64,000 nucleotides of DNA from Candidatus Borrarchaeum weybense (GTDB lineage Archaea; Asgardarchaeota; Sifarchaeia; Borrarchaeales; Borrarchaeaceae). Shown here piece by piece: positions 1 to 64,000 of this stretch (within the stretch, counting starts at the first letter, position 1; the number at the start of each line of letters is the position of its first letter). The notes under the pieces are model-generated. The model was given only the letters and a program-made list of their open reading frames with translations, did not search any database and was not told where the DNA came from. The stretch is taken from positions 452,938 through 516,937 of the forward strand of contig JAHQJS010000006.1 of the NCBI GenBank assembly GCA_019057385.1, read 5' to 3'. The position numbers and the translations under genes are program-made.

Positions 1-795
1 ACCTGGTGGATAGATGGCACTATAAGAACACCTGAGGATCTTGAGAAGTGGCGTTCGGAGTTTCCAAACCCAAAAGAATTCAATTGTGAAATTGTCGACC
101 TGACTATTGAAGAAGCGGAAAAAAATGATTATCCTGTTGTAGTATGGGTTCACGGTTCTATGATGTTTCCGTATCTCATGATTGGCGGCATAGATAAAAT
201 GGTACTTGCCATTTATCGACAACCTGAGTTTGCCAAAGAATTGGTGCGGATTGTAGCGAAATTAAACCTCGAAATAACAAAACAACTTTTGAATAGAGGG
301 CGAGGCTCTATAGACCTTGTAATCGAGAGTGATGACATAGCAGATGTTAAGACGCCTTTCTACCCCCCTAGGCTCTTTAGAGAGTTTTTCTTTCCGTATT
401 TTACGCGATTAATCGATGAATGTCATAGTCGAGACATACCATTTATGAAGCACTCGGATGGAAATTTGTACCCGCTTCTTGATGATTTCGTCGAAATGGA
501 TGTCGATGGATTGCATCCGATTGAACCAGGAGTCATGGATTTAGCCGATGTGAAACAGAGGTATGGTGATAAATTCGTATTACGGGGAAATGTAGACTGT
601 ACCCATGTTTTACCATATGGAAAGGAAGACGATGTCCGTAGAGATGTTAGACGATGTATTGACGCCGCGGCAGAAGGAGGGGGCTTTATTCTCGCAGACA
701 GCAACAGTCTGCATTCTTTAGTGAAAACAGAAAATATCAAATTTATGATAGACGAAGGACGAAAATACGGCCAATATCCACTTGAAAAATCATAA
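1..795 (+). CDS. UroD/MtaA-family (methylcobalamin:thiol methyltransferase-like) protein, 5'-truncated by window edge
   Basis: Frame open from base 1; motifs ESDD, KHSDGN, GLHPIEP, LRGNVD, GGFIL; adjacent corrinoid protein gene. Confidence 0.85.
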   Translation, partial: TWWIDGTIRTPEDLEKWRSEFPNPKEFNCEIVDLTIEEAEKNDYPVVVWVHGSMMFPYLMIGGIDKMVLAIYRQPEFAKELVRIVAKLNLEITKQLLNRGRGSIDLVIESDDIADVKTPFYPPRLFREFFFPYFTRLIDECHSRDIPFMKHSDGNLYPLLDDFVEMDVDGLHPIEPGVMDLADVKQRYGDKFVLRGNVDCTHVLPYGKEDDVRRDVRRCIDAAAEGGGFILADSNSLHSLVKTENIKFMIDEGRKYGQYPLEKS

Positions 796-816
796 ATTGA
801 ACAGAGGTGCGCACTT

Positions 817-1461
817 ATGGGCGAAAATAAGATGCTCAAAACAATTGCTGAAAGTTTAGCTAATTTAAATGATGAACTTCTCAAAAATACATTAAGAAAA
901 GCGATGAAAGAGATTCTACTTAAAAAAATAATTCGAGAAGGCTTAGGAAAGGGAATGGAAATTGTTGGAACACGATATGAGAGCGGGGATTATTTTCTTA
1001 GTGAATTAATTATGGCAGCCACCCTTATGAATGAAAGCATGGAGTTACTACAACCTTTGCTGAAACATGAAGCAGCAGATAAAGATGCCATTGGGAAAAC
1101 CGTGATCGGCACTGTGGAGGGCGATTTACATGATATTGGAAAAAACCTCATTGGTGCTATGCTTGAGTCAATAGGATTTGAAATCACTGATCTTGGAGTA
1201 GACGTGACTCCAGAAAAGTTTGTCGAAACAGTAAGACAAGTAAAACCTGATATTCTCTGTATGTCCACACTTTTAAGTGCAACAATGGATAAAATCGAAG
1301 AAACTATTAAAAAACTAGAAGAAAATGGGTTGCGAGATACTGTCAAAGTTCTTGTCGGTGGTAGATGTCTAAATGATCAACTTGCTCGTGACATGGGTGC
1401 CGATTCTTATGGCGACGATGCGTGGGACGCCGTAAGAAAAGCACGAATGCTTCTCTCCTAA
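817..1461 (+). CDS. Corrinoid (B12-binding) methyltransferase protein, MtaC/MtbC-like
   Basis: GDLHDIGKN (DxHxxG) motif, N-terminal cap YFLSELIMAA, LVGG. Confidence 0.92.
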   Translation: MGENKMLKTIAESLANLNDELLKNTLRKAMKEILLKKIIREGLGKGMEIVGTRYESGDYFLSELIMAATLMNESMELLQPLLKHEAADKDAIGKTVIGTVEGDLHDIGKNLIGAMLESIGFEITDLGVDVTPEKFVETVRQVKPDILCMSTLLSATMDKIEETIKKLEENGLRDTVKVLVGGRCLNDQLARDMGADSYGDDAWDAVRKARMLLS

Positions 1462-1559
1462 TTAAGTCGTCACTATGCCGGAATTTTTATATTTCCACAT
1501 CTTTGTAGAGTATTAGCTGTGGTGATGACATTCCTAAAAAGAAAAAGATGGATAGTGGG

Positions 1560-2165
1560 TTAGACGACTTCCTTCTTTCGAAGTCGGATCAGGCTATATG
1601 AGACTAAGGCAGTCACTGAAACTAAGGGAATAAACAGTGTGCCGAGGCATCCAATTGAAACGGTTGATACTGCCATATAGGCGTCAGTCGAAACCAATCT
1701 ATCGGTTATAGTACCATCAGGAGATCTGGATTCAAAGAGGATGCCTGTGTTGGTGTCTCGATAGCTTCTACTAGATTCACTATAATAGGCAGTGTAGCTG
1801 ACACCCTCGAATTCGTAATTTTGAGTGGTAAGACTTAAATCTTCTTCTAAATAGCTTTTTGGTAGTAGCCACGGTGAAACATAGGCAAGGTTAAGTTCAG
1901 TAATACTTGCGTCGGCATCGAGTATTTCAGTTTCGGTGTTACCACTTACTGTTACTTCCAGCGATATCGTCTTGCCTTCTACGTTAATCACTTTCATTTT
2001 AATAGTTCCATAGCTATTTGACTGCCATTGTATTTCATTGCCTATTGATAATGTCCCCCAGTTTGGTGTGGCAGTTACCGTTGTTGTTGATGAGGTGCTG
2101 GCGATCAAACAGACCAAGCATACAACAAGAAGTCCCATTAGAGCCTTTCTGGATGTATTCCTCAT
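1560..2165 (-). CDS. Secreted/surface protein with signal peptide and C-terminal CLGT-TM-basic anchor
   Basis: ATG 2165 preceded by GGTGAG; hydrophobic N-terminus; C-terminus GCLGTLFIPLVSVTALVSYSLIRLRKK. Confidence 0.7.
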   Translation of the reverse strand: MRNTSRKALMGLLVVCLVCLIASTSSTTTVTATPNWGTLSIGNEIQWQSNSYGTIKMKVINVEGKTISLEVTVSGNTETEILDADASITELNLAYVSPWLLPKSYLEEDLSLTTQNYEFEGVSYTAYYSESSRSYRDTNTGILFESRSPDGTITDRLVSTDAYMAVSTVSIGCLGTLFIPLVSVTALVSYSLIRLRKKEVV

Positions 2166-2426
2166 AGACTCACCATATTTAGTGTTAAAATTCAAAAACT
2201 CGTGCAGTATATTAAGGGTCTTGGTTTATAAACGTTCATGGTCTTATGGAAGGTTTTTACAGTTTTAAGGGTCTGGTAGTCATATTCAGTAGAAAAAATA
2301 AATTATCAGGTAAAAATTACTAACTGTAATAGAATTTAAACTAGCAATATGCATGCCAGACCTACACGTTAGATAATTGTGGTGATGTATAGCTTCTGGA
2401 CGGCTTTAAAAAAATGCCCATACGCA

Positions 2427-2456
2427 AGAAAATTAGCCGCTATACACAGGTTTATA
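2427..2456 (+). promoter_or_regulatory. Promoter with conserved AGCCGCTAT box 7 nt upstream of TATA box
   Basis: AGAAAATTAGCCGCTATA identical at 2427-2444 and 3204-3221, each followed by TTTAWA. Confidence 0.6.
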
Positions 2457-2503
2457 TCACTCGCATTTTCATTTATATATGAGAGACTAAGGAGATGAAC
2501 TAA

Positions 2504-3016
2504 ATGGAAAAAGCATATAATTATCCTACAATAGATAGATTTATGTGGGCTTTTGTTGCTGCAGGTGCAGGTGTAGTACTTCTTCTTCTAGGTATAGGAC
2601 TGCCCGTGTTTGTTCCACAAGAAAGGTCAATATCAGCTAATCGTTGGTTAGAAGTGTTAACGGGTCGCGCCGCAGGACAGTCAACGTTTTATACGCCGCT
2701 CACACGAGTAATCTTCGTAATCTTTGGAATTTTTGCCTTAATTAACGCAGTACTAATCTATAGAGCAGGTTCGACAATCATTAAAATCGACGATGCGACA
2801 ATAACGTATCAAAGAGGAGACAAGACGATAAATGTGCCGTGGTCTGAAGTGACTGATGTCAAAAAACGTGTGACAGTTGGAGTGCGAGCTGGAGCCACAG
2901 AAGTAGTTACGCTAGCCACAGAGACAGAACCACGCAAAATTACCTTTAATAGCAAGCTCACAGGTTATGATGAGCTAATGAAGGCTATCCAAACCCATAC
3001 AAACGTGCAATTCTAA
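2504..3016 (+). CDS. 2-TM membrane protein with C-terminal bacterial PH-like domain (paralog 1)
   Basis: Two hydrophobic helices then ITYQRG..VPWSEVTDV; paralog of next gene; SD AAGGAG. Confidence 0.7.
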   Translation: MEKAYNYPTIDRFMWAFVAAGAGVVLLLLGIGLPVFVPQERSISANRWLEVLTGRAAGQSTFYTPLTRVIFVIFGIFALINAVLIYRAGSTIIKIDDATITYQRGDKTINVPWSEVTDVKKRVTVGVRAGATEVVTLATETEPRKITFNSKLTGYDELMKAIQTHTNVQF

Positions 3017-3203
3017 ATATACTAAATCTGGTGAATCTTCATAGGAATACAAAAAATCCAGTAAGTGATTAATGGAGTTACACGGTTTATTTCCTATTTT
3101 TCTTTTAATGTGTGAGATCCAACTAAAGAGATAGTCATAATTATTCTCTTCAAGGAAAATATTTTACTTTATCTCATGTTAGAAAAGAAAATTGCAGAAA
3201 CAC

Positions 3204-3233
3204 AGAAAATTAGCCGCTATAAGTAAGTTTAAA
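3204..3233 (+). promoter_or_regulatory. Second copy of AGCCGCTAT-N7-TATA promoter
   Basis: 18-bp identity with 2427-2444. Confidence 0.6.
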
Positions 3234-3281
3234 ACCTCTCTGTCCAAAATATTTTTAGAAATTAAAAGGAGAATGAGTATA

Positions 3282-3794
3282 ATGGCACAAACTTTTCATT
3301 ATAAACTAATGGAGAGACTAGAGTGGACGCTTATCGCTGCAGGTGCGGGAATTGTTCTCCTAGTATTAGGATTTGGATCCTTTTTCTTTGCTCCACAAAG
3401 TACTCTCTCAAGTATTCGGTGGTTAGAAGTATTAACGAGTAGACCAGCAGCAGAACAACCAGTGTTCTTCACGCCGCTCTCGCAAGCAATTTTTGTGATA
3501 ATCGGAATTCTTGCTTTGATTAACGCGGTATTTATTTACAGAGTTTTTTCGGTCAACATTGAAGTAACTGATGATGCGATTACATATCACAGAGGAAGAA
3601 AAACCATCAGAGTTCCTTGGTCTGAAGTAACTGATGTCAAAAAACGTGTAGTCGCCTCGCGGTATGGAGCAGGAGAACTCGTGACTCTAGTTACAGAGAC
3701 AGATTCTTATAAAATTAGTTTTAATTCCACGATCAAAGGATATCCTGAACTATTGGAAGCGATTAAGACCCACACGAACATTAAATTCGCGTAG
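3282..3794 (+). CDS. 2-TM membrane protein with PH-like domain (paralog 2)
   Basis: Start moved to ATG 3282 by alignment to paralog 1 and SD AAGGAG; shared RWLEVLT and VPWSEVTDVKKRV. Confidence 0.7.
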   Translation: MAQTFHYKLMERLEWTLIAAGAGIVLLVLGFGSFFFAPQSTLSSIRWLEVLTSRPAAEQPVFFTPLSQAIFVIIGILALINAVFIYRVFSVNIEVTDDAITYHRGRKTIRVPWSEVTDVKKRVVASRYGAGELVTLVTETDSYKISFNSTIKGYPELLEAIKTHTNIKFA

Positions 3795-3898
3795 TCAAAC
3801 ACTTTTTTTCAAACCTTTTACTTATTTTATTTTCTAAGCTTGTTGTTTGACATTTTACGGGTTCATTTTTTTGTTTGAATGCTCTAGTTTCTTTAAAT

Positions 3899-4525
3899 TC
3901 ATTCTGGGAGAAGCAAAGTTAGTACAGATGCAATTGCGGCTTCTGTTGCCTTTTTTCGATCAGAAGCTGTGCCTACAATCAGGATATCACCCTCTTGGAG
4001 GTCAAAATTAGAAGTCAACTTATTATAAAGATCTTCATTTGATGCTTTAAGGTTCTCTATTGGTTTTGGAGGAATAAATAGCGTATTTTTCTCAAATATA
4101 ATCGTTGTAGCACCATCTGCTCCCACTTTTATTGCCTCATCTCTCAATTCTACGCCGGTTTTCACTTTTAACGCGGCATTTCTAAGTTGACAGATTGTAT
4201 CGAACTTTCCAATAGTAAGCGCCTTTAAATTTAAGTCAGTTCGTATTTCAATAAGTTCCTTTCTAATTTCTTGCATAAGATTCTTTCCTTCGTTGCTTAA
4301 CACATGTCCTTGTTTTGGGATTGCTTTTATTAATCCTATTTCCTTAAGGTGCTTAATAATGGTCCGAACGCTTGAATCACTTATCTCAAGTTCTTTTGAA
4401 AGCTTATAGCGTCCTATCGGTTCTTTTGAAGCTATATAGAGGAGAACTATTAGAATATGGGCTTTTCCAAATGAGGGATGTGGTTTACCGTTCCTGAAAA
4501 TCCTTTCAAATAATTTAGTAAGCAG
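3899..4525 (-). CDS. Winged-helix protein (DUF4443/DUF2111-like), probable CTG start
   Basis: Frame extends 74 codons upstream of the track start and encodes HTH PIGRYKLSKELEISDSSVRTIIKHLKEIGLI; SD GGAGG 7 nt before CTG at 4525; C-terminal LRDEAIKVGADGA motif. Confidence 0.75.
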   Translation of the reverse strand: MLTKLFERIFRNGKPHPSFGKAHILIVLLYIASKEPIGRYKLSKELEISDSSVRTIIKHLKEIGLIKAIPKQGHVLSNEGKNLMQEIRKELIEIRTDLNLKALTIGKFDTICQLRNAALKVKTGVELRDEAIKVGADGATTIIFEKNTLFIPPKPIENLKASNEDLYNKLTSNFDLQEGDILIVGTASDRKKATEAAIASVLTLLLPE

Positions 4526-4664
4526 AATGAAGCCTCCAAATATTCTCGCAATCTCCCCACTATTATATATATCAAATAAAAAGTAAAAGGTTTCTGGATA
4601 GTCATTTTAACTGTATAAGACGTTAAGCTTGTTTGTAGGAAAGTAATCCATTAGAAGTGTTTGA

Positions 4665-5201
4665 CTATCGCTTCTTCTTTCTTCTCTCTTCTTTTCTTTT
4701 CAGTCTTTTGTCTCTTTTCTCAGCAAGACTCACGACCCTATTTACCCAGTCTACGTAACCCTCATTGTATTTAAACAAAATTATGAACAGAAAGACAAAA
4801 ATCGATAAAAATATAACACTTAACGTCCATTCCCACATGAACCCATATGCAACATATCCCCAGATCAAGCTTGTTGCTCCCAAGAACGGGAGCCTACGCC
4901 ATTTTTGATAACCTTTGATAGGGTCTTTTTTAAATTCTACTTCAACGCCCTTGTTAGCAACGAGAATCCAGAGCAAATGGAAAATTGATGCACCAGCTAA
5001 TCCCGTAATAATTACGATTGGTTCCCAATCCCAAACCCATTTTGAAGGGTTTCTGATAAATGTATTAAGTGCGATGTATATAGCAAGTGGCACAATAAAA
5101 CTAATTATAGTGAGTATCCGCATATTCCTAGTTATGCCAGCAAGTCTCTCTTTATTCTCCAAAAGATATGTCGTCTTATACCTCATTCTTTCTTTACTCA
5201 T
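4665..5201 (-). CDS. Hypothetical 4-TM membrane protein with basic tail
   Basis: Hydrophobic segments; K/R-rich C-terminus; start uncertain (5201 or 5252). Confidence 0.55.
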   Translation of the reverse strand: MSKERMRYKTTYLLENKERLAGITRNMRILTIISFIVPLAIYIALNTFIRNPSKWVWDWEPIVIITGLAGASIFHLLWILVANKGVEVEFKKDPIKGYQKWRRLPFLGATSLIWGYVAYGFMWEWTLSVIFLSIFVFLFIILFKYNEGYVDWVNRVVSLAEKRDKRLKRKEERRKKKR

Positions 5202-5465
5202 ATTTCGCACCGCGGAGATAATATCATAGATTATATGTCCTTGTATAAACACAGTTTATATTTGGGACAAAATTCTTGCGCTAGCTTATATTTAATGGAA
5301 CTTTAGAACACATACATCTAAGTCTTTATACTTAAAACTTTCTCTGAGTGTTCCTTTTTTAAATCAAAATGCAAATTTTCTTACCTTCAATTTCAAGCAA
5401 TCTCATAGCTAATAGTTAAATAAAGTCTTTGAAAATTTATATTGGTATAATTTCATTTTAGAAGT

Positions 5466-5684
5466 TTAATTATTGATAAAGTTATAGATGAGTCTGCATT
5501 TCTCCGAGAGTTTCCAAAGCACTTCTTCCTGTTCAGGAGTCGGAAAGATCCTGATTTGCTGTGTCAGTTTCATGGGTTTCACGCAGACTCTATTATCAGA
5601 ACTTCTACCCCAAAAATACTATATAAAGCTAGCGGCTTTCATCCCCCACCTTTCGGAAGGGAACTTCCCCGCCGCATAAGTTAA
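5466..5684 (-). mobile_element. IS200/IS605-family remnant: left end plus truncated tnpB 5' fragment
   Basis: Left-end hairpin GGCGGGGAAGTTCCC..GGGGGATGAAAGCCGC resembles that at 61084-61135; 5466-5573 encodes MKLTQQIRIFPTPEQEEVLWKLSEKCRLIYNF (TnpB N-terminal HTH). Confidence 0.8.
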
Positions 5685-5825
5685 ATGAAAAAGGTTCAGA
5701 CGAATAACTAGCTCCAAATTAACCTCCAACTAGATAGATGCATAACTATATAAGAGATCAAGAGTCCTTCTACAAAAAATCAACTTGTAAGAATTCTGAA
5801 GATTTTGGTTTCGAGGTGAGAATAC

Positions 5826-6056
5826 ATGACAAAATGTCCCCAATGTGAATCTGATAGTGTTGTAAGTGGATCTTTTGGAGGTGGGTTTACAATACCGACA
5901 ATAGTTGCCTCATGTTTGAAATGTGGGCTATTTTGGCAAATTAGCGAACGGGATGGAATGGTAATTAAGCGCCTGCCTGTTATAAAAGACTTCAGAAAAA
6001 AACACCGCGAAAAAATCTTAAAAAAGCAAGGAATTGAACCAACCCAGAAAGAATGA
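5826..6056 (+). CDS. Small zinc-ribbon protein
   Basis: CPQC...CLKC; SD GAGGTGA. Confidence 0.7.
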   Translation: MTKCPQCESDSVVSGSFGGGFTIPTIVASCLKCGLFWQISERDGMVIKRLPVIKDFRKKHREKILKKQGIEPTQKE

Positions 6057-6128
6057 TTTCTCCCCTAGTTATTAACTCAATATCAAATTACTCTCGAAGA
6101 TATAATAGATTAAAATGAAGGTGATCTA

Positions 6129-6737
6129 ATGAAGTTACCTCGCAAAACTTTTGAATTTGTAGACAGTTCGCTTATTACTTACAGTCCTACAAGACTACGT
6201 ATGGAATTTTATATCTCCTTCGCGTCAGTCTGCATCCTTCTAGCGTCTTTTGTGTTTTGGAACAGCCCCGGCTGGATGTTTTATGCAGATATTGCCTATC
6301 TTCAACTTGTGTTAGGTTTGGTTTTGACTGTCGTTGCTATGACTTTCTTATGGATCGTCCTAACCTTAGAAAAGTTTGTTGTAAAAAAAATAAGAATTAA
6401 GAAATATAAGATAGAAGTAATAGCATCCTTTGTAACTTTGCCCTTTGAGTTCTTCGTGGTGTACGTCATACTAGATTTTATAGAGTATTTCAGACCAATA
6501 TCATCTGTACTCCAAGGCATTACTGCAGCCTTCATAATTGTTGCACTGCTTCTCCTCTCTCTATGGGCTGCGTTCTCTCTTGAAAGATGGCATTCTGTAA
6601 GAAAAAGCCTGTCTGGTGAAGATGAACAAATATCAGTTGAAGATTGGGTCGAAGAATACGAGAAAATAGATGAATCTGAGGAGGAGGACGAATACGTAAA
6701 AGAAAGAGAATTTGAAGAAATTGACTATTCGTCATAG
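6129..6737 (+). CDS. Hypothetical 4-TM membrane protein with acidic tail
   Basis: Hydrophobic helices; E/D-rich C-terminus; SD AGGTGA. Confidence 0.65.
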   Translation: MKLPRKTFEFVDSSLITYSPTRLRMEFYISFASVCILLASFVFWNSPGWMFYADIAYLQLVLGLVLTVVAMTFLWIVLTLEKFVVKKIRIKKYKIEVIASFVTLPFEFFVVYVILDFIEYFRPISSVLQGITAAFIIVALLLLSLWAAFSLERWHSVRKSLSGEDEQISVEDWVEEYEKIDESEEEDEYVKEREFEEIDYSS

Positions 6738-7098
6738 TGATTCCTCTCTTTTTCTATACTGTATATAACATGTAATCCACTCTTCCCTTCTTACAATGGC
6801 GTTTAAGCGCTTCTATTTTTTAATCCTTTATGCATATTCTTTTCATAGGTGCGATTCCTCTCATTCTTTCATAACTGCATATAAACTAAAGTTGATTGAA
6901 TTACAAAAAAGTGAATTTGTTGATACTACTTGAGTACTATTTTCTTAGGACTTGGCGCCTTATTGTAAACTTCATTAAAAATTGAGGTCGACGGTTAATC
7001 GGAAGTAAGCTTTATATATAACTTGTTATGGTATAGTTTTTCCAAACCTATACGTATAAACAAAAAAACCTAATTAGGTAAAAATATAGGAAATTTCG

Positions 7099-7686
7099 GT
7101 GAGCATAAAAATGCCATTTGCAGGAGCTGTTGGAGTACCCGCACCCGCTGTCGCCATTGGTATGAGCGGATTAATCTTCCCATTGTGGGCCATCGGTGCC
7201 GCCATCTTTCTCGGCTATGAATTTACCCCAGCTGAGGGTAAAGCTCTCGGTGCTACCTGTCTAGTTGGTTGCTATTCATTAAGTTTCCAGGGGCTTTGGC
7301 ACATCGTTGCTAACCCATTAGGTGGTGTCTTTAGCATCATCTTTGCCACGATTCCATTCATGTATGCCGTTACCTGGCTCGTTGGCTTCTTTGTCAACGT
7401 CTTCGGATTTGACGGTAAAGTTCTTGGACAAGTATGTCTACAAGAAATGATACCGCAAATTATAGCCTCGGTAGCATGTTGGATGGCTGGTGGAACTCAA
7501 CCAATGCTACAAATTGACTTGTGGTTCTATATCCTTGTGCTATTTGGATTCTTCCTCTTTACACACGGATACGGCGGAAAAGGCGGTGCGTACTACTGTG
7601 GGCTGTTCTGCTTCCTTTCCTGGATTGCTACCGTCCACCTACAATTCTGGTGGAGTGGAATCTTCGATCCAGGTCCCTTCTGGTAG
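7099..7686 (+). CDS. AmiS/UreI-like small-solute channel
   Basis: About 6 TM; YAVTWL..VNVFGFDGKVLG resembles the AmiS/UreI GxDGxxLG motif; oligo-T terminator downstream. Confidence 0.55.
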   Translation: MSIKMPFAGAVGVPAPAVAIGMSGLIFPLWAIGAAIFLGYEFTPAEGKALGATCLVGCYSLSFQGLWHIVANPLGGVFSIIFATIPFMYAVTWLVGFFVNVFGFDGKVLGQVCLQEMIPQIIASVACWMAGGTQPMLQIDLWFYILVLFGFFLFTHGYGGKGGAYYCGLFCFLSWIATVHLQFWWSGIFDPGPFW

Positions 7687-7852
7687 GAAGCCTGACATCT
7701 GCGTAGTAAAAGCACAAAACCCTTTTTTTTCTTTTTTTCCATTTTCTAGCTTCTCAAGTTTGTTAAGTTGTTTTCATATTCTAGATGTTTGAATGTAAAA
7801 CAGAATTATTCAAGTTTTCAAACCTGTCGAATAGCACAATGGAGAGGATAAA

Positions 7853-8383
7853 CTGACAGAAATTTCACGTAACGAAATTGAAAATGCCTTTACTGGTAGT
7901 TTCACAAAAAAGGAACTAACTGAAATAGCAAAAGAACACGATCTTAAGGGATTATCAAAACTTAAGAAACAAGAACTTATCGATTTTTTATTTAAGAATG
8001 TAGATTTAGCAACCTTATATACCTACGCAGAAGAATGTATCAAAAAACAGCGGAAGCTGAAAGCTGAAATAAAAGACTTATCATTTGAAGAACTTCTTGC
8101 CAAACTTACTGATGAAAAGAGACTAAAAAATGGCTTATCAATCCCTGACTCTGAGGTAAAACTCATAGAAGAGGGGGAAGGCACTTGGCATTTCAGAATA
8201 AAAAACTATAATTGTCAAATTGACGTGAATCGTCGGATAATTCGTCATGATTGTACTGATTGGGGTTTTCGCGGGAAAAAAGAACATATCCTATGCAAAC
8301 ACATGATCAAAGCGATCTCGAAGATTGATAATGCAGAAACTATTGTGAAACGTCTAATTTTAGATAGATGGGTCTATCTATGA
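7853..8383 (+). CDS. Rho-N/SAP-like helical domain plus SWIM zinc finger protein (absent from ORF track; probable CTG start)
   Basis: 176-codon frame: TKKELTEIAKEHDLKGLSKLKKQELIDFL ... HDCTDW..LCKH; SD GGAGAGG 5 nt before CTG; in-frame TAG at 7832 with no canonical start in between. Confidence 0.75.
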   Translation: MTEISRNEIENAFTGSFTKKELTEIAKEHDLKGLSKLKKQELIDFLFKNVDLATLYTYAEECIKKQRKLKAEIKDLSFEELLAKLTDEKRLKNGLSIPDSEVKLIEEGEGTWHFRIKNYNCQIDVNRRIIRHDCTDWGFRGKKEHILCKHMIKAISKIDNAETIVKRLILDRWVYL

Positions 8384-8566
8384 GGATCTTCAGTCGTAAT
8401 TACTTTCCAATGAAAAATCCAATGGAGCTCTTATTTATGAACTTCTAGGAGATTGTGATTCCTTTAAATGGAGTACCACGCAAGAGGTACTTGCAGCAAC
8501 AACTAGCGGACTTAATTTAATTTATAAATTTTGAAAACTATTATTCAAAATATATGGTTTAAATGA

Positions 8567-11038
8567 ATGATTATAATTATTAAACGCTTAATTCTCGGAA
8601 GTGATTATTTGAGTGAATTATTATCAGCAATAATATTTGCATTGATTTTTGGTGCATTATCTTGGATCCCTGGATTTGGAGATTTAATGTTTAGAGTTAC
8701 GGACTTAGCAGGAGTTACGGAATTAGCAGGAATCGAAATAGCGCCAGGTCACCCATTACTTATTTGGGTAGGATTTGGGTTTGCGATAGGTATAGGATGT
8801 CGTTTCCTTTTAGATGCCTATACTACTCTTATGAAATTAGGGTCTGCAGGAGTACGTGGTGCTACTGAAGGATTCTTTAGCGGAGGAGAGACGCAAAAAA
8901 GTGCTGTAACATCAATTGTGCTCTTTGGGTGCGCAATTTCCATCGTTTCACTTACAAGTTATATTACAGTCTACATAACTCCAGTTTTTGAATATCTTCA
9001 ATTAGTGGAAAATACGCTTCTTATAATCGGAGACTATTTAGCAATCACTCTTGGTGTGGTTCTCATATTTATTGGTGTTATATCTTACCGGACGGGAAGG
9101 TTCGTGAGAACTGTTGCGAGAAAACAGGTTAGTGCACCGCAATTTCTGTTTGGAGCATTCTTCTTTGGTCTGATGCAAATTGTAGATCTTAGAGTCGGAA
9201 TTTTCGCCCTGGTTATTGCATTTCTTGCAGCAGGTTTTTCTCCATCATTAGCATTGAGAATTCCGCTCTTTTTTGCAATTCCTAGTTCCTTGATGACAGC
9301 TTTTGGTTTGATTAGTCGAACTGGAGGTGTAGTTCTTACAGATTCTATAGTTATAGTATTAATTCTTGTGAGTGCACTTTCAACATTTGTAGTGCTATCG
9401 TTTGTGTTTCGATTTACTGAAAAATTGAGTTTAGGAAGTTTTAGTGGATTAATTGGAATTCTTATTTTGGTCGTAAGCAGCAGCATTCTCTTTGGATTCA
9501 GTTTAGACAAACTTGGATATTATGCTCTTTTTGGAATAGGAGCTGTTGGTGCAAGTATTTTCTCCGTTGAATTGTTCACAGAGGTTAGCAGAAGAAGCAA
9601 AGTTAAAGGTATTACTAAAGAGATTTTAGATGACACAAAAAGAGCGACAGAGCAAGCGAGAATAATCAGAGCAGTTGAAGTAAATAATCTCACGACAAGT
9701 TCTGGTGAACTTAAAGAAATAGCCGAACCGATGAATTTTGTTATAATGCAAGGGAGGATTGAACGAACAAATTCAATGGTTAAATCAGTTTCGGAGAGTG
9801 AATTACGACGAATTCAAAGTGAAATAAGTGATCCAGATCCCAAGAAACGTAAAGAAATCCAACAGAAATTGAATGACATTATGGCATCATTGCCAACATT
9901 GACACTTCAAGAGTTTTCAAAAGTTAAAGAATTGGGAACTGAACTTGAGTTAGCGCTCTCAGATGAATCTGAATGGGTGCGTTATTTTGCAGTGGATTCT
10001 TTGGCCCATCTTCTCTCAGCGTATGGAATGGTTTTGGAGAACACCCTTCCCGAATGGGTAACGGATGTCGTTGAAAAACTAAAACTTCTTCTAAATGATG
10101 TCGATCTTGATGTCCGTTATATGACTGCAAAAACAATTGGCGTTATTGGAAGCATCGACCCAGAGAAAGTGCGTTCAGTTATTCCACAATTAAGTCAACT
10201 TACTGATGATGTAAACAAGGAAGTACGCTATGTAACAATAGATTCTCTTAAGAACATCGTTTTGTTTGAAGTTATTTCTTCAGGTTTGCCACGCATAATT
10301 GACAAGTTTAATGATTCAGATAAAGATGTACGTCTGATAGCAATCCGGGCTACTTGTGAACTCTATAAGAATTTCCCAGACAAAATGGACTCAGTGATTG
10401 AACCCTTAAAGGAATTACAAAAAGATTCTGATAAAGACGTCAGGAAGGAAGCATTTGCTGCTCTCTCTGTTATTTCCGCTGAAGAAGCGAGGGCTATCCC
10501 AATAAGTGAAATAGCAGAGGATGAAATAAAGGCGGTAGCAGAGGTACCAGCAGAAAAGACAGTAAAACTACGTCCTACAATTACTACTCTGACCTCAAAT
10601 CTTAAATGGAAGCAAAAAGACTTAGGAAAAATGCTAAAAGTAATCGAAAAAGGCCCTAACATGACTTACACAGTTTCAATTGCATTTAAAAACAGTAGTG
10701 GCATAACCCTGAAAAAACTGAAGATCATTGATGAACTACCACGCTCCTTTGAAATTACTAATTTCCTGCCAAAAAAAGAGAAGCCAAAGATTAAAACTCA
10801 AGAAGATGCAAAAGAAGCAACTTGGACGCTCAAGAACTTAGATACTGATCAGATATTTACAGTGGCATATATAGCTAATGGGTCAGAATCATATTTGTCA
10901 AAACCTCCAAGAGTTGAAATTGATGGCTTTGTAGAAACAGGGACAACTACAGATGCTATGGATAAAGCGAAGAGGAAGAAATTCAGACTGCCAGTATTAC
11001 ACGCAAGACTGAGAAAACAGCAAATCGCTGAAGCATAG
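8567..11038 (+). CDS. Fusion of degenerate UppP/BacA-like membrane domain, HEAT repeats and C-terminal beta-sandwich (DUF11-like)
   Basis: AIIFALIFGALSWIPG and FGLMQIVDLRVG..AGFSPSLALRIPLFFAIP resemble BacA motifs; repeats LxDxxxxVR; VSIAFKN..IIDELP; start may be TTG 8609. Confidence 0.6.
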   Translation: MIIIIKRLILGSDYLSELLSAIIFALIFGALSWIPGFGDLMFRVTDLAGVTELAGIEIAPGHPLLIWVGFGFAIGIGCRFLLDAYTTLMKLGSAGVRGATEGFFSGGETQKSAVTSIVLFGCAISIVSLTSYITVYITPVFEYLQLVENTLLIIGDYLAITLGVVLIFIGVISYRTGRFVRTVARKQVSAPQFLFGAFFFGLMQIVDLRVGIFALVIAFLAAGFSPSLALRIPLFFAIPSSLMTAFGLISRTGGVVLTDSIVIVLILVSALSTFVVLSFVFRFTEKLSLGSFSGLIGILILVVSSSILFGFSLDKLGYYALFGIGAVGASIFSVELFTEVSRRSKVKGITKEILDDTKRATEQARIIRAVEVNNLTTSSGELKEIAEPMNFVIMQGRIERTNSMVKSVSESELRRIQSEISDPDPKKRKEIQQKLNDIMASLPTLTLQEFSKVKELGTELELALSDESEWVRYFAVDSLAHLLSAYGMVLENTLPEWVTDVVEKLKLLLNDVDLDVRYMTAKTIGVIGSIDPEKVRSVIPQLSQLTDDVNKEVRYVTIDSLKNIVLFEVISSGLPRIIDKFNDSDKDVRLIAIRATCELYKNFPDKMDSVIEPLKELQKDSDKDVRKEAFAALSVISAEEARAIPISEIAEDEIKAVAEVPAEKTVKLRPTITTLTSNLKWKQKDLGKMLKVIEKGPNMTYTVSIAFKNSSGITLKKLKIIDELPRSFEITNFLPKKEKPKIKTQEDAKEATWTLKNLDTDQIFTVAYIANGSESYLSKPPRVEIDGFVETGTTTDAMDKAKRKKFRLPVLHARLRKQQIAEA

Positions 11039-11054
11039 AATTTCCTTACAAAAG

Positions 11055-11927
11055 GTGAAGAAAATGAGATCGATTGTAAATGATGAAGCTATGATTGAGT
11101 TATTATCAAATCTATATCCTCCACTCACAGTAAAAGAGATCAAGGATGTTTTACCAGACTTTTCATCGAATAAAGACAAAGATATTAAGGATATTTTAAA
11201 TAAGCTTAGTTCTACAAGCGAAATGGCTCTTCCTTCTCTTTTTAAGAGCATTGTGCTTGAAAAAAGAGGAACATTCAAGAGTGAAATGAAGAAAAAAACA
11301 GAAAGTTATTTTCAAGATGAAGTTAGTTTAGACGCATACAAGACTGATGTTACAATTGGAAAAGGCAAGACTGTTCTAAAAATTGATATTTTAGGGAGGA
11401 AAGAGAATAACGATATTTGCTCTTTTGTCATGGAAAACTTAGATATCGAATCTTTTGAAAGTTTTAAGACAATGCTGGTCACAATTCTTTCTTATGCAAA
11501 GATTTCTCCAGTTGAAATTTATTTAGTAACTCCAAAGGAAACAGATAACAAAATTGTGGAGCATGTGAAAAAAAACAAAGCATTAAAATATGTGAAAACT
11601 TCTGGAACTGAAATTGATGCCGAGTTCAAACCAATTCTTTACGAATCAGAGATTTCTCGCACGGCAACCTTAACAATTGAAAAAGAAGATATCTTCGGAG
11701 ATACAATTCAGATTGGCAGTTTTTCAGGCAGTAGTTTTAAGGATAAAGATGAGCTAATAAAGTTACTTATAGAAAAATATAGCAAATATGGTGAAGAAAT
11801 ATTTCGTTGCAAATCGTTAGATCATTTCAATAAGAAAACCAGTAAATTCAGCTTTGATACGACAACTACATTAGCCTCGGACGTTACAGAAATCACTCAA
11901 ACCACTCGTTTTAAAGAAAATAAATAA
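11055..11927 (+). CDS. Hypothetical protein (possible degenerate PD-(D/E)XK fold)
   Basis: Long ORF directly after previous gene; KIDILGRK segment only weakly suggestive. Confidence 0.55.
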   Translation: MKKMRSIVNDEAMIELLSNLYPPLTVKEIKDVLPDFSSNKDKDIKDILNKLSSTSEMALPSLFKSIVLEKRGTFKSEMKKKTESYFQDEVSLDAYKTDVTIGKGKTVLKIDILGRKENNDICSFVMENLDIESFESFKTMLVTILSYAKISPVEIYLVTPKETDNKIVEHVKKNKALKYVKTSGTEIDAEFKPILYESEISRTATLTIEKEDIFGDTIQIGSFSGSSFKDKDELIKLLIEKYSKYGEEIFRCKSLDHFNKKTSKFSFDTTTTLASDVTEITQTTRFKENK

Positions 11928-11978
11928 AGCAGAAAAGTTTCTGAGTTGTTGTTAAACTCAAAGTATTTAAAAGAAAAA

Positions 11979-12102
11979 TGGCGGCTCCCGAGCGGATTTT
12001 CGTATTCATTTTTGAATTTTACAAATATATCGAACCGCAAGCCCTCATCGAGCTACCGGGTTTGAAGCCCGGTGCGCGAGACCACTCGTGCTTTCGGGAG
12101 CC
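11979..12102 (-). tRNA. selC: tRNA-Sec (anticodon UCA) with 32-nt BHB intron in the T-loop (intron 11997-12028)
   Basis: 9-bp acceptor GGCTCCCGA/TCGGGAGCC, G discriminator plus CCA, long D-stem, anticodon arm CCGGG-CTTCAAA-CCCGG, long variable arm, 4-bp T-stem GCGG/CCGC; BHB helix TTCG/CGAA with bulges ATA and AAT. Confidence 0.95.
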
Positions 12103-12213
12103 GACTGAACTATCTACTTAAGTATAATTCTCTATATTTGACTCTCATTATAAATGGGTCTTTTCATCTCTTAAAAAATAAGCTGTTTGTATTCTTTTTT
12201 AAGATGGTTTTCT

Positions 12214-13260
12214 TTAGTATGTGCGCTCTACAAAATACGTTGCAATATTTTCTAACATCTTTTTTGCTGATGAATCAGGAAAATTTAATAATTGTTTTCT
12301 AGCCTCTTCTTTTAACTCCTTCGCTTTTTCTTCAGCTTTTTGAGGTGCTTTAGTTGATTTTATAAGATCAATTACTTCATTTACTTCTTCATCTGTTACC
12401 TTTTCTTTTCGCAAAACATTCAAGACATATTCTCTTTGTTTACTTTCAAGTTCCTCCAAAGCATAAAGTACAGCAATATTACCCATTTTATGTTCTTTGA
12501 TGTCATGTCCGACTGGTTTCCCTAATTTTTCTGCGTCGGCAAATAAATCTAGCACATCATCTTTGGCTTGAAATGCCAATCCAGCGTTCCATCCATAAGA
12601 ACTTGCTGCTTCAATCATTTCTTTAGAACCATTGGCACATATCACGCCAACTTCACACGCTGCTTTTATCAGAACTGCTGTTTTATCTCCAACCATTTCA
12701 AAATAATCATCGAGGGTTATCGTTTTATATCTCTTTTCTAAAATATACTCTTCATCGCGACCTGCTTGTTCAAAGAGTACGTCCTTGCGTTCTCCTTCAA
12801 CCAACTGTCGTACGACGTCAGAAAAGATCTTGTTAATAGTTTCTGATGCGGGCGATTTTAAAGCAGATAAAAAAATCGCTTCTCTATAATGCATACCTGC
12901 AAGTAATGCAATTGGAAGACCAAATTTCACGAAGGTTGTGGGTCGATTCCTCCTGTAAGGCGATCTATCGATGATATCGTCCATTAACAAGGAGTAATTA
13001 TGAATTAATTCAATTCCAGCAGCTGAACTCAATGCATCCTCAGTATTGCCATTAGCTAATTCACAAAATAATAAAGTAAGCACAGGACGAAGTCTTTTTC
13101 CCCCAGAAGCAACTTGATATAATATCACTTCTTGAAAATCTTGAGTCGTATCCTCTAATAATAATTCCTCAATCTTGTTTTCAATAGGTCCGATAGTTTG
13201 CTTCAAATGTTGCTCAATCTCTTTTTTGAGTATCATTACTTCATCTGACATTGATTTCAA
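12214..13260 (-). CDS. idsA: Polyprenyl (geranylgeranyl) diphosphate synthase
   Basis: GGKRLRP, LMDDIID..RR, FQAKDDVLD, GKPVGHD. Confidence 0.9.
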   Translation of the reverse strand: MKSMSDEVMILKKEIEQHLKQTIGPIENKIEELLLEDTTQDFQEVILYQVASGGKRLRPVLTLLFCELANGNTEDALSSAAGIELIHNYSLLMDDIIDRSPYRRNRPTTFVKFGLPIALLAGMHYREAIFLSALKSPASETINKIFSDVVRQLVEGERKDVLFEQAGRDEEYILEKRYKTITLDDYFEMVGDKTAVLIKAACEVGVICANGSKEMIEAASSYGWNAGLAFQAKDDVLDLFADAEKLGKPVGHDIKEHKMGNIAVLYALEELESKQREYVLNVLRKEKVTDEEVNEVIDLIKSTKAPQKAEEKAKELKEEARKQLLNFPDSSAKKMLENIATYFVERTY

Positions 13261-13629
13261 CTGCCTTTAATCATATTACGCAATATCATTAATGATATTG
13301 AAACGATTTTATGAATGAATAATCCGCATTTTAGTATTTTAGGTTTTAAACATTTTACTTTTTTGAGTTCATTTAAAGAGAAATATGATTCTTTGAATGT
13401 TGTTCACTGGAGTATATTTCCTCAAAAACGAAACTTTTGAATGAACATAGGTCTACGTTTCACTTACGCCTTTAGCTTTACTGTTGAATTGCAGGCGGAG
13501 AATTTTACCACAATTATTTTAATAATCGAAATCGTGTCTCTCTTAATTTTCCCTCCTTTCCCATTTGGATCTTTCTCATCTTTGTGGGAATTATGATTTC
13601 AAACAATTCAAAAGCGGAAGGTGATCAAT

Positions 13630-13764
13630 GTGACATGCGATCAATATGATGCTGAAGCCGGACTTTGTAAATTGCTAAACTTTAAGTTTTATGAGGGCAT
13701 GGATAGGCCATGCGAATACGTCAAGGATCCCGCAGTCTGCCCTGTAGTTAACATGAAAGGGTAG
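13630..13764 (+). CDS. Small 44-aa four-Cys protein
   Basis: SD AGGTGA; MTCDQYDAEAGLCKLLNFKFYEGMDRPCEYVKDPAVCPVVNMKG; oligo-T terminator follows. Confidence 0.6.
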   Translation: MTCDQYDAEAGLCKLLNFKFYEGMDRPCEYVKDPAVCPVVNMKG

Positions 13765-13821
13765 TCATTTTTCTTTTTTCTATTTTTATTATCGACTAGA
13801 AATACTTTCAGTGAGCATTTT

Positions 13822-14184
13822 TTATTTAAGAGGTTCATGTCTTAATGCAGTGATTCTTGGGGGAGAATGGGCATTCAATTTCAGTAATGTTTCAGTTCCA
13901 ATAACTGTGAGCCCATGCCGCACATGAGGCGGGATTTTTATCACATAGGGGGCTTCTATATCATATATTTCTTCCTCTACAGTCAAGATTGCTTTGCCTT
14001 GTAGGATATAACTGAGTTCCTCTTCTTCGTGATCATGTATTTCGAAACTTGTACCTGGTTCAGCTTGAAGTAACGAGAGTGAAACATTTTTTCCAGAAGC
14101 TAAAAGTTTGACAAACACTCCTTCTTCTTTTTTTGATCCTTTAATTTCGTCAACTTTTAATAAAACAATTTCATCTGTTCCCAT
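13822..14184 (-). CDS. Cupin domain protein
   Basis: HDHEEEELSYILQG and IPPHVRH. Confidence 0.85.
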   Translation of the reverse strand: MGTDEIVLLKVDEIKGSKKEEGVFVKLLASGKNVSLSLLQAEPGTSFEIHDHEEEELSYILQGKAILTVEEEIYDIEAPYVIKIPPHVRHGLTVIGTETLLKLNAHSPPRITALRHEPLK

Positions 14185-14202
14185 TTATTCTTTTCTCTCC
14201 TA

Positions 14203-14811
14203 TCAAACCTTAAAAACGATCTTTTCATATCCACCTACGCGATCTCCTTTTTTGGCAGTCATAATTAGCTTATTATCGATTATCTTGAATGAAAGCAAAC
14301 TCTCAACCTCAACGATCTCAGAACCGTGAGGGAAATGATATTTAATGAGAAAATCATAAGGAGCGATCTCATCTTCCATATCGAATTCAATTATATTATT
14401 TCCTTCTTTAAGTTTACAGCGGATTAATATCATAAAATTGAGCTGGGGATATTCTGATAATCCATCTTTGAATTTAAGTTCTACTTCACTTAATTTCATG
14501 CGTTTTTCTTCATGGTTTACTAACACTTTATCCTGATCGAGATAGAACTGCATATTATCCTTTATTTTGCTCATTTCGGTATCATAGTCTTCTGAGGCAC
14601 ATAATTTCTGATAAAAATATTCTTCATCAAGGTAATTATAAACAAGTAATTCTGAAATTCCCTTTTCACTTACATAGAAGTCAGCTTCTGCGTTCAAAGG
14701 AATTTCACTTATTTCATTAAGATTGTTGGCATTTTCTAGAGGCGGCGGTTCTTCATTCATAAACTTACTTCCTTCTTTAGGATAAATCAATATGCAAAAA
14801 AATGACCTCAA
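14203..14811 (-). CDS. Conserved hypothetical archaeal protein
   Basis: Acidic globular ORF directly upstream of cupin gene; likely start ATG 14760. Confidence 0.6.
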   Translation of the reverse strand: MRSFFCILIYPKEGSKFMNEEPPPLENANNLNEISEIPLNAEADFYVSEKGISELLVYNYLDEEYFYQKLCASEDYDTEMSKIKDNMQFYLDQDKVLVNHEEKRMKLSEVELKFKDGLSEYPQLNFMILIRCKLKEGNNIIEFDMEDEIAPYDFLIKYHFPHGSEIVEVESLLSFKIIDNKLIMTAKKGDRVGGYEKIVFKV

Positions 14812-14879
14812 ATGTTCTTCGAATTAGTTCAAATAAAAAATTAGCTGTCCCACTTATGAAATGGGACTTCTCAAAGAAA

Positions 14880-16385
14880 TTATGTAAGTGATGACAAGAA
14901 TCCCTTAAAGACATCGCCAACAGATTTTAGGAAGGTATGTTTGATCTGGCTTGGATTTTCAATTTCATCTAACCGTTTAATCCTCCAACTTAGCGGTGGA
15001 TGGGGGTCTAATCTAATCCAGTCGAGGAAAGACCATGAGATCCCACCTTTACTGATCAAACGCCTGAATCCGATCTTTCTTAAGGCATTAGCAGCTACCT
15101 TTGGCTCGTTAAGATATACTGCTGCTTCCAAATCACTCTTTGCCTCAAAAAATTTTCCTACAAAAAATATTGATCCCAGAAGCACGATAAAGTAGATAAA
15201 AAAGACTCCTTGTATGATAGCTGCGATCGATGGGAAAAAGGACAACGCATAAATACGTAACATATATTCAGTTGAGAGAATGAATAAGAGAACAACAGGG
15301 TCGTGTCCTTTAAGATGACTGACTTCATGTCCGATAATCTGAAAGAGTTCGTTTTCGTCTAGTTGAACTATTGCACCTGTGGTGACAAGCATCGTTCCTC
15401 TTTTCGGGCTTAGTCCTGTTGCAGCTGCATTGGCTGCCATTTTATTGCTTACGACAATTGTAGGGATTGGTACATTAAACGTGCCACAGGCCTTACTGAC
15501 AAGATCATACAAATTTACTGTTTTGACGATGAGATTTTGTGGCGTACATGCAATTCCATATTTTGTAAAGATCGGGTGAGCGTTCTCGCATGTTATTTGT
15601 TTTCCTGTGGCTAACGTACTATCATAGATTTCTTTGCGAATTTTGGGGAGTTCTTTTCTATGTTTTTTCCTTAAAATATCCGCTTCTTGTTCTGTCAAAG
15701 TATACTGAAGTACTTTAACTTCAGGCCGGTCTTTCGTAATTCGCCAGTCAGATGTTCTGGCAATGAGCCTTCCAGAATACGCCACAACCAGCAATTGAGA
15801 TACTACGATCACAATCGGTGAGAGTAGCAAACTCAACTCCTGACCAAATACCGCATTAAATAGTGCAAATGTCCCTACGGCAACCACAATGAAGATAATA
15901 AATAAATTAACCATTGAATCTGTAAACAATTTTTCGAGTATCCCACGTCCATATTTTTGTTCAGAAATCTTTTGGCCAGGGATATATGCCAGATAAAGAG
16001 TATATTGGCGCGCATAGTCCTCGAAGAGCTGTAGTTCTAATAATATGTTCTCTTGTATGCCTTTTATTAACTCCTCAGAAATTTCTGGCGAACTACGAGA
16101 TATAATCACGTGAATTGGACGACCTCGTTCCGTAGATGCTTCTATTGTTACATCTATATGTTCGGATGATTTTGACAGATAGGCAGTAAAGACAAGATAA
16201 TATTGATTTCCGATGTTAAATCGACGTATGTTTTCTACTCTTCGAAAAGCACGAAGCACATAGTAGTTCTCCAAAAATTCGGGAAGATAACGCAGATATC
16301 CAGGCGTGGTTTCAGTAGCTACACTAAAATGAAATTCCCCTTCTGGTTGAGTGAGCGTCATAAAACTAGCCTCAGCTATAGTCAT
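14880..16385 (-). CDS. htpX: HtpX-like M48 membrane metalloprotease with N-terminal extension
   Basis: NAAATG, GHEVSH (HExxH), EAKSD, HPPLSWRI. Confidence 0.85.
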   Translation of the reverse strand: MTIAEASFMTLTQPEGEFHFSVATETTPGYLRYLPEFLENYYVLRAFRRVENIRRFNIGNQYYLVFTAYLSKSSEHIDVTIEASTERGRPIHVIISRSSPEISEELIKGIQENILLELQLFEDYARQYTLYLAYIPGQKISEQKYGRGILEKLFTDSMVNLFIIFIVVAVGTFALFNAVFGQELSLLLSPIVIVVSQLLVVAYSGRLIARTSDWRITKDRPEVKVLQYTLTEQEADILRKKHRKELPKIRKEIYDSTLATGKQITCENAHPIFTKYGIACTPQNLIVKTVNLYDLVSKACGTFNVPIPTIVVSNKMAANAAATGLSPKRGTMLVTTGAIVQLDENELFQIIGHEVSHLKGHDPVVLLFILSTEYMLRIYALSFFPSIAAIIQGVFFIYFIVLLGSIFFVGKFFEAKSDLEAAVYLNEPKVAANALRKIGFRRLISKGGISWSFLDWIRLDPHPPLSWRIKRLDEIENPSQIKHTFLKSVGDVFKGFLSSLT

Positions 16386-16574
16386 AGCTGTAGTTATTTA
16401 TAAAAGTTCCAATAGCGGCTTATGGTGTGCACTTGTGGTTTTCAATAAAATGAATCTTATGTGCCTATTTTCTTTTTAGAGACTATTTTCTCTACAGTGT
16501 TTCACTATCATGTAATAAAGTGAAGAAAACGAGTTCAATTAAAAATGAAATAAAAAAAAGAGGGCTATAAAGGG

Positions 16575-17942
16575 CTACAAATCTTTGGGCGGCATTGGTA
16601 TATAGTTTTCTTTCATTAGCAGTTGTGTCATTTCTCTTGTTTCTTTGATTATTTTAGACGCACGATCCCAGAGTTCTTGCTTGCTTAGTTTAACTCTTGC
16701 GATGCCTTGTTCCATAGCTTTCAGTGCCACAGCTACTGCTTCCCTTGGGAAAACCTCCCACTCGTCCATGTTTGGCACTATATAGCCTTCGTGTATTCCT
16801 TTGTCCTCTGCTGTTTTAGCGATCTCTAGAGCTGCGGCGATAACCATTTCATCGGTAATTGTTTTCGCCTTAACATCAAGAGTTCCTCGAAAAATTCCAG
16901 GGAAACCTAGACTATTGTTAACTTGGTTTTCGAAGTCAGATCGACCGGTACCAACTACCCTTGCCCCTGCTTCTTTGCATTCCCAGGGCCAAATTTCAGG
17001 GATTGGATTGGCACATGGAAAAACGATAGCGTCTGTAGCCATTGCTTCAATCCATTCTTTCTTAATTACGCCAGGTCCTGACTTACTCATAGCTACACAA
17101 ACGTCAGTCTCTTTCATACACGCCTGCATATCGCCTTCTCGTCCTTCAGCATTAGTATTAAGACATACCTGCCACTTATAAGGATCTTTATCTTTATTTG
17201 CTTCAAGATCTGATCGGTGCTTTCCAAGGATACCTTTGCGGTCGCAATACATCACGTTTTTAGGGTTGATTCCAGCAGCCATCATAACTCGTCCAACAGC
17301 GATGTTTGCGGCACCAGCCCCGATCATGGATACTAGAACTTCGCTCATCTTCTTACCAACAACTTTCAATGCATTTATGACTCCTGCAGTTACTATTGTT
17401 GCAGTTCCCTGTTGATCGTCATGCCAAACTGGAATTTCTATTTCTGGATCTGCTCGTAATGTATCTAAAATATAGAAGCACTTAGGCTTGGCAATATCTT
17501 CGAGGTTGATCCCGCCGAACGATGGCTGTATTAGTTTCACAACTTCTATGATTTTATCAGGATCTTTAGTATCTAGACAAAGAGGGACTGCATCAACGCC
17601 GCCTAGATACTTAAAGAGCAGGGCTTTACCTTCCATTACAGGTAATCCTGCTTTCGGACCAATATCACCAAGCCCCAAAACACGTGTTCCATCGCTTACA
17701 ACGGCGACTGTATTCCATTTATTCGTGTGTGTATACACCATTTCAGGATTTTTTTGAATGTCCTTACAAGGGGCGGCTACGCCGGGCGTGTACCAGATCG
17801 CGAAATCATTGAAATCTCTGATTACACACTTAGGAACGGTTTGTATCTTGCCTTCATAAAAAGGATGTAAAATCATAGCATCCTTAGCTGGCTTATATGC
17901 CTTTTCTAATAATTCTTCTTTAGTATATTTCTTTTCAGTCAA
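16575..17942 (-). CDS. NAD(P)-dependent malic enzyme
   Basis: YTPGVA, PVMEGKALLFK, HDDQQGTA, GAGAA, NQVNNSLGFPG. Confidence 0.95.
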   Translation of the reverse strand: MTEKKYTKEELLEKAYKPAKDAMILHPFYEGKIQTVPKCVIRDFNDFAIWYTPGVAAPCKDIQKNPEMVYTHTNKWNTVAVVSDGTRVLGLGDIGPKAGLPVMEGKALLFKYLGGVDAVPLCLDTKDPDKIIEVVKLIQPSFGGINLEDIAKPKCFYILDTLRADPEIEIPVWHDDQQGTATIVTAGVINALKVVGKKMSEVLVSMIGAGAANIAVGRVMMAAGINPKNVMYCDRKGILGKHRSDLEANKDKDPYKWQVCLNTNAEGREGDMQACMKETDVCVAMSKSGPGVIKKEWIEAMATDAIVFPCANPIPEIWPWECKEAGARVVGTGRSDFENQVNNSLGFPGIFRGTLDVKAKTITDEMVIAAALEIAKTAEDKGIHEGYIVPNMDEWEVFPREAVAVALKAMEQGIARVKLSKQELWDRASKIIKETREMTQLLMKENYIPMPPKDL

Positions 17943-18056
17943 GTTTTCACCTTCTAGAAAACTATTTGATTTCTGATATGAATAGAGGTTTTACCTATGC
18001 AAAATTTACCTTTATAAAGGTACTCTATTATTAAACCTCACATAAGCTCTAGAGTT

Positions 18057-19085
18057 GTGATTATCGTGATAACGTGTTCCGCACCTGGCAAGACACATTT
18101 AATCGGTGAACATGCTGTTGTATATGGAGAACCCGCAATAATTATTTCTGTTGGAAAGCGTGCTTATATTTCTGCTGAGAAATCGGAGAGTGTGAAAATC
18201 TATGCACAGGACATTAATCAAAGTGGAGAGTTTTCTATTTCAGAATTGAAAGAGTTTGCAGAAAAACTTCAACAACTGTGGGATAACTGCTTTGAAACAA
18301 AGGATTTCGCTCCACTTTACTCTCTCTTAAAAAATGAACATCTAGGTCACATAAAAGCTATGATCGCTAACACAATGGCAGAACTCGATATTAATGCTCC
18401 TTTCAGTTTAAAAATAAACTCAAATATTCCAATCGGATCTGGATTGGGATCTTCGGCAGCTTTAAGTGTTGCCGTTCCAAAAGTGCTTTCAGAACTCTTT
18501 AGAAAAAATCTGACGTTGGAGGAAATAAATCAAATTGCCTATAAAATAGAAAGCCTTGCTCATGGAACACCAAGCGGGGGCGATAATTCGATTTGTTGTT
18601 ACGGCGGTGCGCTTTGGTTCAAAAAAGGAACTCCAAATGTAATCGAGCCGTTACATTTAGACTTTACAATGAAAAACTTTGTTTTAGTGTTTACAGGTAT
18701 TCCCAAGTTGACTACTGGAGAACTTGTTTCTAACGTACGCTCTTTAGATCCTGAATATAGAGACATGCGTATAAAACAGCTAGGTGCGTATACTTATGAA
18801 ATGAGGGATTGTTTGACTGAACAAAATTTCACGAGAATAAAAGAATTGATGAATTTGGCACAAGAACTGCTTGCAGAACTGGGTGTGTCTATTGAAGCAA
18901 TTGATGAAATTCATAACGCAGTAAAGTCTATAGGCGGTGGGGCGAAATTATCTGGTGCCGGTGGAGGCGGTTATATGGTTTGTTATCATGAAGATCTGCA
19001 ATTACTCAAAAAATTCATAAAGGAATTAGGATACGTGCCCGAACAAGTCGAATTAGGTGTTGAAGGAGTGCGGGTCGAAAAATAA
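18057..19085 (+). CDS. mvk: Mevalonate kinase
   Basis: APGK..GEHAVVYG, PIGSGLGSSAA, HGTPSGGD, KLSGAGGGG. Confidence 0.92.
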   Translation: MIIVITCSAPGKTHLIGEHAVVYGEPAIIISVGKRAYISAEKSESVKIYAQDINQSGEFSISELKEFAEKLQQLWDNCFETKDFAPLYSLLKNEHLGHIKAMIANTMAELDINAPFSLKINSNIPIGSGLGSSAALSVAVPKVLSELFRKNLTLEEINQIAYKIESLAHGTPSGGDNSICCYGGALWFKKGTPNVIEPLHLDFTMKNFVLVFTGIPKLTTGELVSNVRSLDPEYRDMRIKQLGAYTYEMRDCLTEQNFTRIKELMNLAQELLAELGVSIEAIDEIHNAVKSIGGGAKLSGAGGGGYMVCYHEDLQLLKKFIKELGYVPEQVELGVEGVRVEK

Positions 19086-19280
19086 ACTTTGAGCGATATC
19101 TGTTGCTGATAAGTTATGGTTTTGTTGTAGTTTAACGAGGTCCTATTTACTTGATGTTTATATACTCTTGTTTTTTATATCTCTTATTAATTGTATTTTG
19201 TAATGTTTCGTGAAGTACGATTAGTCATTTCTTAATCTCAAAAATGTAAATCATTTGCCTTTACTTGGAGATGTGCATTC

Positions 19281-20642
19281 ATGCGACATAAACTTGTAAC
19301 TTTCCTAAAAGAGCATAAATATCCATTAATTGAAATCAAAGATCTTGCCATAAGAATTTTAAAATGGCTGGTATTAGCTAGTATTATTGGTTTTTCTGTT
19401 GGCCTAGTTACGGTACTTTTCCAAATTGGCTTAGTTGAAGCCATCTCAAATCTTACCTCGATAAAATTAATATGGCTACTTTTTTTTCTTCCTCCCTTAG
19501 GATTGTTTCTTAGTGGACTTTTGACAGGATACATCGCACCAGAAGCGAGAGGTCATGGAACAGATGCCATTATTGGGGCTTATCACGAACAGACAATAAC
19601 TCGACTTAGAGTTATCTTCGCAAAACTTATTGCGAGTATAATTACCATCGCTTTTGGTGGCTCAGCAGGACGCGAAGGTCCAGCGATCCAAATGGGGGGT
19701 GGAGTCAGTACGAATACAGGGAAAGCAATGGGTGTCAGTTTTGCTGATAGGAAAATCCTTACCCTATGTGGTATGAGCGCTGCGTTTTCAAGCGTTTTTA
19801 TTTCTCCTCTTTCAGGCGCGCTTTTCTCATGTGAAGTTGTGTTTAGAGATGACATCGAATATCATGGTTTACTCCCTGCAGCAGTTTCAAGTATTGTCGG
19901 TTTCCTTACGTATCAAGCGCTACTTCCAGAACAATTAAGTGAGGAATTGATCTTTGTGAGGATTCCAGCGTATACTTTTGAGCCATTCCATATTCTTTAT
20001 TTTTTGGTGTTAGCAGTATGCTGCGGCCTTGTAGGTTTTTTGCATATCAAAGTTTTATATTTTCTTGATGAACTATTTTTAAAGTGGGATCGTCCCGAAT
20101 ATATGAGAACTATGGTAGGTGGTGTATTAACAAGCCTTATAGCCTTAGCGTTGTGTATAGCAAGTATACTCCTCAATCTCGATTTTTCTGAGGGCTTTCG
20201 TATTTATGGCCTTGGCTGGAGTACCGTGAACTTACTAATAGACTCTCCATTTTTTTTCCCGCTCCTATTCTTGATATTCTTGTTAATTGCAAAAATGTTA
20301 GCCACAGCATCTACCATTGGTTCTGGTGGGTCAGGAGGTATTGTCTCTCCATCTCTATTTATCGGTGCGATTCTAGGTCTAATAATTGGTCTTATGTTGA
20401 ATTTTAATCCTCAGGTTATGGCTATTATAGGTGCTGTATGCCTTTTCGCTGCTATTGCACATATTCCCATCACTGGAGCCCTCCTGTGTGGTGAATTATT
20501 TAGTTTTCAATATGTGATTCCTGCTATCCTCGTAGGTGTTATAGGCTCATGGATTGCTTCAGAGGACAGCATTTACAGAAGTACTCTCATTAGCAGAAGA
20601 AAACCTTTAAAAGTCGCTCATAAATATCGCATAATCAAGTGA
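19281..20642 (+). CDS. CLC-family chloride channel/antiporter
   Basis: GHGTD, GSAGREGP, GGSGGIVSPSLFIGA. Confidence 0.92.
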   Translation: MRHKLVTFLKEHKYPLIEIKDLAIRILKWLVLASIIGFSVGLVTVLFQIGLVEAISNLTSIKLIWLLFFLPPLGLFLSGLLTGYIAPEARGHGTDAIIGAYHEQTITRLRVIFAKLIASIITIAFGGSAGREGPAIQMGGGVSTNTGKAMGVSFADRKILTLCGMSAAFSSVFISPLSGALFSCEVVFRDDIEYHGLLPAAVSSIVGFLTYQALLPEQLSEELIFVRIPAYTFEPFHILYFLVLAVCCGLVGFLHIKVLYFLDELFLKWDRPEYMRTMVGGVLTSLIALALCIASILLNLDFSEGFRIYGLGWSTVNLLIDSPFFFPLLFLIFLLIAKMLATASTIGSGGSGGIVSPSLFIGAILGLIIGLMLNFNPQVMAIIGAVCLFAAIAHIPITGALLCGELFSFQYVIPAILVGVIGSWIASEDSIYRSTLISRRKPLKVAHKYRIIK

Positions 20643-20727
20643 TTCTCATAGAAAACAATTTAGGATTTGATGGGCTGAGAAAGGAGTTACAACTGATATA
20701 ACCACATTAGACAATGGAGGGTCTGAA

Positions 20728-21360
20728 ATTAAGGTGTTAATAGTTGGAGGAGGGAGAGTTGGAGAAGAAACTGCTAAATTACTCACAGAAGGAAAAAAGC
20801 ATAAAGTAACTCTCATAGATTGCGATTTAGGACGTTGTGAAGCTCTCTCTGAGGGTCTGGGACACGAAATATTTTGCGGCGATGGAACGTTGCCTCATAC
20901 TCTAGAAGAGGTAGGTGTACAAGACACACAATTTTTTTTAGCGTTAGCTGATGACGATAAAACTAACGTTTTATGTGCAATGTTAGCACAGTCGTATAAT
21001 GTTCCCTCCATTTATGCACGAATAAAAGATCCCAAGTGGATTGAAGCGTGTGAGCGACTTGGCATTGATGTTATCGATCCTGCACAAATAATGGCCTATA
21101 ATATTGATGCAAGGATTAGAGGTGATACCTTTCTAGAATTTCTTGAGGAAGTTACCCGGGATGCTGACTTTAAAATGATTCGAATATCTCCTGATACAAA
21201 AAAAGAGCAGAATATCGTTGGTTTTGAAAAAAAACGCCATATTCATGTTATTGGAATACTGAGAAAAGGTACTTTTATTGTACCTACCACTGAAGAAAAA
21301 ATTAAACCAAATGACACGGTAGCCTATATGACCCGGCGAAAAAACCTGCATCTTTTCTAA
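20728..21360 (+). CDS. TrkA-family RCK protein (N+C domains); probable ATT start giving MKVLIVGGG
   Basis: GGGRVG Rossmann motif, GDGT, DDKTN; SD GGAGG 7 nt before ATT 20728 (GTG 20734 is the alternative). Confidence 0.85.
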   Translation: MKVLIVGGGRVGEETAKLLTEGKKHKVTLIDCDLGRCEALSEGLGHEIFCGDGTLPHTLEEVGVQDTQFFLALADDDKTNVLCAMLAQSYNVPSIYARIKDPKWIEACERLGIDVIDPAQIMAYNIDARIRGDTFLEFLEEVTRDADFKMIRISPDTKKEQNIVGFEKKRHIHVIGILRKGTFIVPTTEEKIKPNDTVAYMTRRKNLHLF

Positions 21361-21556
21361 TGACCAATCATTATTTAGCAAATTTTTCTTTTTATTTCAG
21401 AAATTTTTTGATATCATGATGGAATATTTGCTTTTTCTTTGAAAGTAAAGACGAAAAGGTCGCCTTTCAAATAGCTTGATTACAAATATTTCCCTTAGAT
21501 CATTATCGTACTTCTACAAACGAAAAACAATATAATAGAAATCTCTCTTATTTATA

Positions 21557-21826
21557 ATGGCATATAATATTGATGCACGCATTCGAGGAAATACTTTTCT
21601 TGAGTTTTTAGAGGAAATGACCAAAGATGCAGAATTTAAAATGATTAGAATACATTCCGATTCGTCAAATGAACAAAATATCATAGATTTTGAAAGGAAA
21701 CGGCACCTTCATGTTGTTGGAGTTATGAGAAGTGGTGCTTTTATCGTGCCTACTCCAGAAACGTCACTAAAGCCAAATGATACAGTAGCTTGTTTAAACA
21801 AGAAAAAGGGTTTAAATCTTTTTTAA
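21557..21826 (+). CDS. Stand-alone TrkA-C (RCK-C) paralog
   Basis: Aligns to the C-terminal 89 aa of the preceding gene from its internal Met (MAYNIDARIRG). Confidence 0.7.
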   Translation: MAYNIDARIRGNTFLEFLEEMTKDAEFKMIRIHSDSSNEQNIIDFERKRHLHVVGVMRSGAFIVPTPETSLKPNDTVACLNKKKGLNLF

Positions 21827-22464
21827 TTAGTATCTTTTTTTGTATGTGTTCCTTCTTTTGTTTCATTGTGTTCCTCTAAAATGGATGAATCGATCGCTTT
21901 AACACACTTTTCTACCTGTTTGAAATTCACATCAGTATTATAGCAACCTTCTTTCGTCAAAAGTACACTTTGCGTAACTACTCCATGTTTTTCACAGACA
22001 AGATTACCTAAAAAAACCTCTTTATTACATGCGACTCCAATTACGGCTTTTGGATTGAACTCTGCAAATATCTTCTCGATTACTGATCCTCCTCTGACGA
22101 TGAACAGCGCCGCATATCCTAACTCTTTAGCAAGGTTTTTTATTCTACTAATTCCGCATCTTCCACAGTCTACACATTTGTATCCCCATTCATCTTGTTT
22201 AGCCTCACAATCGGGATTTCGAAGACATTGGGGGAAAAGGATTATTCTTTCGTTGTAGGGTGTAGAGAGAAATGTGTCTTTATATGCTTCATTCTTCATT
22301 TGATTAAAAAGAGCTAAGATTTCCGTTTCATCTACTCCAAATCTAGTAGCCAGTTTTTCTAAACTAATAGTTAGTACTTGCGCCTGTTTTTGTTGGCTTA
22401 GCTTTCGCAGAAACCCCATAAGTATTGTATTCTTTGATGGATTTCCTTTCGAATCCTCGCTCAT
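21823..22464 (-). CDS. DUF116-family Cys-rich protein
   Basis: PQCLR..C..CVDCGRC, GGS, GVAC, GC. Confidence 0.8.
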   Translation of the reverse strand: MSEDSKGNPSKNTILMGFLRKLSQQKQAQVLTISLEKLATRFGVDETEILALFNQMKNEAYKDTFLSTPYNERIILFPQCLRNPDCEAKQDEWGYKCVDCGRCGISRIKNLAKELGYAALFIVRGGSVIEKIFAEFNPKAVIGVACNKEVFLGNLVCEKHGVVTQSVLLTKEGCYNTDVNFKQVEKCVKAIDSSILEEHNETKEGTHTKKDTN

Positions 22465-22782
22465 TAATTTCCCAGCTCTCTATTTGTACAAATGCGTTTG
22501 CAGAAGTCTATGTTATAATTCAATAGATAATTAATTGAAAAATCTTCCCTTAGATTCAACAAAGTTTGCCAGAAACACATCTTTGACTTCACTTTTTTGT
22601 TTTACGCAGAATATCTTGCATGTTAACATTTTTTTCTTTTCAAGATTATTTAATTTTTGAATTTCGCTAAACTTTAGTTTCCATCGATCATTTAATTGCA
22701 TAAATCGTAAAAGCATTTAACTAGTTAGTATTTTTCATAATTCTATACGAAATCTTTGTATGAATGAAGTTCATTTTAAGAT

Positions 22783-23355
22783 GTGGATATCTTGTCCGAG
22801 GCTCCAAAATTCATATTCGAGTGCCAAAAGACTGGCAGATGTTGTTATTTAAGAGATCCTATCAAAATATACGATATCGACTTAGCTCGATGGTGGACCG
22901 ATGGATCGTTTGGTACTGTTTTTCCTCATTTAAAACTTCATCTAACAGAGGCTCTAGTCCCAAATGAAATAAAAATAGAGAAGACAATCCTTCAGGAAAA
23001 TGAAAAAAGGCCTGATGAAGACAAATTTGATTCAGTCTGTCCATTATTAAACCGTGATACAAAAGAATGCACTATTTATTCAACACGTCCCATTACGTGT
23101 AAAGCTTTTCCGTTAGGATACAATGGAGAGAATTTTATTATTAGGGATTTAGAATGTCCTGGCATCGATAAAGGTATTATGACCACTGAACGTCTAAAAA
23201 CCGTACGTACTGCAGCAAAAAGAGAATACACTTCCAATAATAGAACTATGACTTTATTACCCGCCATTCATAGTCTGATAATGAAAGAGTTAACCGAATT
23301 GGCCATGAAAGAAGCCGAAGCTCAAAAAAGAACTGATATATCTGATTCTGAATAA
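22783..23355 (+). CDS. YkgJ-family (CxxCxxCC) cluster protein
   Basis: FECQKTGRCC, CPLL..CTIYSTRPITCKAFP, CPG. Confidence 0.85.
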   Translation: MDILSEAPKFIFECQKTGRCCYLRDPIKIYDIDLARWWTDGSFGTVFPHLKLHLTEALVPNEIKIEKTILQENEKRPDEDKFDSVCPLLNRDTKECTIYSTRPITCKAFPLGYNGENFIIRDLECPGIDKGIMTTERLKTVRTAAKREYTSNNRTMTLLPAIHSLIMKELTELAMKEAEAQKRTDISDSE

Positions 23356-23367
23356 CTATTTTTAATT

Positions 23368-26300
23368 TCACTCGATTTCAAGTAGTTGTTTAACATCCAT
23401 CCCTAATTCCATGGCACGTAATGTGATTTCTCTTTCGTCTAAATGAAGAATCAAGTTTTGCAAAGGAAAGTTTGCGTTAAGTTGTTTGAGAACAAAGATA
23501 CATCTTTTTAGGACTTTCACTGCACGATCAAAATCATCAAAAGCTAATTGATCTGAGAGATTTTCAAACACTCTAGTCATGCCGATAAAGTCCTCAAAAC
23601 TGCGGAAGTGATCAGCGGCCTTATAAGCGTATTCTACCATTAAATCTTGACTGAATTCTTGAACTAGAAATGAAAATTTCTCGTATAATTTTGCACTTAT
23701 TCGTGCTCTGTTTTCTACTTGTAATGTCTGTATAACTTCCTCAAAAACTGCCCTAGCCGCCTCAATAAATTCCGCACTTGTGAATTCTTCAGAAAGGCTT
23801 AAAAGAAGGTTCTCTAAAGTTTTAAGATCTTTAACTTCAGAGACTAATGTTTGAACAAACTTTTGTGCAGCTCTAACACCTTCTGTTTTCAATAGTTTTT
23901 GGATAGCTTGCTTTGCATATTCTTCAGCGGCATCAGGATTCTTAATTGTGTAATATATCTTTATAATTTCAAGCGTAAATTGAGCACTATCTTCATATCT
24001 TCCTAAAGTATCAAGTTTGTCTATATATTTCTGCGCAATATCAATAGCCTTAGTTGGATCGTGAGCTTTAGTGATCTCAATTGCAGTTAACATCATTGTA
24101 TTTGCCAGTTCAATATTTTGAGTTTCTGCGGCTAGCAGTTTTTTAACAAATCGAATGCAAAGTGCTGCGGCGTTTGTCCATTCTTCCGTCTTCGCTTTCA
24201 ATTCAGCCAGGGTTTTGATTATTTCAGCTTGATCAGTTATTTTGAATTGATCATTTGTTTCAAAGGACTCAACAAGTTCCTGTAAAAAATTAATTGCATC
24301 ATCATGTTTTTCTGATTTGAAGAAGTGGTGAGCCGCTGTCTTAGCATGCTTAACAGCACGATTGCACTGATTTAAAGAAATCAATTGTTCACAGAATTCT
24401 CTACTGATTATAGCTGCAATCGTCTCTCTATGTTCAGCGAGATTCATCTCAACAATAAACTCAATTAATTTTTCAGCCCATCCAATATCTCCAGTTTCAA
24501 CTATCTGATCTTTATATTGTGTAAGCAGCACAGTCCCTTTCCCTATGCCTTTAGATGCTTTAAAAAACTCCCTAAGTTGTGTGATGTATTCATATGCAGT
24601 TTCATAGTTTTTCTGCTGAATCAAAAATTCAATAAATGGCTTTAAAATATCTATTCCTGCGTTATAATCGTGATCAACATTAATTGCCCGGTTTAAAAGT
24701 TGTTCAGTCAATTTCTTTGCTAAACTTAAGTCTTTGTCTTGTAAAATCTCTCTGTGTTCCGCTAATATAGTATATGCACTATCTATGTCTGCCATTTCTT
24801 CATAAAGTGTCGCTACCTGAGTGATGTATTCTAAGCAACTCGCGTAGACTTCGTTTTTAATTAGAATATCAATTGTATTCTCTAAGATTGGAATAAGCAA
24901 TCTGAGTAAACGCTTTTCTTGATAATAATCAGTGATGTATGAAATAACTTTGAAGCCTTCTTCTGATTTCGAATTGACAAATATCTCATACGTGTCTAAA
25001 TAAACTTTAATCGCTGTATAGGTATCTCCAGATGCTTCATAGGACTCATAAGCTTTTTCTAGATATTCTAAAGCAAGGCTATAGTTCTCGGTTTTAAGAA
25101 TCGCTTTTGCAAATGAAAAATTAAATTCAGCAACTCGTTTTGGTGCATTTGGTCCTCCAAGTTGTGAGATATATTCACTAACCTGATTAATAAACTCTGT
25201 AGCTAGATGCAAATCATCATCTTTGCATAACATCGGAAGCGCTTTTTCGTTATAAATTTTAAGTGCTTCATCGATATCTTCAGTATATTCTATTAATGTG
25301 AATAAACGATCAATGACTTCCTTAGCTTCACCAATTTCCTTCATTTTAGCTGCTGAACTTAGTGTTATTTCAGCTGTTTTATCAAAATCATCTTCATAAG
25401 ATTGTATGGCGAAATCTGTAAATGTAATCAGATATTCACGTGCTTCACTCATCTGGTTGATCTTGATCAGGTCATCAACGGTTTCAAAGCCAAACTTAAC
25501 GATTTTTTCAAATTCCTTTTGTTCAATGAAAATCTTTATGACAGCATTTACAAACTCTAAAGCTATAAGATATTTCTTTTCTTCTTCTTTCATTAGTCTT
25601 TTTGAAAGAGTAGATGCAAGTTCAAGTACTAGATCATCTTTACCTTCCTCTTGGAAATACTTAAAGCCCCTTTGCGAGAGTATAACTGCTTCTTCTTCCA
25701 ATCTTTCATTTTCTGAAAGTAAATTGATAGCTTTTTCAGCAGTCTCCAGTAGATCAAATCGATCTTCTAACGTTTCATAAAAATTAAGTGCTGATGTAAA
25801 GAATTCAACAATCTCTTCTTTAACTAAATTGTTCAATTCGTGATCATCTTCCGATACCTGGTCAAAATTGTTTAACAGGAATTCCCCGTATTCAACCGAA
25901 TACTCCGCAAGTGTTCTCATTAGATCGGCTTTTTGTAATACTTCAACCGTTCTCTTCATATATTGAATAATTACACGTAAATCAACTCGATATTCTGAAT
26001 AACGTTTTATCAATGCATCTACTAGCATACTACAAAGTTTTGAAGCATCTAATAGCTGCCCTCGCTCAATTAATTTATTGATACTTTCATCCGCAAACTC
26101 AATGAAGAGATCAATATCTAATTCTAATAACTGCTCTGTAATATTCATTCTTAGTTTATTGGCATCAGAATATTTTTCTCGCATATCAAGCAATGAAATT
26201 GCTTTTGAACCGAATTTTATTACGCCTAGTGAGTTCTTCAACTCACCGAATTTCCTTAATAACTCAATTGAAAGTTCTGTCGCTTTTTCAATATCTTTAT

Positions 26301-27528
26301 TTTCTTGAACAACCTGTAAGAAATGTTCAACTGCTTGATTGATAACAAGTTCCTCTTGAGGCCTTTGTCGGAGTTCCTGTATTACCTGTAGTACTTTTTC
26401 TGCCGCTAACAAAGCAGCTGATAAAGAAATTTGCGGAATTCCTTGATTCAATACTCTTGCTATGTCTTCGTCAGTGAGTTCATTAATTTGTAACGTTTTT
26501 GACAAACTCTCTCCTGTATTAGTCGAAGAAAATGAGAGAAGCCATTTGTCCGCTCCACGTCGATAAATATGTCCAGTTACGTCTTCCACATGTGCGATCC
26601 GGATGTCTTTTAGAAAGGCCATTCTTTCCTCGTCTTTCACACTGTCTTTCATCAACTCAATATAACGATCAACATCTTTAGCAGTTCTTAATTCTTTTAC
26701 GATTTCTTCCAGTGAAGGCATTTCTTCGATAGATATCTCATCACCACTTGATACTGAAACCTCTTCTTTCGGAAAATATTCTTCGATGTTGTTTAAGACG
26801 TCAACAAGTTTTTCTGCAGCATCATATGCTCCTGAAAAGGAAAAAAATTCTAACTGCTCATTTAACTTATCTGCAACATCATCTACAACTGTTGATGAAA
26901 TATTTATTGCGAATGGGCTCTCTGATCGTCCATGAATTGCCATTATTTGCCATTCATTTGGACTTCTCGCATGAATTTGAAGTGTGGTTTTTCCGCCCTC
27001 TACTACTATCTCTTTTATTAACAGTTCGGGCTTTTCTTCTGAGATTTCGCTTATGGGTGTTTCAATAGTTTCTGAAAGTGGTGTTTCTGTTTCTTTAATT
27101 TCTTCAACTTCAACAAGAGTCTCTTTTGTTTCTTCAGTTTCACTAATATCGGTAAGAGGAATTTCTTCTTCTTCTTCAATTTCTGCTACGTCTTCAGGTG
27201 TCTTATTCAGAACATCCATGTCATCTCTGTTCTGCCATGTGTAATTATCTGGGTTTTCTATGACATCTAAAACCTTATTAACAGCGGCTTTCAATCCTGA
27301 GATCCCATATGATGAGAAATAATCAGCCATATTCTCTGTAATTGATTCAATAAGTTTGTCTTGATCAGGGTTGAGAATATTTCCCTTAAATAATACTGCT
27401 GATCCGTCTTTAACAAATGTAAAAGACCATAAGTACTTTCCTTTTTTTTCGATATAGCAAGCTACACTTTCTGTATATGGTAACTCTATTACAGCGACAT
27501 TTTCTTCTGTTGACATTAGACAACCCAT
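23368..27528 (-). CDS. Large alpha-solenoid (TPR-like) protein with three N-terminal repeated modules
   Basis: About 950 aa of amphipathic helical repeats (e.g. ALEYLEKAYESYEASGD); repeated W-containing modules in the N-terminal 390 aa. Confidence 0.7.
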   Translation of the reverse strand: MGCLMSTEENVAVIELPYTESVACYIEKKGKYLWSFTFVKDGSAVLFKGNILNPDQDKLIESITENMADYFSSYGISGLKAAVNKVLDVIENPDNYTWQNRDDMDVLNKTPEDVAEIEEEEEIPLTDISETEETKETLVEVEEIKETETPLSETIETPISEISEEKPELLIKEIVVEGGKTTLQIHARSPNEWQIMAIHGRSESPFAINISSTVVDDVADKLNEQLEFFSFSGAYDAAEKLVDVLNNIEEYFPKEEVSVSSGDEISIEEMPSLEEIVKELRTAKDVDRYIELMKDSVKDEERMAFLKDIRIAHVEDVTGHIYRRGADKWLLSFSSTNTGESLSKTLQINELTDEDIARVLNQGIPQISLSAALLAAEKVLQVIQELRQRPQEELVINQAVEHFLQVVQENKDIEKATELSIELLRKFGELKNSLGVIKFGSKAISLLDMREKYSDANKLRMNITEQLLELDIDLFIEFADESINKLIERGQLLDASKLCSMLVDALIKRYSEYRVDLRVIIQYMKRTVEVLQKADLMRTLAEYSVEYGEFLLNNFDQVSEDDHELNNLVKEEIVEFFTSALNFYETLEDRFDLLETAEKAINLLSENERLEEEAVILSQRGFKYFQEEGKDDLVLELASTLSKRLMKEEEKKYLIALEFVNAVIKIFIEQKEFEKIVKFGFETVDDLIKINQMSEAREYLITFTDFAIQSYEDDFDKTAEITLSSAAKMKEIGEAKEVIDRLFTLIEYTEDIDEALKIYNEKALPMLCKDDDLHLATEFINQVSEYISQLGGPNAPKRVAEFNFSFAKAILKTENYSLALEYLEKAYESYEASGDTYTAIKVYLDTYEIFVNSKSEEGFKVISYITDYYQEKRLLRLLIPILENTIDILIKNEVYASCLEYITQVATLYEEMADIDSAYTILAEHREILQDKDLSLAKKLTEQLLNRAINVDHDYNAGIDILKPFIEFLIQQKNYETAYEYITQLREFFKASKGIGKGTVLLTQYKDQIVETGDIGWAEKLIEFIVEMNLAEHRETIAAIISREFCEQLISLNQCNRAVKHAKTAAHHFFKSEKHDDAINFLQELVESFETNDQFKITDQAEIIKTLAELKAKTEEWTNAAALCIRFVKKLLAAETQNIELANTMMLTAIEITKAHDPTKAIDIAQKYIDKLDTLGRYEDSAQFTLEIIKIYYTIKNPDAAEEYAKQAIQKLLKTEGVRAAQKFVQTLVSEVKDLKTLENLLLSLSEEFTSAEFIEAARAVFEEVIQTLQVENRARISAKLYEKFSFLVQEFSQDLMVEYAYKAADHFRSFEDFIGMTRVFENLSDQLAFDDFDRAVKVLKRCIFVLKQLNANFPLQNLILHLDEREITLRAMELGMDVKQLLEIE

Positions 27529-27912
27529 TCTATTGACATTTGTTGTTATTTAGATTTTTAACTAACTTTACGTGAATTTCTGGTGATTATAAACATCCCT
27601 GTTCGTGAATAAGCTCATTCAGCAGATCAATATAATTCTCATCTACACAAAATATATTTCTTCCGATGTTTATTAAATCAGTGCTTGGGTTTAGATGGAG
27701 CAGAAAAACGCTATACTGTGAATTAATGTGTAGATGTTGTTTCTAACGAGATTAACGAAATTATTAATCAGCATTTTACAATAAAGACATCTATCTTCCC
27801 ATCTCTTAGTTTAGTTTGTTCTAATGATGAAGATTTATGTTAATTCAAAAAATCTTTAAGGTAAAAGCAGTATTGTGGATAGGCAAGAAAACGTTCAATA
27901 TTGGGGATTTAT

Positions 27913-30900
27913 ATGGCCACAGATGCTATACAACAGGTTCTGATCATTGGAGGAGGAGTAGCAGGCATACAGGCAGCATTAGATCTGGCTTCACAGGGCG
28001 TCAATGTATATTTAGTAGAAAAAGAACCAAGTATTGGTGGAAAGATGGCCCAATTGGATAAGACCTTTCCGACGAATGATTGTTCTATGTGTATTTTAAG
28101 CCCAAAGATGGTAGAATGTTCCCGACATCCAAATATCAGACTTTGGACTTACAGTGAAGTACTAGACGTTCAAAGGACTGACCAAGGTCATTTTAAAGCT
28201 AAAATCTTGAGAAAACCACGATATGTTGATGAGGAGAAATGTACTGGTTGTGGAATATGTGCAATGAACTGTCCGGTAAAAAGTATAAATGAATTCAATG
28301 TTGGATTGGATAAACGAGCAGCCACTTATGTTCCTTTTCCTCAGGCCGTTCCTCTTATATATACGATTGATGAAAACCATTGTCTTAACTTCACTTATGG
28401 GATATGTGAAACCTGCAGAAACATGTGTCCTGCTGGAGCTGTTGATTTTACCCAAGAGCCTATTGAAACGATTATAGATGTTGCAGCTATCATTGTCGCT
28501 ACTGGATTTGAACTTCTAGATCCCTCTCCATTTACTCGTTATGGTTATCTGCAGTATAAAAACGTCTTAAGTTCGTTAGAGTTTGAACGCCTTCTTAGTG
28601 CGTCTGGACCGACTGGAGGTCATGTGCTCTGCCCATCAAATGGAAAAGAGCCGAAAACTATCGCCTTTATTGCATGTGTTGGATCACGGGATTGTGTTCA
28701 CGTCAATGCTCGCCCATACTGCTCTAAAATCTGTTGTACTTACGCAACCAAACAGGCTATAATTGCACGCGAGCATGACCCGCATATAGATGCATATATT
28801 CTTTACAATGATCTTCGGACATTTGGCAAGGGATTTGAAGAATATATCAATAAAGCAGAAGAGACTTATGACATAAAATACCTTAAATCTTTGCCAGGAG
28901 AGATAATGGAAGATCATCAGACTGGAGAATTGCTTATAGGCTATGGAGATTTTTCAACGCTCGAAAAACAGATACTAAAAACGGATTTAGTAATTTTATG
29001 CCCTGCAATGATTCCTTCTAGTGGCAACGACAAATTATCAAAAATTTTAGACGTTGAACTTGATGAATATGGTTTCTTTAAAGCAAAGGATGCAACAGAT
29101 CCTGTAACTACTAATATTCCAGGTGTTTTTCTCGCTGGCGCATGTGAAGGTGTAAAGGATATACCTTTATCTGTAGCCCAAGCTAGTGCTGCAGCAGCGA
29201 AATCAGTTCTTAGGACTGAGGTAGAAATAGTAAAACCAGAGAAAGTAATAGAGGAAGACCTAACACTAGAGGAAGAACCCAGAATAGGTGCATTCATTTG
29301 TCATTGTGGTATCAATATCGGCGGCGTTGTTAACGTCCCTGAAGTAGTTGACTACGCAAAAACCCTGCCCAATGTCGTTTATGCTACTGACAATCTATAT
29401 ACGTGTTCTTCTGATACCCAGGAATTGATAAAGGAAAAAATAAAGGAACATCGATTGAATAGAGTTCTTGTAGCTTCTTGTACTCCCCGAACCCATGAAC
29501 CCTTATTTCGAAGTACCATTGAAGAGGCTGGACTAAACCCATACCTATTTGAATTGGCAAATATTCGAGAACAGTGCAGTTGGATTCATATGCGCGAGCC
29601 TGAGGATGCTACCAAAAAAGCAAAAGATTTAGTGCGGATGGCGGTAGCTAGAACATCACTTTTAGAACCACAAGCAATCATTACGAAAGATGTAATTCCC
29701 GCTGCACTAGTAATTGGTGCAGGTGTCTCTGGTATGAGTAGTGCAAAAACAATAGCTGATAAGGGGTTCAAAGTATACTTAGTTGAAAGAGACAGTTCGG
29801 TTGGTGGCTTTATTAAACATCTTAAAAGCATTCGTACCTATGGAAATTATGAACGCGATACTAAAGAGGTTATTAGCGACCTAGAAAAAAGTATACGCTC
29901 CCATGAAAATATAGAACTGATGCTTGCAACGGAAATAAAAGAAGTTACTGGCTCAATTGGAGATTTTTCAATCATTTTACAGGGTGATACTGAAAAAACT
30001 GTAAATGTCGGAACAATAATTGTAGCAACTGGTGGTACCGAATTAAAACCGGTTGGCTATTATGGCTATGGTGAAATTGAAAATGTTTGTACACAGACAG
30101 AACTGGAAGAATTAATACATGACGACAAAATAGACGAAGGCGGCACATTTGTGATGATAAACTGTGTGGGTGCAAGAGAAAAAGAAGGTCGTACTTATTG
30201 TTCTGCTATCTGCTGTGGTGAGTCACTTAAAAACGCAAAAGTCCTTAAGGAAAGGTATCCAAACAGTACTATATTTGTTCTTTATCGCGATTTGAGGGTA
30301 TTTGGAGCAGGAGAAGAATATTATCATGATGTTAGAGATAGCGGAGTACGCTTTTTGAGATACGATCCCGACAATCCCCCAGAAGTATCTCAGCTTGCGG
30401 ATGGTAAGGTACAGGTGAAGATTACTGATACACTTCTAGAAACTACATTTGCTCTTCCCGCAGACAAAGTGATTCTATCCGCACCGTTAATTGCTCATGA
30501 TAATAAAGCCTTAGCAGAAATGCTAAAAGTACCGACAGATTCACACGGATTCTTTTTGGAGGCTCATGTGAAACTACGACCTGTTGAGTTCGCAACTGAT
30601 GGGATTTATCTGGCTGGAACTGCGCAGGGGCCAAAAAATGTTGAAGAAAGCGTAGCCCATGCACAAGCTGCTGCCGCTAAAGCACTAATCCCGTTAGTAC
30701 TTGGATATGTGGAATCTGAGCCAATAGTTGGAGTCGTCGATCCAGATGTTTGTGTTGGCTGTGAGTTCTGCATTGATGTTTGCCAGTTCGGCGCAATTGA
30801 AATGGAGGAAGTAGAAAACAAAGAATTGAAATTCTTGAAGGAATTAAAAGCCAAAATTAATCCTGCCTTATGTAAGGGATGCGGAACCTGTTCATCTGAA

Positions 30901-31419
30901 TGTCAAGTTGGTGCAATTCGTATGAGGCATTTCACGGATGATCAGATTTTGGCAATGGTTCATGCAGCTCTTGAAAAGCCACCTACCTCTCCAGAACCTT
31001 TTATCGTTGCCTTCCTATGTAATTGGTGCTCTTATGCAGGAGCTGATAATGCAGGAGTTTCCAGATTTCAACAGCCTACTAATGTAAGGAATGTGAGAGT
31101 CATGTGCACAGGAAGGATCGACATGATTCACATCCTTGAAGCGCTAGCTGGCGGCGCTGACGGTGTTCTAGTCATGGGTTGCCACCCAGGTGATTGCCAC
31201 TATATTGCAGGCAATCTCCGCGCAGAAATCCGCATAAAATTCCTGATAAGTGTGTTAGACGCAATTGGTTTAGAACCTGAACGCCTAAGACTTGAATGGG
31301 TATCTGCATCTGAAGGCAAGAAGTTTGAAGAAGTTGTTAGGGAGTTTGTAGAAACTATTAGAACACTAGGACCAAGCCCTCACAGAAAGATCCCATTGGC
31401 AAAAACAATTAGCGAGTAA
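27913..31419 (+). CDS. hdrA: Tandem HdrA-HdrA-MvhD fusion (heterodisulfide reductase subunit A-like)
   Basis: Two GxGxxG FAD sites, DKTFPTNDCSMC, ferredoxin motifs, C-terminal CNWCSYAGAD..GCHPGDCHY. Confidence 0.92.
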   Translation: MATDAIQQVLIIGGGVAGIQAALDLASQGVNVYLVEKEPSIGGKMAQLDKTFPTNDCSMCILSPKMVECSRHPNIRLWTYSEVLDVQRTDQGHFKAKILRKPRYVDEEKCTGCGICAMNCPVKSINEFNVGLDKRAATYVPFPQAVPLIYTIDENHCLNFTYGICETCRNMCPAGAVDFTQEPIETIIDVAAIIVATGFELLDPSPFTRYGYLQYKNVLSSLEFERLLSASGPTGGHVLCPSNGKEPKTIAFIACVGSRDCVHVNARPYCSKICCTYATKQAIIAREHDPHIDAYILYNDLRTFGKGFEEYINKAEETYDIKYLKSLPGEIMEDHQTGELLIGYGDFSTLEKQILKTDLVILCPAMIPSSGNDKLSKILDVELDEYGFFKAKDATDPVTTNIPGVFLAGACEGVKDIPLSVAQASAAAAKSVLRTEVEIVKPEKVIEEDLTLEEEPRIGAFICHCGINIGGVVNVPEVVDYAKTLPNVVYATDNLYTCSSDTQELIKEKIKEHRLNRVLVASCTPRTHEPLFRSTIEEAGLNPYLFELANIREQCSWIHMREPEDATKKAKDLVRMAVARTSLLEPQAIITKDVIPAALVIGAGVSGMSSAKTIADKGFKVYLVERDSSVGGFIKHLKSIRTYGNYERDTKEVISDLEKSIRSHENIELMLATEIKEVTGSIGDFSIILQGDTEKTVNVGTIIVATGGTELKPVGYYGYGEIENVCTQTELEELIHDDKIDEGGTFVMINCVGAREKEGRTYCSAICCGESLKNAKVLKERYPNSTIFVLYRDLRVFGAGEEYYHDVRDSGVRFLRYDPDNPPEVSQLADGKVQVKITDTLLETTFALPADKVILSAPLIAHDNKALAEMLKVPTDSHGFFLEAHVKLRPVEFATDGIYLAGTAQGPKNVEESVAHAQAAAAKALIPLVLGYVESEPIVGVVDPDVCVGCEFCIDVCQFGAIEMEEVENKELKFLKELKAKINPALCKGCGTCSSECQVGAIRMRHFTDDQILAMVHAALEKPPTSPEPFIVAFLCNWCSYAGADNAGVSRFQQPTNVRNVRVMCTGRIDMIHILEALAGGADGVLVMGCHPGDCHYIAGNLRAEIRIKFLISVLDAIGLEPERLRLEWVSASEGKKFEEVVREFVETIRTLGPSPHRKIPLAKTISE

Positions 31420-31420
31420 G

Positions 31421-31954
31421 GTGAGAAAAATGGACGATCCCAAACAGATTGTGGATTTTTCACAACTTGATTTAGAGTTTTCAAATTATGTCAAACACAA
31501 TACTAGCGCAAATCCTTTCGTATGCTTTACATGTAGAACTTGTGCGTCATTATGTACTTCAGGAAAAGTTAATGTATTAAATATAGCTAAGATTATTAGG
31601 AAAGTCGCACTTGGACTTAAGGATAGCGTCCTAAATAGTAAAGAAATATGGACGTGTGCGACCTGCATGAAATGCCAAGAATTTTGCCCTCAGGGTGTGA
31701 ACCCTTTAGATATGATCTATTTCCTACAAAACAAAGCTGTTGAGGCAGGAACGCCTACAATTCCAACGGCTTACGTTGAAATGGTTAAAAACATCATCAA
31801 GATCGGTTTAATTCAACCTCCTCAAGAGATAATCTCACTAGATTTCGATGAGTTCGATAGGGAAGAGTTAGGACTCCCAGATTTATCTATGCCAGACACT
31901 GATAAATTAAAGCTGAACTTACTGAAAACTGGATTTCGTCATGTCATAAAATAG
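31421..31954 (+). CDS. hdrC: Heterodisulfide reductase subunit C
   Basis: CFTCRTC..C and WTCATCMKC..CP. Confidence 0.85.
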   Translation: MRKMDDPKQIVDFSQLDLEFSNYVKHNTSANPFVCFTCRTCASLCTSGKVNVLNIAKIIRKVALGLKDSVLNSKEIWTCATCMKCQEFCPQGVNPLDMIYFLQNKAVEAGTPTIPTAYVEMVKNIIKIGLIQPPQEIISLDFDEFDREELGLPDLSMPDTDKLKLNLLKTGFRHVIK

Positions 31955-32851
31955 GTGGAATTTATGAACGTTGTTTTATACCTTGGTTGCACAATTCCTA
32001 CACAAGAGTATGCTTACGAATTATCTGCAAGAGAGGTTTTACCTCGCTTTGACGTGAACCTAATTGACTTACAAAATGCGGCTTGTTGCGGGCAACCATT
32101 GAAAGGGATTGATAATTTAGGTTGGTTGTATTTAGCCTCTCGAATAATTGCTTTGGCTGAGCAACAGAATGCTGAAACCCTTCTAGTACTCTGTAACGGC
32201 TGTCATGTTTCAATCTGTGAAGCAAAACACATAATTGAATCAGATGAACATCTGCGAAAAAAAATTGCAGAAATGTTAGCTGAGGAAGACCTTGAAATAA
32301 AGGGTCACATTCGAATTAGACATCTTTTAGATTTCCTTCATGATGATATAGGGCCACAGAAAATCAAACAAGTATTAGAACATAGTCAAGACTTTAAACC
32401 TTTGGAAGACCTTAAACTAGCTGCGCACTATGGATGTCATATTATCAGACCCAGTTCTATAGAGCGACCAGATGAGCTAGATGACCCTAGTAAGTTAGAG
32501 GCTTTGATTGAGGTTACAGGTGCAAGTACGGCAAAATATCCTGAAAGATTAGAGTGCTGTGGGGCACCCATGCTAGCTACAGTTGATAAAGAATCTTTTC
32601 AAATCTCTGGAAACAAACTGATGGCTATTCAAAATCGAGGTTTCGATGGTGTCATTACTGTATGTCCTTTTTGCGAGAGAATGCTTGAACGTCAAGAGGC
32701 GATCTCAAGAGTTACTGGGCTAGATGTCACTGGTATATTCAGCATGTATTATACGCAGCTGCTTGGGTTGGCAATGGGAATTGAAAGTGAGCAATTGGGT
32801 CTTCAGCTTAACATGAGCTCTATTGAAAAAATGCTAAATAAGATCTCTTGA
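31955..32851 (+). CDS. hdrB: Heterodisulfide reductase subunit B
   Basis: Two CCG domains, HYGCH, CPFC, YYTQLLGLAMG; likely start ATG 31964. Confidence 0.9.
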   Translation: MEFMNVVLYLGCTIPTQEYAYELSAREVLPRFDVNLIDLQNAACCGQPLKGIDNLGWLYLASRIIALAEQQNAETLLVLCNGCHVSICEAKHIIESDEHLRKKIAEMLAEEDLEIKGHIRIRHLLDFLHDDIGPQKIKQVLEHSQDFKPLEDLKLAAHYGCHIIRPSSIERPDELDDPSKLEALIEVTGASTAKYPERLECCGAPMLATVDKESFQISGNKLMAIQNRGFDGVITVCPFCERMLERQEAISRVTGLDVTGIFSMYYTQLLGLAMGIESEQLGLQLNMSSIEKMLNKIS

Positions 32852-32999
32852 AACTCTGTAAAGTTCATGTTAAGTAATGATTTAACCTAAAAACTAGTGA
32901 ATAATTTTGTCACAAATTTTAAATTTGATTTTTGATGGAATTCTATTGAGCACTAGATTACCAAAAAATGCTCTCAGTAAGTTATTCTGGTGATATTTA

Positions 33000-33434
33000 T
33001 TGCAAGTTCACGATAGTAGGTTATCTGATCTCCTCTCAGAGGTAATCTCCGATTCGTCCGAAATTAATGTTAGCCTACTTTGTTCACATGAAGGATTTCC
33101 AATAGCATTTGCAATGAACTCAGACACAGAGGAAGACATCGTACTTCTGAGCGCTATGACATCCTCTGTTCATTCCATTTCGAATCAGGCGGTTTCGCAA
33201 TTAAATACAGGACCCCTTTTGACAACGACGATCGAAGCAGCCAAAGGAACTCTGCTATTGAGAGATTTAGGGGAATATGTCTTTGTTGCGCATGTTCCCA
33301 AAACAAAAAAAGATAGGGGTCAAGGCGCAAGGGTGAGGAGTTATCATATAGGTATTGCCCTAAATGCAATGGAAAAAAGTGCTGAAAAAATTATGCGCTA
33401 TTTAGTTAACTTAGAAAAAGAGTCTTCTGAATGA
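33000..33434 (+). CDS. Roadblock/LC7 domain protein
   Basis: LLCSHEGFPIA..LSAMTSS..IEAAKG; SD GGTGA plus TTG. Confidence 0.85.
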   Translation: MQVHDSRLSDLLSEVISDSSEINVSLLCSHEGFPIAFAMNSDTEEDIVLLSAMTSSVHSISNQAVSQLNTGPLLTTTIEAAKGTLLLRDLGEYVFVAHVPKTKKDRGQGARVRSYHIGIALNAMEKSAEKIMRYLVNLEKESSE

Positions 33435-33582
33435 TCATTTCTAACTGTTACTAGAAATTCTTATTTTTCTGTGCATGTTTTTCTCAGAAAAAATAAAAGT
33501 TATGTTTGAGATTTTTTAATAGGCAGCATATGCAGCAACGGATAGAGGAATCATAAAACAACAATCTAGTGGTGATGCCTTT

Positions 33583-34011
33583 TTGCTTGTTCACGATAGT
33601 AGACTATCAGATATTCTCGCTGAAATAGTATCTTCATCTGACATCAATGTTAGTTTACTATGTACCATTGATGGTTTTCCAATAGCGTTTTCTGTAGAAT
33701 CATCCTCAGCAGAGGATGTTGCACTTCTGACTGCCGCCATGACTGCTGCAGTTCATTCGATTTCTAATCAAGCCGTAGCAGAATTAGAAAAGACTGGCAA
33801 ATTTCAAACCACAATTATTGAGAGTGATAAAGGTAATTTCTTCGTCAAGGAATTAACTAAGAAGGTTCTTTTTTGCTGCCATGTTAGGAAAACCTCTGAA
33901 ACATTAGGCGCCCGTGTTCGAAGTTATATGCTTGGTATTGCCCTAAGCACAATGGAAAACAGTATTACAAAAATTAAGAAATATTTAGGTAGCATAGACG
34001 AAGATTACTAA
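33583..34011 (+). CDS. Roadblock/LC7 domain protein (tandem paralog)
   Basis: LLCTIDGFPIA..AAMTAA..IESDKG; shared HDSRLSD and GARVRSY. Confidence 0.85.
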   Translation: MLVHDSRLSDILAEIVSSSDINVSLLCTIDGFPIAFSVESSSAEDVALLTAAMTAAVHSISNQAVAELEKTGKFQTTIIESDKGNFFVKELTKKVLFCCHVRKTSETLGARVRSYMLGIALSTMENSITKIKKYLGSIDEDY

Positions 34012-34142
34012 GCACGAACAACTTAACACATTATTGAAATCAGTTAATCAAGTTTGAACTAGTTTTTATTGTTTTTCCTTAGATCTTGGTGTTATTCAAA
34101 AGAAAAATAAGAGTCGAAGTGGTTCTTTCATTAGGTGATTAT

Positions 34143-35747
34143 ATGAATGAATTAGACTGCCCAATTGTTGAGGTGACTGTTTATCGCTCCGAAGCGGATA
34201 TTAAGAGAACGGGAAAGATACATCTCCCTTCGAGTGGGCTTCAAAAGGTGATAATCCCCAATGTCAGTTCAAAAATAAACCAAGACTCAATACGTGTGAA
34301 TGGTAGAGGCCTTGGATCTATAATATCAACTGATATAAAATCGAAACTGGGTGAAAGAACACCTTTACCTGAAATAACTTCCTTGCTAGATGAACTAGAA
34401 CAACTTTATTTAGAAAAGGCAAAACTTGAGGCTGAAAAAGCGGCTCTGGCACAGCAACAAGAAGGTTTATTGAGCCTATGGAACAAAACAACTCATGAAG
34501 AACATTTCCTTAGACGATGGGCTATGGGTAAAATTGACATTGAAAAATTAAAAACTCTCGAAGCCTATGTATTCCAAGATTTTTCCACCAAATTGCTTGA
34601 CCTTGATCTAAAACTTAAGAAATTACAGGAAAAGATAGATGATAAAAATGCGCAACTAGAAATGTTAAATGCACAATTTAGGGAGCAAACTGAGCGACTT
34701 TATGATATTGTAGTTAACGTCGATGTTGACCAAGAATCTGATTTTGAATTAGATGTTACTTACCGTATCTATGATTCATATTGGCATCCTACTTATGACA
34801 TTACTCTTGAGTCAGAGTCAGCCAAGGTAGAGCAATTTGTATTAGTCAGGAATTCTACATTCGAACCATGGAATAATGCGTACTTAACACTAAGCACCGT
34901 TTCGACAAGTGTCACAAGTATTCAAGAACCAGAACCATACTATATCTATCTGGGGACCCCCTACGTAGCAAAGCCCAGGAGTGCGGCAAGAAGAGATATG
35001 TTTGAAGCTGAAAAGAAAATGGCTGAAATAGAAGAAATGGATGAAGATCTTGCTGGTGCACCTTATGAGGAAGAACCTGCCCTAATGCCTCCACCTGCGC
35101 CAGATCTGAAAGTTGTAGAAGCTGAACTGCGTTCAGAAGGCGAAGTTCAGGTGTTCAAATTACCCGAGAAAGTTACGATTCCCCCTGATGGAGAACCACA
35201 TGGCTTTTTAGCACAAACGTACAAGTTGCAATTCAAACGTGAGTTTTATTGGGATGCCTATCTCGGCAATGAAGTTATTGAACTTTTAAAAATTACAAAC
35301 GGTGATGTGACGCTTCTCCCAGGCCGAGCAAAAGTATTTGAAGGTCAGGATTTTATTGGAGCAACGAATTTACCAAAAATCGCACCAAGCGAAGAATTCG
35401 ACGCTGGAGCTAGAGTAAGTCCAACGATCAAAGCGGAAAAGAAACTCATGGAGCGTGAGGCTGAAAAAACTGGGCTTGTCGGTAAGAAATCAACTAGATC
35501 TTATAAGTATCAACTTAAGATCGAAAACCTTCGAGAAGATTCCCTCATAACAGTTTATGACAGAATACCAAAGTCACAAAGTGAAGAGGTTGAGGTCGAA
35601 ATAAAATCCATGAAACCAGAGCCTAAAGAAACGCGAATTGGTATTTATAAATGGGAAGTAGAAGTACCGGCTAAAAGCGAATTCTTTATTGAATATGAAT
35701 TTGTCATAGAGTTTCCAAGGGGACAGAACGTATATCCTTTACCTTAA
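34143..35747 (+). CDS. DUF4140/DUF4139 (MuiA-like) protein
   Basis: IVEVTVY..A, DSIRV, coiled coil, WHPTYD, LLPGRAKVF, VYDRIP. Confidence 0.85.
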   Translation: MNELDCPIVEVTVYRSEADIKRTGKIHLPSSGLQKVIIPNVSSKINQDSIRVNGRGLGSIISTDIKSKLGERTPLPEITSLLDELEQLYLEKAKLEAEKAALAQQQEGLLSLWNKTTHEEHFLRRWAMGKIDIEKLKTLEAYVFQDFSTKLLDLDLKLKKLQEKIDDKNAQLEMLNAQFREQTERLYDIVVNVDVDQESDFELDVTYRIYDSYWHPTYDITLESESAKVEQFVLVRNSTFEPWNNAYLTLSTVSTSVTSIQEPEPYYIYLGTPYVAKPRSAARRDMFEAEKKMAEIEEMDEDLAGAPYEEEPALMPPPAPDLKVVEAELRSEGEVQVFKLPEKVTIPPDGEPHGFLAQTYKLQFKREFYWDAYLGNEVIELLKITNGDVTLLPGRAKVFEGQDFIGATNLPKIAPSEEFDAGARVSPTIKAEKKLMEREAEKTGLVGKKSTRSYKYQLKIENLREDSLITVYDRIPKSQSEEVEVEIKSMKPEPKETRIGIYKWEVEVPAKSEFFIEYEFVIEFPRGQNVYPLP

Positions 35748-35881
35748 ACTAACAAAAATCCTTTCTTTTTTCTCTAGAACGCTTAAACTTAAAATTTATT
35801 TTGTTTTTCTTATTGAAATTGAGTTATTTGAAAAAGCAATTCGGTTAATTTAAAAAAAGAGAGATTAGAAGTTTAATCGAG

Positions 35882-36184
35882 TTAGGCGGATGTTTCCGAA
35901 GTTTCAGACTCATCACTAGTCGTGAAGGTCTCCCAGAGTTCATCAGTTTTTGGGCAGTAAAGAATAAACTGATAAAATAAGTTGTTAACAGGAACTACAT
36001 AGATTTCTCCGTGTTCTGGATGTATGATTGATTCACAGGGCTGAAATATATGCGGCTTTTTTAGACAAGTATGAATTTTAGGATACTTGTTAGCTAATTC
36101 AGACCAACTGATCTTTCTTAGTGAACTGTCTTTTCCTACAAATTTTCCTTTGAATTTGTTAAAGTCCTTAGCAATATCATCCAT
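35882..36184 (-). CDS. Hypothetical protein
   Basis: Globular-looking 100 aa from ATG 36184; upstream track extension resembles promoter DNA. Confidence 0.5.
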   Translation of the reverse strand: MDDIAKDFNKFKGKFVGKDSSLRKISWSELANKYPKIHTCLKKPHIFQPCESIIHPEHGEIYVVPVNNLFYQFILYCPKTDELWETFTTSDESETSETSA

Positions 36185-36499
36185 CGACAAAATTCCTATT
36201 GATGTCTCTACTTTTACGAAACATGAAACCTTAAATGTCTCTCGATATCTCGAGCGAAATAAATTTGTGACTCTCTCTATCAAAGAGATTAAAGTTAAAA
36301 TTTTGGTTTCTCGCCAAGTTTTATTTTTTCTTAAGAGTTTTAAATAAAACATTGCTGAGTATCGCAGTAATCATCATCAACAAATGGGGAATGAAAAAAT
36401 AACATTCCGCCTGCAAATTGAAAAAAGTTGAGCTCAATGAAAGATAGTTTTTCTTAGCCTAGAATTAATAAAATTTCAGTAATAACTTCACAACAAGGT

Positions 36500-37030
36500 T
36501 TAGTAATCCTTTAGTTTGTAGACATTCTTTCGTAGTTTTTCAAGAGTTTCATCAACATTCTCAACCAAAATGCGGGAACCACTTAAAATCTCCATGAAAC
36601 CTATGTCTCCGTTATAACGGGGAACTATCTGAATATGAAAATGGTCAATACTAGCGCCAGCAGCGTTGCCCTCATTGAATCCAATGTTAAAGCCATGTGG
36701 GTGGTAGAGTTCTTCTAATAGTCTAACGAACTTTTGAGCCAACCGAAAGACATTGAATATTTCTTCTTCTGTGAGTTCACTAAAATGCTCTTTATGAGAT
36801 AGTGGGATAACGAGACAGTGACCGGGGTTATATGGATAAAGATTGAGTGCTACAAGGGCTACATCATTTCTATATACTTCATTCGAAACTACGTCCGGGT
36901 CTCTATCTACGAGTTTGCAGAATACGCATTCTCCTGCTTTTAGTTTTGGTTTTCCATTCCTATTTTGTACATATGCGTTTTTCCAAGGAACATGTAAGTG
37001 TTGTGTAAATAAAGGGCGGTCTTCTTTCAT
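36500..37030 (-). CDS. HIT-family protein (Ap4A phosphorylase-like, HxHxQ)
   Basis: CVFC, NLYPYNPGH, AGASIDHFHIQIVPR. Confidence 0.88.
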   Translation of the reverse strand: MKEDRPLFTQHLHVPWKNAYVQNRNGKPKLKAGECVFCKLVDRDPDVVSNEVYRNDVALVALNLYPYNPGHCLVIPLSHKEHFSELTEEEIFNVFRLAQKFVRLLEELYHPHGFNIGFNEGNAAGASIDHFHIQIVPRYNGDIGFMEILSGSRILVENVDETLEKLRKNVYKLKDY

Positions 37031-37267
37031 TAGTTCATTGTCCTCCGATGAGGTAATTTTTGAACTTCATGTCTTCTCATAGCTTACAGCAAGACTATTA
37101 TTTAATTAGATTTTGGTTAGGTAAAGTTGCCTATATTCATCTTAATAGAAATCGATAGAATTAGTACCCAGAGTTGTCGTTATAATAGACAGAATTGGTC
37201 GTATCTATAAAATATTGTTTTAAAAGTTCAATAGCAAACTATGTATCTACTATTGAAAAAGATGCTT

Positions 37268-38407
37268 TTAAATGATATCATTTTGGAGAAGTTGTATTCC
37301 CAAAAGTATTCTGTCTTCTACTTCGGGGAGCACTTTTTCGTCGCCCTGTGCCTTTCTTATTAATTCCCTTGCACCCAGGAACAGGTTGTATGCCATGTGG
37401 AACCCAATCGGAACACCATGAGGGTATAAATCCGCTAAATCTTTCCTCGCGATTAATTTTAGAACCTGATTATAACCTAACAGAAAGGTCAGAATATCCT
37501 TTCTAGTCTCATTTATGGTTCCAAATTGTCTAAACTCCTGTAAACATTGATAGGCAAAAAAAGTTCCAATATCTTCGAAACGATCACTATCTCCGGGGTA
37601 CATGTATTCTGGATCAATGATGTAAACGTTTTGTTTGTACACTGCAGACATGTCTTTAAGAACTGAGTAATCCAGATCGTCATGCTTAATACTCTGGCCG
37701 AAAATTACATTATCCATATGAAAGTCTGCAAAAATAAGGCTACCACCAATTGAATTTCTCATTTTGCTGAGATGGAAGTCGACTGCGAGAGCGATGTCCC
37801 TCTTATGCTGATCAGTGAGCGGCAAATCAAGCAATATTAACCCCATCAAACCCTTGTACTTATCCACATCGATCCGGTCTGTCTGTGATCCATGGATTGC
37901 CGCAAGGAGTTTTCCCACAGTTTTGGCTTTAAAGGTTCTCTCTATCTTCGTTTCTGTATACGTTTGTCCAAAGATACCCTCATAGATAAGTAGACGAGAT
38001 TCTGGATCACTGTGGATTAATTTAGGCGTCTTTAGATAATCAAAATCAGCAGGAAGTTGTTCTAGTCTCTGTGTTAACATCTGAGAGTTCTCTGCTTCTT
38101 GAATGACCTTCTTAGGGCTTGAAGAGATTTTTAGTGCAATCATTGTTGTAAAGCAACCAGCATCCGTACCGAGATTGACTGAAACAAGATGTATTTTTCC
38201 TGTACGACCCATTTTTCTAATGCTCGTTATATCATTGATGGTTATAAAACGGGGGCGTAATTGTGTGACTTTCTCGACTGCTGTTTTCAAATGATCTTCA
38301 AAACAACTGATAATTCTTGTTAGCAGCTCTGTATATCGCATTTTCTCTCTAATTTCGTTTGCCTTGCCATTCCACGCTTCGTCTTGCCTTGTCATCTCCT
38401 TATCCAT
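37268..38407 (-). CDS. Aminoglycoside-phosphotransferase/protein-kinase-like fold protein
   Basis: IALK, LAAIH, FADFHMDNV, IIDPE, EDIG. Confidence 0.7.
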   Translation of the reverse strand: MDKEMTRQDEAWNGKANEIREKMRYTELLTRIISCFEDHLKTAVEKVTQLRPRFITINDITSIRKMGRTGKIHLVSVNLGTDAGCFTTMIALKISSSPKKVIQEAENSQMLTQRLEQLPADFDYLKTPKLIHSDPESRLLIYEGIFGQTYTETKIERTFKAKTVGKLLAAIHGSQTDRIDVDKYKGLMGLILLDLPLTDQHKRDIALAVDFHLSKMRNSIGGSLIFADFHMDNVIFGQSIKHDDLDYSVLKDMSAVYKQNVYIIDPEYMYPGDSDRFEDIGTFFAYQCLQEFRQFGTINETRKDILTFLLGYNQVLKLIARKDLADLYPHGVPIGFHMAYNLFLGARELIRKAQGDEKVLPEVEDRILLGIQLLQNDII

Positions 38408-38575
38408 ATGAGTCCACCGAGATAGCTATTGGTCTCTTATGAAAACCCACAATCATTTTTAAAAAATCTATCGCTGGGAAGTACTGAAAAAACGTTTTAA
38501 AAAACGATTTATATTGATTGAGAGCACTCTATTAAGTTCAGAAGAAAAGTGCTTTGGATATTAGACAGAACTAAC

Positions 38576-39448
38576 CTAAAAACTTAGATATGTTATATTA
38601 CCTTCTGAATCAATTTGAGCACCTGCATGTCGATCCGCCCAGCAACTGAAGACAATTCCAACAGGTAAACTTGCAGGATGCCTTCCAGCAACTTCGATAT
38701 GGACTGATAAAACAGTTGGACCCTCACCCAGTCCCATAACACCTATTTTCAATTCATTTAGCGCTTTAAGTAGTTCCTTTTCTAATTCTGCGATCTTTAA
38801 GTTTGGATTATGTGAACCAACAGAACGAAGCAAGGCTTTTTTCGCCAAATTCATTGCTATATCTTCTCCTCCTCCTATCCCTATCCCTAAGAAGTAAGGA
38901 GGGCATCCTTTTGCTCCAGCATCAACTACTGAATCAACAATAAATCTTTTTATCCCCTTTAGCCCCTCTCCTGGTTTCAATAATCCAAGTTTTGAGACGT
39001 TTGTACTCCCTCCACCTTTTGGAAATGCAACGAGTTCTAATACATTACTGTTAGGAACAATCTCCCAATAAATCCATGGGATGTAATCTGCTACATTGTT
39101 GCCAGTATTTCCCTTGAAAAGATCAACAGTATTTGGTCTTAAGGGAATATCCCGTGTAGCTTTAATAGTAGCCTTTCTTAGTATGTTTAGTAATTCTGCA
39201 ATAATCGGAAATTGTTCTCCCACCTTAACGAAAAAGGAAACGACTCCTGTGTCTTGGCACATGGGACGTACTGAAGTTTTTGCAGTTATGAAATTATCTA
39301 CAATAGCTTGTAACTGTGTTTTGGCAATTGCAGTTTTGCTCTCCTCTAAAGCTTTAAGTAGTGTGTTCTCAATACTATCTGGAAGTTTAGTAACTGCTGA
39401 TCTCAGGAGTTCTATAGCAACAGTCTCAATGATTTCATCAAGTTCCAT
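38576..39448 (-). CDS. Class I fumarate/tartrate hydratase alpha subunit
   Basis: PMCQDTG, PKGGGS, GCPP, HPASLPV, CWADR. Confidence 0.92.
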   Translation of the reverse strand: MELDEIIETVAIELLRSAVTKLPDSIENTLLKALEESKTAIAKTQLQAIVDNFITAKTSVRPMCQDTGVVSFFVKVGEQFPIIAELLNILRKATIKATRDIPLRPNTVDLFKGNTGNNVADYIPWIYWEIVPNSNVLELVAFPKGGGSTNVSKLGLLKPGEGLKGIKRFIVDSVVDAGAKGCPPYFLGIGIGGGEDIAMNLAKKALLRSVGSHNPNLKIAELEKELLKALNELKIGVMGLGEGPTVLSVHIEVAGRHPASLPVGIVFSCWADRHAGAQIDSEGNITYLSF

Positions 39449-39463
39449 TTTTAAGCCTCCAAG

Positions 39464-40072
39464 TTAAATTATATTTAACTGTTTGTAAACTTCTGTTACG
39501 TTTTCTCTAACATGGCTATTTACTTCCGCAAAGAGATTGTTCCCATGTGAATCTATAGCGACAACTAATGGACCAAAATCTTTTACTTCGTAAACCCAAA
39601 GGCATTCAGGCATGCCTAATTCCTCCAACCAAAACACATCTTTTACGTTTATAATTCGATTTGCTGCAAGAAGTGCTGCACCTCCAGTAAATGCTCCGTA
39701 CACACATGCCTCTTCTTGACAGACTTTTGTTGTTCTCGAACCCATTCCACCTTTTCCAATTATAATTCTGGGATGAAACGCTTTGATGAATTTATCCTCG
39801 AAAATCTCCATACGAGCTGAAGTTGTAGGACCTGCAGCAACAACAGTCCATTCGCCAGTTTCACTTTGTTTCATCACAGGGCCACAGTGGAAAACTCCTA
39901 TGCCTTCAAGATTAACAGGCAGTGTTTTGCCTTCATCATACAATTCTAAAGCTTTCAAATGCGCTTCATCTCTTGCAGTTACAATAGTGCCTGAGACATA
40001 TAGTGAATCTGCAACTTTAAGTCGTCGTACCGCTTCTTCAGTTATTGGCATTGTTAAGTAGAATTCACCCAT
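39464..40072 (-). CDS. Class I fumarate/tartrate hydratase beta subunit
   Basis: TARDEAH, HCGP, GPTTSARM, IGKGGM, IDSHGN. Confidence 0.92.
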   Translation of the reverse strand: MGEFYLTMPITEEAVRRLKVADSLYVSGTIVTARDEAHLKALELYDEGKTLPVNLEGIGVFHCGPVMKQSETGEWTVVAAGPTTSARMEIFEDKFIKAFHPRIIIGKGGMGSRTTKVCQEEACVYGAFTGGAALLAANRIINVKDVFWLEELGMPECLWVYEVKDFGPLVVAIDSHGNNLFAEVNSHVRENVTEVYKQLNII

Positions 40073-40202
40073 ATTGATCACCTTTTAAGGAAGAATTTAA
40101 TGGTGACTGACATGCAATCAACTTAAATATTTTAATGATAATACAGAAGCCTATCGTTTCTATCTATATCTATCTATGCTTATAATAGAGGAGGTGTTAT
40201 AG

Positions 40203-40502
40203 ATAACTTTAATCGCCTCAGGTACTCTTGGTCACGGAGAGACCAAAGATTTCAGAGTCGAATTACGAAGTGGGATAAAATATTCTATCTATGTTAATCC
40301 AATTGAACCACACACTGATTTTGATCTCTATATCTATGACGAGAATGGCAATTTGATTGAATATGATAGCTCAACTGATAGTGATGCGTACTGCTTCGTT
40401 ATTCCTAAATACACAGGGCCTTTTCGCTTACTGATTAAATCAGAGTCAGGTTTTAGTAAATACTATGTTCGAATAGTACAAGAACGAAAACTAGACTATT
40501 GA
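40203..40502 (+). CDS. Stand-alone PPC (pre-peptidase C-terminal-like) beta-sandwich protein, probable ATA start (absent from ORF track)
   Basis: 99 aa TLIASGTLGHGETKDFRV..DFDLYIYDENGNLI..TGPFRL; SD GGAGGTG 6 nt before ATA. Confidence 0.7.
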   Translation: MTLIASGTLGHGETKDFRVELRSGIKYSIYVNPIEPHTDFDLYIYDENGNLIEYDSSTDSDAYCFVIPKYTGPFRLLIKSESGFSKYYVRIVQERKLDY

Positions 40503-40884
40503 AGTTTTAGTAAATATTGTATCTATGTTACCAAAAAAGGCTATGAAATATCTAATAAAATTGAAGTTAATAACAACCAGGAATTTGTGTGATACTGCTA
40601 TGAAGGAATTCAAAGAAAAAACGGTAAATCAATTAATTACTTCTCTTCTTTATTTTTAACATATTTATTACTTCTACTATTCTTTCTTGAATAAAAACGC
40701 GTTGAATTGTGAATTAGGAAAGATAAGGCACTTTAACAAAACCTAGTGTTTATATATGAAACTTTAAAAATCTAGATACTTAAAGCATATTGACAAACGT
40801 AAAATTTAAATAATTTGTAACAACGGACAAGTAGCATCGTGTTTCCGTATATTAAACTTGTAGAACTCCCTATGGTGATTTGAA

Positions 40885-41295
40885 ATGTCTAAAACGATCA
40901 GATTAGATTCACCGGAAGCAACGAAATTTGCTGCAAAGATCCAAGAGAGAAGTGGCGAGCCAATCGATATGTGCTTCCAATGTGGAGAATGTTCTTCTGC
41001 GTGCCCTGTATCCTCAGATATGGATCTAATGCCTTCTACATTGGTTCGATTTGCTCAACTGGGACTGAAAGATGAATTAATCAATTCAAAGACCATCTGG
41101 GTGTGCGCGTCTTGTTTTAATTGTGTAGCTAGGTGTCCAAAAGGCATTGATATAGCGAAAGTAGCTGAAGCCATTCGACAAGAACTACTAAGAGCTCAAT
41201 TAGACTATGTTGAGGTTAGAGACCTTTCAATGAAAGAAAGGCAAGAAATTCCACAAATTGCCATTATTTCGAACCTGCGCAAATTTAGTAGATAA
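40885..41295 (+). CDS. hdrC: Heterodisulfide reductase subunit C-like
   Basis: CFQCGECSSACP, WVCASCFNC..CP. Confidence 0.88.
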   Translation: MSKTIRLDSPEATKFAAKIQERSGEPIDMCFQCGECSSACPVSSDMDLMPSTLVRFAQLGLKDELINSKTIWVCASCFNCVARCPKGIDIAKVAEAIRQELLRAQLDYVEVRDLSMKERQEIPQIAIISNLRKFSR

Positions 41296-41308
41296 GCTGG
41301 TGTAAGTT

Positions 41309-42214
41309 ATGAAAATTCCATATTTTCCTGGGTGCTCCCTCAAAACTATAGGAGAAGGATTCGAAAAATCGGCTATAGCGTCAGCTGCGGTTTTAGACAT
41401 TGAACTAGAAGAACTTCCCCGGTGGGTCTGTTGTGGTACGGTTAGTTCTCTTACTACTGATGATTTGATGCACCATCTTGCTCCAGTACGTAATCTTATT
41501 CGTGTTGAAGACATAAATGAAACCCGGTTAGTTACTTTATGTTCAGTGTGCTATAGCACGCTTAAGCGGTCCAATGCGCTCGTGAAGAACGATCCTGAAA
41601 AACTAAAAACTATAAATCAATTCATGTACAGAGAAAATGACTATCAAGGCAACGTGAAAGTATTACATTTCCTTGAACTATTGAGGGAGATGGGCTTTGA
41701 TAAAATAAAAGAGAAGGTAATAAAGCCTCTCAAGGGATTAACGCTTTCACCGTATTATGGTTGCTTGCTAGTAAGACCGAAAGAATTCGGCATTGATGAT
41801 CCAGAAAATCCTACAATATTACAAAACTTGGTTAAGGCTTTAGGAGCAGACGTAATTGATAATCCATATCAGCTCAAATGTTGTGGGAGTTACCATACTG
41901 TCGACAAGCCAAATCTAGTCGCCGATTTGGCCTACAAAATATTGACCTATGCGAGGAATTCAGGGGCGGATGCCTTAGTTTTAAGTTGTCCTCTTTGTGC
42001 ATTCAATCTGGATAATAGACAACGAGAGATAAAACGTCAATATCCTGACTTTATTGAGATTCCGATATTTTATTTTACTCAGTTAATGGCTCTAGCGTTT
42101 GGTCTAGACGAAGATCTTGGTCTGGAACTAAATTATATTGATCCTATGCCCTTACTTAAAGAGAAATTACTAATCGACCCTACATCTTTGATTAAAGAAC
42201 TAAAAATTGAATGA
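41309..42214 (+). CDS. hdrB: Heterodisulfide reductase subunit B-like
   Basis: YFPGC, CCG x2, YYGC, SCPLC..NLD. Confidence 0.9.
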   Translation: MKIPYFPGCSLKTIGEGFEKSAIASAAVLDIELEELPRWVCCGTVSSLTTDDLMHHLAPVRNLIRVEDINETRLVTLCSVCYSTLKRSNALVKNDPEKLKTINQFMYRENDYQGNVKVLHFLELLREMGFDKIKEKVIKPLKGLTLSPYYGCLLVRPKEFGIDDPENPTILQNLVKALGADVIDNPYQLKCCGSYHTVDKPNLVADLAYKILTYARNSGADALVLSCPLCAFNLDNRQREIKRQYPDFIEIPIFYFTQLMALAFGLDEDLGLELNYIDPMPLLKEKLLIDPTSLIKELKIE

Positions 42215-42930
42215 GAGGGGTTAATTTGGAAGAAAAAACAGAAACGGAGAAAATGGTAAGAGTATATATCATGGGACGCGAGTTTGAAGTCCCTGCCACT
42301 CTAAATATTGTAAAAGCATTCGAATATGCTGGTTATAGGTTTATTCGAGGAATCGGCTGTAGGGGCGGATACTGCGGAGCATGCGCCACAGTTTACCGAT
42401 TTAAAGATGACTACAGGCTTAATTTCACATTAGCTTGCCAAAAGGCAGTGGAAGACGGCATGTACTTGACTATTTTGCCATTTGTGCCTGCTGAGAAGGC
42501 AAAATATGACCTGGACAAACTAAAACCAAGAGGAACCGTATTGCTTGAACTTTATCCAGAAATTGCTCGATGTGTGGCGTGTAATACGTGTACTAAGGCA
42601 TGCCCACAGGAGTTAGAGGTTATGGATTACGTTCAAGCAGCAATTCGTGGTGACATAGAAGAAGTTGCTAATTTGAGTTTTGACTGTATTCAGTGTGGTT
42701 TGTGTGCCATGAGATGCCCCGCAGAGATCGTGCCTTATAATGTTGGGCAACTTGCACGGCGATTATATGGAAAATATATCGCCCCACAAGCAAAACTTAC
42801 GCATGAAAGAGTGGAAGAAATCCATGCGTGCGTGTTTGACGAAGAACTTGACAATTATATCGAGTTAGCAAAAGAGGATATTGAACAACTAAAGAAAATC
42901 TATGTGGAGCGAGAAATTAAGGTGGGTTAA
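42211..42930 (+). CDS. Fe-S subunit ([2Fe-2S] plus 2[4Fe-4S]), SdhB/TfrB-like
   Basis: GCRGGYCGAC..LAC, CVACNTC..CP, CIQCGLC..CP. Confidence 0.85.
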   Translation: MRGVNLEEKTETEKMVRVYIMGREFEVPATLNIVKAFEYAGYRFIRGIGCRGGYCGACATVYRFKDDYRLNFTLACQKAVEDGMYLTILPFVPAEKAKYDLDKLKPRGTVLLELYPEIARCVACNTCTKACPQELEVMDYVQAAIRGDIEEVANLSFDCIQCGLCAMRCPAEIVPYNVGQLARRLYGKYIAPQAKLTHERVEEIHACVFDEELDNYIELAKEDIEQLKKIYVEREIKVG

Positions 42931-42934
42931 TTAT

Positions 42935-44575
42935 ATGGAACGTGGTTATCCCAATTACATGTTGGAGTCTATTGAGCTTGTAAAACGAACGCGAGAGAAA
43001 CGATTAAAAGAAATTCCTCCACTTATGTCACTTGAGGAAAGAGAGCAAATCTTAAGGAAATACCATCCCGATTATCGAGAGGATAGCAAACGTGCAGTAA
43101 AAGTTGGTGTAAACGCTAGAGAACTCATGCCAAATGAAGTTGCAGATTTAATCGAATCTTATCCTCTTATCCAACCAGAACAAATCGATTTGTCGACTAT
43201 TGATTATGATGCAGATATTTTAATCATTGGTGCTGGTGGAGCTGGATTAACAGCCGCTTTATGGGCGATTTATTCTGGTGCTGATGTCGATAGAATCTTG
43301 ATCGTCACAAAGCTGCGCTTGGGTGATTCGAACTCCAAGATGAGTCAGGGCGGTATTCAGGCTGCTGATTGTGAGGATGATAGTCCATCTCTTCATTATC
43401 TTGATGTATTGGGAGGTGGACATTTCACAAACGATCCTGAATTAGTTAAGTGGCTGGTGCGCGAAGCTCCTATGATTATCAAATGGCACGAAGAGTTAGG
43501 CGTCATGTATGACAAAGATGAGGAAGGGTGCATGGTTGTCGCCCCAGGTGGGGGGACTTGTAGAAAGAGAATGCATTCTGCAAAAGATTACACTGGCATG
43601 GAGATTGTGCGCGTCCTGATGGACGAGGTTCGCAATTTGGAGATACCTGTGCTGGAATTCAACAGCGCTATTGAGTTGCTTATGGATGATGCAGGTAAAG
43701 TTGCAGGTGCAGTTCTTTGGGATATGGAAAAGGAAGATTATAGCATTGCACGAGCAAAAGCAACATTAATGGCGACTGGAGGGTTTGGGCGACTTCATGT
43801 GCAGGGATTTGCGACCACAAATCATTATGGCGCAACAGCTGACGGTTTAGTCATGGCTAATCGAGTTGGAGCGAGAATTATTGATATGGATAGTGTCCAA
43901 TATCATCCCACTGGAAGTTCTTATCCCGAACAAATTCTCGGCTTGCTGTGTACTGAAAAACTACGAGGGCGAGGAGCGCAACCAGTAAATAAATATGGTG
44001 AAGAGTTTGTATATCCCTTAGAACCTAGAGACGTCGAAGCAGCATCTTTAATTAGAGAATGTGCTAGAGGAAATGGGCTTGTAACGCCGACTGGAATGCC
44101 TGGGGTATGGTTGGACACTCCGTTGATCGATATTCTTCATGGCGAAGGCACCATCGAAAAGGAATTTTCGGCGATGTTTCTAAAGTACAAACGGTTTGAC
44201 ATTGATATGACACAGGATCCTATCCTTGTATATCCGACGCTCCACTTTCAGAATGGCGGAATCGTAATTAACGAACATGCTGGAGTTGTAGGTGTTCCAG
44301 GACTCTTTGCTGCTGGTGAAACCACTGGCGGTGTTCACGGTAAGAATCGACTGATGGGTAACTCTATTTTAGATTATTGTGTGTATGGCAGACGCATGGG
44401 TATTTACTCAGCAGACTATGTCCAAAATGCCAATGTAGGCAAATTAAGCCTAGATCATGTAACTAAATATGTGAACTTATTAGAGGACGCGGGTATCCCT
44501 AATAGAAAAGCACCTATTCTACTTCCTGAATATAGAGGCGAAAGGACTCTATCCCATACTTTGGATTTGCTTTAA
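42935..44575 (+). CDS. Fumarate reductase/SdhA-family flavoprotein (TfrA-like)
   Basis: GAGGAG, QGGI, QYHPT, EKLRG, PRD, HFQNGG, HGKNRLMGNS; lacks covalent-FAD His. Confidence 0.88.
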   Translation: MERGYPNYMLESIELVKRTREKRLKEIPPLMSLEEREQILRKYHPDYREDSKRAVKVGVNARELMPNEVADLIESYPLIQPEQIDLSTIDYDADILIIGAGGAGLTAALWAIYSGADVDRILIVTKLRLGDSNSKMSQGGIQAADCEDDSPSLHYLDVLGGGHFTNDPELVKWLVREAPMIIKWHEELGVMYDKDEEGCMVVAPGGGTCRKRMHSAKDYTGMEIVRVLMDEVRNLEIPVLEFNSAIELLMDDAGKVAGAVLWDMEKEDYSIARAKATLMATGGFGRLHVQGFATTNHYGATADGLVMANRVGARIIDMDSVQYHPTGSSYPEQILGLLCTEKLRGRGAQPVNKYGEEFVYPLEPRDVEAASLIRECARGNGLVTPTGMPGVWLDTPLIDILHGEGTIEKEFSAMFLKYKRFDIDMTQDPILVYPTLHFQNGGIVINEHAGVVGVPGLFAAGETTGGVHGKNRLMGNSILDYCVYGRRMGIYSADYVQNANVGKLSLDHVTKYVNLLEDAGIPNRKAPILLPEYRGERTLSHTLDLL

Positions 44576-44603
44576 TGATAATTAAAGAGAGAGGCTAAAA
44601 CAA

Positions 44604-47030
44604 ATGGGTAAAAAAACGGGCGTATATCTCTGTCAATGTGGAGGGAACATTTCTGATGTCGTTGATGTGGATAAAGTAGCTGAGCTACTTGAAAATGAGG
44701 ATACAGAACTAATAGAAATACAGCGGTATTTGTGTAGCGAACCTTCAATAGAGACCATGAAAAGAGCTATTGAAGAGAAAGGACTTGATAGACTTGTATT
44801 AGCTTGCTGTACTCCGAAAATGCACTTGAAGAAATTTCAGAGAGTACTCAAAGAAGCTGGTATAAATCCAGCACTTGTTGATGTTGTGAATGTTAGAGAA
44901 CATTGTAGTTGGGTTCATGAGCACGATCCTGAGGGTGCAACGTTAAAAGCCACTGATCTTGTTCGCGGAGGAATTAAAAGAATTGAAAAATCAGTGCCTC
45001 TCGAAACAAAAGAAATCGATGTTACTCCAAAAGTTTTAGTCATTGGAGGAGGAATAGCAGGAATTATAGCCTCTCTTCGTGTGGCAGAGAATGGAATTGA
45101 TGTATATCTAGTCGAAAAAGAGCCCAGCATTGGAGGACATATGATACAATACCCCAAAGTGTTTCCGACTTTAGATTGCTCGCAGTGTATCTTAACTCCC
45201 AAGTTAGGGGATGTAAACGATCAAGAACTTGTTCAACTATTAACATTGGCAGAATTGAAGGATATCTCGGGATATACTGGAAATTTAAAGGCAACAATTA
45301 GGCAAAACCCTCGCTATATTAATGTTGATAAGTGTACTGCATGTGGGGACTGCGCTAGCGTATGTCCTATTTTACTCCCTAGTGAATTCAACCTAGGTTT
45401 GGGAAAAAGAAAAGCCGCTTATCGACCTTTCCTACAGGCGGTCCCGCAAGCTTTTACAATCGATGAAAATAATTGTCTCTATTTTAAGTACGGAATTTGT
45501 CGTACCTGTGAAAAACTATGCCCTGCTGAAGCAGTCGAGTTTAATCAAGAACCTCTTGAAAAGACCTTAGAAGTCGGCGCTATAATCTTAGCAACAGGCT
45601 ATGATCTATATGACCCAAGTGCTTTGGGAAGATACCTCTACGGCAAACATCCAAACATCCTTACGTCACTACAAATGGAACGAATGTTGGATATCACAGG
45701 ACCAACAACCAGCCGAGTTGTTCGTCCGAGCGATGGAAAAAGTGTAAAAAAGGTTGCTTTCGTGCTTTGCGCCGGATCACGAAATAATGAAGCAGGTGCA
45801 AATAAAGATGAAGGAGTTCCATATTGCTCTACTGTATGCTGTCTCTATGCTCAGAAACAAGCTATACTTCTGCGAAAACTCGGTATTGATGTATGGATTC
45901 ACTACATCGACATTCGATCACCAGGAACAAAATATGAAGACTTTTATCATCACACTCAAGAATTAGGAGTCAAATTCGTTAAAGGCAAGGTATCTGAAGT
46001 TATGCCGACTCCCAATAATGATGGAAGACTCATAGTCCGTGCCGAAGACATGCTTATTAATAGGATGATAGAAAATGAAGTAGACCTTGTAGTGCTGTGT
46101 CCGCCAATTTTACCAAGCAAAGGTACGGAGGAGTTGGCACAGAAATTAAAGATTCCACTAAATGAGTATAAATTCATTTTAGAAAGCCATCCGAAACTTG
46201 ATCCTTTAGCAACCAAACGGGAGGGGATTTACGCAGCAGGAATAGCAACAGGTCCAAAAGATATACAGACCACAGTTTCTGAAGCCGAAGGAGCAGCCAT
46301 GAAGGCTGTGAATTTTGTAAGCGCGAAAAAGGAAATCGATCCCAATAAAGCGTATGTTATACCTGAAATATGCACTGGCTGTAGAGAATGTATTGAAATT
46401 TGTCCAGAAGAGGCGATTACAATTATAGACGAAAAAGCAACGATCAATGATCTTGCTTGTACAGGTTGTGGACTATGTATTCCAATATGTCCAGAGAATG
46501 CTATTGATATGCAATCATATTCTGAGGAACAATTACTCGCGCAGATTAAAGGGACACTAGTAGGTTCAAAGGCTGAACTGAAAATCTTGGTGTTCGTGGA
46601 AAAAGAACTTGTATATACGGCGGCAGACATTGCAGGTGTTTCTAGACTAACATATCCTAGCAGTACTAGGTTCATAACACTTCCAAGTAATGCGCGACTG
46701 AAACTTTCATATATCCTCTACGCTTTCGCGAATGGAGCAGATGGTATTATGTTTTTAGAGGCGCCTGAAGAAGAAGGACCTGTTCCAGAAGCACATAAGG
46801 CTGCAGAAAAAATAATTGAGGAATATCAAGAAGTACTTGAGGACGACTATGATCTTGATAGCTCGAGACTATGGTTTAGTCGAATTTTTGTTCCTGATTG
46901 GCGAAAACTTGCAACTGTTTTTGATTCGTTCCATCAAATGATCGAGGATCTCGGTCCTCTAACTGAAGAAGAACGTGGAAAATTAATGCAGGCTTGGTCT
47001 AAGGGGAAGAAATTACCCCAAGTTCAATGA
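44604..47030 (+). CDS. hdrA: HdrA with C-terminal Cys-less MvhD-like domain
   Basis: CQCG, CCTP, REHCSWVH, FPTLDCSQC, ferredoxin motifs; tail YTAADIAGVSRLTYP..AFANGADG. Confidence 0.9.
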   Translation: MGKKTGVYLCQCGGNISDVVDVDKVAELLENEDTELIEIQRYLCSEPSIETMKRAIEEKGLDRLVLACCTPKMHLKKFQRVLKEAGINPALVDVVNVREHCSWVHEHDPEGATLKATDLVRGGIKRIEKSVPLETKEIDVTPKVLVIGGGIAGIIASLRVAENGIDVYLVEKEPSIGGHMIQYPKVFPTLDCSQCILTPKLGDVNDQELVQLLTLAELKDISGYTGNLKATIRQNPRYINVDKCTACGDCASVCPILLPSEFNLGLGKRKAAYRPFLQAVPQAFTIDENNCLYFKYGICRTCEKLCPAEAVEFNQEPLEKTLEVGAIILATGYDLYDPSALGRYLYGKHPNILTSLQMERMLDITGPTTSRVVRPSDGKSVKKVAFVLCAGSRNNEAGANKDEGVPYCSTVCCLYAQKQAILLRKLGIDVWIHYIDIRSPGTKYEDFYHHTQELGVKFVKGKVSEVMPTPNNDGRLIVRAEDMLINRMIENEVDLVVLCPPILPSKGTEELAQKLKIPLNEYKFILESHPKLDPLATKREGIYAAGIATGPKDIQTTVSEAEGAAMKAVNFVSAKKEIDPNKAYVIPEICTGCRECIEICPEEAITIIDEKATINDLACTGCGLCIPICPENAIDMQSYSEEQLLAQIKGTLVGSKAELKILVFVEKELVYTAADIAGVSRLTYPSSTRFITLPSNARLKLSYILYAFANGADGIMFLEAPEEEGPVPEAHKAAEKIIEEYQEVLEDDYDLDSSRLWFSRIFVPDWRKLATVFDSFHQMIEDLGPLTEEERGKLMQAWSKGKKLPQVQ

Positions 47031-48262
47031 AATGCAGTTTCTTCATCAGCGATTTTGAAATCTACTGTTTCATCAGCGCTTATAGAGAATAATAGCAGGC
47101 CAGCGAAGGGTAGAATAGCCATAATAAACATCATCATAGCGAGACCAAGAAGTTCAGCAAGGAATCCAGCTATAAGTGGTCCAATCGTAGCACCAATTCC
47201 TAAACTCGTCATAATAAGCCCCATTCCTTCTCCTCTCTTCTCTCTCGGGGCAACATCTGCAACAATGGTTGTAGCGGAGACCATAACTGATGCATAACCG
47301 AAAGCAACAAGAACCTGAGATGGGATTAATGCAACAGGTGTGGTTGAGAGCCCAAACCAAATCGCACTAAGTCCACTAGCCAAAAGCCCCATTATCATTA
47401 CTGGTCTTCGTCCAATTCGGTCGCAACCGAGTCCCATCACGAACATGAATATCGCTTGTGTCCCCATATTGAGTGCATAAAGTAATCCAACCTGTGCTGG
47501 TGTCCCGCCCACAGCGATTACATACAAAGGGAATAAACTATACAGACCCAGCAGTCCTCCATGGCGGAGTATGAGCGTAATATAAACAGTTGATAGTCCA
47601 CGTTTTCGAACAAATTCATCCTTTTTAAACATCACTGTAAATCTTCGCTTCAGATCATTAACTACCTTTTTAAGGTTTGCAGGTTCATTACTGGGATTTG
47701 CTTGTGTTTCTAAGGCCTTGAAATCTGAAAAAACAAAGATAACAATACATGCTGCAAGAAATGTAACAAAAGCAGCTGCAATGAAAGGAAACGATAAAGA
47801 AAACAATTCAACCAGAAAACCGCTTGCAAGGGCGCCAACAAACCATCCTGATGAGAGTGCGGCGTTCATTATGCCCATGCCACTGCCTCTCTTTTTACCA
47901 TTTAGGTTTGAAGCGATAGCCAATGCTATAGGAGTAAAAGCACCAAATGCTATACCTCTGATTAAACTCAGACCAATAAGTTCGTATACATTTCTTGAGA
48001 AGAAATAGCCTACAAGTGTAAATCCTGAAGCAAAAAGACCGCCCATCAAGAAAGGTCTTCTTTTTCGAAGAGTATCGCTAAGAGATCCCCATATTACAGT
48101 GAATAAGAGATAAGTAAGAAAAAATGACGAAAACAAAATGCTAATTTCGATAAGATTAGCCCCTAACTGTTCCGCGTACAAAGGAAGCACCGGCGGGACA
48201 ATCATATACGCAAAATAAGCAAAAAAGGCAGTAAAGTAAAGCGGTATCAGTTCTCTTCTCAT
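47024..48262 (-). CDS. MFS transporter
   Basis: 12 TM; GSLSDTLRKRRP and GCDRIGRRP motif A. Confidence 0.9.
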   Translation of the reverse strand: MRRELIPLYFTAFFAYFAYMIVPPVLPLYAEQLGANLIEISILFSSFFLTYLLFTVIWGSLSDTLRKRRPFLMGGLFASGFTLVGYFFSRNVYELIGLSLIRGIAFGAFTPIALAIASNLNGKKRGSGMGIMNAALSSGWFVGALASGFLVELFSLSFPFIAAAFVTFLAACIVIFVFSDFKALETQANPSNEPANLKKVVNDLKRRFTVMFKKDEFVRKRGLSTVYITLILRHGGLLGLYSLFPLYVIAVGGTPAQVGLLYALNMGTQAIFMFVMGLGCDRIGRRPVMIMGLLASGLSAIWFGLSTTPVALIPSQVLVAFGYASVMVSATTIVADVAPREKRGEGMGLIMTSLGIGATIGPLIAGFLAELLGLAMMMFIMAILPFAGLLLFSISADETVDFKIADEETAFH

Positions 48263-48532
48263 AATACTACCTTTCCTGAAATCGATAGAATCAATATTTG
48301 TTAAAGATTGCCAGTTAAAACATATTAGGCTGTTTAGAGCTCTAAAACAAGAAAACAATAAGAAATCGAGTTCCTATCTAATTTCTTTTGTGGTCTCTTG
48401 GAGTGAGAAATAGAACAATACTTTTAAGTGTATTGAATTGGGATCTAGAATGTGTTTTCCGATAATAAAAAAAGAAAAGAAAATGAGCGGACAAACCTGC
48501 ATGGCAATCAATAATTTGTTAACGCCATATCT

Positions 48533-49294
48533 TCATTTTGGTGGTCTTTCTCGCATGATAGCATATAATGAAGGCGGTTTAGGCGTACATTCAAGTTCTA
48601 CACGAATTGGATACGTTGAACCAACGGCATGACTTTTTTCAAGTCCATCCATGATTTCGTCAATTTTCTCTGTCGGAATGCCGAAAATAAGTTCGCTGTC
48701 CGCAGCCATGCCAAATCTTCTCGTTCCGTAGCAAGGAAACGCAATATTCACATCATTTCTAAGATAAGTATCAGCTATCCCTTCGGCACAGGTTCCGCCC
48801 TCTGCAGCAGTGGTAAATGACAGCCTTTCACCAGTTTTCCAGGTAGCGGCATGAATCAATCTTGTCATTTGGGCAGGATTGGCAAATAATAAAATTAGAT
48901 CTGGCTCAAGAGGTGTTTTCGCTAATGGTGCGGTAACAATAGCTTCGAAAGAGCCCGTTCCAATTTTTGGAATATTCCCTATAAGGTTAGATGAGGCTTC
49001 TATGTCTTCTACTCTAGCTCCAGCACGCCTTTCTCCAGATATCATATCTTCTGGCCAATCTGCGAATCCTAATACTGACTGCGCATAAGAACAGATTATT
49101 TCCTCCATTCCGCCAGCTATTACTCTTTCGTGAATTCGTGAAAGGGCAACCATTTGACAGACTGTAAGACGGATTTTCGGCCGTTCAACTTCTGCAGGGA
49201 TTTCATCCTTATTTTTCAATAATTTTACAGCAACTGGTGTTGTTCTCAATCTTAAAAGTCGGATTACTCGTTCCTGAATACCTTCACAATCCAT
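48533..49294 (-). CDS. DUF169-family protein
   Basis: PVAVK, CQMV..R, C..A..LG, PD, GTC, PCYGTR. Confidence 0.8.
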   Translation of the reverse strand: MDCEGIQERVIRLLRLRTTPVAVKLLKNKDEIPAEVERPKIRLTVCQMVALSRIHERVIAGGMEEIICSYAQSVLGFADWPEDMISGERRAGARVEDIEASSNLIGNIPKIGTGSFEAIVTAPLAKTPLEPDLILLFANPAQMTRLIHAATWKTGERLSFTTAAEGGTCAEGIADTYLRNDVNIAFPCYGTRRFGMAADSELIFGIPTEKIDEIMDGLEKSHAVGSTYPIRVELECTPKPPSLYAIMRERPPK

Positions 49295-49436
49295 ATTTTC
49301 ACCTCAATTAATGAGCAGATGTAGGTCTATAAAGAGAACTAATTGGGTGAAACACCTTCAAGAATAAAAATGTAATATATCAAAAAGTAGCAGTTAATAT
49401 CATCAAGATTTTATAAAAGGGGCGCATCCCCCTTCG

Positions 49437-49472
49437 TCACTTTCCTACAAGGTGTTTATAAGGAAAGATCAT
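49437..49472 (-). ncRNA. Eukaryote-like SECIS element (3' UTR of HesB-like selenoprotein gene)
   Basis: ATGA-TCTTTCCTTAT-AAA-CACCTTGT-AGGAAAG-TGA; stem CTTTCCT/AGGAAAG. Confidence 0.85.
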
Positions 49473-49508
49473 TCGTTTTTAATCATTTAAATCAGAAATG
49501 GCTTTAGT

Positions 49509-49844
49509 CTATTTTTGGATGTATAATTGTTTCGTCAAACCGCGGACATCGACTATAACCTTTTCAGGAAGGAATGCCTGCACTTTAGGATCCATATAGA
49601 TGGAAAGTTTGCTGACTTTTCCAATAAGAGAAAGTCGATTATTTGTTTTTGTATCCTTTTCTGGAACAAGGGCAACTTCTGGGGTGGCTGTACAGGTTTT
49701 AGATCACTTTCCCGAGACATTGAGCCAGAATACCAATGCAAGGTTACCGCTTTTCCGCAGTTTGTCTGAGAGCCATTTTCTAGCCTTCTGAGACAGACTT
49801 ATCTTTAAGGAAACCACCTCTTCTTTTTTACGTTTCAGTTTCAT
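49509..49844 (-). CDS. HesB-like / CC-Se-motif-like selenoprotein (Sec codon 47 at 49704-49706)
   Basis: 111-aa frame with one internal TGA: KISLSQKARKWL..VSGK-U-SKTCTATPEV..SIYMDPKV; downstream SECIS; tRNA-Sec in window. Confidence 0.75.
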
Positions 49845-49983
49845 AATCGTCCTTAACTTAAATGCTGCTTATTCTAACTATATAAATATTGACGACACGT
49901 GCAAATCACTAAAAATTTGAACTTAGTTGTTAGTGAACCACCCTTTTATTATTGAATTGAGTTTAAAAGATTAGGGATTTGTC

Positions 49984-51402
49984 ATGCAATCACCTCTGAT
50001 TCTTGTGGATTACTTAGACAGGCACACTAGGTGGATTTCAACTCTTGTCGTGGATGATAGTTTTCTTTATACAGGATCTGAGGATGAAACAATCAGAATT
50101 TGGGACAAAAAGCGATTAGAAGCAATTGCTGTGCTTAAGAGTCATAATAGTACTATATGGGGTGTTTTCGTTGATGACCAATTTATTTATTCGGCTTCTG
50201 GTGATGCAACTATTCATATTTGGAACAAACAGGATCTTAGTCGCGTTCATGTATTGAAGGGCCATGAACTATGGATAAATACTGTTTTTGTAGATGACAA
50301 GTACATTTATTCTGGCTCAGGGGATAATACAATCAGAATATGGGAAAAAAAAGATTATGAGTTAGTTGCTGTCTTGGAGGATCATGACACTGTAGTTAAT
50401 AGCATAACTGGTGATCATAAATGGATTTATTCAGGAGCTGAGGACGATATTATTATCTGGAATAAAAGAACTCTTAAACCAATTAAGAGAATTTCAGGAG
50501 ATTTAAAGGTAATTTTTAGACTACACCTAGATGACAAATTCTTGTATGCTGCTTGTCAAAATGAGAAGGTGCATATTTGGGACAAAAAAACTCTTCAACT
50601 CATAGGAACTCTCGAAGGTCATATGAAGCCAGTCACGGATGTTGCTACAGACGATAATTACATCTATTCCTGTTCTTCAGACGAGACGGTTCGTATTTGG
50701 AATAAGCAAACGTTAGAGCAAGTTCACGTTGAGAAAGTTCGTGGATGGGTTCATGGTGTTGCAATTGACGATAATCATATCTATTTTGGAGCTGATTCAA
50801 AACTTTATGTTTTGGACAAAAAGACATTTCGCTTGAAAAAGGACCATAAACAATTCTATGGCGATTCCTATTTTAGCTACAGAGTTTTTGCAGATCATCA
50901 GTACATCTATTCAGCCCAGTGTATTAAAGAAGAATCAATTATGCGTATTTGGGATAGAAATTCTTTGGAATTTGTTGATAATACTTCTGTATGGGATGCC
51001 TGGGTTAGTGACGCATTTTCAGATGAAAAGTTTGTTTATTTTGTTGCCAACTCGTTTTTCGATAAATTTGATATTAAAAACTTAAGTATGATTGAAAGGA
51101 AATCTGTCTACGATTTAAACATTGAAGAATTCAAAAAAACCCTACTAAAAGATAAGACTATTTTGTCTGCTTTTCCAGTAGGAGCAAGCAAAATCGTAGT
51201 TGCTCGGTTTACTAAAAAAGAGTTACAAACTCTCCATGAAAAGTCATTAATTTTTTCCCAGGGAGTTGTTATCGAAGATCAAGAGGCTGACGTTGTCATC
51301 ATTGTTCCTGCACAATCTTTGGACGAAAAAATCATAAAACAACTTCCGCAAAGTTGGTTAAAACGGATAAAAAAAGCAAAAGAGAACGTCCGTCCAAAAT
51401 GA
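49984..51402 (+). CDS. WD40-repeat protein
   Basis: Repeated GH..V..DD..IYSGSxDxTIRIW. Confidence 0.92.
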   Translation: MQSPLILVDYLDRHTRWISTLVVDDSFLYTGSEDETIRIWDKKRLEAIAVLKSHNSTIWGVFVDDQFIYSASGDATIHIWNKQDLSRVHVLKGHELWINTVFVDDKYIYSGSGDNTIRIWEKKDYELVAVLEDHDTVVNSITGDHKWIYSGAEDDIIIWNKRTLKPIKRISGDLKVIFRLHLDDKFLYAACQNEKVHIWDKKTLQLIGTLEGHMKPVTDVATDDNYIYSCSSDETVRIWNKQTLEQVHVEKVRGWVHGVAIDDNHIYFGADSKLYVLDKKTFRLKKDHKQFYGDSYFSYRVFADHQYIYSAQCIKEESIMRIWDRNSLEFVDNTSVWDAWVSDAFSDEKFVYFVANSFFDKFDIKNLSMIERKSVYDLNIEEFKKTLLKDKTILSAFPVGASKIVVARFTKKELQTLHEKSLIFSQGVVIEDQEADVVIIVPAQSLDEKIIKQLPQSWLKRIKKAKENVRPK

Positions 51403-51554
51403 AGAAATATTGAACATTTAAAATTCAGAAGGTCTTCTCTAAAATGTCTAACGCTATATTAATTTTTCTAATAAGTCTTATTAGAAAAACTTATATTTAT
51501 TCTTCTCATAGTTCACGCGTATGATTTACAGATTCTATATCAATGGTGTAAATA

Positions 51555-52838
51555 ATGTCTGATAAAAAACGACAAATGTGGCAGGATCTTGACATGGATT
51601 TAGAAACGCATGACATGTTGTTAGATGCATTGCCAGGGCTTTATGAAAAAATCTACTTATCTCAATCGAACAGACCTGAAGGGATGGGATTCTATGATTT
51701 AGTTGTCTCAGATATTCATGGAATTCGTCCTAAAGAACTTGTAGATGCGAAAAAAGCGGGTAATAAAATCATAGGAGCGTTTTGTGTCTATGTTCCTGAA
51801 GAAATTGTCTTGGCATTGGATGCAATCCTAGTAGGTCTTTGTGGAGGTACAGAGTTTTCTATGCCCGCTGCTGAGGAATATCTACCTCGAAACTTGTGTG
51901 CCCTCATCAAGTCATCATTGGGATTCAAGGTACAAAAGACGTGTGCATACTACCAAGTCTGCGATTTAATCATTGGAGAAACAACTTGCGAGGGTAAGAA
52001 GAAAATGTTCGAAATTCTTGAAGAACACACACCCATGTACGTCATACAAATGCCTCCAAAGCCAGATCAAGCCAATTCCAAAGAATTTTGGTTGCAAGAA
52101 ATGAAAAACTTAATCGTAAAACTCGAAGAAATAACAGGTAATGAACTCACAGCCGAAAAATTAAAGGAAGGCATAAGACTTGTGAATGAAAAGAGAACGG
52201 CATTGCAAAGGATTGCTGAGACGCGAAAGGAGCATCCACCACCAATTAGCGGTAAAGATGCACTTTTAGTGACACAAGTTGCATTTTACGATGATGTGGC
52301 GAGAGCAACTCAAAAAGCAACAGAACTTTACGAAGAACTTCAGGACAGGATTAAAAATGGAGTATCTGGCGTTGATCCAAGTGCAAAGCGAATAATGATT
52401 TCTGGGACTCCCATGGCGATTCCAAACTGGAAAATGCACGATATCGTTGAAACAAGTGGTGGTGTGGTTGTCATCGAGGAAAATTGTACAGGAGCAAGAT
52501 ATTATAGTAAAATCATGGATGTTGATAGTTTGCCAGATGATCTTAATGAACTCATTACAGCTCTTGCAGATAGATATCTAGACCTTGATTGTGCCTGTTT
52601 CACACCTAACGATCCACGATTAGAAAACATTCTAAAATATGCTGAAGAATTCAAGGTAGATGGAGTTATCTATTATTGCCTTCAAAACTGTCTTACGTAT
52701 AGTATTGAAGTATACAAAGCAGAACGAGCGTTGAAGGAAAAAGGTATTCCATTTCTAAAGATTGAGACGGATTATGGCACCGAAGACGTCGGCCAGCTTT
52801 ACACAAGAGTTGAAGCCTTTATTGAAATGCTTAAATAA
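51555..52838 (+). CDS. Double-cubane cluster protein (DCCP; 2-hydroxyacyl-CoA dehydratase family)
   Basis: NRPEGM..DIHGIR, FCVYVPEE, LCGG, RNLC, ETTCEGK, ENCTG, CACF, KIETDY. Confidence 0.88.
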   Translation: MSDKKRQMWQDLDMDLETHDMLLDALPGLYEKIYLSQSNRPEGMGFYDLVVSDIHGIRPKELVDAKKAGNKIIGAFCVYVPEEIVLALDAILVGLCGGTEFSMPAAEEYLPRNLCALIKSSLGFKVQKTCAYYQVCDLIIGETTCEGKKKMFEILEEHTPMYVIQMPPKPDQANSKEFWLQEMKNLIVKLEEITGNELTAEKLKEGIRLVNEKRTALQRIAETRKEHPPPISGKDALLVTQVAFYDDVARATQKATELYEELQDRIKNGVSGVDPSAKRIMISGTPMAIPNWKMHDIVETSGGVVVIEENCTGARYYSKIMDVDSLPDDLNELITALADRYLDLDCACFTPNDPRLENILKYAEEFKVDGVIYYCLQNCLTYSIEVYKAERALKEKGIPFLKIETDYGTEDVGQLYTRVEAFIEMLK

Positions 52839-52889
52839 TAGACTATCTCCATTTTTTTCTAATAAGTCAATCTACTTATCTCCATTCGG

Positions 52890-53687
52890 GTGATATACGT
52901 GGTGCTGACGATCGGCATAGACATAGGATCTATAAGTACAAAAGGCGTTTTATTAAATGGTGACATAATAATTGCCAAAGAACTTACCAAATCAGGTGCA
53001 AATCCAAAAGTAATTGCAGAAGATCTCATATATCGATTAATAGAGCATGATGGAATATCAAAAAAGGATATAGGCTATATCCTAGCCACAGGTTATGGTC
53101 GATTATCTGCGGATTTTGCTGATAAGACAATTACAGAAATTACATGTCATGCAAAAGGCGCCTTTGCTTTGAATCGAGATATTCGGACGGTTATTGATAT
53201 CGGAGGACAGGATTCCAAAGTAATTAAAGTTGATGAATTCGGAAATGTAGTTGACTTTGAGATGAATGACAAATGTGCGGCAGGTAGCGGTAGATTTCTC
53301 GAAGTCATGGCAGGCGCACTAGAAATTGATTTGCACGAGATGGGTAAAATATCCTTAAAGAGCAACAATCCATCATCAATTTCAGCCATGTGCACTGTTT
53401 TTGCTGAATCTGAAGTGATCTCTCTCCTCGCGAAGGGCGAAAAGGTGGAGGACATTGTAGCAGGAATTCATGATTCGATTACTAAAAGAATCTTAGGCAT
53501 GGTTCGAAGACTTAAACTAGAGAAAGCAGTTATTTTTTGCGGAGGCGTCGCAAAAAATGATGGAATGGTTTATTCTCTTAAAAAAGTATTAAAAACAGAT
53601 CTTTTTGTTCCAGATAATCCTCAATTTGCTGGAGCATACGGTGCTGCAATTTTAGCAAGAGAGTTCTATAATAATGGTAAATCTTAG
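52890..53687 (+). CDS. ATP-dependent activase/reductase (ASKHA; DCCP-R/HgdC-like)
   Basis: GIDIGS, TGYGR, DIGGQD, MNDKCAAGSG, CTVFAESE. Confidence 0.92.
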   Translation: MIYVVLTIGIDIGSISTKGVLLNGDIIIAKELTKSGANPKVIAEDLIYRLIEHDGISKKDIGYILATGYGRLSADFADKTITEITCHAKGAFALNRDIRTVIDIGGQDSKVIKVDEFGNVVDFEMNDKCAAGSGRFLEVMAGALEIDLHEMGKISLKSNNPSSISAMCTVFAESEVISLLAKGEKVEDIVAGIHDSITKRILGMVRRLKLEKAVIFCGGVAKNDGMVYSLKKVLKTDLFVPDNPQFAGAYGAAILAREFYNNGKS

Positions 53688-53781
53688 AATTTTGCAAATA
53701 AAAGTAATTTTATAATCTAACTCCAGTTATCCGAATATGACTTTCTGTAGAATTTTCTGATAGAGCGTATTTGGGGTTTGT

Positions 53782-54453
53782 ATGCAGAGGAAAAAATGGG
53801 CCAAAGAAATCGCTGAGCGACTGATAAAAGAATACGGACAGAATAGAAAGGAATCTTTGGAACCTTTTGACGAACTAATCCGAACTATTCTATCTCAAAA
53901 CACTTCTGATGTGAACTCAGAACGAAGTTATAAACAACTAGCAGAGAAATTTTCGACCGTTAAGGCATTGGCTACTGCTTCTCTTAATGAAATTGAAGAA
54001 GCAATCAAAATAGGTGGTTTATATCGTCAGAAGGCAAAACGAATTAAGAGTATTGCTCAATTGGTCTTAGAGAAATATATATCCCTCTCTTTTTTGAAAG
54101 ATATGAATACTGATGAGGTTCGGAAATTTCTAAACAATATAGATGGGGTTGGGGCAAAAACAGCAGACTGTGTATTATTATTTTCTTTAAAGCGCCCGGT
54201 AATTCCAGTTGACACTCATGTTTGGAGAGTCTCAAAAAGATTAGGACTTGTTAAGGACAAGAAAAGCAAAAAAGTCACAAGAGAGATGGCAGGACGTGTT
54301 CTTGAGAAATTAATCGAATCAGATCTCCGATATGACTTTCATGTTGACTTAATTCTTCATGGGCGAAAGATTTGCAAAGCTCAAATCCCCTTGTGTAAAA
54401 AATGTATTTTGGAAGATTTGTGCGAAAAAAATGGAGTCAAAAACAAAGGATAA
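53782..54453 (+). CDS. nth: Endonuclease III (HhH-GPD, 4Fe-4S)
   Basis: LSQNTSD, GVGAKTA, PVDTHV, C-x6-C-x2-C-x5-C. Confidence 0.9.
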   Translation: MQRKKWAKEIAERLIKEYGQNRKESLEPFDELIRTILSQNTSDVNSERSYKQLAEKFSTVKALATASLNEIEEAIKIGGLYRQKAKRIKSIAQLVLEKYISLSFLKDMNTDEVRKFLNNIDGVGAKTADCVLLFSLKRPVIPVDTHVWRVSKRLGLVKDKKSKKVTREMAGRVLEKLIESDLRYDFHVDLILHGRKICKAQIPLCKKCILEDLCEKNGVKNKG

Positions 54454-54506
54454 GCGCAAAAGTTGTCATAACAAGAAAGAAGGTAAAAGGGGGCGGCCCT
54501 TTTTTT

Positions 54507-54543
54507 TCAGCTATACTACCCATGCGTTTCAGTATAGCCTCAT
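54507..54543 (-). ncRNA. Eukaryote-like SECIS element overlapping the stop codon of the PDO selenoprotein gene
   Basis: ATGA-GGCTATACTG-AAA-CGCATGGG-TAGTATAGC-TGA; 9-bp stem GCTATACTG/TAGTATAGC. Confidence 0.88.
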
Positions 54544-55220
54544 TCTTTACCTTCTGATAACAGTTTATTCACGAATTTGTCTAAGTTTGGTACGCCCACA
54601 AATGTCCTTTCTTCATTAATGACTGTAGCAGGGACACCGGACACGCCGTATTTTCTAGCGAGATCTTGATGTTCGTAGGCTTCGATTGTATCGGAGATGA
54701 CTTTTCCTTCGGACTCTATGGATATCTGGTTTGCTAGTAGTACAGAAGCTGGACAGAATGGTCAATCCCCCACAAGTGAGGAATAATCTTCTTCACATGT
54801 TGTAGGTGTGACCACTGTCCGAACTACCACTGGTTTCTGGATCTCTATCAGTTTTTCTTTTAAATGTCCTAAATCTGTGGTTTGAGTTGAAACCATTACA
54901 AGTGTTTGAATAAATGCCGCAAATTCTCCTCCGGCGGGTATGCCTGTGTATCGTATTCCAGTCAATTCTCCTCCTGATTCTATACGAATAGTGGGAGGGT
55001 ATTCAACTTCGTATTTTGCTGCTAACTCCTTTTGAGTGTCGAGCGAGATCTCTTCAACTGTAATTTTGTCAGTAAGTTCAGTGAGTGTCTTACAGATTTC
55101 AATGGTATCGGCACATGCTGGGCAGTGGATATCTGATGTGAAAACCTTTAGCGAAATAGGGTTTTCTAGTTTCTCTAATTCCCGTCTGAGTTGAGACCTT
55201 CCAGAAGGTGAGATCAACAA
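54540..55220 (-). CDS. Protein-disulfide oxidoreductase (double thioredoxin fold) selenoprotein with CPAC and UPFC active sites
   Basis: Frame continues 73 aa past TGA 54762-54764 (PFCPASVLLANQISIES..GVPATVIN..FVGVP), colinear with paralog 57003-57635 in which CPHC aligns to UPFC; SECIS downstream. Confidence 0.88.
54766..54801 (-). other. 36-nt in-frame insert, candidate BHB/BHL mRNA intron
   Basis: Absent from the paralog; flanked by GTGGTCA/TGACCAT helix, 3-nt bulges ACA and GAT, internal hairpin; removal gives VTPT-U-PFC. Confidence 0.5.
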
Positions 55221-55254
55221 AATTCTCTCCTTTATGGATTTATAATACTCTCTG

Positions 55255-56615
55255 CAAGAAGACCCCCAACTTGTTGGGGGGATGAATTGAGTATTTTACG
55301 TTTTTCACTTTCACAGTAGTGTCCCCCAGCTTTAAATAGGTTTTTGCGTATAGTAACTCTCGTGATATGAATTTTCAGGGGAACACAGGGATACGTATGA
55401 TGACACGGACGTACAAATATCGCTTGTATCCAACCACACAACAGGCAACTACGTTAACGCAATGGCTGACCACCTGTCGTTGGTTGTACAATACCTCGCT
55501 TGCTGAACGCCGAGATGCTTGGCATACTCACCAACACTCAGTCAGCTATTATGAGCAAGCCACCCAACTACAAGTCGTAAAAAAGACTAATCCGTTTTTG
55601 AAGGCGGTGCATTCTCAGGTGCTCCAAGATACACTTAGAAGACTGGATAAGACCTTCCAGAACTTTTTTAGGCGTCTTAAGAAGGGGGAAAAACCAGGTT
55701 ACCCACGCTTTAAAGGGCAATACCGATATGATTCCTTCACTTACCCGCAAAGTGGGTTCTCACTGGAAAAGAACAACAAGAAACTCCGGCTCTCGAAAAT
55801 TGGACGTATCACCATTACACTCCACCGTCCGATACCTACTGAAGGCGTGATCAAGACCTGTACCATTACACGCGATGTCGACCACTGGCATGCCTGTTTT
55901 GTAGTAGAACTGCCTGATCCCGCTCTTCACACTCAGAAAAGAGCCATAAAGAAGGCGATAGGGGTGGATGTCGGGCTTAAGAGTTTACTGACGTGTAATA
56001 ACGGAGATACCATCGCTAACCCCCGTTGGTTAAGACACTCGGAGAAGAAAGTAGCCAAAGAACAGAGAAGAAAAGATAGAAAGGTTAAGGGCTCAAATAA
56101 CCGTCACAAGCAGAACAGGAAGGTAGCACGGTTACACCGGAAGATACGTAACCAACGGAAGGACTTTCATCACAAGCTTAGTCGAACACTGGTCGATACT
56201 TATGACCTAATAGTGTATGAAAACTTAACGATTACCAACATGGTGAAGAACCATCATGTAGCCAAGTCGATTAGTGATGCGGGCTGGGGACAACTGATGT
56301 GTTTTACCGAGTACAAAGCGGAGGAAGCTGGTACTCTGGTAGAATATGTGAGTGCCTATAATACCACACAATTGTGTAGTAGGTGTGGGAGGATTGTGCC
56401 GAAAACACTGGCAACCCGCATCCACCGCTGTCCTTACTGTGGTCTTGATGTAGCACGAGATCATAACTCGGCCATCACGATTTTACACCGATCACGCAAC
56501 TATGTAGCATCACGATCATCATCAGGGCAGGAACTGCCCGTAGAGCCTGTTTGACATGTCCCGTTGGGGAATGGATGATTCAGGAAGCCAGCCTACTTGT
56601 AGGGTGGTAGTTCAC
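55255..56615 (+). mobile_element. IS200/IS605-family element carrying tnpB only (IS1341-like)
   Basis: Left end CAAGAAGACCCCCAACTTGTTGGGGGGATGAATTG; right end CAGGAAGCC..GGTAGTTCAC; no tnpA; exact left boundary uncertain by a few nt. Confidence 0.9.
55397..56554 (+). CDS. tnpB: RNA-guided endonuclease TnpB
   Basis: TYKYRLYP HTH, GYPRFK, RuvC D (GVDVG), E (YENL), Zn finger CSRC/CPYC, D (RDHNSA) all intact. Confidence 0.95.
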   Translation: MMTRTYKYRLYPTTQQATTLTQWLTTCRWLYNTSLAERRDAWHTHQHSVSYYEQATQLQVVKKTNPFLKAVHSQVLQDTLRRLDKTFQNFFRRLKKGEKPGYPRFKGQYRYDSFTYPQSGFSLEKNNKKLRLSKIGRITITLHRPIPTEGVIKTCTITRDVDHWHACFVVELPDPALHTQKRAIKKAIGVDVGLKSLLTCNNGDTIANPRWLRHSEKKVAKEQRRKDRKVKGSNNRHKQNRKVARLHRKIRNQRKDFHHKLSRTLVDTYDLIVYENLTITNMVKNHHVAKSISDAGWGQLMCFTEYKAEEAGTLVEYVSAYNTTQLCSRCGRIVPKTLATRIHRCPYCGLDVARDHNSAITILHRSRNYVASRSSSGQELPVEPV

Positions 56616-56635
56616 GTTAGTGACTTGAACATCAT
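56520..56635 (+). ncRNA. Putative TnpB reRNA/omegaRNA scaffold plus guide (guide starts 56616, GTTAGTGACTTGAACA)
   Basis: GGGCAGGAACTGCCC hairpin overlapping tnpB 3' end through the right-end hairpin; boundaries approximate. Confidence 0.65.
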
Positions 56636-56646
56636 GCTGTCAAAGA

Positions 56647-56905
56647 GTGAACTAGCCTACAACACGTTAAATAATCTTCATATGGAGGATATATAGAATT
56701 GCAGCCAACTCTAATAGACTCTTAGCATGTTGAAATTAGACTAACTTACCTAAAACTAAGCAAGAAAGCAACAAAGCTTCAGCGTGAGGTAGTCCACCTA
56801 AAACTAATTAAAGTCTTATGAGTTAGTTATCAGGTATCTTGAATCAAGGTTCTTGAAGTTTTCTAGCAAAAAAGAAAATGGAATATTTTTAGGATAGTAG
56901 TTCAC
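56647..56905. mobile_element. Cluster of degenerate IS200/IS605 end remnants
   Basis: GTGAACTAG (56647, inverted), CAAGAAAGC..GTAGTCCAC (56761-56797), GTAGTTCAC (56897-56905). Confidence 0.5.
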
Positions 56906-57002
56906 TTCTACCTAAACCGGAGATAACGAGAAAGTCCAAATTGTCCTAAAATTGGCTTTGAGACCATCTTTTGTCTATATCTTCTATTCTTTTAGTGTAA
57001 TC

Positions 57003-57635
57003 TCATTTTCTACCTACCGTAATCAATTTATCGACGAATTTTCCAACGTTTGGAACGCCCACGAATTCTTTCTGTCCATTTATGATCGTTGCAGGTACTC
57101 CAGTCACTTCGTATTTCATAGGTATTTCCTGATTTTGATATCCCTCTACTATATCTGAAATAACTACGCCATCGGATTCAATTGATATTTGGTTTGCCAT
57201 TAGAACTGATATTGGGCAGTGTGGACAACGTGATGTGACGATGGTTTTGACAACTATAGGTTTCTTAATCTCCTTTATTTTTGCCTTTAAATGGGCCAAT
57301 TCCGTTTGTCCGGTTGAAATCATTACGAGTGTTCTAATAAATGGAGCGAATTCGCCACCAGCCGGAATACCAGTATAGCGTACCCCACATCCTTCAATAA
57401 TAATTGTAGGCAACCATTTAACCTTGTATTTTGCTACTAACTCCTTCTGAGTGTCGAAAGATATCTCTTCATATGAGATTTTTCCATTTGAAAGTTCAGT
57501 GAGGATCTTACAGAGTTTAACAGTATCCGCAGCTGTGGGGCAGTTATTTTTTGATGTGAAAACTTTTAAAGAAATTGGTTTTTCGAGGTTATCAAATTCC
57601 TGTTTCACTATCTCTTTAACTGAATCAGACATCAT
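57003..57635 (-). CDS. Protein-disulfide oxidoreductase, Cys paralog (CPTA / CPHC)
   Basis: RYTGIPAGGEF, VTSRCPHC, GVPATIING. Confidence 0.9.
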   Translation of the reverse strand: MMSDSVKEIVKQEFDNLEKPISLKVFTSKNNCPTAADTVKLCKILTELSNGKISYEEISFDTQKELVAKYKVKWLPTIIIEGCGVRYTGIPAGGEFAPFIRTLVMISTGQTELAHLKAKIKEIKKPIVVKTIVTSRCPHCPISVLMANQISIESDGVVISDIVEGYQNQEIPMKYEVTGVPATIINGQKEFVGVPNVGKFVDKLITVGRK

Positions 57636-57869
57636 CCATTTCTCTCTCCTGCAAATTTTTTTGGGTCTGAATTATTCTTATGGCATATTTATTTAGTTTA
57701 TGTGGTGGATATGTGCATGTATATCGTAGAAATTGTTGTTCAAAGGAATTTTTAATTCTCTATTAAGATATTCTATTATAACATTGTATTATTATGTTTA
57801 AATTAAATTATCTTACAGCAGATTAAAACCTTAGAGAACATAAGAGGATGTGTCTAAGCTGAAAGATTA

Positions 57870-58667
57870 TTACATTATTCTCTTTTTATGAGAATAAACG
57901 TTCATTCTTTTTCCACGCACAAAGCAAACAAGTGTGACGCCTGTTTTTTCAGCTAATATAATACCTGAATTTATTGGGCCTGAAATGGATGCAATTATAG
58001 GAATCCCCACTCTAGCAGCTTTAAGTACCATGTCGGCAGGTTGACGACCCGTGCTCGCAAGAACTAGCTTCGAAAAATCTAAACCGTTAAGTGCAGCAAA
58101 TCCAATAACTTTGTCGATTGCATTATGTCTTCCAACATCTTCAAATATACATAACGCCTTTCCATTTGACGGATCAAATAAACCGGCTGCATGTGTTCCC
58201 CCTGTCTTTTTAAAAACCTTACATTGACTATTTAGATTTCTAATTATTTCTGTGATCTCATAAGGTGAAATTGAAGTTTTAGAAGAAACAAATATTTGCG
58301 TACGATCAAGAAGTTTTATATAATCATTTGTAGAAATGCACGCTGTTGTAGTTAACTTATGAATTGTAACTCTTCTGAAATCGCATTCTGACCTTGTCTC
58401 AATATTAATATTGTTTTCTGAGATTTCAACTCTGATAATTTCATCAGACGACTTTACAATGCCTTCTGAGAGGAGATACCCTATCCCCAACTCTTTCATA
58501 CTATCTGGTGAAGCTAAAAGCGTTATACAATGTTTCTTATTAATGATGATGTTGAATGGGGTCTCTACAGCGACATCGTCCTCTATAATGTGACTTTCAC
58601 TTAGGTGATCATTTTTGAGTTTGATACGTAAAGTCGTAACAGATGTTGTCATTTTCATTTCATTCAC
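57870..58667 (-). CDS. fdhD: Formate dehydrogenase accessory sulfurtransferase FdhD
   Basis: VAVE, GYLLSEG, TGGTHAA, EDVGRHNAIDK, TGR, CFVR. Confidence 0.9.
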   Translation of the reverse strand: MNEMKMTTSVTTLRIKLKNDHLSESHIIEDDVAVETPFNIIINKKHCITLLASPDSMKELGIGYLLSEGIVKSSDEIIRVEISENNINIETRSECDFRRVTIHKLTTTACISTNDYIKLLDRTQIFVSSKTSISPYEITEIIRNLNSQCKVFKKTGGTHAAGLFDPSNGKALCIFEDVGRHNAIDKVIGFAALNGLDFSKLVLASTGRQPADMVLKAARVGIPIIASISGPINSGIILAEKTGVTLVCFVRGKRMNVYSHKKRIM

Positions 58668-58733
58668 AACTTCAAGTTTTTAAAGCAAAATAACTTTCTT
58701 CTTTCAAAATTAACTCAAATACATAATTAGAGA

Positions 58734-59330
58734 GTGAAATTCTTGTTAAAATCATCGCTCCTCGCACAAGTGATTTCAATCATTTATTTGCCTCCACTAG
58801 TTTCACTTTGGTTATTCATTGTTTTTGCATTGTATTCACCAGCTGAAATCGGTAATCCGTCCCTATTCTTTGTTTTCGTGGGAATCACTTTTTTCACGAT
58901 CCTGCCGCTTCTAACCTTGATTTTGCTGGCAAGAGATCATGGACCCACGTTTGCTGTTCCACGCGCTTCACGAAATTTGAGCTACGCCGTTGTCTTTCTC
59001 GAATATATTGTTGGAACGTTGATCTTCTATCTTGGCAATGTAATAATCCTTTTCATTATTGGTCTAATTTACATCGCGATAATTACTGCTTTGATGGTTA
59101 TCAATCGCTTTTGGAAAATTAGTGTTCATGCTGCTGGAATTTCTGGTCCAGCTACATTCTGTTTATACATTTTTGGCCCGTTTACACTTTGGACGGTTCC
59201 GCTGCTACTGTTCGTTATTCTTGTTATATGGGCTCGTTATCAACTCAAAGCTCATACCGTTTATCAACTTGCTGGAGGCACATTATTAGCAAGCGTTATA
59301 ACTCTTATCATAGCGTATCTATCATTTTAA
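58734..59330 (+). CDS. PAP2-like membrane protein
   Basis: WKISVHAAG and WARYQLKAHT. Confidence 0.65.
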   Translation: MKFLLKSSLLAQVISIIYLPPLVSLWLFIVFALYSPAEIGNPSLFFVFVGITFFTILPLLTLILLARDHGPTFAVPRASRNLSYAVVFLEYIVGTLIFYLGNVIILFIIGLIYIAIITALMVINRFWKISVHAAGISGPATFCLYIFGPFTLWTVPLLLFVILVIWARYQLKAHTVYQLAGGTLLASVITLIIAYLSF

Positions 59331-59451
59331 TATCTGAGAAGTGCAGTTTAGTTTGTATTAATTAAAAAAAGAGAAAGGGACGTCTCCTTCGTTGATTTTG
59401 ACCAAAATACTACTCTATAGGATCTTTCATAAGAGAAAAAGTTACAATATT

Positions 59452-60060
59452 TCAAGACAGATTTTGTCTGTTTGCAGCCTTTCCAAAACTCTCCTCTACC
59501 TCATCCTCTTCAAATTTTAGTGCTTCATCCAATTCAAATTCTGTTTTTTCTGCTTTAAATTTCTCTAAATCCTTTGCTTCTTCTTTCGCGATTTCTTCCG
59601 CTATTTTTGCTGCAAGTCTATGTCTTCTTACAATCTCTCCTAATTTAGGATATTCATAAGTCATGTCAGCTTCTGATTTCAATTCTATATTCTGCTTTCG
59701 CACAAATCTCTTAACACTTTCTGAAAATCCACTTCTACTAATTAATATCAATTTCAAGTCATCAATCTCAATATTTTCATTTTTTAGAAGTCCTTTTAGT
59801 CGTTCTACTTGATAACACTGGTTAACTCCAACAACTCTCCCCCAGTCCTTTATGAGTAAAATTGCAGATGGATTATCCTTGGAGTCCTTCAGGAGTAAAA
59901 CATCGCTTTTCTTATTTGTTGTACAAAGCTTTCTCTTAATTGATGGTATCTTGTAGGGTAGCCAATGGGAAATATCGAGGGGTACGAATCCTTTTTTTTT
60001 GTAGTATTTCACAGTTAGCCATCGGAGGTTAAATAGTGTTGATTGTGCCGTTTTTCTCAC
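59452..60060 (-). CDS. Mrr-like restriction-endonuclease-fold protein (catalytically degenerate) with acidic tail
   Basis: SDVLL..LLIKDWGRVVGVN..ILISRSGFSES..NIEL. Confidence 0.55.
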   Translation of the reverse strand: MRKTAQSTLFNLRWLTVKYYKKKGFVPLDISHWLPYKIPSIKRKLCTTNKKSDVLLLKDSKDNPSAILLIKDWGRVVGVNQCYQVERLKGLLKNENIEIDDLKLILISRSGFSESVKRFVRKQNIELKSEADMTYEYPKLGEIVRRHRLAAKIAEEIAKEEAKDLEKFKAEKTEFELDEALKFEEDEVEESFGKAANRQNLS

Positions 60061-60740
60061 GCCTCCCGTATTTAGGTTGCATTTATTTATTCGATAGATC
60101 GGAATAGAATTGTATGATGGTGGATACTATCTTCGAATAGCACGGCGTAAGTATATTAGTGGGAAACACCACCATCTCATTATGCTTCGAAATGACATTG
60201 GAATTCATGCCTAATGCCATCAAACAAACTCATGTTCCAACATTAATCCCGACAAAACTAATTTATATTTGTTTTGCTATTTAAATCGGTAATTAGGTCT
60301 GTGCGAGCGCGAAAGCGCGCTTTTCGAAATTGAGCATTTATAAAGGTATTTAAAGGATATTCAAATCTTATACTTCACTATAAGGCAAATAAAACAATTT
60401 ATGCAGACATACATCCTCGGCTATATGTAATTGAGTATATTCTTCATCGTCATAATGCCGTGGATGCATTCTTCCTTAGAACTAACATTTATGATGCTTT
60501 CGAAAACTGCTCAATTTTAGTTTGAATAAGTTTTTTAGATTGAGGCTCTTTTTTTTCCTTCAAATTCCACAGCTTTTTTAGAAAAAATAGAAAAATATCT
60601 CAAGACCATTGCCCTCATGTTCTGTGATGAAGTGATAGGAGAACGCATTCAATTAGGGTGTCTCTCCATTTATTTAACTTCGCAATGTCGAAGACTATTG
60701 CTTTTTTTTGACTTATAATTATATTGAGGGGAGTCTATTT

Positions 60741-61135
60741 GTGAACTACTCCACCTAGCGGATGGAGTTTCCTGCGAGTCCTCCCAACCCTTACGGGAAA
60801 CTTTCGTTTTACGTTCGGCTGTGTGTCGCAATTCATCCTCATACAGGGATGGCCCGTCCACTTGGCATTCTGTGATAGCAACCCTTAAGGCTTCACAATC
60901 ACCCTATAACGGTTCGTCAAATTCTATTGTCCTTTTACCGTTGTGGTTACCCACGTCGGTTAGAAACTGTACGAACCTAACTCACAGGGACTCCTCTTCA
61001 GCTATCTTATCGAGAGTCTTGTATCCCTGCGTTCCTCTCGATAGTCATCTGAACATCTTCGTGCAAAAAGCTATAAAAACCTTGCGGCTTTCATCTCCCA
61101 GCTGTCGCAAGTAGACTTCCCGCCAATAAAGTTAA
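60741..61135 (-). mobile_element. Non-autonomous IS200/IS605 derivative (MITE/PATE-like) with non-coding structured interior
   Basis: Left end TTAACTT..GGCGGGAAG..GGGAGATGAAAGCCGC; right end CAGGAAACTCCATCCGCTAGGTGGAGTAGTTCAC; no transposase ORF. Confidence 0.8.
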
Positions 61136-61255
61136 AAGAGGTGACTGTGTATATTTGCTTAAAGTAAATTTGCACAATGTCGATTATTTCTACCAAAAAT
61201 CTCTTCTCAGTAACTAGCAGGGAATCACCGACACTTTTCAGGTTGAGGCATATAA

Positions 61256-62368
61256 ATGAGGCGAACTGGAATTGTAAATCTACCACTACATGGTGGTAAA
61301 GCTCCAAGATGGCTATTTAACAGAATGGTAAAGTTAGCTAAAGGGATTACTCTTTTCCTAATAGAGGAATTTGGAGGAACAGAGGAATTCATTAAAAGGA
61401 TATCGGATCCTTACTGGTTTCAAGCCCTGTCATGCGTTTTAGGTTTCGATTGGCACAGTAGCGGGACAACAACTACAACATGTGGAGCATTAAAATCAGC
61501 AATTCTTCCCGAGAGTGGGATAGCTGTTACTGGAGGAAAAGGACGATTTTCAAAGCTTACGTTATCTGAAATTGAGATGATAGGTGATATCTTTTCCTTA
61601 TCTACTCAGAAGATCGAGGAATTAAAATATGCAAGTAAACTAAGTGCAAAAGTGGATAATAACTGCATTCAGGATGAGTATCAGTTGTATCATCATTCTT
61701 TCTTTTTTACTGAAGAAGGTGATTGGGCTGTTGTTCAACAAGGGTTGAACAGTTCAAATCGTTATGCACGACGGTATCATTGGTCTTCTGGCATTATAGT
61801 TTCTTTTGTAAACGAACCTCATACCGGCATTGCATGTGATAAGGTAGAAAAACGCGTTTTGGATTTAACGGCAAAACAAAGTTCTGAGACACGACAGATA
61901 AGCCTTGATTTAATAAAAGACAACCCGAAACATTTACAGAAATATCTACACTCATCAGATCAACGACGAATTACCGATTATTCTAATGCGGTTGAAACTT
62001 ACACCATGCCATCTCGTCACCCAATTCTACTACCGATTGATTTGAATAGAAAAGACTGGGAAGTCCTGCAAACGGCTTATAATATTCAACCTAAGAATTA
62101 TGAAGAACTAGTTGCGATTAAAGGCATGGGTGCAAAGAAAATACGAGCACTTGCACTTATTTCAGATCTCATTTTCGGAACAAAAGCAAGTTGGAAAGAT
62201 CCTGTCAAATACAGTTTTGCCCATGGAGGGAAGGATGGGTACCCTTTTCCTGTAGACAAAGAAGTATATGATAATTCAATTCAAATCTTGAAAGATGCCG
62301 TTGACAATCTTGCAAGTAATAAAGAGAAATATTCCGCGGTAAAAAGGCTTGAGTCTTTTTTGAGATGA
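61256..62368 (+). CDS. DUF763-family protein
   Basis: LPLHGGKAPRWL, GFDWHSSGTTT, LYHH, VVQQG, ARRYHW, FAHGGKDG. Confidence 0.9.
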   Translation: MRRTGIVNLPLHGGKAPRWLFNRMVKLAKGITLFLIEEFGGTEEFIKRISDPYWFQALSCVLGFDWHSSGTTTTTCGALKSAILPESGIAVTGGKGRFSKLTLSEIEMIGDIFSLSTQKIEELKYASKLSAKVDNNCIQDEYQLYHHSFFFTEEGDWAVVQQGLNSSNRYARRYHWSSGIIVSFVNEPHTGIACDKVEKRVLDLTAKQSSETRQISLDLIKDNPKHLQKYLHSSDQRRITDYSNAVETYTMPSRHPILLPIDLNRKDWEVLQTAYNIQPKNYEELVAIKGMGAKKIRALALISDLIFGTKASWKDPVKYSFAHGGKDGYPFPVDKEVYDNSIQILKDAVDNLASNKEKYSAVKRLESFLR

Positions 62369-62423
62369 TTACTAAAACGTATCGAAAACACTACTTAAGA
62401 TTTATACACTGAAACGGTTTTTT

Positions 62424-63815
62424 CTAAACCCAATCTCCTGAATGAATCTTGTTTGGGAGATAGAAATTAGTCATAAATTGAATATCTTCATGTGCAAGGG
62501 CTTGAATCTCAGCTTTCACACCAGTTGAAAGCATAAGCTCAATTTCTTCTACCCATCTTGGTCTTGCTTGTACAAATTCTTCTTTAATCATGTCTTCTCC
62601 ACGTTTTTTGTCCCTAGGTGACATTGGGATACGAGCATTGTTTGGGATCCCATACTCATCGAGATCGCTTGGAAGAAGTCCCAACCATTTAATATCTGAA
62701 ACCGCCATCTCATTAGTCTCAAAAGATAATGCTTTTGATCCAATCGTATAAACTCGTAGAATGTCTAAGCCATACGGATCAGCATCCATCAACCCAAGAA
62801 CTGGTAAGTTGAGTTCTTTTCGTATTAGTTTAACAAACATTCTGGTTGCCATATCAGGTTGTCCCTTGCCTGTTATAATAATGCATGGCACATAGTCATA
62901 GAATCTGTCTTCAGCTAACCTCATAAACGCTGCTTCTTTCTCAACAACTAATATAAACTCCGCATCTGAATCCAAATTTGTTATTTGGTCGATCATGGGA
63001 GTAATTGCTTTTCCACCCACTCCCATTTTAGTGCAATCAATTAAATCTCCGCTTTCTTTGAAATTAATTCGACCAACTACTATACCCTTTGTTGACGCAA
63101 CAACATTCAACGACGCCCTCGTCACACCTAGCATAACGGCTAAATCTTCTATTAGATTGTCGCTTATTGATTGATCACGGAAAATATTCACATCGCGATA
63201 AAAAACGTCCCTTTTGGTTGTATGTAGATTCTTATTTAATTGTTCGTCAATTAACTTCATTAGGCGTGCCATTTGAGCCACAGAAAGCACTGATGACAGG
63301 CTTCTATATGCGCGAATCATCTGTTGATTTCCAAGGAGAACCATTTTTGTGTTATCATCGTATCCGATATTTTCACTTGCTCGAGATGGTATTTTAAAGG
63401 CTGCATTCTTTGGATCTTGCACAGTTTGAACAACAAAATCAGCCGCAGTTTCAATCAAACGCCTACGTGTCAATTCTGCAGGTTTATTTTCTACGATTAT
63501 GACACCGTAAGGAAAATCGGTTTCTGAGGGGAGATAAAGCTCTTTCTTTATCTGCTTAATATTTTTTAAATTTACTTTAAGTTTGATTTCTATTTCTGCA
63601 TTCTTTGGAAATTTTAATTCTGCTGGAGTTTTTTTCTCATCTAAAACTTTCTTATTGAAAAGAAAAACAAAGCGGTTTTTTTTGGGAATACTAAACTCCT
63701 CGTACAGTTTCTCTTTGATTGTGGCAAGAGGACTTTTAGAGTCAATTTTTAGAGTCGTGGTTGTATCTTTTATATCCAATTTATTTTTAATAAGCAATGA
63801 TATCATATTTGACAT
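62424..63815 (-). CDS. top6A: DNA topoisomerase VI subunit A (Spo11 family) with N-terminal ubiquitin/SUMO-like domain
   Basis: TTKRDVFY (catalytic Tyr), VVEKEA, TGKGQPD, DADPYG, KAEIQAL; extra N-terminal beta-grasp-like 80 aa. Confidence 0.92.
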   Translation of the reverse strand: MSNMISLLIKNKLDIKDTTTTLKIDSKSPLATIKEKLYEEFSIPKKNRFVFLFNKKVLDEKKTPAELKFPKNAEIEIKLKVNLKNIKQIKKELYLPSETDFPYGVIIVENKPAELTRRRLIETAADFVVQTVQDPKNAAFKIPSRASENIGYDDNTKMVLLGNQQMIRAYRSLSSVLSVAQMARLMKLIDEQLNKNLHTTKRDVFYRDVNIFRDQSISDNLIEDLAVMLGVTRASLNVVASTKGIVVGRINFKESGDLIDCTKMGVGGKAITPMIDQITNLDSDAEFILVVEKEAAFMRLAEDRFYDYVPCIIITGKGQPDMATRMFVKLIRKELNLPVLGLMDADPYGLDILRVYTIGSKALSFETNEMAVSDIKWLGLLPSDLDEYGIPNNARIPMSPRDKKRGEDMIKEEFVQARPRWVEEIELMLSTGVKAEIQALAHEDIQFMTNFYLPNKIHSGDWV

Positions 63816-63887
63816 TTTGCTTTCACGATTCCTAAAAATTATCCTTTAAAACTATCATATATTTGTATTTGATCAGGTAACAAGAGG

Positions 63888-64000
63888 TTAACGGGAAGTT
63901 TTTCTCTTATTTTTGGTTTTCTTGGTAGTTGTTTTTTTACCAGTTGTTTTCTTGGTAGTTGTTTTTTTACCAGTTGTTTTCTTGGTAGTTGTTTTTTTAC
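63888..64000 (-). CDS. 3' end of upstream gene (possibly top6B) with Lys/Thr-rich repeat tail
   Basis: (KKTTTKKTTG)2-KKTTTKKTKNKRKTSR-stop; identity inferred from position only. Confidence 0.5.
   Translation of the reverse strand, partial: KKTTTKKTTGKKTTTKKTTGKKTTTKKTKNKRKTSR
63916..64000. repeat. 30-bp perfect tandem repeat (at least 2.8 copies, runs off window)
   Basis: Unit CAGTTGTTTTCTTGGTAGTTGTTTTTTTAC. Confidence 0.9.

What the first reader, a model, noticed from the sequence alone, without database searches (positions are those of the whole stretch)
63573..63815. SUMO/ubiquitin-like domain fused to TopoVI-A (Spo11 homolog)
Seen: about 80 extra N-terminal residues, TLKIDSKSPLATIKEKLYEEFSIPKKNRFVFLFNKKVLDEKKTPAELKFPKNAEIEIKL. 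They match the beta-grasp pattern of ubiquitin (K.KI...GIP....LIF.GK.L.D..T) and especially SUMO/Rad60-SLD (KI....PL, F.F, TP..L, D/E.I.V). There is no C-terminal GG, so it would be an integral domain. Established: typical archaeal Top6A lacks such a domain, and eukaryotic topoisomerases are regulated by SUMO/ubiquitin. Inference: a genetically hard-wired UBL tag, for example for Cdc48/proteasome handling of trapped complexes.
Basis: partly seen in the sequence, partly recalled or inferred. Interest (0 to 1): 0.75.

Follow-up and report, generated by a model that had tools for sequence, protein, structure and literature searches.

The report
Built-in ubiquitin-fold domain on Asgard Top6A
The DNA-cutting subunit of one of this Asgard archaeon's two topoisomerase VI enzymes really does begin with a built-in, non-detachable ubiquitin-like domain; the feature arose once, always travels with a gigantic partner subunit, is in no paper I could find, and its function is untested.

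Summary
Window 62424-63815 (- strand) encodes a 463-aa Top6A with intact catalytic residues (Y206, E292, D344/D346). Residues 1-80 are a ubiquitin-fold domain. They score above Pfam's cut-offs for Rad60-SLD and ubiquitin, the family profile hits ubiquitin in the PDB, and the AlphaFold2 model matches SUMO, ubiquitin and ISG15 at TM 0.75-0.83. There is no GG, so the domain is integral.

It is not peculiar to this genome. About 66 of 301 Asgard genomes, in 7 of 30 families, carry it. On a tree built without the domain's columns these proteins form one clade (100/100). No non-UBL Asgard or eukaryotic Top6A retrieved has it.

In 9 of 9 loci with enough upstream sequence, the gene follows a giant Top6B (2,280-4,300 aa) carrying a long helix-hairpin-helix array.

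New here: the same genome also has an ordinary Top6B (557 aa) and Top6A (387 aa, no UBL) pair 10 kb away.

A specific SUMO kinship is not resolved. The Cdc48/proteasome idea has no support. Modelling weakly suggests the domain is docked on the A core, not a floppy tag.

This scan already found the same feature in at least 7 other genomes.

The parts
63576..63815 (-). Ubiquitin-fold (beta-grasp) domain, residues 1-80 of Top6A; integral, no GG
   Evidence: Pfam Rad60-SLD and ubiquitin above cut-off. Profile hits ubiquitin in the PDB. AF2 strands 4-11, 18-25, 49-53, 56-58, 72-79 and helix 30-40. Foldseek top hits SUMO/Ub/ISG15 at TMq 0.75-0.83.
63480..63575 (-). Basic junction (consensus V-R-R-x-V-x-L; here I-K-L-K-V-N-L), short helix 84-90 and linker, residues 81-112
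   Evidence: Conservation table. The helix aligns with the N-terminus of UBL-less Asgard and eukaryotic Top6A. Brinkmeier 2022 (PMC9665070) describes an extra N-terminal helix in Asgard and eukaryal TopoVIA. Linker pLDDT is 67-75.
62427..63479 (-). Top6A catalytic core, residues 113-463: first helix 113-133 (aligns with the N-terminal end of M. mazei Top6A), winged-helix/5Y-CAP with Tyr206 (63198-63200), Toprim with E292 and D344/D346
   Evidence: Pfam TP6A_N 179-238 and Toprim 287-457. PDB hits 2zbk, 1d3y, 2q2e. Y206, E292, D344 and D346 are invariant in 73 homologues.
62424..62426 (-). Stop codon of Top6A
63816..63887 (-). 72-nt spacer between giant top6B and UBL-top6A, with a TATA-like TTTTAAA about 31-37 nt before the ATG
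   Evidence: Read directly from the sequence. In other genomes the spacer is 0-120 nt.
63888..64000 (-). 3' end of the giant Top6B gene (at least 2,289 codons; starts outside the window at G000 C6:523803): Lys/Thr-rich tail encoded by a 30-nt tandem repeat
   Evidence: Frame 63888-63998. The frame continues in L003 2435-9304. Pfam Topo-VIb_trans plus HhH families. Tandem repeat seen in the congener.

Best explanation
SHOWN: residues 1-80 of this catalytically intact Top6A are an integral ubiquitin-fold domain that cannot be conjugated. It defines one clade of Asgard Top6A (names attached to hits: Hodarchaeales, Heimdallarchaeaceae, Kariarchaeaceae). In that clade the adjacent B subunit is a 2,280-4,300-aa protein: a Top6B module followed by a long helix-hairpin-helix (HhH) array and a basic tail. 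The domain joins, through a 3-4-residue basic junction, directly onto the N-terminal helix that Asgard and eukaryotic Top6A share.

INFERRED (about 40% likely): the UBL is a fixed structural and adaptor module of this enlarged holoenzyme. It packs against the Top6A core next to the A-B junction, which is where the C-terminal HhH array of the giant B subunit emerges. There it offers a mostly positively charged surface that helps hold DNA or the HhH array in place. On this reading it is not a degradation or extraction tag. In this genome it may also help the UBL-A subunit pair with the giant B rather than with the ordinary B encoded 10 kb away.
For: Fold and family.

Integral: GG near the domain's end in 1 of 116 members. 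Beta5 runs straight into the conserved V-R-R-x-V-x-L junction and helix.

Single origin: on a tree of core columns only, the 22 UBL rows form one clade at 100/100. The eukaryotic clade lies elsewhere. None of 111 UBL-less Asgard or eukaryotic Top6A matches the UBL profile even at E<=10.

Distribution: full-length matches (profile 1-468, frames 460-490 aa, E 1e-208 to 1e-234) occur in families f1, f5, f14, f21, f24, f25 and f29. In the other 23 families the matches listed in detail start near profile position 60-90, in frames of about 395-425 aa.

Coupling to giant B: in 9 of 9 loci with upstream sequence the gene lies 0-120 nt after a 2,282-4,304-aa Top6B-HhH ORF. Among the listed Top6B matches, frames over 2,200 aa occur only in those seven families.

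Within-genome control: short B (557 aa) sits beside short A (387 aa, no UBL), and giant B sits beside UBL-A.

Fixed rather than floppy: UBL pLDDT rises from 69 alone to 85-93 in the full-length model, pTM 0.83. The complex test (B 379-720 + A 85-463 + UBL as partner) gave WEAK support. The score was 0.57 against a best control of 0.00, and it fell to 0.00 when the A core was replaced. The mark was reached by 58 of 80 solved complexes and 2 of 110 mismatched pairs. At 0.60 or under it was reached by only 7 of those 80 and by both mismatches that passed. The runs agree in at least 95% of contacts and the partner's pLDDT is at least 84.

Charge: the UBL's median net charge is +5 (90% of members positive), against -8 for the core.

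Parallel case: in family f7 a second Top6A copy carries a basic tail and 4-5 HhH repeats at the same N-terminal position. This end of Top6A is therefore a site where DNA-binding accessories have been added.
Against: No experiment bears on function.

The UBL surface is poorly conserved: mean column identity is 28% against 52% for the whole protein, and mostly core hydrophobics are kept. A conserved partner interface would be expected to show more.

The docking result is only 'weak support'. The UBL and the A core are consecutive parts of one chain, so their proximity is partly trivial.

A positive charge is common in Lys-rich proteins of AT-rich genomes.

dN/dS of the UBL (about 0.25, from 17 differences) is higher than that of the core (0.05).

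Co-inheritance with giant B could be shared ancestry without physical coupling.
Confidence: 0.45

Rival explanations
1. First reader's idea. The UBL is a hard-wired handle recognised by Cdc48 or the proteasome (as Rad23/Dsk2-type N-terminal UBLs are in eukaryotes), so that Top6A covalently trapped on DNA can be extracted and degraded.
For: The fold is ubiquitin-like. 13 of 116 homologues give weak hits to UN_NPL4, a p97-binding UBL family (best E 9.5e-5). The genome encodes ubiquitin-like proteins and four E2-like genes, so a ubiquitin system exists. Eukaryotic topoisomerase adducts are handled through ubiquitin, SUMO and p97 (established knowledge).
Against: No receptor was identified. The beta3-beta4 loop has no FPR signature (read from the sequence; the signature is from my own knowledge). 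The residue aligned to ubiquitin V70 is charged in most members. The models place the domain confidently and the docking depends on the A core. The UBL-less Top6A of the same genome and of most Asgard lineages faces the same trapping problem without a UBL.
Confidence: 0.15
2. SUMO-like recruitment platform. Like the SUMO-like domains of Rad60/NIP45, the domain binds SIM-type motifs of repair or chromatin factors and brings them to the enzyme.
For: Rad60-SLD is the best Pfam hit for this protein. The top structural matches are SUMO1 and SUMO2.
Against: Ubiquitin scores nearly the same. Only 7 of 116 homologues hit Rad60-SLD. Foldseek E-values for SUMO, ubiquitin and ISG15 are within one order of magnitude. 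No SIM partner is known.
Confidence: 0.1
3. Pairing determinant only. The UBL exists to make UBL-A assemble with the giant B and not with a co-resident ordinary B.
For: This genome and its genus carry both pairs side by side, with strict short-short and giant-UBL adjacency.
Against: In f5, f14 and f21 nearly every genome shows a single Top6A and a single Top6B match, yet they keep the UBL. Paralogue discrimination therefore cannot be its general role.
Confidence: 0.1
4. Little or no specific function: a neutral or merely stabilising N-terminal add-on, kept because it is tightly joined to helix alpha1.
For: Fast-evolving surface (28% mean identity). dN/dS is higher than in the core.
Against: The domain is retained in about 66 genomes of 7 families, with intact hydrophobic core positions and no decay.
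Confidence: 0.15
5. Annotation artefact: translation starts downstream and the UBL is not made.
For: No RNA or protein evidence covers the 5' end; the one metatranscriptome contig lies at 62610-62860.
Against: The next in-frame ATG is codon 158, inside the core. The N-terminal region is conserved as protein in 119 of 121 homologues. It folds as a domain. It shows fewer non-synonymous than synonymous changes per site.
Confidence: 0.02

Closest known systems
Canonical archaeal topoisomerase VI subunit A (S. shibatae 2zbk_A, M. jannaschii 1d3y_A, M. mazei 2q2e_A/9o0g_A)
   Same: Winged-helix/5Y-CAP with the catalytic Tyr, Toprim with E and DxD, and a gene next to Top6B. phmmer E 1e-35 to 1e-52 over residues 113-463.
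   Different: The solved proteins are 369-389 aa and start at the equivalent of residue about 100-113. They have no UBL and no extra helix.
Asgard/eukaryal-type TopoVIA with an additional N-terminal helix (Brinkmeier et al. 2022, PMC9665070); multiple Asgard Top6A/Top6B pairs (PMC12680538, 2025)
   Same: The helix after the UBL (residues about 81-93) aligns with the N-terminus of UBL-less Asgard and eukaryotic Top6A. Several Top6A/B pairs per Asgard genome are reported.
   Different: Neither main text contains the word ubiquitin. The UBL and the HhH array of the B subunit are not described there. Their supplements were not readable here.
Integral (type-2) ubiquitin-like domains: N-terminal UBLs of Rad23/Dsk2/parkin, SUMO-like domains of Rad60/NIP45
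   Same: Beta-grasp fold inside a larger protein, no GG, N-terminal position.
   Different: Those are shuttle, ligase or repair adaptors. Here the host is a type IIB topoisomerase catalytic subunit. No receptor is known, and the classical L8-I44-V70 patch is only partly kept.
Methanopyrus kandleri topoisomerase V (topoisomerase domain followed by tandem (HhH)2 domains; from my own knowledge)
   Same: A topoisomerase extended by a long HhH repeat array, as in the giant Top6B partner.
   Different: Different topoisomerase type (IC versus IIB). Topo V has no UBL.

Membership tests
Top6A/Spo11 (type IIB topoisomerase A subunit) | Winged-helix/5Y-CAP domain with the catalytic tyrosine | tested here: met
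   Pfam TP6A_N 78.9 bits. Y206 is invariant in 73 homologues and corresponds to M. mazei Y106 by the alignment offset of 100 (Y106 named in PMC11302465).
Top6A/Spo11 (type IIB topoisomerase A subunit) | Toprim domain with metal-binding E and DxD | tested here: met
   Pfam TOP6A-Spo11_Toprim 210.7 bits. E292, D344 and D346 are invariant.
Top6A/Spo11 (type IIB topoisomerase A subunit) | Cognate Top6B (GHKL + H2TH + transducer) partner | tested here: met
   The adjacent upstream gene has Topo-VIb_trans at 183.5 bits and a weaker HATPase_c match (24.0 bits, below the 26.4 cut-off). It is 34% identical to the ordinary Top6B over 536 residues. Physical assembly was not tested.
Ubiquitin-like beta-grasp superfamily | b-b-a-b-b-(turn)-b fold | tested here: met
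   AF2 secondary-structure order. Foldseek matches to SUMO, Ub and ISG15 at TMq 0.75-0.83, prob 1.0.
Ubiquitin-like beta-grasp superfamily | Sequence match to curated ubiquitin-family models | tested here: met
   PF00240 27.4 bits (cut-off 25.4) and PF11976 29.8 bits (cut-off 23.8). The family profile hits ubiquitin at about 1e-6.
Conjugatable ubiquitin-like modifiers (ubiquitin, SUMO, NEDD8, SAMP) | C-terminal Gly-Gly exposed or exposable by processing | tested here: not met
   No GG after beta5; the chain continues into Top6A. GG is present near the domain's end in 1 of 116 members.
SUMO / Rad60-SLD subfamily specifically | Closer to SUMO-type than to other UBL models, consistently across the family | tested here: inconclusive
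   Rad60-SLD is slightly ahead of ubiquitin in this protein but is hit by only 7 of 116 homologues, against 17 for ubiquitin. Structural E-values are similar for SUMO, Ub and ISG15.
UBX / p97(Cdc48)-binding UBLs | Conserved R...FPR motif in the beta3-beta4 loop (feature recalled from my own knowledge) | tested here: not met
   The loop after beta3 (residues 54-58) is N-K-K-V-L here and G/R/K-S-K-K in the family. There is no F-P-R. Weak UN_NPL4 hits occur in 13 of 116 members.

The most novel reading that the evidence does not exclude
The UBL-Top6A and giant HhH-Top6B pair is a distinct chromosome-scale form of topoisomerase VI in the Heimdall-group Asgard archaea. Its built-in ubiquitin-fold domain couples the enzyme to the Asgard ubiquitin/Cdc48-proteasome machinery. 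That would make it a prokaryotic forerunner of the ubiquitin/SUMO-dependent handling of topoisomerase-DNA adducts in eukaryotes.
Probability: 0.12. Interest if true: 0.85.

Novelty: new variant of a known kind. Interest (0 to 1): 0.6.

Why it matters
Topo VI is the archaeal ancestor of plant Topo VI and of meiotic Spo11. The names attached to the UBL-clade proteins are Hodarchaeales, Heimdallarchaeaceae and Kariarchaeaceae, groups that published work places nearest to eukaryotes (PMC12680538). In the three large families of the clade (f5, f14, f21) nearly every genome shows one Top6A and one Top6B match, so there this elaborated enzyme appears to be the only Topo VI.

It shows that a ubiquitin fold was already used as a built-in module of a core DNA enzyme in archaea. 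It also shows that Topo VI grew large DNA-binding appendages there. Eukaryotic Top6A keeps the neighbouring helix but not the UBL.

This genome is a convenient test bed. It encodes the ordinary and the elaborated enzyme side by side, so subunit swaps and domain deletions can be compared within one organism's proteins.

Tried and rejected
1. Bacterial promoter/terminator scan: not meaningful for an archaeon. I read the spacer by eye instead.

2. RNA evidence for the 5' end: one metatranscriptome contig (run X20) covers only 62610-62860, so it says nothing about the UBL region or the start.

3. Exhaustive profile search with the UBL alignment: the list is swamped by polyubiquitins, whose many repeats add up. 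It confirms ubiquitin kinship but shows no other host architecture.

4. ESM Atlas look-alikes: scores of 0.78-0.83 to small archaeal ubiquitin-like proteins, below the level at which the tool says a hit is more than a lead.

5. Supplements of PMC12680538 and PMC9665070 are not held as text. I cannot exclude that a supplementary figure shows the domain.

6. BLAST of the ordinary Top6B against the first-fetched 'giants' of f5 and f14 found nothing, and Pfam saw only HhH families in them. The fetched stretch had cut off their N-termini. Refetching showed continuous 3,468-4,304-aa frames beginning with a Top6B module.

7. Contacts of the UBL in the models could not be read. Coordinates are not exposed, and the complex tool withholds the interface for a weak pass.

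8. Placing the UBL clade relative to eukaryotes: the core-only tree leaves the deep branches open and unrooted, and the two outgroup rows are not together. I make no sister-group claim.

9. L023 and L025 (f24, f29) have too little upstream sequence to see the neighbouring gene.

Full report
THE OBSERVATION

The ORF 62424-63815 on the - strand encodes 463 residues. The finding's coordinates (63573-63815) are residues 1-81. Pfam finds the two Top6A domains, TP6A_N at 179-238 and Toprim at 287-457. At the N-terminus it finds Rad60-SLD (29.8 bits, cut-off 23.8) and ubiquitin (27.4 bits, cut-off 25.4).

Against solved structures the core aligns with S. shibatae, M. jannaschii and M. mazei Top6A. 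Query residue 113 corresponds to M. mazei residue 13, so about 100 residues are extra. Polyubiquitin already appears at E about 1e-3.

I aligned the N-termini of 116 homologues (A1). This profile hits single ubiquitin chains in the PDB at about 1e-6. It hits polyubiquitins at 1e-42 in a 1.84-billion-protein library.

AlphaFold2 on residues 1-84 gives strands 4-11, 18-25, 49-53, 56-58 and 72-79 and helix 30-40 (pLDDT 69). Foldseek's best PDB matches are SUMO2, SUMO1, ubiquitin variants and ISG15 (TMq 0.75-0.83, rmsd 1.3-2.6 A, probability 1.0).

IS IT TRANSLATED, AND IS IT INTEGRAL?

- The next in-frame ATG is codon 158, inside the core.
- The region is conserved as protein: 119 of 121 first-search homologues match the UBL profile at E below 1e-3.
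- Against the orthologue of a congener, dN/dS is about 0.25 for the UBL (8 synonymous and 9 non-synonymous differences). For the core it is 0.05.
- Contigs from independent sediment and marsh metagenomes carry the region with no indel inside the ORF.
- The 72-nt spacer upstream holds a TATA-like TTTTAAA about 31-37 nt before the ATG.
- No GG follows beta5. Only 1 of 116 members has GG near the domain's end.
- Beta5 runs into a conserved basic junction (consensus V-R-R-x-V-x-L) and a short helix.

That helix aligns with the very N-terminus of UBL-less Asgard and eukaryotic Top6A. It fits the 'additional N-terminal helix' of Asgard and eukaryal TopoVIA described by Brinkmeier et al. (PMC9665070).

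The catalytic residues Y206, E292, D344 and D346 are invariant in 73 homologues. The host protein is an intact enzyme subunit.

DISTRIBUTION

The 120 best database hits are nearly all 460-496 aa. Where named, they are called Hodarchaeales, Heimdallarchaeaceae, Kariarchaeaceae or simply Promethearchaeota.

A full-length profile run over 301 Asgard genomes gives a bimodal picture. Families f1 (the window's own), f5, f14, f21, f24, f25 and f29 have matches over profile positions 1-468 in open frames of 460-490 aa (E 1e-208 to 1e-234). That is about 66 genomes. In the other 23 families the best E-values are 1e-159 or weaker. The matches listed in detail begin near profile position 60-90, in frames of about 395-425 aa.

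A search with the genome's second Top6A brought in UBL-less Asgard proteins (named Baldr-, Njord-, Odin- and Asgardarchaeia) and eukaryotic Top6A (diatoms, oomycete and others). None of these 111 matches the UBL profile even at E<=10.

On an IQ-TREE tree built only from core columns, the 22 UBL-bearing rows form one clade with 100/100 support. The eukaryotic rows form a separate 100/100 clade among the UBL-less rows. The deep branches are open and the tree is effectively unrooted. I conclude a single origin of the fusion, but I make no claim about sisterhood to eukaryotes.

CONTEXT: A GIANT PARTNER AND A SECOND ORDINARY ENZYME

The window ends 185 nt upstream of the gene, so I fetched the rest of the contig. 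Directly upstream, ending at window 63888, lies a frame of at least 2,289 codons. Its N-terminus is a Top6B module: the transducer domain scores 183.5 bits, and it is 34% identical to the ordinary Top6B over 536 residues. About 1,000 residues of HhH-type repeats follow (Pfam RAD51D_N, HHH_5, RNA_pol_A_CTD). Then comes a Lys/Glu-rich region and a Lys/Thr tail encoded by a 30-nt tandem repeat.

Further upstream lie a 968-aa HEAT-repeat protein and then an ordinary operon. The operon encodes Top6B (557 aa) and Top6A (387 aa, 46% identical to the UBL form from its residue 77 onward, no UBL). Within one genome, then, short B sits with short A and giant B sits with UBL-A. Congeners have the same layout.

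In eight further loci from families f1, f5, f14, f21 and f29, the UBL-Top6A gene follows a Top6B-HhH frame by 0-120 nt. The complete frames are 2,282-4,304 aa; the f29 frame is cut by its contig end at about 1,089 aa.

A transducer-domain search over the same 301 genomes shows Top6B frames above 2,200 aa only in the seven UBL families, among the 150 matches listed. Elsewhere frames are 415-680 aa. The exceptions are mid-sized forms of about 1,100-1,350 aa in f27 and f28, and the f27 forms sit beside UBL-less A subunits.

About 78 database clusters of such giants exist. NCBI labels them simply 'DNA topoisomerase VI subunit B'.

In family f7 a second Top6A copy of 776-845 aa carries a basic tail and 4-5 HhH repeats on its own N-terminus. 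The A-B junction has therefore been a place for adding DNA-binding accessories at least twice.

MECHANISM

What is shown is the anatomy and the co-inheritance. Function is inference.

In the full-length model the UBL reaches pLDDT 85-93 and the overall pTM is 0.83. The linker 91-110 is less certain, at 67-75.

I ran a three-chain complex test: Top6B 379-720, Top6A 85-463, and the UBL as the scored partner. The verdict was WEAK support.
- The score was 0.57 against a best control of 0.00.
- The score fell to 0.00 when the A core was replaced by an unrelated protein.
- The mark was reached by 58 of 80 solved complexes and 2 of 110 mismatched pairs. At 0.60 or under it was reached by only 7 of those 80 and by both mismatches that passed.
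- The runs agree in at least 95% of contacts, and the partner's pLDDT is at least 84.
- The two pieces are consecutive parts of one chain, so this mainly says that the UBL packs on its own protein and does not dangle.

The domain is mostly basic (median net charge +5) while the core is acidic (-8). Its hydrophobic core positions are conserved but its surface is not.

I therefore favour, at about 40%, a fixed adaptor or structural role at the A-B junction of the enlarged enzyme, possibly touching DNA or the HhH array.

The genome has ubiquitin-like and E2 genes, and some homologues weakly resemble the NPL4 UBL. Nothing tested here supports it, and the UBX-type FPR loop is absent.

A specifically SUMO-like nature is not resolved.

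LITERATURE AND EARLIER NOTES

Full-text searches combining Topo VI or Top6A terms with ubiquitin-like, beta-grasp, helix-hairpin-helix and Asgard found no description. The two most relevant papers do not contain the word ubiquitin in their main text. Their supplements could not be read.

This scan has already reported the same feature in at least seven other genomes, with follow-up conclusions that match mine. Notes on the neighbouring window of this genome had seen the giant Top6B. They had also seen an operon with 'two B subunits but one A'. The second A subunit is the gene studied here.

VERDICT

This is a real, apparently undescribed domain architecture: a new variant of a well-known enzyme. 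It is clade-defining and strictly linked to a giant B subunit, and its function is unknown. The added value of this genome is that the ordinary and elaborated enzymes lie side by side.

Noticed in passing
window 63888-64000 and beyond (L003 2435-9304, - strand; G000 C6:516825-523803): Giant Top6B of at least 2,289 aa. It has a Top6B module (Topo-VIb_trans 183.5 bits; 34% identical to the ordinary Top6B over 536 aa), then roughly 18 or more HhH-type repeats, a Lys/Glu-rich region and a KKTTT-type tail encoded by a 30-nt tandem repeat. Homologues in other families reach 4,304 aa. It is reminiscent of the (HhH)2 array of topoisomerase V.
   Followed up: partly
L003 9330-15106 (- strand), just outside the window: An ordinary Top6B (557 aa) and Top6A (387 aa) operon and a 968-aa HEAT-repeat protein lie directly upstream of the giant-B/UBL-A pair. 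That makes two Topo VI enzymes within 15 kb. The layout is conserved in the genus (G041, G050).
   Followed up: partly
L020 1122-3452 (+) and L021 159-2693 (-), family f7 genomes: A second Top6A copy of 776-845 aa carries a Lys-rich tail and 4-5 HhH repeats fused to the N-terminus of the A subunit, directly after a normal-sized Top6B gene. This is an independent way of adding HhH modules at the A-B junction.
   Followed up: partly
one search list: e.g. G231:C84:118433-118903, G261:C1:38996-39466 (family f27); G239:C93 (f28): Mid-sized Top6B frames of about 1,100-1,350 aa. In f27 they lie next to UBL-less Top6A genes. They may be an intermediate stage of B-subunit enlargement.
   Followed up: no
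L004 17743-19857 (-) and L007 53-2272 (+), family f21: In L007 the ORF directly upstream of the giant top6B starts with a motif that looks like gyrase A/type IIA A-subunit (GNFGS.DG..AA..RYTE). An ORF of similar size (704 aa) occupies the same position in L004 but its family was not checked.
   Followed up: no
L022 926-2191 (+), genome G009 (same class as the window's genome): Its single Top6A has a Lys-rich N-terminal tail before the shared helix, but no UBL. Basic N-terminal add-ons are thus common in Asgard Top6A.
   Followed up: no
G000 C4:124688-127150 and C4:696353-700268: Two clusters with ubiquitin-family and E2 (UQ_con) matches. The genome has a eukaryote-like ubiquitin system.
   Followed up: no
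L003 about 2435-2537 (just past the window's end): About 100 bases of the giant top6B tail repeat read as N (withheld or masked) in the genome copy, which creates a false stop. The true end is given by window frame 63888-63998 and by the congener (L011).
   Followed up: yes
window 62610-62860: One 251-nt contig of a wetland metatranscriptome (run X20) matches the 3' half of the Top6A gene at 99%. This is a hint of expression, but contigs cannot show strand or transcript ends.
   Followed up: partly
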